A stretch of 64,000 nucleotides of DNA from Octopus vulgaris (Eukaryota): assembly GCA_951406725.2 (NCBI GenBank), contig OX597814.1, forward strand, positions 158,596,001 through 158,660,000. The letters are read 5' to 3'. The notes beneath the pieces are model-generated. The model searched no databases and had not been told where the DNA came from. It saw only the letters and a list, made by a program, of their open reading frames with translations. Of this stretch, positions 1-64,000 are shown piece after piece. Numbering within the stretch: position 1 is the stretch's first letter; the number at the start of each line of letters is the position of its first letter. The translations under genes were made by a program, and so were the position numbers.

Positions 1-1249
1 GCTATAAGGTTAATGTGACAGAATGATAAGATGATGAAAACCAACAACAGATATGTCTATCCAACAAGAATAGCAAAAGTTGCTCTTTCCACCAATCGAT
101 ACAGGAAGCGACCAAAGTGGATTTACCAAGGTAAATGATAATCTAGCAAAGAAGTGCAGACTTATTTTTCCGGTTAGCATACACGCACTGACAAAGCACA
201 GAATATATTCCGACATACATTTTACATTCATTCTGTCAACGTCCCTCTCATGTTAGTATGATTTAATGTATTATTTTACACCTTTATACCTCCAGTGACG
301 TCAATTACGCTAGCTTGATAAAATGTATGTCATTGTTGGGAATTGGTGAAGTTTATCGATAAAATCACTAACATTGTAATAAGCAGAGACTTCAGAAATT
401 CTGATTAATTATATTTTCGAGAGATATTGTATGAAGAAACTATGAGTGCACTGAAATCGAATATCAACCGCTTGATGAAGAGGAACAAAAGCAGTGCGGA
501 AAAACGGAAAACCACTCCCTGAATATAAAAGATGAAATATCATGATGAACTCTGACATTCTAGAATCGGTCAAGCAACGATTAATGACTATGGAGCCGAA
601 AATCAACATACGTATACGCATTCATAGAGGTTAGATTAATCATATTGCATGTTACAGGAAAATGCATCCAAACATTAAAAAAGAAACAAAATGGTGCTCA
701 ATTGTTCCTTCCTTTAATTTTCTTAGAAAATATAAATCATATAAAGAAATTTCAATAATTTTGAATTTCCATGATAAATTACATAACTCCCATTGATTAT
801 TAAAGTTAACTGACGCCAATTTTATATATTCGAAATTATGGCAAGATATGTATGCTTGTGTGTCTTTGAGGCTGAGAGTGGGTATGTATGTGCGTATAAA
901 CAAGTACATTAAGATACTGTATGCGCATATATACATACACATACATTCGCGTGCATATGTGTGTATATCTCAGTATGTGTATGCGCGCGCGCGCGTGTGT
1001 GTGTGTGTGTGTAAACACACATTTATCCAGAGAATAATACAATCAAACTCTCACTTGATTTTTAATTATATTTTTTCAAACATCGTGAAATATTGACAAG
1101 GACGTCGAACTGTTATCTTTTGCAGCATAAAGTTCAATAGAATTTTGACATATACAGCACTACCAAAAGTTTGATTAATCGTGTGATGGCAGGAAACATG
1201 TGAGTTGTTATGGATGTGTGTGAGAGTAAATGCATGTGTATGCGTGCGT

Positions 1250-2123
1250 GTTATAATTTAACACACTCACTGGTAAAATTTCTGCTTATTTCTTTTTAAT
1301 TTTTCTAAAATAAAAAATAAATAAGTGTAAATTTATGCATGTGCGTGTATGTGTGTGTATGTGTGTGTATACCTCTGTTTCCTTGTGTGTGCACATCTGA
1401 GTGCATATCAGTGTGTGTGTGTGTGTTTGCAACTATGTACCGTGTTTCTATGTATGGATGTGCATCTCCATATGTGTGGACGTGTGTCTCCATATGTGTT
1501 CTTGGGTGAAGTAAAGTGTGTACTTATATATGGTCACGTGTTTCAGTCTTCATTTGTGTATGTATGCATGTGTGCTTGTCTATTCATATGACCTATGTAC
1601 CTATCCATCTGTATGTTGATCTGTTTACTTTCATATCCATATGCTTATATACATGTGCATATACATACACACACACACATATATATATACATACACACAC
1701 ACACACACACACACGCGCGCGTGCCTGCCCACAGACAAGTCTGGCAGACTGTCAATTGACAGCCTACAGAACTATGTCAAGACCATGAAACAACACATAA
1801 GTAGCATGAGAGAAGCTTCACCACAGGAACATGAAAGAGTGGAAAAACTCCTCAATGCACGCATAGGATTGTGGTGCAATATACCCCCATCCTACAAAAA
1901 GGACGGCACAACCTTTTCATAGGTTGGAGTATGTTGCACTACATTATCATGTGTGCATTGGGGAGTTTTTCCACTCTTTCATGTTCCTGTGGTGCAACTT
2001 CTCTCATGCTACTGATGTGTTGTTTCATGGTCTGGACATAGTTCTGTGGGCTGACAATTGACAGTCTGCCAGATTTGTCTGTAGGCAGACACGTGTGTGT
2101 GTGTGAGAGGGGGGTTATGTATG

Positions 2124-2178
<55 letters not shown>

Positions 2179-2846
2179 ATGTATGTATGTATGTTCACAT
2201 GTATATAAGCATATGGATATGAAAGTAAACAGATCAACATACAGACGAATAGGTACGTAGGTTATATGAACAGACAAGCACACATATGCACACATACACA
2301 AATGAAGACTGAAACACGTGAACATATATACACACACACTTTACTTCACACAAGGACACATACGGAGACACGTCCACACATATGAGGATGCACATCCATA
2401 CATACAAACATGGTAAATAGTTGCAAAACACACACGCACACTCAGATATGCACACACAAGGAAACAGAGGTACACACACACATATACATAAAAACACACA
2501 CGCATACACATACATAAAATCACACAAACACGGACACGCAAACACATGAATATGCAGAATACATACATTACAAACATACAAGTATACACATATACATACA
2601 TATATTCATATGCACACACACATACATACATACATGTGTGGGCACACACACACACACACATACACACTAACCCACACACATGCGCACAAACAATCAAAGA
2701 GGAAAGCTGTGTGAATAACGGACAGATTCAAAACTATTTAAAAGGTTGCAAGACGCAACGAAAATTTTAGAAAACTAAAAACAAAAAAGTGGTGAGTGTG
2801 TTAAATTATAAGGCACTAAAAGAGAATGATACTCCCCAGACACAAC
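1250..2846. mobile_element. Inverted pair of Penelope-like element remnants
   Basis: About 1330-1862 is mirrored by about 1950-2485, and 1250-1272 by 2790-2811. Both arms encode CLPTDKSGRLSI.S.QNYV.TMKQHI, like the DK motif upstream of PLE RTs. A hammerhead-like fold lies at 2734-2770. Confidence 0.6.
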
Positions 2847-2950
2847 AGAATATGCTTCAAAACACGAACTCACACAAAGAATCTTGCAAAACGAAATATA
2901 TATATATATATATATACATACATACAAAAATACATACATATTACATATGC

Positions 2951-2981
<31 letters not shown>

Positions 2982-3188
2982 TTATATATATATATATATA
3001 TATACATAGGTACATTTACATGTATGATGCATATACGTATAATGCATTTACATATATGTGTATATATTGACAAGCATACATCCACTCGCATACTTTGGAT
3101 ATATGTCTGTATATATGTATATATGTATATATATGTATATATATATCTATATATCTATCTATCTATCTATATATATATATATATATAT

Positions 3189-4285
3189 ATAACATAAGGG
3201 ACTAAAGCCATCTGAATATGGCTAGGGACAGGGCAGGGTGGTGGGGGTGTTACTGTTGCATTTAGCCCCAGGCGAACATCGACGTCACCAGAAAGGCTCG
3301 ACACCGTCACGGTGTCCTTATCCTGCAAAGGGAGGTAATTCCCCGATGAAGCGGAAACCACACACGGACCATGGTTTCAAGGTGTATTGCCTATCGTCGG
3401 CGTGTTGTAGGCTTCCGCTTCCTCGACGAATTCTCACTCTGCAGGATATTCATATATAGATTTTCAAGCAAAATACATTTGCTGATTTCGAAAATCTGTT
3501 CGAAAGCAATAATAATTCTCTAAAAGAGATATAGACAGTAACTGCTCGATAACATAAGGGACTAAAGCCATCTGAATATGGCTAGGGACAGGGCAGGGTG
3601 GTGGGGGTGTTACTGTTGCATTTAGCCCCAGGCGAACATCGACGTCACCAGAAAGGCTCGACACCGTCACGGTGTCCTTATCCTGCAAAGGGAGGTAATT
3701 CCCCGATGAAGCGGAAACCACACACGGACCATGGTTTCAAGGTGTATTGCCTATCGTCGGCGTGTGGTAGGCTTCCGCTTCCTCGACGAATTCTCACTCT
3801 GCAGGATATTCATATATAGATTTTCAAGCAAAATACATTTGCTGATTTCGAAAATCTGTTCGAAAGTTAGTCCCTTATGTTATCGAGCAGTTACTGTCTA
3901 TATCTCTTTTAGAGAATTATTATTGCTTTCGAACAGATTTTCGAAATCAGCAAATGTATTTTGCTTGAAAATCTATATATGAATATCCTGCAGAGTGAGA
4001 ATTCGTCGAGGAAGCGGAAGCCTACCACACGCCGACGATAGGCAATACACCTTGAAACCATGGTCCGTGTGTGGTTTCCGCTTCATCGGGGAATTACCTC
4101 CCTTTGCAGGATAAGGACACCGTGACGGTGTCGAGCCTTTCTGGTGACGTCGATGTTCGCCTGGGGCTAAATGCAACAGTAACACCCCCACCACCCTGCC
4201 CTGTCCCTAGCCATATTCAGATGGCTTTAGTCCCTTATGTTATCGAGCAGTTACTGTCTATATCTCTTTTAGAGAATTATTATTG

Positions 4286-4287
<2 letters not shown>
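3189..4287. repeat. 360-bp unit array: 678 bp direct (1.9 units) plus 421 bp inverted, embedded in (TA)n
   Basis: Lines 3241 and 3601 are identical (period 360); one substitution seen (3406 T vs 3766 G); reverse complement runs 3867-4287. Confidence 0.97.
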
Positions 4288-4341
<54 letters not shown>

Positions 4342-5177
4342 TTTATTTAAAAGCAGCAGAAATTCAACAAAACCTGTTAGTTGGAGTTTCACGTTCCCGC
4401 TGAGTAAACTTTTATTTGTGTGTGTGTATATTATATGTATATGTGTGTTGTATGTGTGTGTGTGTGTGTGGTGTATGTGTGTGTGGTGTGTGTGTGTGTG
4501 ATGTGTGTGTGTGTGTGGTATGTATATGTATGATGTGTATATGTATATATATATATATGTAGTGTGTATGTATGGCCCGCACACACGCGTAGACACATTT
4601 ATGCATGTATATACACACACAAAGACGCGTGCACCCACACCGTGTGTACGCACACACACAAGCACATACTTAATACCAACACACGCAAAACGCGTATACA
4701 CGCATGCCACACGAATACACCCAACAGACATGGACACACATGCGAACAAACACATACACACTAACGCGCACGCAACACACTAATAAACATTAACCACACA
4801 CATACACACATACACACACAAACGGGCACACATATACACACACCATCCTACCCCAAAAAATTCTTTAAATAACACACATCTATTTACACCACCCTGGAAC
4901 CAATCAAAAACAGCCCCCCCACACACACACACAAACACATGTATACATATATATGCAGACACATAAGGAGACACACACACTCTCACCAATCTCACCTCCA
5001 TACAGACACACATATACACATGCAGCACCATGCCAAATGCCATTCACACACATACATACATACACACACACACACAACACCAAGACAACCACACACGCGG
5101 TTGACAAACGGACACACCATCCTACCAGATCTTACAGACACTCAGACACATCTATTCACACCACATATGTATGTATG

Positions 5178-5217
<40 letters not shown>

Positions 5218-5230
5218 GACACATACACTC
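4288..5230. repeat. (TA)n/(TG)n/(CA)n low-complexity block
   Basis: Seen directly; TG-rich 4420-4570 switches to CA-rich 4580-5230. Confidence 0.9.
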
Positions 5231-5803
5231 ACCCCATTCTGACCCCAAAATCATTGATGCTTGAAGGAGAGACAAAAAAAGAAAAAGGGTAAATTCTTTT
5301 CAGTTCCACTTCTCCTCCTAAAACGGACAGGTCAGTTTTAGCTTCACCACTATTATAATGTAAATCTTTTTGAACTCATAATATTCTGTACGTGTATACT
5401 GGACTTTTTTAATAATTCCTCCTGGAAATTATCTTGAGATGTATAATATATTTGTTGTAATCTTTTGTGCCCATTATTTCAATGAGCTTGTTAAACTTTT
5501 TTTATATTCTCAACATACTCTTGTCACCAAAGAATGTATATTTATATGGATTATAGTACTGTGTCAACCAATATTCTGTGCATGTTTGAATATACAGATA
5601 CAATACCAATATCAATTCCTTCTGGAAACTATCTTAAGCATGTCCTTGAGAACGATTATTTATGTAGTGATCTTTTGTGCCCAATATTTTAAGGAACTTG
5701 TTGAACTTTTTTATGTCCTTAACATGTCCCTGTTACCAAAGACTATATATGTAATGTAGCAATTTGCAACAACCAATAATTAACGCAACCAAACTTCTAC
5801 ATG

Positions 5804-5848
5804 TTACTTTTGACAATCTTTTTCCAAAGAGTGAAACCGGTAAAGTAA
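5804..5848 (+). ncRNA. Minimal type I hammerhead-like motif, U3-A8 core
   Basis: TTACTT-TTGACAA-TCTTT(ttcc)AAAGA-gt-GAAA-CCG-GTA-AAGTAA: 6-bp stem I, palindromic stem III; base of stem II irregular. Confidence 0.55.
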
Positions 5849-5887
5849 ATAAACATCTTTTAAATTGCATTTTCAAACCTTCTTTCG

Positions 5888-5949
<62 letters not shown>

Positions 5950-6254
5950 TACATATATACATATATATTTAAACAAGTTTAACTTTTTCAAATAAGGACT
6001 AAATAATTTTATATACTTGTGTGTATGGAAAAATATAAAAATACGTTTTCACATAATAAATGCTTCCATATTATAGTTTAGCTAAAAATATGTAATCATA
6101 GGGTAAGACTGACATATATAACACAAGTAAAAAAGCGGGAAGGGAAAAAAGAATCACATATTTCTTCGAGTCTTTTATATAAAAATAGCTTTTAGTGTAT
6201 ACAGTATTTTTGTGTGTTGCGGCTGAGAGGTTTTATAATACGAGAAAAGAAAAC

Positions 6255-6289
<35 letters not shown>

Positions 6290-7254
6290 AAATAGATGTA
6301 TAGATAGATGGATATATAGATGGAAAAAGTGAGCTTCAAACAATCCGTAGAAAATATAAAAAGCAACTTCCAGGAACAATAATGCTTTATTGGTGCGAAA
6401 GGTAGTAGAGTTTTTCCAAATCGAAGTACGATAAGCTGAAAGAAAATTTATAAAGTTCATGGTTGGCAATCAAGATTGCCGGGTTTGCGAATAAAAATCC
6501 AAAAGTTAAGGAATGAAACAGATAAAATCCCGGCTACATATGTTTCATAGCGAGTGGAACCTCGGAAGTAGTAATTATCCAAGCGAAGTGTATACCGCAG
6601 GCTACACTTCAGCCCAAGGGTATCTTAAAATTTACTTTGTCGTTAGGAGGCCCATGTTAACACACGGAGGATTCGATCAGAAAGCACAGTTTGACTGGAA
6701 AATATAACTGTGAAGTGAAATTAGGTATATAAGAAAAAAAAAAAAAAAAGAAAATATACTAGGGAGTGGAAAATTTCACAAATAAAAAAATTTAAACGGG
6801 GTCATTTATATATATATATATATATGCTAATTTTCTCCTAAAGCCTCTACAGAAGCCCTGTAAGTGAACTTTGGTAAACTGAAATTGTGTGAAACAGTCT
6901 GTAAAACTTGTTTTGTATTTGGGTTGAGTGTCGGTTTAAGTCACCTGATCTAACACATTTCTTTCTGGTTCCTGAGTGCCTTTGGTGAACATCTATCCAG
7001 TGCCAGTTTCCCCGGCAGGTCGCCAGTCTGAAAGAACTTTCTATATTCATTCCACCAGTCTCAGAGTTTCTGAAAAAATGTCATGAGTGTCACGATTTAT
7101 CCAGCCAAATCATAAAAATATAAAATGTAACTAGCTGACTAAGAAATTCATAAATGAAATAGGCAAGTTGAATAATATTTATACTTAATATAAATGATTG
7201 CAGGTGAAAGTCTTCAATTGATATATTGATTTTAGTATAGTAAAATTTATTTCA

Positions 7255-7645
7255 GGCGCAGGAGTGGCTGTGTGGTAAGTAGTTTGCTTGCCAACCACAT
7301 GGTTCCGGGTTCAGTTCTACTGCGTAGCACCTTAGGCAAGTGTCTTCTACTATAGCCTCGGGCCGACTAAAGCCTTATGAGTGGATTTGGTAGACGGAAA
7401 CTGAAAGAAGCCCGTCGTATGTATGTGCGTGTATGTGTGTTTGTGTATCTGTGATTGTCCCCTCAACATCGCTTGACAACCGATGCAGGTATGTTTACGT
7501 CCTCGTCACTTAGCGGTTCGGCAAGAGACCGATAGAATAAGTACTAGGCTTACAAAGAATAAGTCCTGGGGTCGATTTGCTCGACTAAATGCGGTGCTCC
7601 AGCATGGCCGCAGTCAAATGACTGAAACAAATAAAAGAATAAAAG
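7255..7645 (+). mobile_element. tRNA-derived SINE family A, full length
   Basis: A-box-like TGGCTGTGTGG, B-box-like GGTTCAGTTC, internal (TG)n, tail ...gctccagcatggccgcagtcaaatgactgaaacaa; many copies in the window. Confidence 0.85.
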
Positions 7646-8025
7646 AAAAGAATAAAGGAAATGTTGTGTCGAAATCTATCACCATTAATTAAGATCTAAC
7701 GTAGAAGGTATTGATATGACACGTCACTCACTGAAAGCTGCGAGCAGCAGATATAATGAATATGGACAATCTGATATATAAAAGTATGGTTTAGTACGTA
7801 TTGTAAATGAATTCAATGCAGTATTTTTAAAAAAAGCATTTGAAAGCTTCAAAACAAGTCATAATCGTTAACAGCAGATATTTTAAAGTATGAAGGAAGT
7901 TATCTTCAAAATAGTGGAATGCTCGATTGATTTTAATAACTGAAGTATTTTATGTGACCCTAACAAAATATACTTATTAAATCAAATAGAAGAGATAACT
8001 AAATGTCGTTTGTACTTCATTTCAG

Positions 8026-8552
8026 GATCTTCTCCAAAACTGAGAGACTATGGTCGGAAACTATGTGCTGAAGAATGGGCAAGGTTTACTGGCCGTTATG
8101 ACTGCGCTGAAGCTATAGCTAAATTTACAAAAGCTAAACGGTTTGTCCTGAGAACTCGATTTCAAAATTCTCGGAACAAAAGCTGTAGTGAACCCGACCT
8201 ATCTTGTCAAGCTACACCAGAAACCAATGATGGTCACAGTAAAAATGTAGACAGCAACTCCGAACACCGAACTAGACAAAGTTGGTTCCGCAAGAAGTTT
8301 AAGAAGCTATTACATATTCAGCATGATATGTTTTCTCGCCATATTGGTTCAGAAATGGAATTAGGTGGGAGTCCCTTTCAGATGATCGCCAGATGCGTGT
8401 CAACACCTCTAATTCCTGGTGCCATCTCGCCGTCCGACTCACCACCTTCTATGCGTAAAAATAATGGTTCCGAAGGCATCAAGATTCCTCGAGTGGAAGT
8501 AACAACTGCAGATACAAACGTTTCAAAACAGATAGCTGAAGATCCTTCCTAA
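8026..8552 (+). CDS. Terminal coding exon of an ankyrin-repeat protein, ANKRD33B-like
   Basis: Acceptor ttcatttcAG|GA at 8025/8026, open to TAA at 8550-8552. Peptide GSSPKLRDYGRKLCAEEWARFTGRYDCAEAI resembles the last ankyrin repeat of ANKRD33/33B (RD..R...A.EWA..TGR, from recall), followed by a low-complexity tail. Upstream exons not found in the window. Confidence 0.7.
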
Positions 8553-9531
8553 ATTTTGAAACCAAGATAAAAAAAATATTCAAGGGATCAAAGATAATGT
8601 CTATCTCAAAATATTTCCGAAAAATGCCAAATCAATCCTTATTAAAATATATATATATATATATCTAAATGCACAGAGGTGTATATGATTATTTGGTTTA
8701 TAAATGTTAACACAATCACACATGAATGAAAAGTGTTTCTTTTTCGTTTTTTGACGAATTATTATTCAAATCATTGTAATATGGTTCCAAAATGGTTCTC
8801 GAATATTAGAGAAAAATGATATTTTCATAATATTTCCATCTTTAATTCTATATGTCTGTTGCTGGTAACAATAGATTCTGTTCACCCTCGTTCACTACAA
8901 ATTGCCTTAAAAGAGAATTGATATTCACTAAATGGTAATTATTGTCTTGTTTGGAACATGTCAGTAAATTTGTCAAATTAAGCATCTAACGTTCAGAAGG
9001 TTTTTAAAGCTGGCATATTTTTCTTAAAATAATTACGATTATCTTCCAAAACAGATCTTCACTTTCACATATCTAGATTTCTAACACTAAATAAAATAAG
9101 TAGCTCGTTTTTTTTTTGTTTTTTTTTTATTCTCATTAGTCACAAAATCTTAATAAATTCTGATTTCCTAATAAGTGTTGATACTTTTCTTTCCACTGAG
9201 TCTATTCAGCGATCCTCTAATGTTTCTAATACAAATATTTTACTTTGATAATGCATTTGAGAAAGATGCAGATGTTAATAGCCTTCATTTTCTTCCACAT
9301 AAATCCTGTTTTTATAGCTACCAAAGAATGCAGCAAAAGACCATTTCATTAAATCCATTCTAAATACTAGTGGTCTCATAGCAGCATTGTGTGAAACAGA
9401 CAAATATAAGGAAAAACTGATGAATCAAATTTTCTGGGTTTTTTTCCAAAATTTACTTTACCATTTCGAGAAATTACTCCATGATTTACACTACAATTTT
9501 CATTTATACTGTTGTTGTTGTTATTATTATT

Positions 9532-9563
<32 letters not shown>

Positions 9564-9581
9564 TATTCTTATCGTTATTAA

Positions 9582-9790
9582 TGCGGCGAACTGGCAGAAT
9601 CGTTAGCACGCTTAGCGGACAAAATGCTTAGTGGTATTTCTTACGTTCTGAGATCAAATTCCGCCGTGGTCGACTTTGCTTTCCATCCTTTCAGGGTCGA
9701 TAAATTAAGTATCAGTGAAACACTACAGTCGATGTAATTGACTAGTCCGCTCCCCTGAAATTTCAGAACTTGTGCCTAAAGTAGAAAGGA
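9582..9790 (+). mobile_element. SINE family B
   Basis: gcggcgaactggcagaatcgttagcac...caaattccgcc..gtcgactttgctttccatcctttcagggtcgataaattaagta; (ATT)n tail. Confidence 0.8.
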
Positions 9791-9794
9791 TTAC

Positions 9795-9842
<48 letters not shown>

Positions 9843-9929
9843 GTGAAAATTCACAGCTTATTTTGCTGGATATGATGGAAATTGTCAGCTATCCACAGCC
9901 AGCAGACTTAGTTAACACTTGTTTACTGG

Positions 9930-10250
9930 TCATGCTTCAAGAACCTTGCTAAGAATTCTTGCAGTTCCAAGCAATGCTGATTTTTGTAGGTGTTCTCCCT
10001 TCACACTTGCACCAATCTTTTTCAGCCATGCTGTTAGTTGAGTGTTGATACTTCCAAGCGCGCCAGTTACCATTAGTATCACGTCTACTCTCTTCATTGA
10101 CCACAACCTTCGTATTTCCCACTTCAAACCATCATAATTGTATACTTTTTCTTCGGCTTTCACATTGGTCCTATTGTAACCGGGGCATGCTATATCGATT
10201 AACATACAATGTCCGGTTTCCGATGTCTGGTCAGATGATCGCACTGGGCT
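9930..10250 (-). pseudogene. 3' fragment of an RLE-type (R4/Dong-like) non-LTR retrotransposon
   Basis: CMLIDIACP...EEKVYNY..LKWEIRRLW...VTGALG...LQKSALLGTARIL is the restriction-like endonuclease C-terminus. Confidence 0.8.
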
Positions 10251-10619
10251 TATAGATTTAATATTTTCCTATCCTTCCTTAATACCAGTTCCCATATGTT
10301 ATGCATATCTGCACTAGACCTGCCTCTTTTAGTTTCCGTATTTTCTAGTGGTGTTCTCTGTCTCAGAGGTGGTCTCCGTTTTCCATACAGGATCAGCTAT
10401 ACCCTATTTATCAATATCTCCTCGTGCCACACCTTTGCGATGTTCCTCTACCCTTATTTTGAGGGGGCGGCACGTTTCGCCTTTGTATAACCTACCACAG
10501 CTACATGGGATGGAGTACACAAGTCTTTGGTTACATTCCCTTCTATTGGTGATTTTACTCGAAGCAGATATTTGCGAAGTGTTGTATTACTCTTGATTAT
10601 TACTGTTATTATTATTATT

Positions 10620-10660
<41 letters not shown>

Positions 10661-10667
10661 TATTATA

Positions 10668-11433
10668 AAGGAGGTGAGCTGGCAGAATCATTAGCACGCT
10701 GGACAAAATGCTTTACGGCATTTCGCCCGGCACTACGTTCTGAGTTCAAATTCCGCCAAGGCCGGCTTTGCTTTCATCCTTTCGGGGTCGATAAATTGAG
10801 TTCATTTTTTATTTCCCAGAAGGAAACAACACAGAAAAGGATATACAGAAAATGGTCGATAAATTAAGTATCAATGAAACACTAGGACCAATGTAATCGA
10901 CTAGTCCCCTCCCCAAAATTTCAGGCCTTGGGCCTATTGTAGAAAGGATTAATATTATTATCATTATTATTATCAGTATGATAAAGACGGTTAGCTGGCA
11001 GAAACGTTAGCACGCCGGGCGAAATGCGTAGCCGTATTTCGTCTGCCGTTACGTTCTGAGTTCAAATTCCACCGAGGTCGGCTTTGCCTTTCATCCTTTC
11101 GGGGTCGATAAATTAAGTACCAGTTACGCATTAGGGGTCGATATAATCGACTTAATCCGTTTGTCTGTTCTTGTTTGTCTTCTCTATGTTTAGCCCCTTG
11201 TGGATAGTAAAGAAATAGGTATTTCGCCCGTCTCACCGATCTGAGTTCAAATTCCGCCGAGGTTGACTCTTCTTTCCATCATTTCGGGGTCGATAAAATA
11301 AGTACCAGTTGAACACTGAGGTAGATGTTATTGACTCATCCCCTCCCCCAAATGGCTGCCCCTGTGGAACAATTTGAAGCTATCATTATTATTATTACTA
11401 TTACTATTACTATTATTATTATAATTATTATTA

Positions 11434-11515
<82 letters not shown>

Positions 11516-11680
11516 TATTATTACTATTGACTGGGTGTAGTATTAGCGACATGGTATCTAGTTATGGCTCTGTACATTCTGAGTTCAAATCCTACCGCAG
11601 CTAATTTTGCCTCTCATTATTTCCAGGTCGATAAAATAAAGTACTAGTCAAGTACTGCGATCAGTTTTAGTTAACAAAAC
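10668..11680 (+). mobile_element. Cluster of nested/tandem SINE family B copies
   Basis: Core gagttcaaattccgccgaggtcgactttgcctttcatcctttcggggtcgataaa recurs at about 10742, 11058, 11243 and 11581, separated by (ATT)n. Confidence 0.8.
11383..11528. repeat. (ATT)n microsatellite
   Basis: Seen directly. Confidence 0.95.
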
Positions 11681-12234
11681 TCACCCCTTCAAATGTACTT
11701 GTATTTATCTTAGAATAAAGATTGTCTAATATTTTAGTAACACATTTTCGATAAACAAAGTAATAGTGATGGATTCGAATAATTTAATATTGCAATTAAC
11801 CATTTTCAAATAATGATCCGTCTGTTATGGGTTTTTTTCTTTCACAAGAACGCTAATCTAGTCCTAAAAATACCGCAATGAAGTTCAGTTAAAAACAGAA
11901 ACCGTAAAACCAACTTCTTAGTGAACAGCATCTTTGTGAAAGCATAAAACGGAATTCATTTTCGATGATTTATAAATAGCTGTCGTTTTCATTTTAAATG
12001 TTTCAGTATTAACCTGCAGTTACGCTGGAAGTCACGCCTTGAAGAATTTTAGTCGAATCTACTCCAGTACTTATTTGTTTTTTAAAGCCTGGTATTAATT
12101 CTATCATTTTTTATTTTGGGGGGTTTTTTTGCCCTACCGCAAAGTTACAGGGACATAAACACACCAAGACCGGTTGTCAAGCGTTGGTGAAGAGAACACA
12201 CACATACACACGCACGCACACACACATACATACA

Positions 12235-12265
<31 letters not shown>

Positions 12266-12879
12266 CAATAAAGAAAAGAAAATATGAACCTGATGGAATT
12301 ACAGATCTTTATTAAACAGGATTACGATTGTCTCAATAGTTAGTAGAACCATTCTATGAATTTACACTTTTGTATATACATATGAAATTATGCAATGAAG
12401 GTGCCACCAGCTACCCCTTCGTATTACATCAGATTTGTATTATAAATTTAAACTGGTAAGAACTGATGGTTCCCAGTACCCTGGTAACAGAGTATTGTAT
12501 GGATGTGCATTTTTTTTCTTTATAAGCCAACATGTAAATTGATGAAATTATTCCACTAACTATTGAAAGGATCGTAACCATTTAATTAAACTGCGCTATA
12601 CCACCAGCGTTGTACCTTTCTTTACTGATATGCTCTGCGGTGTGTTCACCAACTACTTAACTTAAATTTCCTTGGATTTTCACTCTGTATAGAACACCGT
12701 ACAGATTAAATGTCTATGAAAGCTGAATTTAATCCATATACATTCTATTAACCAAGACTTCGCATAGAATGTTGAATGAGGTATCCTCCCAGATTTTCTA
12801 AGTTTCTACTTTCTATTGTTACATACATACATGCATTCATACATATACACATGCAATCAATCACATTATTGCCAAGTAC

Positions 12880-13355
12880 GGGATAATATCTTTGCATAAG
12901 ACATGATGAGATGGCCTGAACAATCTGGAACAGATTAAGGAAAAAGGAAGTACCAACAAAGTTGGGTATGTTGATATAGGTCTAAAGAATGTTAGTGGGA
13001 CTTCAAAATTAAAGCAATCACCGAGTTAGAATTAACCAGCTAGATATTACGTAGGATCTCAAGAAAAAAATCTATGCTTTGTTGTGGAAGTCAGCTGCCC
13101 TCTGGGAACTGTGTTCAGGGAAATACCGGATGGAGAGGAATGCTTATGGAACATTGATAAGATGTTTGAAAATGTAATACCGTAGTTTCATTCCTGTTGT
13201 TATTGGAGCAATAGGATAAATACCAACCCAACTGTAACAAAGTATTGCTGATCTTGGCTGCTTGGAAATACAGTTCTTTAATTCATACGCTACAAACGAT
13301 CACGATAACTGGAACAATAAAAATTTGCATGACATTTTTATGATTTAAAGGGTGA
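12880..13355 (+). pseudogene. Decayed RLE-type LINE 3' fragment
   Basis: Remnant VVEVSCP and IPVVIGAIG motifs; similar to 51055-51420. Confidence 0.55.
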
Positions 13356-13416
13356 CGATTAAAACAAGATGATTTCCTTCACGATCTTGCTGCTACAAAA
13401 TTAAGTCTGAGAGAAA

Positions 13417-13456
<40 letters not shown>

Positions 13457-13479
13457 GAAATACTTCCGTTATATTTACT

Positions 13480-13714
13480 ACTCTCTTTACTCTTTGACTC
13501 TTTTACTTGTTTCAGTCATTTTCTGTGGCCATGCTGGAGCACCGCCTTTAGTCGAGCATATCGGCCCCAGGGCTTATTCTTTGTAAGACTAGTACTTATT
13601 CTATCGGTTTCTTTTGTTGAACCGCTAAGTTACGAGGACGTAAACACACCAGCATTGGTTGTCAATCGATGTTGGGGTGGACAAACACAGACACACAAAC
13701 ATACACAGACATAC

Positions 13715-13764
<50 letters not shown>

Positions 13765-13900
13765 GACGGACTTCTTTCAGTTTCCGTCTAACAAATCCAC
13801 TCACAAGGGTTTGGTTGGCCCGAGGCTATAGTAGAAGACACTTGCCCATGTGGGACTGAACTCAGAAGCAAGCTACTTACCACACAGCCAATCCTACGCC
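13480..13900 (-). mobile_element. SINE family A
   Basis: Reverse complement of 7255-7645 with internal (TA)n expansion and a head deletion. Confidence 0.85.
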
Positions 13901-14463
13901 TATATATATATATATATATATATATATAGATGGAAAAAGGAAAATTCTGCAGCATTTATTGTTATTGATGGGGATGATCGTTTGCCAAATTTTATACTTA
14001 CCAAGCTTTATATTTGGGATAGTTATTTTGAAAAACAAATACATAAACGTGAAATATAGTAAATATTACTTTAAAATATATTTTCCCGTGTGAAAAATTA
14101 ATAAGATAGTTTTTGCTTTAGTTCTTTGGTGAAGGAATTTTATACAATAATCCATGAGTCGAGTCACTGACAATATTTTCTTAAATCAATTCAATGAGGA
14201 GCTCACTTGACACTTCCTCTCCAGAAAGAAATATATTTGCTAAATAAATGTCACATATTTTCTTAAATATTTTTAATACTCAGGATGTACAGAAAACCTG
14301 GACACTGTGAAGGTGGATCCTTTTTGTGTTGTGAAATACCGATAAATAGTAAAAGTGTTTCCGAGCAAAATTCATTAGCCATCAGCATCAGCAATTTGTT
14401 CATAATTTTACTTATTGACCTTCGGCATGAAGTAAGCATGCCGAAATTATTTCGAAATATATT

Positions 14464-14521
<58 letters not shown>

Positions 14522-17500
14522 TTAGTTTTTTAAGTTGCAATTATTACAGAGCCGCTAACATTAAAACATTCAGGATGACTAATAGACACTAGACTAAGTC
14601 ATATGTGTGTGTATGTATATTTGTGTGTCTGTGTATGTTTGTATGTGTGTGCGAGTGTGCGTGCATGTGTGTGTGACATATAAAAAAGGCTTCTTATTAG
14701 CATTGGAAGATGACGACTAATTCTATATGATCAAATGATGTGTGTGTGGTGTGTGTGTATATACATATATATAAACAAGAAACTGATGCTTATTCAATGA
14801 CATCTATATTTTTATGTTCTTCCTTCATTGTTTAGAATATTGTAATTGATTAAATTTTGATTTGCATAAGCAATATACTTTCGAGAAACAATATCGCAAC
14901 TTGTGTATTAGTTAACCACTGTAATCATACAGAACTAACGCGCAACAATTGAGATGGTTAAAAGGGTGGCTAATGGTAAAGATTAACTGAACATCGGCGA
15001 ACGGTTAATTTTAATTTATGATTATATTCTTAACTTTATAGTTAATGCTTTTGTATTTGTGCTTTCTTATCTCATTTATTGCTTTCTTAGAAAACTTTTG
15101 TGATGAAACTGTTTTATTGTGTCCTAATTGCACATAATACTGTTTTAGATAAATATTCGTTAAGCTTCTGAACAAAAAAATTCCGTGTTAAACTTTTTTC
15201 TTCTTCAACATTCTCTTTATTACTTTGCTATTCCTTATCATCAGGTTGGATATTTTCTTTTGTTCTAAAACAGCCTAAATCCTCATTAAAGATTTGTTAA
15301 CAACTTGATGACTCGAAGTGTTTTCATTTTTTCCTTTCCGGGGCTGAGCTTTTTAAAATACATTTCAAATCGGAAAAATGTATCTAGGCTTTCTCGTGTA
15401 TTTTGGGAACAATTTATTTATGTATTTAAATGATTATGCTTTTGAATTTCTGTTATTAACACAGAAAATTATATTTGGTTTTAAACTTTTTGTGTATAAC
15501 TGTGTTAACGCGTCAAGACAGATTGAAAATATAATATAATAAACTGTCAATTGCTGCACAAATATGTATAAAACATTCTTTGTAAACTTTTATCGACAAT
15601 CAGTTATATTAATAAAATTGAAAATTTGTTGATTTCCAAAACGCTTTGTATTTCATTAACTATACGAAAAGAAAAACGTTGATATATTAATGAATCATTC
15701 ACGTAATGACTAAATTACATCTTGACACATCTTTTTCTTTGAAAAGAATAATGTAGATTAGTACACTTTTTGCATTTGTATTAGCAGTGAGTCTTAATGG
15801 GATGTTCTGTGATAATTTCCAATTTTCTATAAGTCCCTAAATAGATTGGTGTTATGATTAAACCAATATATCGACGTGTATGTAATACTGATCTTATGTA
15901 GTCATTAACAGCAACAAAACCCGTTCAGACAGAATGTCTGTTTTAATTATTCTAAGCTATGTTAAGCCTTTTTATGTAAGGATGTCTGTATTAAGTTGCA
16001 ACCTTTTACTAGACTTAGTGAGATTATATATAACATTTTAGTTCTTCTTGATTACATTATCTATAATGGAAACTTTGTGAATTTAGACTCCGCATCAAAT
16101 TTTAAAGAGAGGCTAAATATGTATCCGTATTTATTCATAATTTATGTTGTATTGGTTTTCTTGTAATTAGTGTTTGACAGTCAACCTTGCCCTAATATGC
16201 AAATGAGTTGTACCTGATGCAATTGTATTACAATTTTAATAATTAGTTTTGAACTACTTCATGCGAAATCTTGAGAGTTCATTGATTACAAATCAATAAT
16301 AACGAAACTCTGTCCTGGTTTCCCATTGATACTTAATGTAATGAATAGGACTTCTTAATATTATTTTACTCCCTTAATTTCATAGAATGTTATCAACATT
16401 AAAATGACAATATCTCTCCAGCAAAAACAAAGAAAAAACAAATAGCAAACCAATCATGCATATAGATAATACTGAGAAAACTGTTATCAATAAAACTAAA
16501 TGAGAAAAAAATAAATAGCATCGAAATTGTCCAATCAATATTTTCCTAGTTGATCATCAATCGTGTTACAATTCACTATAATTGAAGATTTATAAAATTC
16601 ACTTCACCTGCCGTGAAGAAAATATAAATAATGGTATGAACAGAAACTAAAAAAAATGCTGATTAATACCCGGATCAAGCGTTACTAATTTAGTTGTATT
16701 TTTCTCAATATTATGAAATCTTGATACTTGATGTCAGAAATTCTTGAAGGATTTAAGATAATAATACTTGTTTTCTTCACTGAACAGTAGGACAATTTAG
16801 AAAAATTGATCAGGTAAATTTCACAAGAGGTAAAGATATTTAAATTAATGGAATTTATTTAGATAACCAACCCAAAGATAATCCGGGAATCTTCAGTGAT
16901 ATTACGATTTCCCATTTTCATAAGGAGGTTTAAAAGGGTTTATCTATCTCCTCTTAAACAATATTTACTCAAATCAACAGTTTAAAAAAGTAACATGAGG
17001 AGCCGAATAAATCGGTCAATATCAAAAATACTTTTGTAGCTATCAAAACTGGTAAGTTTTAATAGTATATTCAAACCATATTCTAAAAAGACCAGTGTTG
17101 AAGCTATTCAATAATTTAATTGCTATGATTAGTTCTCCATTGTATGGTCTCCTTCAAACTCTTGATCTGATAATATAAGCTCTGTTTTCTTTTTACCAGT
17201 TCAGTTTAAACTTGAGTAAATCGATCAAAAGAACGAACAAGATATTGAAGCATCAATTACAATGAACTGCACACTTTATGAGATAGTAGACTATTAAACA
17301 AATATCTTTTAGTAATTAATTTTGTGAAGTAGAGTGGTCTTCTAGAAAACTTGGATGCTATTATTGTAAGGTAACTATGAACTGAACAAAATGTGCTGTA
17401 TCAAAAAATTCATATGCGTGGAGGCACTTATTGAAGAACTGTGCTAACTAGAAACAGCATAAAACAATTCAAAAAGATTCCCTTTTCTCTTCTGACAAAA

Positions 17501-17902
17501 ATTTCATTACAAAAATAAGATAAAGCCATTTTTCTTTGGAAGTGCAAAAGCAAATTCTACTCAAGTTGTTAATTTTCTGAAAATTTCAATGGTAATAGTA
17601 GTTGCTTTTTGCAACTTTTTCCGTAAAGTATTTGTGAATGCTTTTACGGATAATTCATTAAGCATCCATTATAGCTGAAGTGATTGTCTAAATCGAAAAT
17701 AGTGGGTAGTTATGTTTATATATGGTTCTTGGAGTTCGTCATAAAGTACATTGATTTGACATTATTAGATTACAATATTACTTTGAATATGCAATTGAAA
17801 ATATTAGAAATAAAAATATATGAATAGCTGGAAAAGTAATAAAAATGAATTTAGAGTATATTTTATCTCATTTATCTCTCTCTCTATATATATATATATA
17901 TA

Positions 17903-18187
17903 TCGTCACTGTCACCGTGACCGACCAGGCTATCAGATGTTGCTACACATTGCTGGTCATAATGCGCTTCGCATTGTTTTAGCCTTCAAATAACGCCACC
18001 CCGCTGGCTAAGCGAGCAGGCCAACAGAAGAAAGAGTGAAAGTTGTGGCGAAAGAGTACAGCAGAGATCGCCACCACCCCCTGCCGGAGCCTCTTGGAGC
18101 TTTAGGTGTTTTCGATCAATAAACACTCACAACGCCCAATCTGGGAAATGAAACCCCGAGTCCGCTACCCACTGGGCCATTGCGGCT
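17903..18187 (-). mobile_element. tRNA-headed SINE family D
   Basis: GC-rich 285-bp island between microsatellites; minus strand starts gccgcaatggcccagtgg (A-box-like) with gggtttcatttccc (B-box-like). Confidence 0.6.
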
Positions 18188-18188
18188 T

Positions 18189-18271
<83 letters not shown>

Positions 18272-18620
18272 TCATCATCATTTAACGTTCGGTTTGACTG
18301 AAAATTGGTAAGCCGGAGGGCTGCACCAAGTTCCAATCTCATTTGACAAAGTTTCTATGGTTGGATGCCCTTCCTAACGCCAACCACTCCGAGACTGTAG
18401 TGGCTGCTTTTTTTATATGCCACTCGCATGTGTGGTATTGACCTGACACTGGCATCGGCCACGACTACAGTCTCACTCAGCTTGACAGGTGTACACAAGC
18501 ACAGTATATCGCCAAAAATCTTGATGGCCTATCACTGCTTCCATGAGGCCCAATACTTGAACGGTGTTTTTTACATGCCATCGATACGGGTGCGAGTGAG
18601 ACGGCACTGGCATCGGCTAC

Positions 18621-18670
<50 letters not shown>

Positions 18671-18831
18671 CATACATAGGTATATGCAGACATACATACA
18701 GTATACATATACACATGCATATAATGCCCCACACAAATTGGGAATGGTATCGCCAGCTACCAAATGACAATAAGCCGATCCTTAAATTTGAATTGGTTTT
18801 AATAAATTCTCTACGTTCGTTAGGGTTGTTG

Positions 18832-19052
18832 TTCTGGCAGAAACGTTAGCACGCCAGGCGAAATGCATACCCGTATTTCGCCTGCCGTTACGTTCTGAGT
18901 TCAAATTCCGCCGAGGTCGACTTTGCCTTTCATCCTTTCGGGGTCGATAAATAAAGTACCAGTTTCGCACTGGGGTCGATGTAATCGACTTAATCCCTTT
19001 GTCTGTCCTTGTTTGTCCCCTCTATGTTTAGCCCCTTGTGGGCAATAAAGAA
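18832..19052 (+). mobile_element. SINE family B, well preserved
   Basis: Matches 10993-11215. Decayed copies at about 19700-20110, 21880-22100, 33320-33445, 45250-45455, 52720-52850, 54500-54700, 62350-62510. Confidence 0.85.
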
Positions 19053-22000
19053 ACAAATACTTGTAACTACTGATATATGAAAAAGGTCAGTCCAGGCATG
19101 AGGGCCTCATCTATCCAGGAATACGTAGGACTACATTATCCAAAGTGTCTTTCTCTATTTTTTTCTTATATAAATATGGGTTGCTATGTTCAAACTCAAA
19201 TCAGTTATTGGAAATATAAACACATACTAAGAACACCAAGAAAAAAGATTGCTAAAAGACATTTTTCCTTTACAGTATTACGCTGCAAATTGTTAATCAT
19301 AACAGTTCGTTTTATTAATTAAATAAGCTTTATTTACGGGTAAATGACACTGGTCTTTCAGCAATTTTACATTTTTAAGTTGAATAGCATTTGCTCATTC
19401 GGGTGTACTGATTCCGAATATAGAATCAGTTTTATACGACACGTTAGTTTTAGTTGCTAAACACTATAAGCCAGAAATTACCTTTTTTTTTTTTTTTGCG
19501 TTTTAGGAAAATTACTGATATTATATATGCTTTATTTCAAACCATTCTATTTATTTAAATTAAAGCAGCATCCACAGCACTTTTTTCTTATGAAAGTAGA
19601 GTTAATTTCTTACGAATCCTAAACGCCACAGCCACCTAATTACTATATTACAATGGAAGAATCAGAGAAGCAAACTCAAGGCAATATGCTAATAATTGTT
19701 TATAATTTAAGCACAAAGTCCAAGATTTTGGTGGAGGAAGAGGTAGTTCACATCACCAAGCTTGGTACTTGTCTGATATTTTATTTTATGACCCCAATAA
19801 GAGGAAAGGCAAAGTAGGGCTTAGCAGAGTTCGAACTTAGGACGTAAAGAACCAAGGTATTTCCCAACGCTCTCATGAGTCAGCTTAGCCATCCCTCAAA
19901 TAATTCTTCCTACCAGGAGTAAACGATCCAAAATTTTTAAGGAGGAGTTTAGTCTATTAAATCGACCCTAATTATTCACAGATGTTTTATTATATCAGCT
20001 GTAGAGGGATGAAGATTAAAGTTGGCCTAGGCAGAATTTGAACTCAGAACGTAAATAGCTGGAAGAAATACCGCAAGGAATTTTGCCCAACAGTTTAACT
20101 AGTCTCCTAGTCCACCACCATAAAATAGGGTTAAAACGCTTCAGATAATAACTACAGCACTATAGTTTGTTGTATATACACTACAGTGTAAGAAGATGCT
20201 TCTGTATCAGTTTCTTTAGGAAAAAGAGTAAGTATTTAACATATGTTCTAAAGATAAAGAAAATATAAACTGACAATTGTTATTAACTGAGAAAGATTAT
20301 ATAGTAGATAAATTCTTTCATGTAACAAAAAAAAAAACCTATAAAATTTGAAATCCTAAGACAGTAAGACAATAGTTTGAAATGTATCTTCTGTAGGCAA
20401 TTTTCCTATTTTTATATACTGAAAAGCAAATATACTTCTCATGAAGAATAGTATGTAAACTTTGAAAAGTGATGAGAATGGAAAACAGTATAAAATATGT
20501 TTCTGTTTTAGAGAGTTTTTTCAGATTAGTTTGTATGTAGTATTAACATACTAAGCTGCAGGTTTGTGCTTCCTTTTTATTTCAACATTAATTGCTTTTA
20601 TCTCCAGGTGCTGAGACTCAACGAAAACTAAATTTTATACTGTATTTCTAGGTTCTTTGTAATCACTAAGTCAAACTTCCAATTTATTTAGATAGGTACT
20701 CATGAGTGTAGAGAGTTTTCGCTTGACATAGATATCTTCAGTTATATTTGTGCATCCCTTACAACAGCAACACAGGGGCAACTTGGTTACAGATTTTGTT
20801 AGATGTACATAGTCAAATGTTTTAGAGTGGGATAAGGTGATCAAAAACGCATGGGTTCTTCACTCTACAAAACTTGCATTGTAAATCTCAGGAAATGACC
20901 AACTGTAAAGGAAAGAGAATAAGTATTGGTATAACAATGGTCTAGAGATAGTCCTCTTCACAGCATCAAAATCAAAGCGAAAAGAGAATACTCAAACTTG
21001 CTCTCAATCATAAGACCTGTACATCATTGTGCCAAAGTCCCTGTTTCTGTATTTGGCAAGTCAGTTTTCATTGATAGAACTGAGTACTGTACACCGTAGG
21101 GGAAGCAGTGAAGATGAAACTTAAATACAGCCTGCTAATACAAGGGTGCATCAGCACATCAGAAAGTCTCAGTTAAATGATTTATTGCATGATTTAGATC
21201 AATGGTTCCCAAACTTTCTCAGGCTGCCACCTCCTTGGCACTCATGCCACATACCTAGTCCCTCCCTCACCGCCACCACCACAAACATAGACCACTTTCT
21301 GCACCTAATTCAAAGCAACTGTATTTCACAAATAAAACCTAACCTAATTAACCTGTTATTTTGCTGTTTTGAAATTAACAGAACTGGTTACTATATTCAC
21401 TGACCATGAATTGAACATCAAGTATAATGAGGTATCAAGTATGGAAAGGTAATGTTACAATGATAATGAAGCCAGAATATTAATTTGAATGATTAAATCC
21501 GACTTTGTGGACTCAGTAGTGATATATTCTGCATGTATAAACTAAAGCTAGAAAGAAATGCAAAATTTTATATAAAGCACACTATTAACATTACCATTAT
21601 TTTGTGACTTACTGGAACAAAAAGACTTTATTATATCGCCAATCTATAACCAGTTTTTTTTCATATTACATATATTTGGATATGATTATTGGTTTCTTAC
21701 AGAGCAACACTGCCAAACATTTCTCAAGGAGGTATATAATCAATTCAGTCAACCACTCTCACCAACTAGTAGTTGTCTTGTTTCTATTTTACCAATTCAT
21801 GTGGTAAGTTAAAAATTGACCTTGCAAGAATTTCATTTTGTTCTTTGCTCAAGCAATTCTGCCAATCTGCTGCCTGCCCAACCATTGGATGTATTTATTA
21901 TTTTCTTATATTGGTACAATACCAGAAATTGAGAGAAGGGAGCAGCCAATTATACTAATTCCAGTACTAGCTTGCTATTTATTTTATTGATTCAAGAAGG

Positions 22001-23369
22001 GTAAAAAATAAAGTCATTGACATGATTTGAATTCAGAACATAAGGGGCCAAAATTAAATACCACAAGGCACTTTGTCCATCACTTACTGATTTTAACAAT
22101 CCACCACTCTATGGTTGGATGTAATTATTGAATGCACCCACTTTATAATGAGAATCTTCAAATAATTCAAACAATCTAAAATTGCATATTAAAACAAAAT
22201 TTTCAAAAGAACAAAAAAAGTAGAAAAATTTCATAGCAAGACAAATGTTTAATCAGAGAAATTTAAGACTTCATCATCAACAACATCAACAACAAAAACA
22301 ACAACAATAACAATAAAAATTCCTTCTTTTTTCTTTTCTTTTCTCTTCTTTTCTGTATCATTTACAGTTTCTTTCATCCAGAAACAAATATTGAAAAATC
22401 AATAAAACTTTCAGTTGCATTAATTCTAAGCATTGGTTTATAAATTATCTATTATCTTCTGGGATAAACAAACACTAAAATATACTTTCAGCTAAAAACA
22501 TCACACAGAAAGTTTCCACAATTTTAGCTTGAGAGTTAATTACATTCTAACTGTAAATGAAACAATAAAAATCCATAAAATGTAAGATTATAAATGAATA
22601 ATTAAAGCACATTTGGATATAATCCTATATAGAAATATGACTTTTGAGGAGGAAAAGGGAACAATTTTTTTTATTATATTGTGTGTTTAATCTGATAATC
22701 TTGGCAATGAAACCAATAAATATTGCAGTATTCATCACCAATAATAATCAGTATTATCAGTTACAATGGAAGATATCTGAAAAAGAAGAAAAACAAAACT
22801 TAGTTCTTCTGTTGAAAAAGTGATCGATTTGAAAGTAAGTTACATGAAATATTAAAAACAAAAAAATGCACATTTTTACACATTTATATTTATGACAGAA
22901 TTTAAGACTTTTTTTTTACTAGGTACATATATTTGTAATAAAAAATGGATATTGTAATTGGAAGTCATTATAAAAAAATTAAACCATAGTAGAATGTGTG
23001 CTAAAAGTTATGAAGGTTTAGATATAAAATATTTTTAAAGTAGCTTTGTATGCATATAACGAAATATTTTGTATGAAAGTAGATAGACAACTGACAACAA
23101 TGATATATTTATCAAATCACTTAAATAAACATTGCTTAATGGTTTGTATTATATAATACCAAGCATCTTCATCTCACATATAAGATAGTTATCCATCCCA
23201 TGAGGCAAAATTTGAAATTCATTCACTAAAGCAAAATAAATACTCGCAAGTTATAGAATTACAGTTGTTACAGGAAAAAACAGTTTCATTAGATAAAGTT
23301 TAGCTGAAGGTAAAGTCACAAAGCCTAATAAGGTCTGATAAGCAATGAAAAACAGGCATTGAATAATGG

Positions 23370-23384
<15 letters not shown>

Positions 23385-23424
<40 letters not shown>

Positions 23425-23477
23425 AATGATGATGATGATGATGATGATGATGACGACGACGATGATGATGACAACGA

Positions 23478-23511
<34 letters not shown>

Positions 23512-23620
23512 GGTGGTGGTGATGGTGGTGGTGGTGGTGGTGGTGATGGTGGTGGTGGTGGTGATGATGATGATGGTGGTGTTGGTGGTGATGGTGGTGG
23601 TGTTGGTGGTGGTGGTGGTA
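23385..23620. repeat. Compound (GAT)n/(GGT)n microsatellite
   Basis: Seen directly; similar tracts at 29098-29305, 32590-32745 and 63527-63783. Confidence 0.95.
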
Positions 23621-23664
23621 GTGGATTATAACTGTCGTTGGGAGACACCATAGGGAAACCAAAA

Positions 23665-24815
23665 GACAGTGAATGCAAGTATTTGGATATTTTAGAACTA
23701 GGCAGTATTTTGCATACAGAAATGAAAGAAAAGGTTAGAGAGACATAGTTAGAAGAAGTGAAAATAATTTTTAAATCCAACCAGATTGCAAGAAATCTAA
23801 TCACAGCAATGAATATCTGCATAGTTGCAGTGGTTTGATATATTGCAGCCATTGAAGAAATATCTAAGCTGGATAGAAAGACAAAAAAAGTTTCTGACAC
23901 TGTACAGAGCTTTACACCCTAGGCAAATATAAATAGATTGTATAGGAAGAGAAAGAATGGTGGTAGAGGTCTCATCAGTGTGGATTACTTTATAAGGAGT
24001 GAAAGGAGAATGCTAGCAGAATATTTGGTAAACAATGACAGAGGGTTGTTGCTATAAGCAATAGAATATATGGAAATAAATGCTGATGAAATGTTTGGTA
24101 AGGAAGAGTTTAAGCAAAGATTTGAAGGGAAGAGAAAAAGAGTTCAGGAAATGAAAATGCATGGTCAATTTGAAAGAAAAAGACTGGATTTCAAGGACAA
24201 AACAACATCACTGATATGGCTTATGCAAAGTGATTTGAAGCATATCAATGAAAGCCTTATAACTGTAGCACAAGGGTAAGTATAACATCTACAAAACTTC
24301 AAACACCCAAAAATACAGACTCAGTGAAAAGAATGTGGAAAATATAACCCGCTTGGTAAGTGTATGTGAGAGCTTAGCACATAAAGAATACAAGCAACAC
24401 CATGGTGAAGTCTGTTTGTATCTTCATAGGCTTTTATGCAGTAATTACCAATACAAAGTAACAAAGAATTGATATGAACAAAGTGTAACAAAGAATTGGT
24501 ATGAGCATGTGTCTAGTAAAGTAATGCAGGAGGATGGAAAAGCAACAATATTCTGGGATTATGAATTCTGGCTGATAGAGTAATTGAGCATCACCATTCA
24601 GACATGGTTGCATTGAACAAAAAGGCAAATAGTCTCAAATCATTGATGTAGCCATATGAGGTGAATATTGTGAATAAAGAGGTTGAAAACATCACCAAGT
24701 ACTCTGAACTGAAAGTAGAGATGACAAAACTATTTGGAATGCAAGAAGGTAATGTAAAAGTGATACTAGTTGTGATCAGGGTATTAGTGTTAATCTCATT
24801 GAAACTTCAGGACTA
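23665..24815 (+). pseudogene. Decayed RLE-type (R4/Dong-like) LINE, RT end to endonuclease
   Basis: Broken frames give KYLDIL, RLYRKRKNGGRGL, MHGQF, WLMQSDLK..NESLITVAQ, IFWD, IIDVA, KITKYSELK. Confidence 0.75.
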
Positions 24816-24819
24816 TTAT

Positions 24820-25220
24820 TATTGAGTGAGAGAGCAATGCGTCCCATCAAAGTGACACTGGCATAAAATATATGAAGCCCAGCATACCCAGCATCACTAC
24901 CCATCTGATAAGGGTACACCAGGCACATGCATCACAACCATATGTGTGCGACATGGTGATCTCATATCAAAATAAACAGCACATGACCTTGCAGGTGGGG
25001 CCCAGTTAGAATTTTCTTCAGGTTGAGTAACCCATCCCACTCAAAAGGTCCCTGAATAAGGGTTGTTTAAGGACGCTGAATGAAACACCTATGTTTCCAA
25101 AGCTAAATTATCCAAACTCCAAAGAATTCCTCTCAATGCATAGCTATGATGCTCCCCTACTACTTCTCCTCATGATCAGAGATGCATATATCGTCAGCCA
25201 CTGCTGGTTAAGGTCAAACT
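24820..25220. mobile_element. Interspersed repeat, unclassified
   Basis: GC-richer block that interrupts the RLE LINE abruptly at about 24815; recalled as a common octopus repeat, single copy here. Confidence 0.4.
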
Positions 25221-25333
25221 CAATCCAAGGTATCAAGATATTATTTAACAAACAATATACTTGGTAAGAAATTTAAGGTTTAATTGCTTCAATTTAGTAT
25301 TTAGTAAACCAGTTCTATATTTAAGAGATGAGG

Positions 25334-25472
25334 AATTATGTACATTATTTACATTTGACGGATATTTGTCCCATCTTGTTTTTTGTCAACACAATGTTTA
25401 GGCTGATGTACCTTCCAGGTGTCTTGAAGAAACCTCAATCCTGGGTTCTTGTTCCTAAAGTATATTTTGATG

Positions 25473-25541
<69 letters not shown>

Positions 25542-25842
25542 TCACTGCCTGGAATCGAAATTGGAATCTTGGAGTTAAGAGTACTGGCTACTAACCCCAA
25601 GATTCCAAGGTTGATTCTAGACAGTAACCTAAATAATAATAACAACAACAACAACAACAATAATAATAATGATAATAATAATAATAATAATAATAACATT
25701 GAAAAATACTTTAAGAATGAGAACCCAGGTTCGAAGTTTCCCCAAGACACCTGATGAAGACTGGAGGATATATCAGCCGAAACGTGTTGACAAAAAACAA
25801 GATGAGGACAAATATCCGTCAAATGTAAATAATGTAAATAAT
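25334..25842. mobile_element. Palindromic PLE-derived element with two damaged hammerhead copies
   Basis: Left arm is the reverse complement of the right arm, including (ATT)n/(AAT)n. Right arm reads GACAC-CTGATGA-A-GACTG...CAGCC-GAAAC-GTGTT at 25746-25788. Confidence 0.75.
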
Positions 25843-26700
25843 TTATTTAGTAAATCCATGAGCATTTTTATCCTTAGTAAATCTTATTTTTCTTTCGATT
25901 CTCTTTTTCTTTTGGAGAATCCAAATACTGAGAAACATTTCAATTTCAAAAGAGAAAGCTTGAGTGATTTGATATAAGTGGGAAGATTATTAGTGGTAAA
26001 AATAAACTTCACAACCAAAACCAAAGAAGCAAATGCCATGTTTAAGAAATTAATAGGTAAGGACTTAATACTATGTAAGCAGGGTAAATAAAATAGGAGA
26101 GCAAGTAAGCCAACAAAGAAATAGCATCCAAACATCCCTCAACTCACCCCAACCCTTACCAACTTAAAGCACACGTTCAATAATGGAATCTTACATACCC
26201 CTAAAAATACAGGATGTTCATGGCTGGAATGCCTTTCATTATAGATCTGTTCAATCTGGGTTGACTTGGGACTAAACAACAACAATAGGTGTACAAGAGG
26301 TATAAGGGTAAATCCTAGAAAAAGAAAGGAATACAATGAAGGCATTAATTAATTAGTTTATTGGTGCATTTAACAGTTACAGCAGTTCATGACAAAAAGC
26401 TATGAACTGATGTGATGTTTAATGGCAGTAATAAAAGCAATTAACATATCAGTCACAGGTAATTATTAAATTAATTTTGATTACTGATTCATGCTATTGT
26501 TCATACAGGGTTGAAAACCCATGCTGCTGCTTTCAGCAAAGTTTAGCTCTAACTCTTTTACTTACTTCACTTATTGGACTGAAGTGATATTGAGGCACTC
26601 ATATCAACACTAGTACTTATACTTAAATCTGGTACTTCCTTTGGTAATCTGTATTTAATGCCTCACTATGACATTACAACCAGCCAGGCAAAGTCTTCGC

Positions 26701-26778
26701 TACATTTGCGACACCTGCCAGAGGGAGTGTTTGTCCAGGATAGGACTACACAGCCACAACAGATGTATTAGGACATGA
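26701..26778 (+). pseudogene. RTE LINE C-terminal zinc-finger remnant
   Basis: YICDTCQRECLSRIGLHSHNRCIRT*, the C..C.R.C.SRIGL.SH end motif of RTE-type ORF2. Confidence 0.7.
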
Positions 26779-26951
26779 AATGTAAAAGCCAGACTAGATT
26801 ATTTTATGTGCAACTCCATTGTCTCCCAAGTCAAAAAGGATGCCAACAAGTTATGGAATATAAACACACATGCCATAATTTTCAGACAGGATCTATGCAA
26901 AGACAGACATAGAGAGTGGCACAAAGTGACACATACACATACAGAACATGC

Positions 26952-26985
<34 letters not shown>

Positions 26986-27334
26986 ACGTGTGTGTGTGTG
27001 TGTGGTGTGTGGTGTGAGTGAGTGTGTGGTGTGTGGTGTGAGTGAGTGTGTGTGTATGTACATGTGTGTGTTTGTATGTGTGTGGACATGTGTGTGTGTT
27101 TGTATGTGTACGTGTGTGCATATTTATGTGTGTGTGTGTGAATAATATAGTGAGGGTGCATGCCCTAGTAGTTAAGCTGTTGCACTCATAATTGTTAGAT
27201 CAAGGGTTCAATTCCCAGTCAGGGCAAAACACTTCATTTCATGTTGTTCCAATCCCGCTTTGACCCGTTCACCTAACCACCAAGGTAGCATCATTTAAAG
27301 GTTAAAACAATGCAAAATGCATTGTGACCAGCGA

Positions 27335-27566
27335 TGTTTAACAGCATTTGATAGTCTGGTTGGTTTCATGATCATGTGATATATATATATGATCATCCTT
27401 TTTTTTCTCTCCTTGTTTCTCTCCATGTTTTTTCTGTGTCCCTTTCTGTAGAAGAGCGTAGGCTCGAAATATAAAAGACTTTTTCTATTCCTGAGTGTTA
27501 TACTAACACATCTGTTTGTTTTTGTACACCACCTGTCTTTGTCTTTTGTTTTTTTTCGTAAACTCT

Positions 27567-27570
<4 letters not shown>
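27335..27570 (+). mobile_element. Short (TA)n-flanked element with hammerhead-like fold, copy 1
   Basis: CTTT-CTGTAGA-A-GAGC(gtag)GCTC-GAAA-T-ATA-AAAG at 27442-27477; homologous to 44111-44300 and 56320-56522. Confidence 0.7.
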
Positions 27571-27605
<35 letters not shown>

Positions 27606-28148
27606 TAAGAATAAAATAGAGGACAAACAACAAACAGAAGTGTGTCTTTTGTGCTAGTTAACCATTATTTAATTAGTAATAAATGTGAGAGTAAGAGTGA
27701 AGTTGTTTATGATCATTTCTGTTTAACATGGTGAGGAAAATATATAATATATAGTTGCCTCCTTGCTAATGGTAGACATTGTCAGAACAAAGAAGTCAGA
27801 GGGAGAGAGATGAAAAGTGAAAGATCAATGGTTACATCGGAAAAGAGAAGATCAAAGATTCGAGTGTCTTACATTATATTGGAGTTCGCAGTTCGTTAAG
27901 TCCGTTATGAAGTGAATGAAGAATCTAAGTTAGTAGGACCTGTGGTCACATATTTATTCAGTGGCATGTCTTGCACGTGCCTGATATATATATATATCTG
28001 CATGTGTGTGTGTGTGTGTGTTATATAATCGTTGGTTATGGCCAGTCAAGAAGTTACCATTGGTTTCTCATCTATTATTGCCCTTAGCAATAAAGGCATC
28101 CCTGTTAATATGTCTGAGGTATATAAATTCTTCATGATATGTGTATAC

Positions 28149-28223
<75 letters not shown>

Positions 28224-29095
28224 TGTAAAACAATAATCTGCATATTCATTTTTAATATGTTCTGGCAGAGTCATACACATTTATGCTACTTGCTGCTGTG
28301 TTATCACAGAAGAACAAAACATCTTTTTATGATGACTATGTGTTCATAACACACTTGGCTCATTAGCACAAGGAATTCTGTGACACCGAGTGTTTCGACA
28401 TGTCAAATTTCATCAACCAGAACCTAGACATTTAAGTATAAATGAGTACTGGCTTTTTTTTTTTTTTACTAATTTCTGCTAACTTGATCTGCAAACATTT
28501 TATTCTTGTTGCAATTTTCATAAGGTGAAGATGCCTTGCAGAGACAGCCACCATGTGGTCACTTCCTCTATAAGAAGCAATAGCCCAGTCATCCCGGACT
28601 TACATCCTACGCTATCACCATAAAGTGGGTAATGTAGTCATAGATAACATTGTCTGAAAATCAAACAAATGGGTTGGTCACAGCAAGAATGTCTTTTATT
28701 ATGTGTTTGCTCAATCAGGGCAGACTTAGAGTTATGCAACAATAAGTTTATCATATATCTAGTTATAAATTTCTAAACCAGCCTCCCCACTCCCTATAAA
28801 ATGTAAAATAACTATAAATATCCTTCAGAACAAACCTGTCACAACTCCTATCATAGATTATATTCTCAGTAGTTTACCTATAAAATCACTGTTTCCTACT
28901 CTACCACTTTTTAGTATTTTGAGTTACAAAGTAACCTTACTAGAGCTGATGCCATGGTAAAAAAGATACAGTACACCCTGTTAAATGGTTGGCATTAGGA
29001 AAGGTATATAGTGGTAGAGTCATGCTGGAGCAAGATATGGTTCTGCTGTCTGTCTGGCCATTCTACCCATACCAGCATGGAAATTAGAGATAAAA

Positions 29096-29148
<53 letters not shown>

Positions 29149-31676
29149 GGTGGTGGTGGTGGTGGTGACGGCAGTGGTGGCAGTGGTGGTGGTGGTTGCA
29201 GCGGTGGCAGTGGTGGCGGCAGCGGCAGTGGTGGTGGTTGTTGTGGTGGTGATGATGATGATGATGATGATGGTGAGGATGGTGATGATGGTGAGGAGGA
29301 GGAGGGGGAGACTCTTCTTTAAGGACTAAGCAAGTAGACTTCTACATGTAGATAAAATGTATCAATTTGTCAACTGAATAGAAATCAGATTTTTCTGAAG
29401 GCATGAGAACATTTTGTTTTTTAATTAATTTTCAGTTTCTTGTAATTATTTCCCCCTTTTCTTTGTCAGTTGCTAACAAATTTCAATTCATTGAAAATTT
29501 TTAGCTTATACCATTTATTTCATCAATACTTCCTTATTTATCTTACTGATATTGTCACAATGCAGTTATTTTCTTCAGCTCAAATTTTATTATGCAGTTG
29601 AGATATTATTTATTTTCAAAAATCTCTGAGATAATGTAGCATTATTTATCAAGAATATATCTAACCAATAAAGTCTGAGTCAAAGTTACAGATGTATGAC
29701 TGGCTGAGGAAGGACAAGAATTTTAAACTTAGTAATACTTTATGTTTCAATTTTATAATCTCCTGATATTGCTGTATTTTCTGTCCCTTCTCTGTTTCAT
29801 TCTTTCTTTCTCAGTCACTTTTTTAAAGAAACACACCTCTGTATTTATTAAATGTAACAATCACTTTTCAGCTCTGAAGGACCCCTCCTGCTTCATATAA
29901 TGTTATGGTGACTGACTCACTCCTGGTCTCCATGGACAACTTTGTGACTCCTCCCTCATTACCTCTACTTGTATAACAAAGACAACATTTATATCAAGCT
30001 ACATCTAATCACTACCATGACCATCCCCCATATGATAGCGAATACCAATCCTTCTCACATAAACGATGAGAAATATGAATGAAATGCTGACTAAACAATC
30101 CTCATTGCAGGCTATCCACTCCAGAGGGCAATAATACCAAATAAGAATGTTTATAGGTTCATGAAAACTCTTTGGTTCTTTCACAAGAAACAACCCTTCT
30201 AGTGCTGATGCCACAACAAAACATACCCATTCCACTATATGTCATGAAACAACCAAATTCACTAGGGTTCTCTGCTTCTATGTGTACCAAATTACACAAA
30301 TGATGATGACTGATGAGAACCAGTAAGCTTATCCCAGCATAACAAAGAAAACATAAAATGGGAATAGTATGCAAATTATTGTAGGTATAAGCACAGGCTC
30401 CCCAACCACATGGTTTTAGGTTCAGCTCCACTGCACAGCAACTTGAGCAAGTATCTTAGCCTCAAGCCAACCAAATTCTTGTTAGAGAATTTGGTTGCAA
30501 AAAACTGAAAGAAACCCATATATATGTATCTATGTATGCAAGTGTGTGTGTGTGTGTGTATGTATGTGTGTCTGTGTCTATGTGTGTCCTTCTCTTGACA
30601 TTATGTGATAATTGTTAACGAGCATCATTGTCATGCAAGCAGTCTTTTGCTTCAATCATTTGTCAAGATATGCTTAGCCATGGGGAAATATAACTTTACT
30701 TGGAAACAAGTGAGGGTTGGCAACAGGACAGATAGTTGGCTGTAGAAAATCTGCCTCAATGAATTCCATCTGACCTATGCAAGCATGGGAAAGTGGACAT
30801 TAAAATGATACTAATGATAATGATAATGATGACAATAATGAGCTAATGATGATGATAGTGACAGCAATGAAAACGATGATGATGATGATGCCAATGATGT
30901 GGTGATATGATGGTGATGATGAGGATGATGGTGATGATGTAGATGGAAATGATGATGGTGATAAAATTTTGATAACCTTTTTTCAGTATCTAAAAACTTC
31001 TGTCTATTCATCAAGCATGTTCATGCTAACAATGCTTCATTTTTGAGTTTCAGTAAGGCAAAATCATACCTGTTGCTGTCACCATACCCACTGACACAAT
31101 TGTATGACAAAATTTTCTCTTACATATGAGAATGTATGAGAATTAATTTCTTGCAAATTAACATATAATTTCTCGAGATTATCTCCCTTTTGTTCTTTGT
31201 AAGTCGTGAATAATTACTGCTAGTTTAGTTTCTGTTTTCTTCCTCTTCTTCCAACTACAAGGTAAATTTCAATCCAGTTCATTATGACTACTTTACATAT
31301 GTTATTCAATATATCAACATCTACATGATTTATAAACTAAATAGGAACCCACTGCAAGATCGCTGCAACTAGAGGATACATGAAAAATACAGTGAGTCAA
31401 TCAACAGTGGTAATCAACACTTCAAACTTCATAAGTGTTTTCATACAACAGGTAGGGTGTTATAACACATGGCTGAATATCACAGACTACTGTATTATTA
31501 GATCACATAAGGTAGTTGGTAGGTTTTGTTATTTAAGTAGCTAATTAGATGTAAGTGACAGAACCAAGAATGGAGCAGAGTTTAGTGTTTCACTTCCTTA
31601 GAATGTTATAGATTTTCTGTCTGTTAGAGAGTGTGTAAGTATGTAGAGACAGAGAAAATGAGGTAGATAGATAGAC

Positions 31677-31722
<46 letters not shown>

Positions 31723-32255
31723 GATGGGAGGAAAAATAAAAGGGTAGTGAAGGAGAAAGAGACTAAGAGACTAAGGAGTATAGGCTTTAGTGTGCAGGTA
31801 TTAAAGAGACATACAGTTGAATGCTCACTTCTGAAATTTAATGATGCCAAAAACTGTAAAGACTATAAATATGAATACCATAAAAAGTTAAAAGTATGTT
31901 TATCATCATCCTAATCGTCATCATTGTCATCATCATCATCATCACCATCACCACCATCACCATCATTGCCACCATTATCACCACCAACACCATCTTCATC
32001 ATCATCATTATTTAACATCCACTTTTCTATGCTTGTATGGTTCAGATATAATTTGTTGAGGCCAGATTTTCTACGACTGAATCTCTTTCCTTCCACCAAC
32101 CTTTGTCTGCTTCCACCCAAGGTGATATTTCCCTATGGCTAGTCATGTTTTTCATGGAAGACTGGAAATAAACAGCCTCATCTGCATGACAATTTTATTC
32201 ATTTACAATCATTACATCAAGACAAGAGTACACACATGCATACATGCATGCTCTT

Positions 32256-32320
<65 letters not shown>

Positions 32321-32600
32321 CATGCGTATCTTTTAGTTTTTGTGTACCAAATCCACTCACAAGGCTTTGATCAGACCAGGCTATAATGAAAGACGCTTGC
32401 CCAAAGTGCTGCACAGTGGGACTGAACCCATAACCCAAGCTTCTCAGTCCACACAGCTATAACTCATAAATGACTCCTAATGGTAGATTTGAAAAGGACT
32501 GACCGAAAATTCACCTTTAAGTTATCAGAATAGAATTCGGTTAACAAGTAATGCGATTTATGCCAAATACTACCATCAGAAAATTGTTGGTGCTGTTGCT

Positions 32601-32631
<31 letters not shown>

Positions 32632-33789
32632 TTGTTGTTGTTGATGATGATGAGGATGAAGATGATAATGATGATGATGATGATGATGACGACGACGACG
32701 ACGACGACGACAACGACGACGATGATGATGATGATGATGATGATAATAGCGAAGTGGTTTTATTGTAATCATTGTTGTAGTTGTTGCAGTTGTTGTTGCG
32801 TAGTCCTAAAACAGCCTTGATTAAACAAAGCCAACATTAACAGCATGACCATCCCATATTTTTGTATAGCAAGACAACATTGTCCAATATGTCTTAACAT
32901 TTCTGTTAAGATGGCAGGTCTAATTTGCAGTACATTCTGTAGCCATTTCTAACAGATTAAATAATGACAGTTCTCATTCTTGCTGTTAATGACGATGAAG
33001 CTTTTGTTATTATTACTGATGTACTTTTGTTTAGTTCTTATTAAACAGATTTATATTAAAAGGCAATCCCATCATGAACATCCCATCTCATTTTCTGTAT
33101 TGTGTATCCAAACTACATCATCTAATATGTCCTTTCTTAAGAGGGTGGGTATGATTTGAAAGATAACAGTTCAAGTTGTTATAGTCCAACCTAAAGTTAC
33201 TTGGATGACCAGGAAGAAGAATATTCCAAGAAGTATTACAAATTCTGAAAAATCAACTTCATTTTCTTAATTTTGGCCCTTATTCTCACACTGTTTACTT
33301 CTAATACAGTAATGGTAAATAAGGCAGTGAGTTGGTAGAATTGTTACTGAACTGCACAATGCTTAGTGACATTTCTTCTGACTTTACATTCTGAGTGCAA
33401 GTACTGCCAGGAGTAACTTCAGCTTTCATCCTTTTGGGGTCAATTGAAAGCAATATAGTAATGGTAAATAATGAGCTAATGTTGCAGAACAATTTACAAT
33501 ATAAATATTTAGATACATCACTATGTGGACATCTATTGATATGAAATAATTTTAAGAAAGCAAAACAAAACTGGAACAAATCGAAGTTTAGAAATATATC
33601 TAAAACTAGTTTTGTTTACTGAGTGAAATTTAAGGAATTTATTTTGGATAATAATAGTTGAAGATGAGATTTGTAAGAAAGAGAAAAATTAGTTTCAAAA
33701 ACTGAGGATATCGTTTTATTCTGGTTCTCTGCCTTATCTTGTTTATTAGAATCTTTCAGGCCACCACTGATAAGTTTCATATAGATTGA

Positions 33790-34660
33790 CCATGAAAATT
33801 CTTATATGCTACTGACCTACTTTTGACGGCTGATTAAGAGAAGAAATTCCAGACTTGAATCAAAATATAGACTCAAGATAAACTCAGCAAAGATTAAATC
33901 TTTGGTAAGTAGAAAAGAAAATAGGACCCTGCTACCACTAGGGAAATGTCAATGCTTCATATGCAGAAAAGAAGTTGATACAAACTTTATACATTACACC
34001 AAGTGTAAACTAAAGACCCACAAGAAATTTAGTTAGATCACAGGTAAACTAAAAGAAAAGAAAGACTTCATGTGTAGCAGTTGAACAGGATTAGTAAGCA
34101 CTAAGAACACACATAAAATAGATTTGCTCAAATGCACAAACTGCTCCCAAGAAGTAATGGATAGTTTTGTTACCTAGATGATCTCATTAGCAGTAGAGAT
34201 AGGTGCTTCAAAATAGGAGTAGAGATAGGTGCACCAAAGTAAGTACAAATTAGTAACAAGAGAATTCTCTTTTTGAGTGAATAACAAAATGTATGATACT
34301 TGTAAATAAACTGCATTGTACAGCAGTGAAATATGGGCTTTGAATGCAAAGAATTTGTGAAGACTAGGATGAAACAGTGAGCATGACCAGCTAGGTGTGT
34401 AATGTTAGTGTACATGAATGATGTAGTATAAATGAGCTGAGAGAAAAACTGGATATAAAAGGTGACCAGATGTAGCATGTGATGGCACAGGCATGCAATG
34501 CACATGGATCCCTTTACAAAAATGTGCAGCACATTTAAACTGAGTGAATCTGTGGAAGCAGGAGGTCTAGACATTGATGAAATGATGAAAACTGATCTAA
34601 AGATGTCAGATCATAAAGGAGATGACAAAGGATCACAGCAATTGGTGACACATAGCTCTA
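33790..34660 (+). pseudogene. Heavily decayed copy of the same RTE LINE
   Basis: Patchy nucleotide similarity to 56590-57060 (e.g. caagtgtaaactaaagacccacaaga vs cagtgtaagctatggacacataaga; gatagttttgttacctagatga). Confidence 0.5.
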
Positions 34661-34835
34661 AAGAAGATCCAATGTCCTCGCAAGCATTAAAATGATAGTA
34701 GCTATAGAGGTTGTAAAGTACTTATCTACAGTTTGCTTATTGTTCAATATATCCCTGTTAATCTCTCTCATCCTCTCATCACTTATTCTTTCCTATCAGT
34801 CTCTCTTCATTCTTTTTCTCTTTTCATAGATTTAT

Positions 34836-35040
34836 GTGCAGGTGGCATGTAAAAAGCACCCACTACACTCACAGAGTGGTTGGCGTTAGGAAGGGCATCC
34901 AGCTGTAGAAACATTGCCTGATAAGACCGGAGCCTGGTGCAGCCTTCTGGCTTCCCAGATCCCCGGTCGAACCGTCCAACCCATGCTAGCATGGAGAACG
35001 GACGTTAAACGATGATGATGATGATGATGATGATGATGAT
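34836..35040 (+). mobile_element. SINE family C with (GAT)n tail
   Basis: gagtggttggcgttaggaagggcatccagctgtagaaac...ccaacccatgctagcatgga..ggacgttaaacgatgatgat; copies at 18268-18622(-), 40270-40428, 47022-47412, 60590-60825. Confidence 0.85.
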
Positions 35041-36349
35041 ACTGCAGCACACAATCTCTTTCATTACTCCATTACTCTCTCCTCTACTTTCTCATTCCAA
35101 TCACTGTTTCTCCAGCATACTCCCATTCCTAATTCTCTCTTCTATTTATTGTCTTAGTGATGTTGCCTTTCTTGAAAAGGAGACACTACAGAGGATAGTA
35201 CAGAGGATTCTTTAATCTTGCAAAGAAAAAGGTAATGACAACTAGGCTATAGCATGATAAAATTCACCTAGTACTTTCTGTTAAGTAGTTAGTGAAAGAG
35301 TAGAAACAACACTATGTTGAGGAGAATTTTTGATTTATCTGAAAATAAGACAGGCTTTCTATTGCTGGGGCCTTGATAAAAGACATTGTGTACAGTGTAA
35401 AGTTGTAGACATGCTTTCAATAGCATAAGACTGTAGGAAACATGTCAAAATGGAATGGTCTGAGCAAAATATGTCCTTCTGAACCATTTAGGATAGCAGT
35501 AATTCCAAGTAAGAACTGCTTAAAATGTGACAGAAAAAATGATGATGATAATATATATTTCCCTTTTCCTCTGTAATCATAGAGGTGCGAGCATGGTTGT
35601 GTGCTTAACAAGTTTGTTTCACTACCATGTAGTTTTGGGTTCAATCCCACTGTGCGGTACTTTGAGCAAGTATCTTTTATGGTAGCCTTAGGACGACTAA
35701 TATCTTGAAAGTGAAATTTCATTGACAGAAACTGTGTGGACCCCCAATAAACATGTGTGTGTGTGTGTGCTTTGTGTACATATCTAGATCTGAGTTTATG
35801 TTTAAAGCTAGTGCTGCATCAAAAAGCATAACTTTGCCATTTCTTCTTAGAAGAATGTCTATGAAAGTAATATATGATTAATGTCTAATATAGAGACTCA
35901 ACCATTTTAATGAGTCTCAACCTAAAAGTTATGAACTGCTTTATAGACCATTAAATATAAGTGATACATAGAAAATTTCTTTGGCCAAATGCAGCTCATG
36001 AATATTAGTAGTAGAATCATTTCTAAAGAAATATCTAGAAATGAGAGCAGGAGTCAAAATAAATAGTAAAAAGTAAAGTAGTCAAAATATAAATATCAGA
36101 ATAGAATGTAAAAAACTCCAAAAGTGGTACAGTTTTCTTTGGCTCATGCTAAGCCTTAAATAGAAGTGAGCAGCTAATGTTAGTTAAAAAGAGACTGATC
36201 TATAGATTTGTTTGAAATGTCTAAATACATTCAAGTTTATCCATAATAGAGAACTGCTTCTCTTTACTATCTTAATTTTGTAGATGAAGTTGAAAATTTT
36301 AGTCCTTACTTTTTAAAAACACTGGTATATTAAATCAATTAGTACAAGA

Positions 36350-38066
36350 CTATTTCTTCTGGATAATATTCTCTGTTGTTGACATGGTCATTTCTTCTCC
36401 AGTGTAAGACTCTGCATTTGAAGATATTTTTACTTCTTGGTTGCTCATTCTTGACATAGTCTCCACTGTTTCACTTGCATTTGCCATTAGATGATGTTCA
36501 CTGCTATTTGAACTTGCTATGTTACTGTTCTGGAAAGAACTGGAAGAAGCTGTTTTTGTAATAGCTGACTGATCCGAAATTGAAGCTACATTTGAGTATT
36601 GTTTTTGCTCTTGTGATTGTGAGTTGTATTCTTTAGAAGCTGTGACTGTTTGAATTTCTTGTTTCATTGATTTGGTTTCTATTGCACCTGTCTGAAACTG
36701 CGCACCATGTGACATACTTGAATATGCTTGCCTTTCTTGCATCATTGATGAAGATTCCATAGTAGCTGTGTGAAATGGTTTTTCTCTATCAACTATGGGC
36801 TGAGCTTTTTCAGAAAACAAGCTACTTTCATTAGTAGCTGAATAAAGATTTTTTTCTTTCATCAATGACTTAGATTCCATTGTAGTGCTAAAAGATTCCT
36901 GCTTCTCTCTTGTTAATGTTCTCTCTTTCAAATCAAAGGAAGACTGCTTTCCTCTAATGGAAGAAAGTATATCTTTTGTTTCATCCACCTCAAAACTAGC
37001 TTCTCTTGATGCTGAAATCGAATTTGACATTTTTTTAGTAATAGATGCAGATAGGTCACTTGATGGTAGGGTCTCCTTGGTAACTGATTTGTAGGATTTA
37101 TTCAGCCCTTTCATTTCTGAAGTCATATAGTAGTCATCATCAATACTCAGTTCTCTCCTCATGTCAGTTTTAGAGGCAGTTGCTAATTTCCTACTGTCCT
37201 CTTTAATTCCTAACCCTTCATCAGATGATAAGCTAGAACTATATTTCATTCTTTCAGCTGTACCAGCCAGAGCAGATTTAGATGAAGCACCAATGTACTT
37301 TCGACTTTCTTGCACAGCAGCTCTACTCTCTTCTAATAGTGACTTATAGTCAGATGTTTGGGATTTTTGCATTGTAGAAGTATCTTTTGACATAGCCATA
37401 GCAGTTTTACTGCTTATCTGACTTCCAATAATATTTTCTCTTGGTTTAGCTGAATATGTTGGTAAGTCATCAGTGAAACTTTTATTTTGCCTTAAACTAT
37501 CAGTAGTTTTATTTTGCCTTAAACTGTCAGAAGTTTTGTTTTGTCTTAAACTATCAATAGTTCTTTGTTGCCTTGGCAAATCAATTTCCTTTTTATAGCT
37601 GAAATCTTCAGTACTTCTTTGTTTATAACTAGACATCTTTGTGTCTGAGTATGATTGATGCTGACTGTATTTAGATTTCCAATTCGAATTTAACTCCATA
37701 TCTGTTTCAGAAGTACTACTAAGAGAAGTCAAATTTCTAGAAAGAGATTTAGCATAATTTGCACTTGCATATTTATCATAAGTTCTCTCCTTTGGTTTTA
37801 CCTCATATGACTCACTAGTCCAGCCATATTTTTTATTTTCTTTAACCTCACTTTCTGTTGGTAGTTTGAATTTCCTCTCAGGTATATCATTCAAACCAGA
37901 GGCAATTGGACTCAGACGGGAAGAAGATCCCTTTTGCTCTTCATATTTTTTGGCATAGTCTCTTAATTTCAAACTCATAAATACATTTTCTTTTCGCATT
38001 TTTGTCATATCACTTGATAGTTGTAACCACTTGTGTTCTAAACAGTCATCAACTGTCATACGATTT
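36350..38066 (-). CDS. unc-89: Obscurin/UNC-89-like, terminal coding exon: kinase end plus long S/T/K/E-rich tail
   Basis: ttcAG acceptor, phase 2; NRMTVDDCLEHKWL closes the kinase (R.T...CL.H.W); uninterrupted 569-aa ORF to TAG. Confidence 0.88.
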
Positions 38067-39261
38067 CTGAAATTAAAAAAAAATGTAATTAATATAAAAT
38101 ATTTATTTTATATACATTTTCAATTTTCTGAAATATTTATCAATTATTCACAATTTAAACAGCTTTCTCCTTAAGAATAATAAATATATTTAATTAAATG
38201 CAGTCAGTCTCTGTTTAATGCATATTTCCGTCAATATCTAAATTAACCCTGATTAATTTAGTGGGTGGTATTAGATAATAATTTATTCCTAAATGACTTC
38301 AATTCTGTAGAGTCAAAAATACAAATGTGGAGTATTTGTCATTGTCCACAATATTCATGCATTTATCAATCCAAAATTGAAACAGTTCCTAAACTTGACA
38401 TTTTGTAAGCTTATCTCTACAGTGATTGCTATAAGATATTGAATAGACATTGCTTTCAGTAATACAGTAGTACTACTAATAATACTGCTAATGTGCTTGA
38501 TATACAACTGTATGGATATAGTCATTGCATCTTACATGACAACTAAGATTTTAGGGATAAGAAATAAAAAGTTAAAATATTTCTGATTTTCTTAAAGGTA
38601 TCAATAACTAAAACATTAGCTACATTTCTAATTAAGTATCAAAACCAATCAAAGGCTGATAAAAGTGATCTTCTTTTCTAGCCCAGCCAAAGAATAATGT
38701 TAGTTAACCTCTAATATTTTTGTTTATCACTACATCAATCCTACTGTGGTTATTTATGATGTTGGAAATATTGGAAATAAGCAAGCACACATTTTATGTT
38801 TTTATTACAGCCAGTAGAGTAGGTTTGTTGAGACATCACCTTCATTTTATAATGCTTGAAAATGTAAAAATACAAGAGAAAATAATGTGCCAATCAAGAA
38901 GAATGGATTGATAGAATTGCTAGAGCAAGGGATAGGATATCTTACAGTATCTGTTCTGGCTCTTTGCATTCTGAGCTCAAATACCACCTTGGTGCTAATG
39001 GCATGAGTTAATCACTCAACCATGAAAGCACCATGTCCAACCCAAAATTAGTGACTGTGGTCAGCTAAGTCTACAACCAACATGGAAAAACCAGCTGCAA
39101 ACACAGTGAATTGACAACAGCTGAATGGAATTAAAAAATATGGTAAAGCAAAGGCAATGCAGTCTTATAAAAGTAATTTTAAAAAACTCTAAAGAAGAAG
39201 GACACAACAATAAAACCTAAACATTTTTACATTTAACCAGTGATCTTATCTTCTCAGTCAT

Positions 39262-39298
<37 letters not shown>

Positions 39299-39431
39299 CC
39301 ATCATCATCAATTATTTATATCTCACGCTGGCATATAAATAAATGAACATATGTCTATTCATTTGTATGTATGTATGTATGTATTTATGTATGCATGCAT
39401 GTGTGTGTATGTGTGTATGTATGTATGTATG

Positions 39432-39462
<31 letters not shown>

Positions 39463-42396
39463 GTATGTATGTATGTATGTATGTATGTATGCATGTATGT
39501 ATATGTATGTGTATAAGATAATGCTTTCATTCAGTTAACTTTAAGACACCAAGTTTCCTACTGATACACGACTAGTATATTCCTTTCAGAAATCTAAAAA
39601 TTTGCCATACAAATAGTGTGAGTGTCATGGATACAAGTGAGATTTCTTTTTCCAGTCTGGACAAATATCTCTTTCAAAAATAGATTTTTTTTTTTTCAAA
39701 TTATTTACAGTCCTTGTATAAATATTTCCTTCTAAGCTTTAATACCAATAACTACCATACTGTCTGTTGCAGATTTAAATTTAGAAGTTGATGCTTTTTG
39801 ATACTGAATTGCAGATATTTTAACAAATATTCTTAAATACTGGCTAATAAACTATGGGTTTCATGCTAAAATCATCTTCCTATTTCATAATAATAAATTG
39901 TGCATATGTGAATGTAATAAGATGCATAGTATGTATATGTATGCATATGTGTGTATATGTATGTGTGTGTGTGTGCATGTGTGTGTATGAGTGTTTGTGC
40001 ATATGTATTTAATTTTCTAGACCCTCATCTGAATATTCGTGAGGGTATTTATGTTTTCATAGATACATATATACCTCCAAACTATCAGCAGCTATAAGAA
40101 TAAATAGATTTAAGTTAACTGAAATAAATTCTTTGAGCAGGATGCCCTTCTTAATATTGTCTGAGTACAGAACTCATTTTTCTAATAAAGAGACTGGGCG
40201 AGTAAAATTATTTGACTTATACAATGCATAAGAAAAGTGTTTTCTACATTCATATTTTTAACCAGTGAAATCGGAGTGGTTGGTGTTAGGAAGGGCATCC
40301 AGCTATAGAAACTCTGCCAGATCAAATTGTAGTCTGGTGCAGCCATCTGGTTTGCCAGACCTCAGTCAAATCGTCCAACCCATGCTAGCATAGAAAGCGG
40401 ACGTTAAACGATGATGATGATGATGATGAAATAATGCATCAGCAAGCTGTTTATTGTAGCACTGTCATGAAAAGAATACACATTAACACTTACACTGACT
40501 GAAAATACAGTTTTATCTGGTGCAATGAAGCTTTTAAATGGAATTTTCAAAAGCATTAGTTTCTCTGTGCCTTTGTTTACATTTACATGAAATTTATATC
40601 GGTACTAAATTACCAGTTATTTTACATTCTGTGGGCAGTCATGTGTTAGGAGCTATAAAATTACAATTGCTTATTCTAAATGTAGACTACATCAGTACTT
40701 TTACAAATATAATCCAACTTATCATTTCTTTTTGTAGACAAGCTAGTGAGTTATGTAAGAAATATCATCAGAGCACAATGATACCTTGATTTAACAATAA
40801 AATTTTCATTTGCTATAAAAATGGAATTTGACCAACAAAAATATTTCCAATTACTAGTATGGAAAAGTTATTTTCCAAACAGAAAACATCAACATTTCTT
40901 TTCTCTCCCTTCCTTCTTCTGAATGATAAGTGTTATAAGTATATTGGTATTGCTGAAAATATTGATAGGATCACTTTGCAAACACTAACCCTTCTCTTCA
41001 AGATCACAAAATTCTACAATCTGAACAATTGCAGATGCTCTACAAAATTCAAGTGAGGTCCTCACTTCAGTTTTGTTGCATTGCCCTACCACATCTGGGA
41101 AGCCAGCGCTGTTGCACGCACAAATATCCTTGTGTAAATCCTGAATAAAGCCAGTTAACTTATTGATATAAAAACTTTTCATGGACATGCCTCAATTTCT
41201 GGCCCATGTACTTCCTCTTATGCCTTTTTTCTACCACCTCTATAATAGACTTTGTATCTTAGAGTAGGCTTGTTCTCTACTCATGCATCCCTAACCTACT
41301 CATCTCTCTTTCCTTAATCACCCTTATTGTGTCCAACCCTAAATAAGTCCTTCACTAACCTCTATACCCAGTCTTTCCTCCTCAGAATATCATCTCTTGG
41401 AATCTTCTCCCTATCTGTGTCATTTCTACAGGTGTCAACCCACAACAGTTTAAATAAAAGATTAACAGCATGAATCACATTGATAGTGTAAGTTCTGTAA
41501 TGGCATTAGGCATTGCCCTTCACCTCCAATTCCAGCAAGTAAAAATATTTTTTTAAATACAAGAAATACAAACTTAATGGCTATTGTATTTGTCTTAAGA
41601 TAAAATGGCAATCTGAACACTTCTCCAACAAGGCAATAAAATTATATGCATTTGTTTTATTGACATTAAATACTGCTAAAACTTAAACATTAACTGCAAG
41701 CTTCCATAGAAATAATTATTCTTGTAGACTCATAACAAAGGAAATGACAAGAAAAAGCTTTAATATTTTAGTATATCTGTATTTGGTTTTTGTGTGGTAT
41801 CTCTATGCAATATCTACTAGATAAAAGAAACAAAAATTAAATATATGAACCACATTTTCAGACTCCAAAGCTGGTGGACAGATCAACTTTAAGGGGTGGG
41901 GCTTAGTGGGAAAAATGGTATATATACCAACAAATAAATCATGACTACTTGAAAATGATAGCAACATTAGCAGAGAGAATAGCAATTTTTTTTTTTACTA
42001 CTTATGTCAAATTTTTAATTCAGTGCAAATGACGGCAACAAAATAACTAATGGAAAAATTATTCTAAAAAGTCCTTAAATTCTAAAGATGTAACTAAAGA
42101 AAATTGGTCACATTTCTATGAGTGATGAAGAGGGAATTCAATCAAAATTTCCCATAAAACAGTGCAGCATCTGTGATTTTCTGCTTACCAGTATAAAGTG
42201 CATCTAGCTGTGAAGATTTTGTTCCATTACAATATGAAAAATGTTCAAATAAGCAGAAAAATTTGCTAACAAAGGAAAATGAATACAAAACAGTTAAAAA
42301 AAAAAATAGAAAATAAACTGAAATGCAAAAATGAAAACTTTAATTCAAAGTTTCCTTTTTAATTCTATTTTAAGGATTATTAAAAAATATAATTAC

Positions 42397-42546
42397 CCAG
42401 GAATTCTTTTAATTGTCTTAGAAATAAATTTCAAAGCTTCTTTAGAAATATTTTCATACATGTTACTTCCATCAAATCGATTGTATGCAATATTAGCCAG
42501 TGTCTCTTCTACAGTACTTCCAACAAAAGGAGTTTCTCCACTGAGC
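42397..42546 (-). CDS. unc-89: Obscurin/UNC-89-like, kinase subdomains X-XI
   Basis: tctAG acceptor, GTAATT donor; LSGETPFVGSTVEETLANI...ISKEALKFISKTIKRIPG. Confidence 0.9.
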
Positions 42547-43671
42547 CTAGAAAATCATTTGTATAATTTAATTAGTCATAAAAAGTTACTAATTTGATTA
42601 TAGTTCTCTATGGTAAGTTTCCTCTACCAAAGAAAATAGCAAATAAAAACACAAGAAATAAATCACTTCAAAATTACAATTTTCTTAATATGATTACTAA
42701 TGTAAGTTTTTGAAAACATCATTGAAACAAATAATAAAAAATAGATCAAATTATATCAAGTTATAGGTAAAAATTAATGTCATTTTTTTTGTTTTTTGAC
42801 AGCATCAGGTTTGAGATTTTATAAAAATTCTTATTTTGATACCTTTACTTAGCTATGATAAAACATTTTTAGAGTGAATAATATTAATTACTTTCTGTTT
42901 TCACTAATGCAAATAATAATACACCTGGAAATACAGTTATATTTCAAACATGAGTACATATATAACTTTGTAGGTATGTCATTTACTTTGGGATTTGATC
43001 TCAATGAATAGAGCAAAAGATTGTGCGTGAAATTTGGGGTATAAGCTAGACATAAATGTACATGGTATGTTTAATAATACTGTGCAGGCTACAGGGTATA
43101 TTTGCATAGTGAATATAAATGTATATTTATTAAATGCATATATGCAAATTTATTTGCAACTCATTCACAAACATGTAGCCTTTGTACCTTAGTTAATTTA
43201 TATGCATTAACAATGGATTAAGTGATATGCAAATGAGCACAAATACTGCCTGTTGTATATTGCATTTCTTATAAGTAGCAAAGATCACTCTCTCTCCCTC
43301 TCTTCCTCTCTCTTTCTCTCTCTCTCTCACCTTAAATGGTTGAAATATTCATTCATTAGAAGTTTCTACAAAACACATGGGACTAGTTGAGTTGCCTTTT
43401 ATCTGTTTTGTAGAGAGAGCCACGTGATTTAATCTGGAATCTCATTGAACACAGAGACTCTATGTTCATTAAGTATACACAAGTAAATTTATTTACAACT
43501 TATTCACAAATATGCTGGGCTATATTAATGTGGAGTTCATTTTGTAACCATGTTGCCTTAAGGCTCATTCCATTGCACCTTGGGCAAGTGTTTTACTTTA
43601 GTGTTACTATGTATGGAAACAGGTGAGAGTTGGTTACAGTATGTATGTGTGATTGTATGTCTGATTGTGTG

Positions 43672-44000
43672 AAGGTGCATGGCTTAGGAGCCAAGGTATC
43701 AGCTCACAATTGTAAGGTCATGAGTTTGATTCCTGGTGACATGCTGCATTCTTGAGCATAACACTTTATTTCTCATTGCTCCAGTCCACTCAATTGGCAA
43801 AAATGAGTTGTACATGTAATTTAAAAGGCGAGTCTTGTCACACTTTGTGCCACAGTGAATCTCCCTGAGAACTACATTAAGGATATGAGTGTCTGTGGAG
43901 TGCTGAGCCACTTGCATATTAATTTCACAAGCAGGCTGTTCAGTTGATCAAATTAACTAGAACATTTGTCAACATAACTGATGGAGAGGCAAACCACGTA
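43672..44000 (+). mobile_element. tRNA-headed SINE family E
   Basis: gcatggcttag...gagtttgattcc...cttgagcataacactttatttctcattgctccagtccactca; related heads at 58690-58830 and 27155-27250. Confidence 0.65.
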
Positions 44001-44054
44001 TGTATGTATGTATGTATGTATGTATGTATGTATGTATGTATGTATGTATGTATG

Positions 44055-44088
<34 letters not shown>

Positions 44089-44110
44089 TGTATGTATGTA
44101 TGTATGTATG

Positions 44111-44300
44111 TAGGGAAAGTTTACGAAAATAAACAAAAGACGAAGGCAGGTGGAGTACAAACAAACAAATGTATTAGTATAATGCTCAGGAATAGAAAAA
44201 GTCTTTTACATTTCGAGCCTACGCTCTTCGACAGAAAGATACACAGAAAAAAACAAGGAGAGAAAAAAATTCGTGTAGGAGCTAACGATCTATCATGGCG
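44111..44300 (-). mobile_element. Short element with hammerhead-like fold, copy 2
   Basis: Minus strand TCTTT-CTGTCGA-A-GAGC(gtag)GCTC-GAAA-T-GTA-AAAGA at 44202-44239; sits inside (TATG)n. Confidence 0.7.
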
Positions 44301-44495
44301 TCCTATGTATGTATGTATGTATGTATGTATGTATGTATGTCAGTGTAAATGAAACAAAAATATGTTGATGTATTTTAAACAGGGCTCAATAAAAGAAGTA
44401 CTTAGATTAATTATTAGGGTTAATAGTCCAAAGACTGTAGTCTTTAAAATAAAGGTAAAAAAATTAGGTTTAAGAGAAAAAATATTCATACTAAC

Positions 44496-44571
44496 AGTAG
44501 TGTTGAAATAACACCAACTCCCCAGACATCAGCAGCAACACCAGCAGGTTCTCCGACCACAACTTCAGGTG
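44496..44571 (-). CDS. unc-89: Obscurin/UNC-89-like, kinase subdomains VIII-IX
   Basis: tttAG acceptor, GTTAGT donor; SPEVVVGEPAGVAADVWGVGVISTLL. Confidence 0.9.
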
Positions 44572-46127
44572 CTAAAATGATAGAATTTAAGCATATTTAC
44601 AAATAAGTCCAATAGTTATCTTTTTAACAAAATAGGTAAAGTGGTATCACTTAATTTGTTAGGAAGACATTTGACAATTCAGGTAGAATCTTTCTTTGAT
44701 TGCTGCTGTTTGCCTTAGATCAATTGTGATCAAGCAGTTTCATAATCAAAAAGCATTCCAGCTGTGACCATCCCATCCATTTTTTTAGACACGTTGGCGA
44801 TAAGACCACATTAATCAATGAATCCTATTTTCTAAGACAATATAATTTGAGGGACATTCAGTTACTATTTCTAGCTATCCATGTAACCTACCTTGATGGC
44901 CAGTCATAAATGGGATTTCATAAGGTGTTAGGTATAGCTTTATGTATTTTTTCTTAATGTGTTGCTGCGTTGTTGTTGTTGTATTGCTGATTAACCATCA
45001 AGTCAGCACAACCTGAGCACATCTAGGCTCAAATGCTTTCTGGCTATGATGATCCCATCTTATTTTCAGGAATAGTTTATCTAGGACCACATTATTCAAT
45101 GTGTCCTTTATAAAAAGAAAAGACCCATCAGGTGTAATTGCTACAGATTTAGTTACTATTTGTAGCAGGCTGAGCAGCTATATAGAAGCTCCCTTAATGG
45201 GGCAATTTCCTTTTGTAGAGGATTAGCAACAATTACAAAGGTTTGGTTTCAAATCTTGGCACAAGGCCAGCAATTTTGGTGGGGAGGGAGTAAGTCGATT
45301 ACATTGACTCCACTGTTCAACTGGTACTTATTTTAATATCCCAAAAAGGATGAAAGGCGAAGTCAAACCCTGTGGCATTTGAACACAGAATGTAAAGTTG
45401 GAAGAAATTCCATTAAGCATATTGTCCAGTGCATTAACAATTCTGCTAGCTCACTGCAGAATATTGACAAATAAATATATATAAAAACAATGTACTACTG
45501 TTGAAGAGTTTCAGTTCCTTAATCTGTTTTAGTTATTACAGTCAAGACCATGCTCATATACAGCTATGCATATTCTTTTGAGATGAAACATAGTAAGTGT
45601 TGATGCAGTAGAAGTAGAGAAGTAGTAAAATGAAGTGTGAAACGAAGTGACATTTACAGTCTCTGCTTTTAAGATGTCAGCTATTTCAGTCTTTATAAAA
45701 AATTACTTTAGCATGTCCAAGAGAGCTAAATCAAAGATTATTGCTTCCAAATAATGAATGTTGGAGATATGTCAGTATATATAACTTTCATCTAGTAATA
45801 ACTACATCCTGGATATTCTTCATCAGTTATGATACACCCTCTTCACAAAAATGCATTGGACATATATTGAAAGTAAATAAGACAGAGTTAACCAAGTCAT
45901 TATATTTTTAAATACTTATCTTGCAAAATATTTTGCATTGCTTGTGTAAGGATCAACAAAGTGACACATGACACAACAGTACTAGACAACTAGGGAGTTG
46001 ATATCATTGACTAAAATCATAAAGGTAATGCCCCAGCATGGCCACAGACTAAATACACTAAAAAAATACTCAACTGATCTCAATTAGAAAATTCAAAGAT
46101 TTTAATGTTTTAAATATGTTTACTTAC

Positions 46128-46588
46128 ACATAAATTCTGGTGATCCACACTGAGGGACATGTTTTCCAATTGGTGTTACAATCTTCTGAGCTAAGGTGAA
46201 ATCCTTAAGTTTCAATATAGGACACATTCTTCCCAACAAGATGTTTTCTGGTTGTATGTTCAAATGAATGATACACAAGAAATGCAAATATTGTAAAGCA
46301 TCTAGTAGCTGAGTGATAATTCTTGCCGCATCGTCCTCAGTGTAGCTACATCTAGATGACAAATGGTCAATGATATTCTCACTGTCAACATACTCAAAGA
46401 TTACTGTGTGAATGTTGTTGAATAAGAAAGCTCCAATCACAGTAATGACATTTACATGTTGGACTGTTACTAAAAGATTGAATTCGTTCATAATTTCATC
46501 TGTAGGTGTTTCATAAGGAGTTATTCTGGCATAGTACAGTTCTTCTGTTCTTTTGCTTCGACACAGCTTCCATTGACGAAATGCACCC
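46128..46588 (-). CDS. unc-89: Obscurin/UNC-89-like, (pseudo)kinase subdomains I-VIII
   Basis: ctcAG acceptor, GTAAGT donor; RGAFRQWKLC..LYYARI..EFNLL..QHVNVI..IFEY..YLH..IIHLNIQPENILL..LKLKDFTLAQ..CGSPEFM is a CAMK/MLCK-type fold. Confidence 0.92.
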
Positions 46589-46810
46589 CTGAGAAATAGT
46601 AATTCAGCAAAAAGGGGTCATAATAACAAGTAACTGAAACAAATGAATGCATATGCCTTCTCACACACACACGCACACACATTTTGAATATGCAAATAAA
46701 GGCTCTTATTCTATTATGCTGGCTACAGCCTAATGATACCAACTAGCAATACCAGCTTTTGGAGTCACACCAAGCTGTGCCAATATAATGTAGGATAAGT
46801 ATAGTAGTAA

Positions 46811-47017
46811 TAATAATACTCTTTGGATAGAATTTACAAATGTTCTAATGCATCACTATGCACGTTTCCACAAATTACATGTTTCTTAAGATGATAGTCC
46901 ATATTCCTGGAATCATCCTAGGAATACAGACTATGATCTTAAGACACATGTGATTTGTGGAAATGTACATAGCGAAGAATTAAAATATTTATAAATTCCA
47001 TCCAAGGATTATTATTT
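46811..47017. repeat. Imperfect palindrome of about 205 bp (MITE-like)
   Basis: taataat..ttggatagaatttacaaat..tttccacaaattacatgt.tcttaagat..attcct pairs with aggaat..atcttaagacacatgtgatttgtggaaa..atttataaattccatccaa..attatt. Confidence 0.85.
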
Positions 47018-47021
47018 GGGC

Positions 47022-47412
47022 CTCTGTGCCGGTGGCACATAAAAAGCACTATCCGATCATGGCCATTGCCAGCCTCGCCTGGCCACCATGCTGGTGGCAC
47101 ATAAAAAGCACCATCCGATCGTGGTCATTGCCAGCCTCGCCTGGCCACCGTGCCGGTGGCACATAAAAAGCACCATCCGACCGTGGCCATTTGCCAGCCC
47201 TGTCTGGCACCTGTGTCGGTGGCACATAAAAAGCACCCACTACACTCACGGAGTGGTTGGTGTTAGGAAGGGCATCCAGCCGTAGAAACATTGCCAGATC
47301 AGACTGGGCCTGGTGCAGCCTTCTGGCTTCCCAGACCCCAGTTGAACCGTCCAACCCATGCTAGCATGGAAAGCAGACGCTAAATGATGATGATGATGAT
47401 GATGATGATGAT
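47022..47412 (+). mobile_element. SINE family C with internal tandem repeat of about 62 bp
   Basis: ggtggcacataaaaagcac recurs at about 47031, 47093, 47155 and 47218. Confidence 0.85.
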
Positions 47413-48156
47413 AATTTAAGGTGCATTCCATTAGGACTGTATTAGAGTACAAAGTAGAGCTCATTCACCCTTAGAATTACCAAATAGTTGATAGTATCAT
47501 GGTATACTTCCAAGTCTATGTTTAGACATTCATTGCTTGTGAAAATAAAATAAAATTGAATAAATAGTCAAGAATGTGTACATTTAAATCTTATGTAAAG
47601 GTGGATCTATGTTGTATTGAAACATGTGTAGTTTTTATTGAATAGCTGTCTAAACATACTCATTCTTGATTCTATCTATACAATTTTAGATATACATACA
47701 TATATATATATATATTGGGTGGCTTTTAAGCTAGTATGTAACTTTAAAGCAACTAACCCCAAATGGGAAGATCTGCAAACAGATCTCTGACTTGTTTTGG
47801 AGAATTTGTTGCAATTGCTTCCTCCAGAGTCATATCCCAATGATGATCATCATTGATCATCACTAAAAATCATGTAAAAAAAATTGCCGAAAACAATTAC
47901 AGTAATGAAAACATAGGAATCCAAAATTTCAGGATTGCAGTTCTGGATTCAGCCCGGAATGTTTTTAATTTACTCATGGAGTCAGCTTGATTCCAAAATG
48001 GTATGATATGTTGGGCTACGGCCTCTAGGAGTAAAGCTGAAAAATTGTGACACTCTGACATTCACATTTATTATATTAGATATGTGTAATTTTGGGGAAA
48101 TTGTATTTCAATTAAAGTGTATTTTATATATGTGTGTGTGTGTGCAAGCACGTGTG

Positions 48157-48224
<68 letters not shown>

Positions 48225-48231
48225 TATTTAT

Positions 48232-48354
48232 TTTGTTGTGTCTGGGGAGTCATTCTCTTTTAGTGCCTTAGTATTTAATACACTTAAAGTTTCCACTCAT
48301 TTACTTATTTACTTTTCCTAAAACTTTTGTTGCATCTTGCAAACTTTTCAATAT
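48232..48354 (-). mobile_element. Second copy of the 2730-2846 element with decayed U3-A8 hammerhead
   Basis: Reverse complement matches 2730-2846 (aggcactaaaagagaatga..ctccccagacacaac); core TTGAAAA intact, G12 lost. Confidence 0.6.
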
Positions 48355-48721
48355 ATATATGTATGTCTGGCAACCTTTTCAACATATATTGGTATGTATT
48401 AAAGAAAGCAAAAAATAAAACAAAAACGATAGTGTTCAGTAGTTGGTTCAGTATACTGGCCAGGAAAGTTGTACATCATCTCCCTCTTTCTCTCACATAC
48501 CCACTCTCTCTCTCTCTCTTTCTCTCTCCCTCTCTCTCTCTCACTGCCTCTGCCATCACCCTTACCATCTCTATGCCTACTGTTACTCACACCCCAGCAC
48601 AAAGAAGTGTCATTGAATAGTGGGAAAGGGGGTTCAAAGTGTAACACACTGACACACAGAAATTAGTTTTCACATTTATTATACTATATTATAAATATGC
48701 ATTTATATGTATATGCATATA

Positions 48722-48757
<36 letters not shown>

Positions 48758-49189
48758 AGTGTGTATGTATGTATTTATGATTGTACATATGTATGTATGT
48801 ATGTATGTATGATTGTACATATGTATGTATGTATGTATGCATGTGCCTAATTCAATCATCACTTGTAACTGTGGAATTGAAATCATTAAATTCTGCTAGG
48901 ATAATCACACAACTGAATTACCACAAGGCATTGAAAAGGAATTAAACATAGAAGTGCCATAATTCCTTCTAGAGGATAGCTATTTCGTGCTTAATGAGAA
49001 TATTTATTTCCAAAAATCTGTAACTACAGCAAGGACAAAAACAGACCCTCTCTTTGCAAATTTTCATCATGGGTTAGCTAGAGATTACAATGTACCAAAA
49101 TTCACTACAATAATGTTGCAATCCTTATTTTATACGTACAGAATAAATGGGAATGATAACTTAATGATTGCCTCATTTTATAAAATGAA

Positions 49190-50250
49190 AGCATAGAAAT
49201 GTTAAAAAAATTCAAAACACTACTCAATAGAATTAACTTAGGTATACAATTCCCCATTAAATACAGCCAAGACCAAGTCCCATTTTTAGATATCCTAATA
49301 TAGAAAGTCAAAAACCAGAGACATATATATACTATAAACCAACAGACTCTAAAAAATATCTATCTTTCAATTCATGCCATCCAAGATGGAAGAGAGGAGA
49401 TGTCCCATGTAATCTGGCCAGAATGATTTGCACAATTTTATCTGATGAAAACATGTGACATACTTCAAGAGCCTAATGATACACCCTTTGACAGAAATTA
49501 TCTACCATCTTTAATCAATAATGGAATGCAACAAGCCAAGAAAATTAGTATCCAAACAGTAAAATAAACAATATATATCACAACTGAAAATCTTTCCTTT
49601 CATTTCCACCCACAATCCTAAAAATAATGAGGCCTACAATACTATATTTCAAAATATATGAACACTAAAGAAAGTCTCCAGAACAAACCAAATCCTCCAA
49701 ACTCGTACCTTCATAAAAAATAAAAGACAATCTAAATCAATGTAAAAATATTAACCATGGCCAAAAATTGTTAATATTTTTATACAGTAACAACAGAATA
49801 ACAACAGAATCAACAGTTTGCACTTCGTTAATATTTTTACACAACAACAGAACTAACAGCAAAAAATACTGAAGATCCAACAATGGCATATGTTTAAATC
49901 TATCAGATAGATCAAATATCTGTTTTGATAAGGGGCAACTCTTCAAAATATAAAAAATTAACTTTGTGAGCACCTGAAAACTTAATTTATGTAATAACAG
50001 GCTAAGCACATGGAAAAAAAACTACATAAGAAAAGTCATGCTGTCCTTAAAATAATGCAAAATTTGAATTCTGGAGCTGTGTAAAATAGGACTCGGTCAA
50101 TATATTAGACATAGGTGCCAGTAAGAAACAAACATTTTATGATCATCCTGTTTTTCAGTTTTCAAATGGCTCATTGCAACTGTATTGCATCAACAAAAAA
50201 AGATAAGAGCAACATTCATAAAATACTAAGCACTTCTGAACCACTATGAA
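49190..50250 (+). pseudogene. Decayed Penelope-like RT/thumb region
   Basis: DQVPFLDILI...YYKPTDSKKYLSFNSCHP readable at about 49270-49383 with stops and frameshifts; typical PLE RT C-terminus. Right boundary approximate. Confidence 0.7.
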
Positions 50251-51054
50251 AGAGAAAAAAGATTACAACTACTAAAGCTACTACTACTGCTGAAACTGCT
50301 GTGACCACTATAGTTACTATGGCCTCTACTGCTCCTGTTAGTGCTGCTACAGCTACTGTTCTGACTTCTGCTAGTGTAGGAAAGGAACAAATGCCCTTCC
50401 ACTATATCTATGGTGTCTCCCTTTTCTACTACTACTACTACTACTACTACTATTGTTGCTGCAGCTGATAAAGTAAGGTGAGGCTGATACAGCTTCTACA
50501 AAATCAACCACTCCTATTGCTGCAACTACTACTTCACTATACAACTTTTTTCACCTTAATATCAACATTGTCAGGAAGGTACAATAGAAAAATGCTACTG
50601 TTATAACTTTTACTACTACACTTATGGCTTAGAAGACATCAGGAGACCAATAACTGCTACCATATGAATTTCATATAAAAATATACATGAACTTTCAAAA
50701 CTGCTATGATTAATTTAATTTTACTCAATTTGGTTTTCCTTACCTTATTAAATTTTTTTAGGCAATTGAAACTAATGGTATATTTTGATAAAAATGTAAA
50801 TATTTTCTCTTTTTATTCATGATAAAGTTCTAGAAGTACTTTCTCCTTCCGTTTTTTTGCTGTAAATTTATTCATGAGAAATGTCTTAACCATTTCAATA
50901 TGTCTATATATTTAATACATACATACATACATACATACATACATACATACATACATACATACATACATTCATACATACCTACATACATACATACAGAGGA
51001 CAAAGAAATAAGTACCCACAATATAGAAGAAGCCATAGCCACTCAATAAAAAGA

Positions 51055-51600
51055 AATACTGGTGGAATGTACCAGTGAAGACTTCAAAGAAATGTAAGCA
51101 CAACAGACCTAATATAATGATTTGACAGAGAAATGAAACTGAGCACAGTTGTAGAAATTAGCTGCCCAGTAAATGTGAACATAAAGCCAAAGATCAGAGA
51201 AAAAGCGAACACCTATGCTGAACTATTAAGAAATCTGCAGGTACTCTATCCAGATTACAATTTCAGGTTTGTACCTGTAATTATTGGAACCCTAGGATGT
51301 GTATTGAGAAATTAGGCTTCTCAAAACCAGAAAGGTGAAAGCTAATTTGAAAACTGCAGATCCAATCCATCACTGGAACTGTAAAAATCTGTAAACTTTT
51401 CCAGAAGTTTGGCATTTAAATATATATGAGCATGTCTAGATATGCAACTATATGCATGAGAACATATACAACAAACATAAAAATCTGCACATACATACAT
51501 ACATACAAAAAAATGCCTTGTTGTTGAAGTTGAAATTCCAATAAAGAAGCCTTGAATCTAGGTTAGAAACCAGTTCTTTCTCTATTGGAAAGAAATATTG
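51055..51600 (+). pseudogene. RLE-type LINE 3' fragment and 3' UTR
   Basis: CKHNRPN...VVEISCPVNVNI..KIREKANTYAELLRNLQVLYPDYNFRFVPVIIGTLG. Confidence 0.75.
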
Positions 51601-51616
51601 AAATAAACTGAATAAT

Positions 51617-51689
<73 letters not shown>

Positions 51690-52109
51690 TATGTATGTAT
51701 GAAATACAAAAGAGAAAGTGTTTAAGAATTTTTGGAAACATTAGACCACAATTACATTTGGAAGGTGAAATATACCTTCAAGTGCTTTGTGGCATAAATA
51801 GTGGCAAGCAAAAGTTCAAGTATATCCATCCTCGATAATTAGTAGCATTTCAATGACAGTCTTTCTCTGTTAAACATACTATTCTAATATGATTTTATTT
51901 TCCATTACCAATTCAGACAAAGTCACTATCTCATTCTTATGTATAAATGTACTCGCCACTCATCACATCTAAACACACCTTAACAGAAACCTTGAGAACA
52001 GGCCACTGACTACAAGCAGGAGTGGAAACATACCTGTGAGGTTAAGGAGTTTGCTTCACAATTATATGATTTACAACAAAAAATTATCAGATATTAAGAA
52101 TGTACAAAC

Positions 52110-52299
52110 CTAGTGATTTCTTCAAGGAACGTATATTGTTCAGCAGGATCAAAATTCATGACTTCATCGTCTCTATCCTTGTAATATTCTACAACATTTG
52201 CTGGACCTTGGGATCGATTCAATGAAGATATTATATCTGCATTTATGCATAACATCTGTGAATAGTCTGGATGTTTGTGTAATTCTAATACTTTACAAC
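52110..52299 (-). CDS. unc-89: Obscurin/UNC-89-like, Fn3-kinase linker and kinase start
   Basis: tttcAG acceptor, GTTTGT donor; open frame ending FDPAEQYTFLEEITR; phases 1/2 fit both neighbours. Confidence 0.85.
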
Positions 52300-52964
52300 C
52301 TGAAAAAAAAAATTAAATAAGTTTCACTATTAAGCTAACTGATGTAAAAATATGTGTAAAATTATAGAAGTAGCATGTAATTGTATACATAATATGTGCA
52401 TAAAGATATCTATATATGTTGATACATAAGGGTGACGATATTGCTGAAGAGCTAAAAAGTTTGTTTCATAAAATGTCCTTATAATTTATCTATCATGGAG
52501 AAGTATTTTCTGTCACAACCTTGGGTCAATCCAAGCCTTATGAGTGAAATTGGGTAAACAGAAAATGTTTGAAAATCTATAGGATAGACTGCACTATCAC
52601 TTCAAAGGGCCAGTCTTGTCAAACACAGCAACACTAAACCTACATGAGTATTATATTAAGAGTACAAGTCGTTGGAGGATACTCAGTCATGTACACTACA
52701 ATAGTTTGAAATTTTGACACATGGCTAGCTGTTTTTAGAGGAGATTATTATTTGATTATACCGGCCCCAGTACTCGACTGCTAATTATTTTATCAACCCA
52801 AAAGGGATGAAGGCAAAGATAAACCTTGTGAAACTTGAACTCAGAAAGTAGTGAACCAAAATAATGTGCACTATAATGTATTAAATAAAGGCTTATATTG
52901 AACAAACTAAAACATTAATCATCAAGCTAACATGTAATCCATCATATGTTGGTAAATAATGCAT

Positions 52965-53405
52965 ACTCTTTTAGTTGTTCAGTCATTTGACTGTGGCCAT
53001 GCTGGAGCACCACCTTTAGTCGAGCAAATTGACCCCAGGACTTATTCTTTGTAAGCCTAGTACTTATTCTATTAGTCTCTTTTGCTGAACTGCTAAGTTA
53101 CAGGGACATAAACACACCAACATCGGTTTTCAAGCAATGATGGGGGGGAAAAACACAGACACACAAACATATACACAGACACACAAACATATACACACAC
53201 ACACACACACATATGTATATATACACATATATATATATATACATATATACTTCTTTCAGTCTCCATCTACCAAATCCACTCATAAGGCTTTGGTCAGCCC
53301 GAGGCTATAATAGAAGACACTTGCCTAAGGTGCCACACAGTGGGAATGAACCCGGAACCATGTGGCTGGTAAGCAAGCTACTTACCACACAGCCACTCCT
53401 GTGCC
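52965..53405 (-). mobile_element. SINE family A
   Basis: Full reverse-complement copy; partial copies also at about 12010-12200, 30388-30520, 32335-32460, 35582-35740, 55255-55480, 56065-56250. Confidence 0.85.
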
Positions 53406-53903
53406 TATATCATATAACATTAATGTATAACATTTAAACATTTTTATTTGAAAATACCATTTTAATAATATTTTTGTATCTTATGATATATCAGGCACAG
53501 TCCATTTGATAAACGTCCACCTAATTTCCATGTACCCAGGTTTACTCATTAAGCTTTTTTCAACCCAAGACTGTGACAGATGCTTGCCAATGTTGTCACA
53601 CTGTGGAATCAACTCATAGTTATGTAGCTGCAAGTCAAAAACCAAACTTCTCAATCATACAATCATTTACTACCAAAAATTAAAATAACTTACTTCTATC
53701 TATTTATTTAGTTATTTATTTATTTATTTATATATTTATTCATTTTTCAACAATTTCACAAATGTTCTTATATTACACTGCTTGATAATTGATAGCTTAT
53801 TTTATCTAAATATTTTAAATCACATACTCATTCTTCTCTGTATTAACATAAATTAACTTTTTTAATCAAGCATTTTATTGACATAACAAAATAATAAACA
53901 TAC

Positions 53904-54065
53904 TTTCTTTCTTTGTGGTGATTATATTCGAAGCATAGCTGAATGGACTGAGACCAAATTTATTCTGACAAGATATTTTAAATACATAGTCAGTTTCAGG
54001 TGTTAGATTTCCAATAAGCGCACATTCATTGGTGGTTTTCATACTTTTCCTCCATTGGTAATCCT
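53904..54065 (-). CDS. unc-89: Obscurin/UNC-89-like, Fn3 domain second half
   Basis: tgcAG acceptor, GTATGT donor; EDYQWRKSMKTTNECALIGNLTPETDYVFKISCQNKFGLSPFS (L.P...Y.F.I...N..G.S). Confidence 0.9.
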
Positions 54066-55030
54066 CTGCAAAAAATAAATAAATAAATAAAAATAATAAT
54101 AAATATTTAATGAGGGAGAATGAGTATTATCCGAATTATGTTCAAAAAGCTTTGTGAAAATCAATTTATTCATTTGTAAAACAGTATTAATTATTTGAAG
54201 ACATAGAATAATATCTTTTTTTTTTTAATATCTTTTTTTTTTTATTTTACACTTCATCAAAAAAGATTTAATGATTCCAGATATAAGAATTAATATCTGA
54301 CTTTATTAAGCTAAGAACGGCAATCATTAAAATATTTCATGAACTAAGAATTCAAAGAATTATGTTAAAAACATTTTTTTAAACTAAACCGCATAATTTT
54401 AGAGATTAGTAACATTATTTAAATTCCTTGTCTTAATTGGTGCAGCATTTAATTTAGCAAATTGACCATCAATTCATCTTTGTTAATAATGGTGTCTTAT
54501 TTAGGAACAATACCAGTAATTTTGATGGGAAGAGAGTAATCTATGCCATTGACTCCAGTACTTGACTGGTACTCTATTACCCAACCCTGAAAAGATGACA
54601 GGCAAAGATGACCTTGGCAGAATTTGAACGCAGAATGTAAAGACTTAGAACAAATGCCTGAAAGTGTTTCTTCTGACACTACCAATTCTGTCTACTCTCC
54701 ACTTACATTTAATAATACTGACAATACTCAATAATCTTTATTATTAACACATGAGTCTGAAGGTTCAATGTAAATCAAGATTTTCTTCATCTTTTATTAA
54801 ACCTGATATATAGAAACAGATACTTCACAAACATAATTTATAAGTTTAAGGTAACAGGTGCATCTCATTTTCATTAAGGTAAACTGAAGCAAAGCCGTAT
54901 GAATGGCAAAACTTTCATTGAAAGGCAGAGTATAATAGTAAAGTTTGAATTCTTTAACAAGGGGAAGGTCAGTAGTTAACAATGTAACCTCATAGCTTCA
55001 GTTCTTCTTTCTAAAAGCTGAATCACTCAC

Positions 55031-55162
55031 CTGCTTTTTTGCAATAGACTCTATAAAATATAACTTGGGATTCTCCATCGTATTGAGGTGGATCCCAAAC
55101 CAATAAGATTTCTCGATCGGAAACAGCAACAGCAATTGGTCTCTGTGGACGGCTGGTGGCAT
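55031..55162 (-). CDS. unc-89: Obscurin/UNC-89-like, Fn3 domain first half
   Basis: ttccAG acceptor, GTGAGT donor; DATSRPQRPIAVAVSDREILLVWDPPQYDGESQVIFYRVYCKKA (W.PP..DG.S....Y motif). Not in the ORF track. Confidence 0.9.
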
Positions 55163-56271
55163 CTGGAATAGAAAATTATTTTTTATGCTTTTTAATTCAA
55201 TAATTTCTCTTCTTTCTATCCTTTAATGACTAAAGTGTTCGGTAAAACATTTTTACTCTTTATTCTCTCTTTTTTGCTTGTTTCAGTCATTTGACTGCAG
55301 CCATGCTGGAGCACCACCTTTAGTCGAAAGCAAATCAACCCCAGGACTTATTCTTTGTAAGCCTAGTACTTATTCTATCAGTCTCTTTTGCCAAACTGCT
55401 AAGTTACGGGGATGTAAACACACCAGCATTGGTTGTCAAGCAATGTTGGGATACAAACACAGACACACAAACATATACACACTATTTTAATTAATATCAT
55501 TAGTGCTTCGTGTATAATGTGTAATGATATTTTAAATACTACACTGGATGATTGCTAAACATTTCAGTATGTGAATGAATTTTAAGGTTTAAATCATATT
55601 TAGTTTCATTTATATTGTTGTTTAGCATCAGGCTAGACCCGGTTGAGCAGATTTAGGATCAAAAATATTTCAACCAGGACTATTTCATATTTTTAGGACT
55701 ATTTAGCACTACATTTCTAAATGTTTGTTTTTTGTCATTTGTCAGTAGAATGTGATCTGAAGGACGCCTAAGCTGCTTTTTCTAGTGAGTCAAGCAATCA
55801 CATTCTAATTTCTCTCTTGGCTTGTTAATATTATTGTTAAATGATGTAGTAGTTGTAACCCTAGTTAATTCTTTCAATTTATGTAACATGCATTGTCAAC
55901 TATTGTACAGCATGTCAAAATGTATTTTAAGCATATAAATAAACATCAAATATGCTTATGCATACTGAGCTGTTTTGTTGTTATGCTGTATGACTTTTCA
56001 AATAATTCTTTTTGTAAAAATTTGCCAGATTTGCATTACAACTATACACAGCTATATGAAACAACTTTCCTGTCATGCTGAAGCACCACCTTGAGGGTGT
56101 TTTTTAGTTAAACAAATCAGCCCCAGGATTTATTCTTTGTAAGCCTAATACTTATTCTATCAGTCTGTTTTGTTGAACTGATAAGTTACTGGGACATATA
56201 CACACTAACACCTGTTGTCAAGTGGTGATGGGGGGAACAAACACAAATATACACATACATACATACATACA

Positions 56272-56319
<48 letters not shown>

Positions 56320-56321
<2 letters not shown>

Positions 56322-56522
56322 GGGAGAGTTTACAAAAAAAAACAAAAGACGGAGACAGGTGGTGTACAAAACAAACAGATGTATTAGTATAACGCTCAGG
56401 AACAGAAAAAGTCTTTTACGTTTCGAGCCTATGCCCTTCTACAGAAAGGGACACAGAAAAAACAAGGAGAGAAACAAGGAGAGAAAAAAATGTGTGTAGT
56501 GGCTAACGATCTATCATAGCGA
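56320..56522 (-). mobile_element. Short element with hammerhead-like fold, copy 3
   Basis: Minus strand CTTT-CTGTAGA-A-GGGC(atag)GCTC-GAAA-C-GTA-AAAG at 56413-56448; (TA)n on both sides. Confidence 0.7.
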
Positions 56523-56564
56523 CTATATATATATATATATATATATAGAAAGAGAGAAAGAGAG

Positions 56565-57080
56565 AGGAATTCAAGATAGGTTGCCCCTGGGAGCTCCTCT
56601 ATGCTGATGACCTAGCCCTCTTTGCAGAATCACTACCGGAACTAGAAAAGAAATTTCGTGTGTGGAAGCTAGGTTTAGAATCAAAAGGCCTTAGAATCAT
56701 TGTAGCAAAGACCAAAGTTCTGGTAAGTAAGAAGGCAAACTCATCACACACCCCCTTAGGTAGGTGGCCCTACTCAATCTGTAGAAAAGGTGTAGGTAGA
56801 AACTCCATAAGATGTACCCAGTGTAAGCTATGGACACATAAGAGGTGCAGCAACATCAAAGGAAAATTAACTGAGAAGATAACTTTCGTGTGTGGCAGAT
56901 GCACAGGGGCAATAGACACCACAGATACTCAGAAAACAGATTCCTCACACTCCATGGGGAAAAACTAGAAGTAGTTGATAGTTTCTGCTACCTAGGTGAC
57001 CAAGTTAGTAGTTGGGGTGGATGCTCAGAGAGTGTTACCACTAGAATAAGAATAACCTGGGCAAAGTTTAGAAATCTTCT
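56565..57080 (+). pseudogene. RTE-clade LINE reverse transcriptase fragment with internal Cys/His finger
   Basis: GCPWELLYADDLAL...GL.I...KTKVL, then ICRKGVGRNSIRCTQCKLWTHKRC...CGRC, then (frameshift) LEVVDSFCYLGD. Confidence 0.85.
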
Positions 57081-57393
57081 TCCCCTTATATTGAAATAAA
57101 ACTGAATGAATTCATTGAGAAATTTGAAATATTATTTAAAAACCTAAAATCTCATTTATATATTAAATATCAAAAATAATTTATAACATTAATCCCTGCA
57201 AGAAAAAAAATCTACAATATTTTTCAAGTAGTCTAATTCTGGCAAGGATAGAATTATAATTTTATCTTCCAGTAATACATTTTTCTGATAAAAAGAAATT
57301 TAATAAACAACTTTCATTAAATGTTTTCATTAAGATTACTAAGAAAAATAAGAAGGAAATGAGAAAAAATATGAAGTTGCTCAAATTACACAC

Positions 57394-57678
57394 CTCCAAT
57401 CAAAAGTTTTGCTCGACATGTTGTTCGTCCCATTTTGTTCCGAGCAACACATTTGTACACACCAACATCATATGACTTAGCACTAATCAAAGTCAAAGAA
57501 GAAACTCCATCTTCGCTGAGTGAAACTCTAATGCGGTTATTCTGTGTAAGATACTCTTCATCTTTATACCAGGCAACACTAACACTGGGTCGGCCTCGGA
57601 TGAGACACATAAATGTTACATTTTCCCCGTCACGAACAACTTGATCTGTTAATTTGGCACGAAAAATTGGGCGATAAC
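57394..57678 (-). CDS. unc-89: Obscurin/UNC-89-like, I-set Ig domain exon
   Basis: tacAG acceptor; YRPIFRAKLTDQVVRDGENVTFMCLIRGRPSVSVAWYKD...DVGVYKCVARNKMG..CRAKLLIG is a classic I-set Ig; phase 1/1, 285 nt. Confidence 0.9.
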
Positions 57679-60600
57679 CTGTAAATATAAGACATAAAAG
57701 TTAGAATTTAAAATAAAATTTGTTAATAACTAGAAATGGTAAGAAAACTATATGAGATGCTTTGAAATTAAATCCATTTACATCTTTGGCCACTATAAAG
57801 ATAACATAACTTTAAGAGACCAAGATGAATAAAGAGCTAATAAGAAGAGTCCTGCTGTTTTAACAGAAGAAAATTCTGATTGTCAAGGTATAAATAGTTT
57901 GTAACTAGTAAATCTTATAAAAACAATGCTACAGTCAAGTAGGTTTGCTTTAATGTTTTCTGAAATAACTATCTCACAGTCATTTTATATATATTTGTAT
58001 TGAGACATACATTGTAAATGAATTTCAGTATAAAAATTCCCATGATAATGACAAGCTAAATTAAATTTTGGTAACCAAGGAAATAATTGCTTTTAAAGAG
58101 TAGCTAATTAAGAAATTCATCAAGTAAAATGGGAATTCAGAATCCAATTATGAGTGATAATAATGTTTCATTACAATGAAATAGCATAAATATCTGCTTG
58201 AATTGTCTCACAAGATAAACCAAATTTAGAAGGGTATTCTTTATTTGTGAAGTCACTGGAGTTTTCTGTATTATAACATAACTGGCTTCCATTGATAAAT
58301 ACTTGAAAGAGAGCAATTTAGAAGAGGGTGTTCAATGATGATTTATATTTCATTTTTTTATAGGATGTTTACAAAAGAAAGGCAGTATCATAAAGAAACG
58401 CAGTGCAGGCCTTCCAAAATTAGTGACATAGATTTAGTTAATATTTGTCTTGAACATTTATAGCTCTTATGTCTGTAGAAAGTATGTTGCTGAGAATGCA
58501 GATAGTTGAAGTTCTGCAGTAAGGCTTTGAAGGTAGACATAGTGAGAACAATGAGATTTTAAGGGAGGCCTAAATATTTCAGAGGAACAGAAACCATTGT
58601 AGTAAACCTTGAAGAAACAGCATGTTTGCAACTTAGTGATAAAGATCAATTGGCAATTGAATTTCTAAACTCATAATGGATTTCTGGGGAACAAAGCATT
58701 GGACTCTCAATCATGAAGTAATGAGTTTGATTCCCAGACTGGGATATGTGTTGTGTTCTTGAGCAAAATACATTATTTCACATTGCTCCAGTTCACTCAG
58801 TTGTACAAATGAGTTGCAACGTCACTGGTGCCAAGCTGTATCAGTTTTTGTCTTTTCATTGGATGACATCAGTGGTGTGGAGAGGGGAGGCTGGTATGCA
58901 TAGGCAACTGCTGGTCTTCCATAAACAATCTTGCCTGGATTTGTACTTTGAATGGGAACTTTCTAGGTGCAATCTTATGGTCATCCATTACCTCAGTAAA
59001 TTTTTACACTTTTTTTGGCCTTCTATGGATGATGATTTGAATATGAGTATATGCAGTAGCAGTAAAAATGTCCCAAACAAGTAAGAAATACTTTAGTACG
59101 GAACTTAAATTAATTATCTAGAAAGAAAATTTATTATTATTCTGATTTTGTTTCGTTATTTTTTTTTTTTTGTTCTTGAGAGGGGTAACTACTTCAGTCA
59201 ATGTATATGGAGAAGCTGAATCTCTGTAGCTTTCAACTTTTTAGGTGTTTCTGGTTTAACAGTCACACAATAGGGGAGATAGTGACACAGGATTATGTGT
59301 CATATTATACTGGTAAGGACAAGACATGACAATGGTGGAAACAGTGATGAAAACAATCACAACATCGATGATGATGATGACGACTACTCCAGTTCCGAAT
59401 AGCCTTCCAACTTAAGATAATAACACCAATGAGGATTTTTCTTTAAGATATAGGATTTCATCCCTGGAGGAGTAAAAATAGTAGAGAACTACTATTAGAA
59501 ATACTACAGGTTTAATAGTTTTTCTATATATATAGTGAAAGAGAGAAAGAAAGAGAGAGCAAAGATTGAAGGAGAGATTTTCAACAACAAAACTTCATGT
59601 ATGTGTGTGGTGTCTATGTGTAAATATCAGCTCTTGTCAAGCATCCAACCCACGCCAGCATGGAAAACAGACATTATATGATGATTGTGGTGGTGGTGGC
59701 GGTCGTCGTCGTCGTCATCGTCACAATAATGGTGATGATGATGATGACGATGATGATATATCTTAGGATGGTTTCTCATCTGAAGTGCTTATAAACTAAG
59801 CAGGAATTGAACACAAATTTAAAAATATCAAATAATGAATTATCAAGAAGCCAAATAAGTTACAAAAGTAAGAAACCAGAACATAGAGAATTCAGGAGTG
59901 AAAACAAAATTAGGTGGCTTTACTTTGTCTAAGAAAATTGGGATTTGTAATGAAAATGTTCCAGCCTGAAAACAAATGAAGGAAAAGCATAATACTTTTG
60001 TAGCATTTTAGAAAATAAGAACTGGATGAACTAATCATATTTTATGAATGGCAAGGGTCTAGAAAAGTCACTCAGGTGTAAGAACAGGTAAAAGGTACTA
60101 TTTTATATATGAGGGATTAAAGATGTTTTCTTTTTTTATGTTAGCACTTCTGAAAATATTTTTTATTTGATGATATTACAATATCCTGAATATAGGTTTT
60201 CTTAAGGTTTTACAGAGGTCACTACCAGTTTACTTTTGTTGGGGAAGACCACCAAATAGTGAAAATATTTTTGAAAATTATTACATTCTTGTTGTTTAAG
60301 CCCCCACCAAATCAGCACCACACTTACAACAGATATTAAGGCATATCAGCTTTGATAATCATGTCTTTTCTTTCTTTCATTCTTTTCCCTAGGAATAGTA
60401 AACCCAGCACTTAGCTGTCCAACGTTTTTTCAAAATGTATTATGTGATTTGAGGGGGGGGGGGGGGGTATTTGGCTGCTATTTCTGGTACACCAAGTGAC
60501 TTTTTAAGGCTCCTTCACTATCTCACACCAATGTATATAGTAAATACTGATACATGATAATACTGACAAACCTTGCCAGTGATACAGAGAAGGCACTTGT

Positions 60601-60836
60601 GCCAGTGACACATAAAAGGCACTTGTGCCAGTGACACAAAAAAGGCACTTGTACCAGCGACACATAAAAGGCACCCACTACACTCTTGGAGTGGTTGGTG
60701 TTAGGAAGGGCATCCAACCATAGAAACCAAGCCAAACGAGACTGTCAAACCCATGCTAGCACAGAAAATAGATGCTAAGTGGTGATGATGATGATAATGA
60801 TGATGATGATGATGATGATGATGATAAAATTGTTAC

Positions 60837-61335
60837 CTTCTTTTGGCATGCCTACACTTGGTTTCCTTTCCATCACATAAACTTGGCCTTCTTTTTCACG
60901 AGCAATTTGACGTTCATTTCGTATTTCTGAACTAGCAGATACCCATTCCACTTCTTTTTCCATTTGAACTATTTTGTCATGTTCAATATCGAGTTCAGAA
61001 AGACGCCTCTTAGTTCTTGCTTTTATTCTGATTTCTTCATCTTCCTCTGCTCCTATTTCATTTTCATTTTCTCCATTTTCACCTTGGGATTTTAGTTCAG
61101 TATACATCCTGGTACGCAAAGAATATTCAGATTCACTTCTTGGTTCAAATCGTTTATTCCAGTCAAAGCGTGTTTCTGAGTCTAAGAATTCACCATATTC
61201 TCTTGAATCAGGGTAAATTATTTTATTAGTTTCTGGATCAATTTCTGGTTTGAGAGAAGGAGCTGATGGTATAACAACTTCCATTTTTGTCAAACTTTCC
61301 AATCGAGCAGTTTTTACAGTGGCACTAGATTTTCT
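60837..61335 (-). CDS. unc-89: Obscurin/UNC-89-like, charged linker exon (first exon in window)
   Basis: ttcAG acceptor, phase 0, RKSSATVKTARLESLTK...KPSVGMPKE, G|GTAAC donor in phase 1, which matches the next exon. Confidence 0.75.
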
Positions 61336-62819
61336 CTGAAGAAAGCAAAAAATAAAAACATCAAGTATTTAAAGTTTTTCCATTTGAGAACTTATATTTT
61401 ATAGATTACATATGTAAATATAAAAAAAATTGTTTGAAATAAATGCATGTTTTTCTGCTTTTAGAGGAATTGAAAGGAAATCTAGATTGTAGGTTTTTTT
61501 GTTTTTTGTCTTTTTTAGATTTAAGACCTTATTTTTTTCACCAACACAAATACTTCAGTAAAGCAAACAATAAAAAAATTATTTTGTAATACATATAAAT
61601 TGATTCTTTTTTTTTTTTTATTAATTCAATAATAATAAGATTCCATCTTCAAATATCTATAAATATATGATATACTTATTTTCTAAGTATAAGAAAAATT
61701 GTTATGTGTTTTGTTTTTGAACCTCATAATCATTTCAGTAAGAAACAAAAGTGAATTTCTTAAGTGGTTTCTGTATTTCATTATTTCAGCATAATAATAG
61801 AACATTTTAAAAGCAATTCAAGAATAACAAGAATTCAATTACATTAAAAATAAAACCTCAGTCGGAAATAGTATATCTTGAAATAGCAAATGAAAACTAG
61901 AATCAGAAGAAATAAGTAGTGGCCTGTCAGCAAAAATCAGTTCCTAAATTTCACAAGTTTGAATAAGTTCATAAGCTGTGGAAAGATATTAATTCTATTG
62001 TATTTGCTCAAGACTTTTTTAGAGAAATTCTTTTTCTCTGTAGAACTTAGAATTCATGTCTCCTTTGCCATACAAGCATATTTAAATATATAAAAAAATT
62101 TTAACAATTACAAGAGAAAACTAACAAGAATAATATTATGTTCTTTGTATTATAAATCATTTGTTCAAAAATATGAGTAAAGATATGATGTAATGTTAGG
62201 GCTCAATTTCTAAAGGATTCACAGGAGTGCCAGTGTAACATACAGCATATCTGGGTATTTTATAATTAATAGAACCCTCTCCTGATCTAACATAACTATT
62301 TTTGATTCGAGAAAAAGATAGAAAGTGAGAAAGAGAGAAATAAGAACATCCCTCCTTCCCCTGTACTGTATTGGTACTTTACTAACTGACTGTAGAATAA
62401 GGATGAAAGGTAACATTGGTTTTTGCAGAATTTGAATCCAGAGTGCAGAGTGCTGAAACAAGTACCACAATGTAATTCATCTGACACACTAATAATTCTG
62501 TTAACTCACTGCCAACACATCATTGCACAGGATTGTAATAATTACAAGCATAAAAACCTAAAACCAAGTGGTTAGTTGTGCACTGAAAGAGGAATGACAT
62601 CATATGATATGGCAGGAATTCCAAAACTTTCAGTCATCTGCACAGTTGATGGTTGAAATCTTTGGAATTCAAGCAATATCATGTCATTATACAATGCATG
62701 GTTGAAAAACAAAATACAGGCAATTCTAAGGAATATATCCAAGTTATGAAAAGATAATGCTTTTTTATCATAGCTCTTGATTAATGCTAATAATTGATAT
62801 TTTGGGGGATTAAATGCTT

Positions 62820-63032
62820 ACTCTCTCTTTTACTCTTTTACTTGCTTCAATCATTTGACTGTGGCCATGCTGAAGCACTGCCTTTAGTCAAGCAAATCGA
62901 CCCCAGGATTTATTCTTTGTAAGCCTAGTACTTATTCTATTGGTCACTTTTGCTGAACCGCTAAGTTACAGGGACGTAAACACACCAAGTCGTCAAGCGA
63001 TGTTGGGGGGGACAAACACAGAAACACAAACG

Positions 63033-63035
<3 letters not shown>
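62820..63035 (-). mobile_element. SINE family A, 3' half
   Basis: tcatttgactgtggccatgctgaagcac...gcctagtacttattctat. Confidence 0.8.
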
Positions 63036-63079
<44 letters not shown>

Positions 63080-63081
<2 letters not shown>

Positions 63082-63500
63082 AAACAAGTCAAAAATAGAA
63101 AATGCTAAAATAATTTTATAGTGAACATTTCAGTACCGGTTTCGGTCATTTTGAGACCTTTTCAACTGTAACGATTAAATAATTAAATTTAGAAAAATTA
63201 GAAGAAAAGTTTTTTTAAAAGAATATTTCTATAGTAGTGTTCAGATTTAAGTGGCATTCTGCCTTTCTCTGACTCCCTTGTTTGCACTTGTGCGTTGGAG
63301 GTCGTTGTGAGTTCTTGGTAGGGTAGTAGAGGAAGAAGGCTGGTGAGGAAAGGGGGTGGGAGAATCTGGGAGTGCCCTGATGGTCGTATTTTGAATGGTC
63401 AGTGGCGGCTGGCAGTCTCAGTTCAATTCAGGAGAATATTTATATTGACAGGCTTGTTTATAGAATTAGCGTAGGTGTTATACTAAAAAACATTAGTGAC
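63080..63500 (-). mobile_element. 3' end of a Penelope-like element
   Basis: Minus frame ends QYKYSPELN* (stop 63418-63420), like the P.LN end of PLE GIY-YIG domains; hammerhead fold about 250 nt downstream; abuts (TA)n. Confidence 0.5.
63131..63168 (-). ncRNA. Minimal type I hammerhead-like motif, U3-A8 core
   Basis: Minus strand: CAG-TTGAAAA-GGTC(tcaaaat)GACC-GAAA-CCG-GTA-CTG. Confidence 0.65.
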
Positions 63501-64000
63501 AAAGTTAAGGGGTAGGGGTGGAGAAGTAGAAGAAGAAGGAGAAGAAGAAGAAGAAGAAGAAGAAGAAGAAGAAGAAGGAGAAGGAGAAGATGACGATGAT
63601 GGTGATGGTGGTGATGATTATGACGACGATGATGATGATAATAATGATGATGAAGAAGAAGAAGAAGAAGAAGAAGAAGGAGAAGAAGGAGAAGATGGTG
63701 GTGATGATGGTGGTGATGATGATGACGACGATGATGATGATAATGATGATGATGAAGAAGAAGAGGAAGAAGAAGAAGAAGAAAAAAACAGAGAAGGGAG
63801 AATATGAATGGGTGTAAGTATAGCTATGAAGGGGCTGATTAGTAATGGATTCTATGGAGTGTAATATTTGAGTGTGTATATATATTTTTCTTTTATTCTA
63901 AAGTTGAGGTATATTAATTGTTTGTCGTAGACCCTAAGAAGTGGCTTGTATTTTGTAATAAAGAGATTTTCTTTACTTATTCGTTGTCTCGAGGTTGTAT

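What the first reader, a model, noticed from the sequence alone, without database searches (positions are those of the whole stretch)
3191..3562. The 360-nt unit folds extensively but lacks a canonical ribozyme core: possible divergent self-cleaving RNA
Seen on +: AGCCAT/ATGGCT; GACACCG/CGGTGTC; a long nested arm TATCCTGCA..AATTC..GAAGCGGAA / TTCCGCTTC..GAATT..TGCAGGATA enclosing GCCTATC/(G)GTAGGC, with an alternative GAAACCA/TGGTTTC; AGATTTTC/GAAAATCT enclosing AGCAAA/TTTGCT. I found no intact CUGANGA...GAAA on either strand. The only hammerhead-like trace is degenerate (TTCT-CTAAAAGA-GA...TC-GATA-AC-ATA-AGGG, 3516-3560), and it overlaps the 17-mer where the concatemer starts and ends. A partial HDV-like look (TTCCCCG, GG, hairpin, AGGTAAT/ATTGCCT) exists near 3333-3392 but lacks P1. 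Inference: if monomers are released by self-cleavage, the motif is divergent or new.
Basis: partly seen in the sequence, partly recalled or inferred. Interest (0 to 1): 0.7.

Follow-up and report, generated by a model that had tools for sequence, protein, structure and literature searches.

The report
Octopus retrozyme with variant hammerhead core

Summary
The stems are real and the unit folds better than shuffles (z -4.1 plus, -6.5 minus). The claim that there is no ribozyme core is essentially wrong. The minus strand carries a complete type I hammerhead layout: stem I CACACG/CGUGUG, core CCGACGA (U4 changed to C), U·U plus a 3-bp stem II, GAA, palindromic stem III ACCAUGGU, and a predicted GUC cut between 3367 and 3366. 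It occurs three times in the insertion and nowhere else in the 64 kb; 0 of 5000 shuffles match as well. The 1,099-bp insertion (3189-4287) is 1.9 tandem units plus an inverted 1.2 units, with a 44-nt tail at one end, between (TA)n tracts: the footprint of Penelope-like elements. It lies in an intron of an Octopus sinensis-type gene. Public runs hold many young variants; the core varies only at free position 7. Verdict: non-LTR retrozyme with a rare U4C core. Cleavage and circular RNA are untested, and the active fold is predicted about 9 kcal/mol above the best fold.

The parts
3189..4287 (.). Whole insertion, 1,099 bp, between (TA)n tracts: partial tandem plus inverted truncated copy
   Evidence: one substitution (3406) among all copies
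3189..3866 (-). Left arm, 678 nt = 1.88 units; in the hammerhead sense it runs outward from the junction (body 316 + tail 44 + body)
3867..4287 (+). Right arm, inverted, 421 nt = 17 nt + tail + body + tail; blunt junction at 3866/3867 without microhomology
4244..4287 (+). 44-nt tail present only at the right end (same sequence as 3505-3548 on the minus strand)
   Evidence: (inverted arms I1, I2); one older contig in run X1 also stops matching at 3503
3361..3406 (-). Type I hammerhead layout, copy A: core CCGACGA 3400-3394, stem II 3392-3380, GAA 3378-3376, palindrome 3375-3368, C17 at 3367; predicted cut 3367/3366; stem I 5 bp here because of T at 3406
3721..3766 (-). Type I hammerhead layout, copy B; stem I 6 bp; predicted cut 3727/3726
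4026..4071 (+). Type I hammerhead layout, copy C, in the sense of the host pre-mRNA; predicted cut 4065/4066
3319..3448 (-). Long arm = extended stem I (6 bp, UAC/U internal loop, 12 bp, further helices)
   Evidence: constrained fold
3343..3360 (+). Second pair of hammerhead boxes on the opposite strand (CCGAUGA-AGCG-GAAACCA), without stem II or stem I; equals exact antisense of both boxes in the 3' arm
   Evidence: 12 of 50000 shuffles place both in order within 40 nt; test designed after seeing it
3569..3658 (.). About 90-nt module shared with other, otherwise unlike repeat families
   Evidence: run X1 records 3 and 4 and their loose ends
4287..4340 (.). (TA)27 right flank; the left flank is an AT-repeat array ending at 3191
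8027..8552 (+). Last exon of the host gene (ankyrin-repeat protein LOC115217241); upstream exons are not in the window, so the insertion is inferred to be intronic

Best explanation
The 360-nt unit has the layout of a non-LTR retrozyme, with a type I hammerhead motif (U4C core variant) on the minus strand of every unit, and it was likely copied into a TA microsatellite by the enzymes of a Penelope-like retrotransposon. Shown: tandem unit, no real ORF, three hammerhead layouts, inverted truncated arm, one-sided 44-nt tail, (TA)n flanks, many young variants in public runs. Inferred: tandem transcripts would be cut slowly at GUC (3367/3366 and 3727/3726) into 360-nt monomers that a host ligase could close into circles; a Penelope-type endonuclease/RT (Hydra clade is the best candidate) would nick (TA)n and prime cDNA from both target strands at two template sites 44 nt apart, each running more than once round the unit, which gives the two arms pointing away from the central junction. 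Slow cutting from U4C, weak stems II and III and a competing fold would keep circles or multimers intact as templates.
For: Hammerhead: 3 hits, all in the insertion, in 64 kb of both strands; 6 of 5000 shuffles give any hit and 0 of 5000 one as good. 0 of 33 matches to the same box pattern in metagenome and viral contigs form stems I and II. Same layout (core-U, stem II, U-GAA, palindromic stem III) as Hydra-clade PLE hammerheads, and Hydra-1_oBim of Octopus bimaculoides has stem III ACCA-a-TGGT and targets (TA)n (PMC8557442 File S1/S2). Among 11 listed variant sites none hits an invariant core position; 3396 G>A is free position N7 (75,888 of 129,774 depth in X5), 3406 T>G restores stem I pair 6 in all 4 runs, 3413 and 3432 turn A-U into G·U in the minus sense (read by hand). 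Size, 46% GC and tandem form fit metazoan retrozymes (150-450 bp; mussel 350-390 bp; PMC7229834). Partial tandem + inverted truncated copy + one-sided tail + (TA)n is the PLE footprint (PMC8557442). 1,565 contigs laid in run X5, 659 at 99% or more; three other runs each give one closed contig that goes back 360. A natural U4C viroid hammerhead is slow in vitro but sufficient in vivo (as cited in PMC3088659).
Against: U4 is a conserved core position and U4C considerably lowers activity. The active fold lies 9.6-9.8 kcal/mol above the free ensemble in the monomer; the double-hammerhead fold is only 1.3 kcal/mol better than two single ones (+16.6 against +17.9), so dimer rescue is not clearly favoured. 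Rfam lists no ribozyme family at E up to 10. The descriptor was relaxed after I had seen the motif (one search missed it). No two-sided compensatory change was seen; 3 of the 11 variants weaken predicted pairs in the minus sense (3439, 3448, 3527). Element ends lie 178 and 222 nt downstream of the cut, so they do not mark cleavage. The tail (44 nt) is slightly longer than the 30-40 bp described. No autonomous partner sharing sequence was found. Run X5 may be the source sample of the window.
Confidence: 0.62

Rival explanations
1. Same PLE-mobilised repeat, but the hammerhead is dead: U4C and the competing fold silence it, and the family spreads from uncut multimeric transcripts, like non-autonomous Chlamys/MRC1-type or ribozyme-less Naiad elements.
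For: U4C, U·U at stem II and a 2-bp stem III together; active fold +9.6 kcal/mol; both arms carry the cut site intact; Naiads spread without hammerheads (PMC8557442). The family is young, so lack of core variants is weak evidence of selection.
Against: All other core positions and all three stems are intact; core variation is confined to N7; each single deviation has a cleaving natural precedent.
Confidence: 0.22
2. A satellite or stranded pLTR remnant spread at DNA level (unequal crossover, fold-back repair), with a fossil hammerhead.
For: Very high summed depth and closed 360-nt contigs are also what tandem DNA gives; no expression data.
Against: Short 1.9 + 1.2 unit insertion in a TA tract with a one-sided tail and both 3' ends outward matches the PLE footprint; copies differ at one base.
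Confidence: 0.08
3. A viroid-like ambisense unit: both strands cut, and the RNA is or was copied RNA-to-RNA by a symmetric rolling circle.
For: The plus strand has both catalytic boxes with the same U4C change, overlapping the minus-strand hammerhead in one rod (12 of 50000 shuffles).
Against: The plus-strand boxes have only 4 nt for stem II and no stem I next to the cut; pairing boxes with anti-boxes costs 9-28 kcal/mol; an inverted duplication during PLE copying explains it more simply.
Confidence: 0.05
4. The inverted arm is an assembly artefact and only the tandem unit is real.
For: Near-perfect 377-bp inverted repeat; the junction was not part of the stretch laid.
Against: The flanks on the two sides differ, the arms end at different unit positions, and the form is a known PLE product.
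Confidence: 0.03

Closest known systems
Metazoan non-LTR retrozymes (Cervera and de la Pena 2020, PMC7229834; parts 2-4 of 6 read). Mussel 350-390 bp and axolotl HHR_Amex2 353 bp are the nearest types
   Same: Non-coding tandem unit of 150-450 bp, GC below 50%, one type I hammerhead layout per unit, 2-bp stem III with palindromic loop, U·U at the base of stem II (as Amex2), strongly self-paired; predicted fold blocks the ribozyme as in some mussel retrozymes
   Different: Core is CCGANGA, not CUGANGA; host is an octopus (no octopus or cephalopod mention in the main text; supplement not readable); cleavage and circles not shown
Hydra-clade Penelope-like elements, e.g. Hydra-1_Obim (Craig et al. 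2021, PMC8557442; passages and supplement part 2 read)
   Same: (TA)n target; hammerhead layout core-U/stem II/U-GAA/palindromic stem III; stem III ACCA..TGGT as in Hydra-1_oBim; partial tandem, inverted truncated copy and tail as described for PLEs
   Different: No RT or GIY-YIG ORF; no other sequence match seen by eye or by four short words searched in the supplement (one chance hit); core U4C
Natural U4C hammerhead of a viroid (Ambros and Flores 1998; not held; known here only through Perreault et al. 2011, PMC3088659, passages)
   Same: Same core change
   Different: There a variant of a plant pathogen RNA; here apparently fixed across a multi-copy genomic animal repeat, in type I form
Retrozymes as non-autonomous PLE derivatives (Li, Clavereau and Pollet 2026 preprint, 10.64898/2026.07.22.740005; part 1 of 5 and passages read)
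   Same: Proposes the PLE partnership that this insertion's geometry shows
   Different: Sampled 31 vertebrates and 4 invertebrates with canonical and minimal descriptors; reports exclusion from introns in Xenopus, whereas this copy is inferred to be intronic

Membership tests
Type I hammerhead ribozyme | Three stems around the core in type I order, NUH cut site | tested here: met
   stem I 5-6 bp, stem II 3 bp after U·U, stem III 2 bp + palindromic loop, GUC
Type I hammerhead ribozyme | Canonical core CUGANGA...GAAA | tested here: not met
   position 4 is C in all 3 copies; all other core positions match. Filed as a core variant, not as canonical
Type I hammerhead ribozyme | Rfam hammerhead model match | tested here: not met
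   no ribozyme family among 27 and 4 rows at E up to 10; no positive control was run
Type I hammerhead ribozyme | Core conserved and stems covarying across copies | tested here: inconclusive
   1 of 11 listed variants in the core, at free N7; 3 keep or restore stem I pairs, 3 weaken pairs; no two-sided change; young family
Type I hammerhead ribozyme | Loop 1 / loop 2 tertiary contact | not tested
   An internal loop 6 bp from the core and a 7-nt loop 2 exist; contacts not modelled
Type I hammerhead ribozyme | Self-cleavage | not testable with these tools
   needs in vitro transcription
Non-LTR retrozyme | Tandem non-coding unit of 150-450 bp, GC below 50% | tested here: met
   (360 nt, 46.4% GC, only short stop-to-stop frames)
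Non-LTR retrozyme | Type I hammerhead in consecutive units | tested here: inconclusive
   layout present in both tandem units, but with the U4C variant core
Non-LTR retrozyme | Multi-copy family | tested here: met
   1,565 contigs laid in X5 across four identity bands; not a copy number
Non-LTR retrozyme | Expressed as linear and circular monomers | not testable with these tools
   only contigs were available; a closed 390-nt contig cannot tell RNA circle from tandem DNA
Penelope-like element (autonomous) | RT plus GIY-YIG ORF | tested here: not met
   no such frame in the insertion
Penelope-like element insertion footprint | Partial tandem, inverted truncated copy, one-sided tail, microsatellite target | tested here: met
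   against PMC8557442; tail 44 nt against 30-40 described
HDV-like ribozyme | P1-P2-P3-L3-P1.1-J4/2 nested pseudoknot | tested here: not met
   0 hits on each strand with my own relaxed descriptor; no Rfam hit
Twister, pistol, hairpin ribozymes | Family core words | tested here: not met
   (short recalled consensus words, a crude test)
Ambisense viroid-like RNA | Complete ribozyme on both strands | tested here: not met
   plus strand has boxes but no stems I and II

The most novel reading that the evidence does not exclude
A young, high-copy octopus retrozyme family that has fixed a slow U4C hammerhead and still carries the two catalytic boxes of a second, opposite-strand hammerhead in the same rod, as viroids do: a genomic element descended from, or still able to act as, a both-strand self-cutting circular RNA.
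Probability: 0.07. Interest if true: 0.8.

Novelty: new variant of a known kind. Interest (0 to 1): 0.35.

Why it matters
It shows that standard hammerhead searches (CUGANGA descriptors, Rfam here) can miss a whole retrozyme family, so animal retrozymes may be under-counted. If a family with a fixed U4C core is active, it is a natural test of how much cleavage a retrozyme needs, which bears on the open question of whether hammerheads help Penelope-type mobility or ride along. The insertion also shows, in one locus, a retrozyme with the full Penelope footprint, a link so far argued from co-occurrence and phylogeny. The general kind is known.

Tried and rejected
My first hammerhead descriptor gave 0 hits because it required a pair right after A9; the core words did show in its listing. 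Rfam at E up to 10 gave only fold-back miRNA-type and other unrelated matches. A plus-strand trace at about 3482-3548 (CUGAUUUC...GAAA...CUC) was considered and dropped: two or more core changes and no stem I; not hit. HDV-like, twister, pistol and hairpin readings gave nothing. No tRNA in 3000-4500. Relatives: a 20-mer found 0 metagenome stretches; an 18-mer found 2 viral and 7 prokaryote stretches, none matching over more than 24 nt; the box pattern found 31 + 2 stretches, 0 of 33 with stems. No RNA holder listed on record (several runs are only guessed to be RNA), so nothing is concluded on expression. One search listed no place where many molecules begin or end (contigs only). The octopus Naiad and Hydra consensus starts seen show no likeness by eye; their 3' ends were not read in full. 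The anti-box switch idea was tested and is energetically poor. A two-molecule cofold crashed and was replaced by folding the natural tandem. Literature searches found no report of an octopus retrozyme or of a CCGANGA animal hammerhead; most subscription papers, Repbase and Dfam are not covered, and the supplements of PMC7229834, file 1 of PMC4209133 and the preprint could not be seen and may list such elements. Earlier scan notes: nothing by sequence or place.

Full report
Setting. The window is AT-rich animal DNA full of microsatellites. The exon at 8027-8552 translates to a protein 100% identical over 174 aa to LOC115217241 of Octopus sinensis, an ankyrin-repeat protein; the Argonauta relative is 83%. 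Residues 1-157 are not encoded in the window and the exon has an AG acceptor, so the stretch before it is inferred to be the last intron of a plus-strand gene. No whole genome is held.

Anatomy. The flagged unit is part of a 1,099-bp insertion, 3189-4287, between an AT-repeat array and (TA)27. The left arm (3189-3866) is 1.88 head-to-tail units of 360 nt; the right arm (3867-4287) is an inverted 421 nt of the same unit. All copies are identical but for one base (3406). Read outward from the blunt junction, the left arm ends at unit position 3549 and the right arm 44 nt further, at 3505. Partial tandem, an inverted truncated copy, a 30-40-bp tail at one end and (TA)n targets are the described footprint of Penelope-like elements (PMC8557442, passages). 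The insertion holds only short frames.

The observation. The unit folds better than shuffles on both strands, better on minus: z -4.09 and -6.50 linear, 0 of 100 each; -4.49 and -7.45 circular, 0 of 150 each. There is no CUGANGA on either strand, and Rfam gives no ribozyme at E up to 10.

The missed hammerhead. My first descriptor also failed. The table of Hydra-clade Penelope hammerheads (PMC8557442 File S2) shows a layout with an extra U after the core and before GAA and a palindromic stem III. The minus strand of the unit has exactly this: CACACG, CCGACGA, U, AGG-CAAUACA-CCU, U, GAA, ACCAUGGU, C, CGUGUG. The only core change is U4 to C. A descriptor allowing one core mismatch and an open 10.1/11.1 pair finds three hits in both strands of the 64 kb, all in the insertion; 6 of 5000 shuffled units give any hit and 0 of 5000 one as good. 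This test was set up after the motif was seen. As an outside control, 0 of 33 matches to the same box pattern in metagenome and viral contigs form stems I and II. The trace at 3516-3560 and the HDV look are not supported.

Other copies. 20 of 24 listed runs, from 11 studies, hold at least 60% of the words. Four were laid on 3295-3690. X5 (probably DNA, possibly the source sample) gave 1,565 contigs (659 at 99% or more, 554 at 95-99, 288 at 90-95, 64 below), a young multi-copy family; depth is not a copy number. X1, X14 and X20 each gave one contig that goes back 360, which fits tandem DNA or a circle alike. Of 11 variant sites listed at 4% or more, read by hand against the fold: 3396 is free position N7; 3406 restores pair 6 of stem I in all four runs; 3413 and 3432 turn A-U into G·U in the minus sense; 3439, 3448 and 3527 weaken pairs; 3452, 3599, 3600 and 3616 lie outside the hammerhead arm. 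No row touches position 4, so C4 appears to be family-wide. No two-sided change was seen. One older X1 contig stops matching at 3503, near the tail end, and two share only the 3569-3658 module.

Can it cut? U4C considerably lowers activity in vitro yet sufficed for a viroid in vivo, and U10.1·U11.1 and weak palindromic stems III occur in natural hammerheads (PMC3088659, passages). An axolotl retrozyme with a U·U stem II base and a 2-bp stem III cuts slowly alone and better as a dimer (PMC7229834). Against: the active fold is 9.6-9.8 kcal/mol above the free ensemble, and the double-hammerhead fold of the natural tandem gains only 1.3 kcal/mol over two single ones. These energies ignore tertiary contacts. 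I put real but slow cleavage at roughly 70% given a retrozyme origin.

Mechanism (inferred). Tandem minus-sense transcripts would be cut into monomers and closed by a host ligase, as shown for coral, mussel and axolotl retrozymes. Element ends lie 178 and 222 nt past the cut and both arms are longer than one unit, so the template was likely a circle or an uncut multimer. Priming from both strands of a nicked (TA)n at two template sites 44 nt apart would give the two arms and the one-sided tail. Hydra-clade elements, which target (TA)n, carry this hammerhead type and exist in Octopus bimaculoides, are the best candidate partner; octopus Naiads are described as remnants. No partner was identified. 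The host pre-mRNA would carry copy C in sense, but inside a 377-bp fold-back that is predicted to mask it.

An oddity. The 3' arm of stem I holds exact antisense to both catalytic boxes, so the plus strand reads CCGAUGA-AGCG-GAAACCA with the same U4C change; 12 of 50000 shuffles place both words in order within 40 nt (post hoc). It lacks stems I and II, and pairing boxes to anti-boxes costs 9-28 kcal/mol. An old inverted duplication of the hammerhead is the simplest account; a relic of a viroid-like opposite-strand hammerhead is not excluded.

Comparison and novelty. It works like a metazoan non-LTR retrozyme and meets the structural criteria, except that the core is non-canonical and activity is untested; it is not an autonomous PLE. 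Nine literature searches showed no octopus retrozyme and no animal CCGANGA hammerhead; subscription papers, repeat databases and three supplements were not seen. Two earlier scan notes from other genomes describe similar kinds of element; they are unchecked and not used as support. Verdict: new variant of a known kind, interest 0.35.

Noticed in passing
window 3866 and 4287: The inner end of the left arm (unit position 3506) falls within 2 nt of the outer end of the right arm (unit position 3505), as if one cDNA stopped where the other was primed on the same template.
   Followed up: no
window 3569-3658: A 90-nt module is shared with unlike contigs in run X1, one of them also 360 nt long: probably sibling repeat families.
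   Followed up: partly
window 3224-3247 (+): G-rich run with four or more G tracts, a possible G-quadruplex on the plus strand.
   Followed up: no
window 3533-3540 with 3609-3616, and 3558-3566 with 3621-3629: Two long-range helices across the tail that could form a pseudoknot; seen by eye, and each appears singly in folds.
   Followed up: no
window 3189-4243 (+): Read-through gives a 377-bp near-perfect double-stranded RNA in an inferred intron, a likely ADAR or siRNA substrate.
   Followed up: partly
window 1449-1760 and 2059-2420; 2760-2830 and 1200-1270: Older diverged inverted repeats of microsatellite-rich sequence just left of the insertion (seen by eye).
   Followed up: no
window about 7255-7640: SINE-like repeat resembling common octopus SINEs (recalled resemblance, no call).
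   Followed up: no
window 56549-56965 (+): Reverse-transcriptase-like fragment with a YADD motif, likely a LINE remnant (family not tested).
   Followed up: no
window 36353-38107, 46123-46617, 60778-61368 (-): Open frames that look like exons of a large kinase-type gene; Pfam gave no family for the 569-aa frame; the kinase reading is recalled.
   Followed up: partly
window 47019-47237 and 60574-60674: Minisatellites of 62 and 26 nt sharing a TGCC..TG.CACATAAAA word.
   Followed up: no

Follow-up and report, generated by a model that had tools for sequence, protein, structure and literature searches.

Animal non-LTR retrozymes are non-coding elements made of tandem 150- to 450-bp units with a GC content under 50% and one type I hammerhead ribozyme in each unit (Cervera and de la Pena 2020, PMC7229834; Li et al. 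2026, 10.64898/2026.07.22.740005). Penelope-like elements (PLEs) have been put forward as a strong candidate for their mobilisation from circular RNAs (PMC7229834), and more recent work adds the co-occurrence of retrozymes with PLEs and their similarity to PLE terminal repeats (pLTRs) while calling the mechanism unresolved (10.64898/2026.07.22.740005). As far as the accessible text of the retrozyme papers goes, the copying of retrozyme circles by PLEs has been proposed and not demonstrated. The accessible text of PMC7229834 describes no inverted arms, tails or fixed start sites, and the word "inverted" occurs 0 times in it.

PLE insertions are described as carrying an inverted, 5'-truncated arm and a one-sided tail of 30 to 40 bp (10.1101/2021.04.23.441226; PMC3846280). 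In vitro, the tail of a lizard PLE is bounded by two internal reverse-transcription start sites that are used on both target strands, and hammerhead cleavage is dispensable for insertion (PMC11167929). Self-priming on an antisense template had earlier been suggested for head-to-head PLE insertions (PMC3846280), and short non-autonomous Penelope elements have been mentioned in butterflies (PMC6685494).

Among natural hammerhead variants, U4C, U3-A8 and a U10.1-U11.1 mismatch have each been reported (Perreault et al. 2011, PMC3088659; Cervera and de la Pena 2014, PMC4209133). U4C considerably reduces hammerhead activity in vitro, yet it sustained viroid infectivity; stem II with a U-U base is another variant known from nature (PMC3088659). 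A palindromic stem III implies cutting that depends on dimers (PMC4209133). Eight of the nine frog retrozymes tested showed no cleavage (10.64898/2026.07.22.740005).

We analysed a 64,000-nt stretch of Octopus vulgaris DNA (the window), in which positions 3189-4287 hold two head-to-head arms of a 360-nt unit with (TA)n runs on either side. This element is an insertion of a young non-coding 360-nt family with a variant hammerhead motif, likely copied by a PLE enzyme from a likely circular RNA. In the main texts of the papers covered by our literature searches, neither this family nor a retrozyme array or insertion with two arms and a tail is described. The parts of the element are as follows.

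3167 to 3188, no strand: (TA)n target run on the left, lying within a longer AT-rich tract (from sequence)
3189 to 3866, minus strand: arm 1, 678 nt, unit 1 to 318 over 1.88 units, with its outer end at unit 1, the no-tail start site; RNA sense is the minus strand
3866 to 3867, no strand: blunt head-to-head arm junction, where unit 318 meets unit 17 (from arm alignment); its place differs among insertions
3867 to 4287, plus strand: arm 2 (inverted), 421 nt, unit 317 to 17, with its outer end at unit 317, the tail start site; RNA sense is the plus strand
4244 to 4287, plus strand: PLE-type tail of 44 nt (unit 360 to 317), at one outer end only; the tail concept comes from the PLE literature
4288 to 4340, no strand: right (TA)n target run (from sequence)

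The unit has a GC content of 46%, and its minus strand is taken to be the RNA because of the geometry of the insertion. Much of what the initial annotation had reported for this locus is borne out: the arm coordinates and the trimer arithmetic are correct (678 + 421 - 2 = 3 x 360 + 17 = 1097), both flanks are (TA)n, and a single substitution separates the unit copies, at unit position 218 (T at window position 3406, G in the other two copies). There is no credible open reading frame within the element, where the longest stop-to-stop frames are 90 aa, and the unit is structured as claimed, its RNA-sense strand folding better than shuffles (z -6.3). The junction at 3866|3867 is blunt, with zero microhomology.

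The 360-nt unit is a young dispersed family (F1) of several hundred copies. Matches occur genome-wide (at least 186, with 40 of 1038 candidates scored), a 27-nt internal unit pattern has 413 exact matches in the genome, and there are 443 exact junctions between a (TA)n run and unit 317. Divergence of the copies from the column majority has a median of 0.8%. Of 182 outer flanks, 161 consist of TA only. Four loci with an interrupted TA run (L013, L043, L044 and L157) reveal target duplications of about 12 bp. In this the family agrees with animal non-LTR retrozymes, which lack LTRs and form dispersed new insertions with target duplications of more than 4 bp.

We mapped 121 distinct F1 loci, excluding the degraded locus L084 from all counts. 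At 60 loci not selected by their ends, 46 of 104 outer ends lie at unit 1, 50 at 317-321 and 8 elsewhere, so that 96 of 104 fall at two fixed sites 44 nt apart. Endpoint mapping by genome-wide search had been named by the initial annotation as a way to expose a satellite with random endpoints; the outer endpoints proved to be fixed. For 60 loci selected by the 317 end, 42 have the partner end at unit 1 and 5 have it at 3-28; the other 13 show no partner end, in some cases because the extracted sequence stops short of it. A set of 80 insertions has two clean arms, one with each of the two fixed outer ends; this set leaves out L150, L158, L203, L204, L205 and L215, which are clipped at the edge of the extracted sequence or complex, and seven two-arm loci with other ends.

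The inner junctions of these 80 insertions are spread all over the unit. They are blunt in 20, have an overlap of 1-5 nt in 40 and a longer one in 11, and show a short gap in 9. Arms reach 11 units in length. The combination of fixed outer ends and variable inner ends is the "inverted arm plus tail" signature of PLEs. Indeed, F1 resembles PLE insertions (Craig et al. 2021; Arkhipova et al. 2013, PMC3846280; Frangieh et al. 2024, PMC11167929) in its head-to-head arms and in a tail lying between two fixed ends, and further in its AT-rich or (TA)n targets and in a hammerhead upstream of the start sites. It differs from PLEs in lacking an ORF, in its 44-nt tail, in arms that are multi-unit concatemers, and in having no similarity to the pLTRs of the PLEs compared. 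We also considered whether the tail arm always trails the other arm; it does so in only 47 of 80 insertions, so this is not general.

The fixed outer ends bear directly on the reading given in the initial annotation, in which a single continuous trimer from a circle had its end flipped by L1-style twin priming. The arithmetic at 3189-4287 fits such a trimer, but the outer ends are fixed family-wide while the inner ends vary, and the two arms are instead separate copies begun at two fixed sites. The 1097-nt continuity is due to chance, because the unit-1 arm stops at 315-320 in just 3 of the 80 clean insertions, the present locus among them (about 1.3 would be expected if stops were uniform). 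We regard a flipped trimer as very improbable. Two further observations that accompanied it are correct as sequence and lose their significance: the 17-mer shared by both ends of the concatemer is automatic, because in a periodic sequence one arm starts at unit 1 and the other stops at 17, and the seamless 318/317 join matches the variable inner end of one arm to the fixed outer end of the other.

The junction 3866|3867 is spanned by no contig in the eight public runs examined, for which contigs alone were searched, in line with an artefact of the assembly or of reads folding back, or with a satellite that expanded in place. Such an explanation has to contend with 80 independent two-arm loci that have differing junctions, asymmetric arms, fixed ends and, in some cases, target duplications, and with a junction that is not a palindrome; its probability is negligible.

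Each unit contains, on the RNA strand, a type I hammerhead layout that was absent from the initial annotation. It combines a 6-bp stem I with a U4C core; a U-U mismatch opens stem II, and stem III, of 2 bp, is capped by a palindromic tetraloop. The three copies in the element are listed here.

3361 to 3406, minus strand: hammerhead copy 1, U4C; the substitution at 3406 breaks the outermost stem I pair; predicted cut 3367/3366
3721 to 3766, minus strand: hammerhead copy 2; predicted cut 3727/3726
4026 to 4071, plus strand: hammerhead copy 3, stems as in the family layout, U4C; predicted cut 4065/4066

Core position 4 is C in 262 of 268 F1 unit copies, and the sole common variant in the F1 core falls at the free position N7. 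With its non-coding tandem units of this size and GC content and one type I hammerhead in each, F1 is like the animal non-LTR retrozymes, and it shares with axolotl HHR_Amex2, as presented in PMC7229834, a tetraloop on a 2-bp stem III and a U-U at the stem II base. Unlike those elements, it has a U4C core, and its RNA is a putative one.

The motif extends to related families. F2 has a 355-nt unit with about 72% identity to that of F1, 143 exact pattern matches in the genome and the same two ends as F1; the F2 copies seen (L060, L067, L073) are mostly C3U, and the whole genome has six canonical-core matches. In the older families F3 and F4 the core is canonical in most copies, and a distant 360-bp tandem family at one locus (L134:637-1190) has a hammerhead core with a U3-A8 covariant. 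The sister families terminate at the same two homologous sites as F1. Departures of these kinds have each been reported in natural hammerheads; unlike in those reports, the different core variants (U4C in F1, C3U in most F2 copies seen, U3-A8 at the one locus) mark separate sister families of one clade. Canonical-motif searches would therefore miss such families. Rfam scans returned no hammerhead match in the window, nor in a canonical sister copy, and a genome search with RF00163 returned six motifs, all of them unrelated to the unit. A further and older repeat family, seen at L032, L033 and L036, has a hammerhead stem II of about 70 nt.

In an alignment of the sister families, 97.6% of 247 cells are paired and two-sided changes occur in 6 of 13 pairs, the loop palindrome included, compared with 6-53% for slid controls. 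The 19 chosen rows are mutually related and were in part picked by hammerhead-specific patterns, and for this reason the covariation is support rather than proof that the three-stem hammerhead fold is conserved through the sister families. A motif scan of the opposite strand found no canonical hammerhead core, placing the fold on one strand only. Of the label "retrozyme/retroviroid-like" given in the initial annotation, the first half is upheld by dispersal, fixed ends and haplotypes, and the second finds no support, given this absence from the other strand.

The copies also carry information about their template. Comparing the two arms within each insertion over 23 polymorphic sites gives 12 mismatches in 1180 comparisons (1.0%), as against 21.9% when arms are shuffled between loci, and ten private variants are fixed in both arms. 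In the 69 insertions with sites covered at least three times, 185 variants are fixed throughout the units, 21 occur in some of the units and 136 are singletons. Singletons occur at 0.62 per unit. Arrays of 5-10 units in which every unit has the same private variants are found for several haplotypes (L023, L078, L215). Exceptions to one haplotype per insertion are L056, a mosaic array, and L013, whose arms are of different haplotypes; at L216, one variant is common to the first unit of both arms only. Arm lengths within an insertion correlate (Spearman 0.62) and lie within 30 nt of each other in 20 of 80 insertions versus 6.6 when permuted, a correlation that does not prove a single template because the loci were of mixed selection criteria and share a common stall zone at unit 95-170.

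The arrays pass through the predicted cut site exactly in 275 of 284 cases, and the inner ends show no peak there (5 of 160, versus 5.8 expected). Two of three co-directional template jumps (L078 and L079, independent of each other) land at unit 181-182, 2-3 nt off the predicted cut site, in what is a tiny sample. Unit 181-182 is where the 3' end of a hammerhead-cut RNA would fall. A monomer circle most simply accounts for the shared haplotypes, the arms of up to 11 units, the exact passage through the cut site and the lack of an end peak there, and we consider it probable that the template is a circular RNA. The rolling reverse transcription of a 360-nt circle proposed in the initial annotation is probably right as to a 360-nt template copied repeatedly; the circle itself we infer, as we do hammerhead cleavage and the partner enzyme.

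The same family and the same double priming by a PLE could also operate on an uncut linear read-through transcript of a tandem array, the hammerhead being a weakened relic and the circle unneeded. The non-canonical cores of the two youngest families are compatible with such a template, as are the inner ends without a peak at the cut site, the mosaic array L056 and the L216 variant restricted to the first unit of both arms. PLE insertion in vitro is independent of hammerhead cleavage (PMC11167929), and read-through of young homogeneous arrays would also give one haplotype per insertion. However, copies of a linear transcript cannot outgrow their source array, yet arrays of 5-10 units with fixed private variants exist at L023, L078 and L215; partly distributed variants are rare (21 versus 185 fixed), although there are 0.62 singletons per unit; and two jumps adjoin the predicted cut site. 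We therefore think a linear template rather unlikely, though clearly the most serious competitor to the circle. With the circular and linear readings taken together, we are highly confident that F1 belongs among PLE-mobilised retrozyme-like elements.

In 4 of the 8 public sequencing runs examined the unit assembled as one 390-nt contig, the length expected of a closed 360-nt cycle with 31-letter words; the others yielded 855 and 361 fragments (two large runs), 32 and 7. The 390-nt contigs are weak evidence for a circle because no run is recorded as RNA and tandem DNA yields the same cycle. Among the 24 listed public sequencing runs from which these 8 come, none was an RNA run containing the unit. 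Runs X6, X16, X17 and X20, labelled as four other organisms, have a near-identical unit, for which related species or labelling are possible reasons.

The claim in the initial annotation that the element is young, non-autonomous and dependent on a PLE agrees with the dispersed copies, the 443 junctions, the fixed ends and the single haplotype per insertion. The genome contains PLEs with intact 781-codon frames encoding reverse transcriptase (RT) and GIY-YIG domains, six compared copies of which are 96-99.5% identical. The targets of these PLEs are (TA)n runs. Their two 3' ends lie about 38 nt from each other, and in L135 and L142 each arm has one of them. They also carry a CX4CxxC linker motif; a similar one is known from the Neptune and Nematis clades (10.1101/2021.04.23.441226). 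One seemingly intact young copy (L127:430-5672) has direct 456-bp terminal repeats, the 781-codon RT and GIY-YIG frame and, upstream, a 359-codon frame without a Pfam match.

A single (TA)n-flanked insertion, L208:468-960 (G000:C2:87783800 onward), brings this PLE and the unit together. One of its arms is a normal 317 arm; the other starts with 270 nt of the no-tail 3' end of the 781-codon PLE (98.9%) and passes into the unit near position 8. This apparent chimera suggests that the unit and the PLE use common machinery, though as 1 of 121 loci it could also represent a nested insertion with a small deletion. Among candidates for the enzyme we put the 781-codon PLE first. (TA)n runs are likewise the targets of a second young PLE family, whose copy at L131:2021-5183 has 766-bp inverted arms that are 100% identical. 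The L131 PLE has a hammerhead-like motif with C at core position 4, where its relative at L138 has U. Unit matches beside PLE frames in L131, L136 and L134 were considered as traces of an autonomous parent and proved to be separate sister-family insertions.

A different relation to PLEs would follow if the unit were the terminal repeat (pLTR) of an autonomous PLE yet to be found, with the arrays as truncated tandem insertions. The end structure is the same as that of autonomous PLEs, frog retrozymes resemble pLTRs in the account of 10.64898/2026.07.22.740005, and our GIY-YIG matches, at least 148 in number, come from the scoring of 150 out of 6136 candidates. Set against this, the arms at 121 F1 loci are pure head-to-tail units, up to 11 of them, and never enter coding sequence. 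Translated searches of 210 family loci found neither an RT plus GIY-YIG reading frame within the unit arrays nor a PLE frame continuous with the unit. Nor is there similarity to the ends of the PLEs compared: the initial annotation had suggested checking whether the unit is the pLTR of a full-length PLE, and none of the 46 PLE-bearing loci has a PLE with sequence similarity to it. We judge the pLTR explanation improbable.

Under the favoured explanation, that of a non-coding unit copied from a circle by a PLE enzyme, transcription of tandem copies would yield RNA of the unit's minus strand, which paired hammerheads would cut and which would then be ligated into a 360-nt circle. The PLE protein would make a nick in each strand of a (TA)n run, with about 12 bp between the nicks. 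Reverse transcription would be primed at each nick, starting from unit 1 at one of them and from 317 at the other, with a single RNA or two identical RNAs as template. Each copy would continue for up to about 11 units and then stall, and the two cDNA ends would be joined bluntly or via a few bases of microhomology.

A more specific version of this scheme is possible, and we offer it tentatively. A pair of PLE enzymes may sit on one 360-nt RNA circle, priming from both (TA)n strands at sites 44 nt apart and rolling round it, so that every insertion would document how a telomerase-related RT carried out rolling-circle reverse transcription. The separately weakened cores of the youngest families (U4C and C3U) would then stop the circle from being recut, and the element would exploit a PLE with which it shares structure and no sequence.

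F1 is young and numerous enough for mechanism to be read from its copies, which show fixed PLE-type starts, one haplotype per insertion and seamless passage of the ribozyme site, and it bears on why PLE insertions are head-to-head. With a defined RNA and target from this family and with a candidate enzyme at hand, the existing in vitro PLE assay (PMC11167929) could be applied, which would make the long-assumed mode of spread of animal retrozymes directly testable.

Elsewhere in the window, positions 48852-49742 hold a decayed and frameshifted PLE reverse transcriptase fragment. Short tandem arrays with 62-bp and 26-bp periods and a common motif lie at 47019-47237 and 60574-60674 and are probably pieces of another repeat family.
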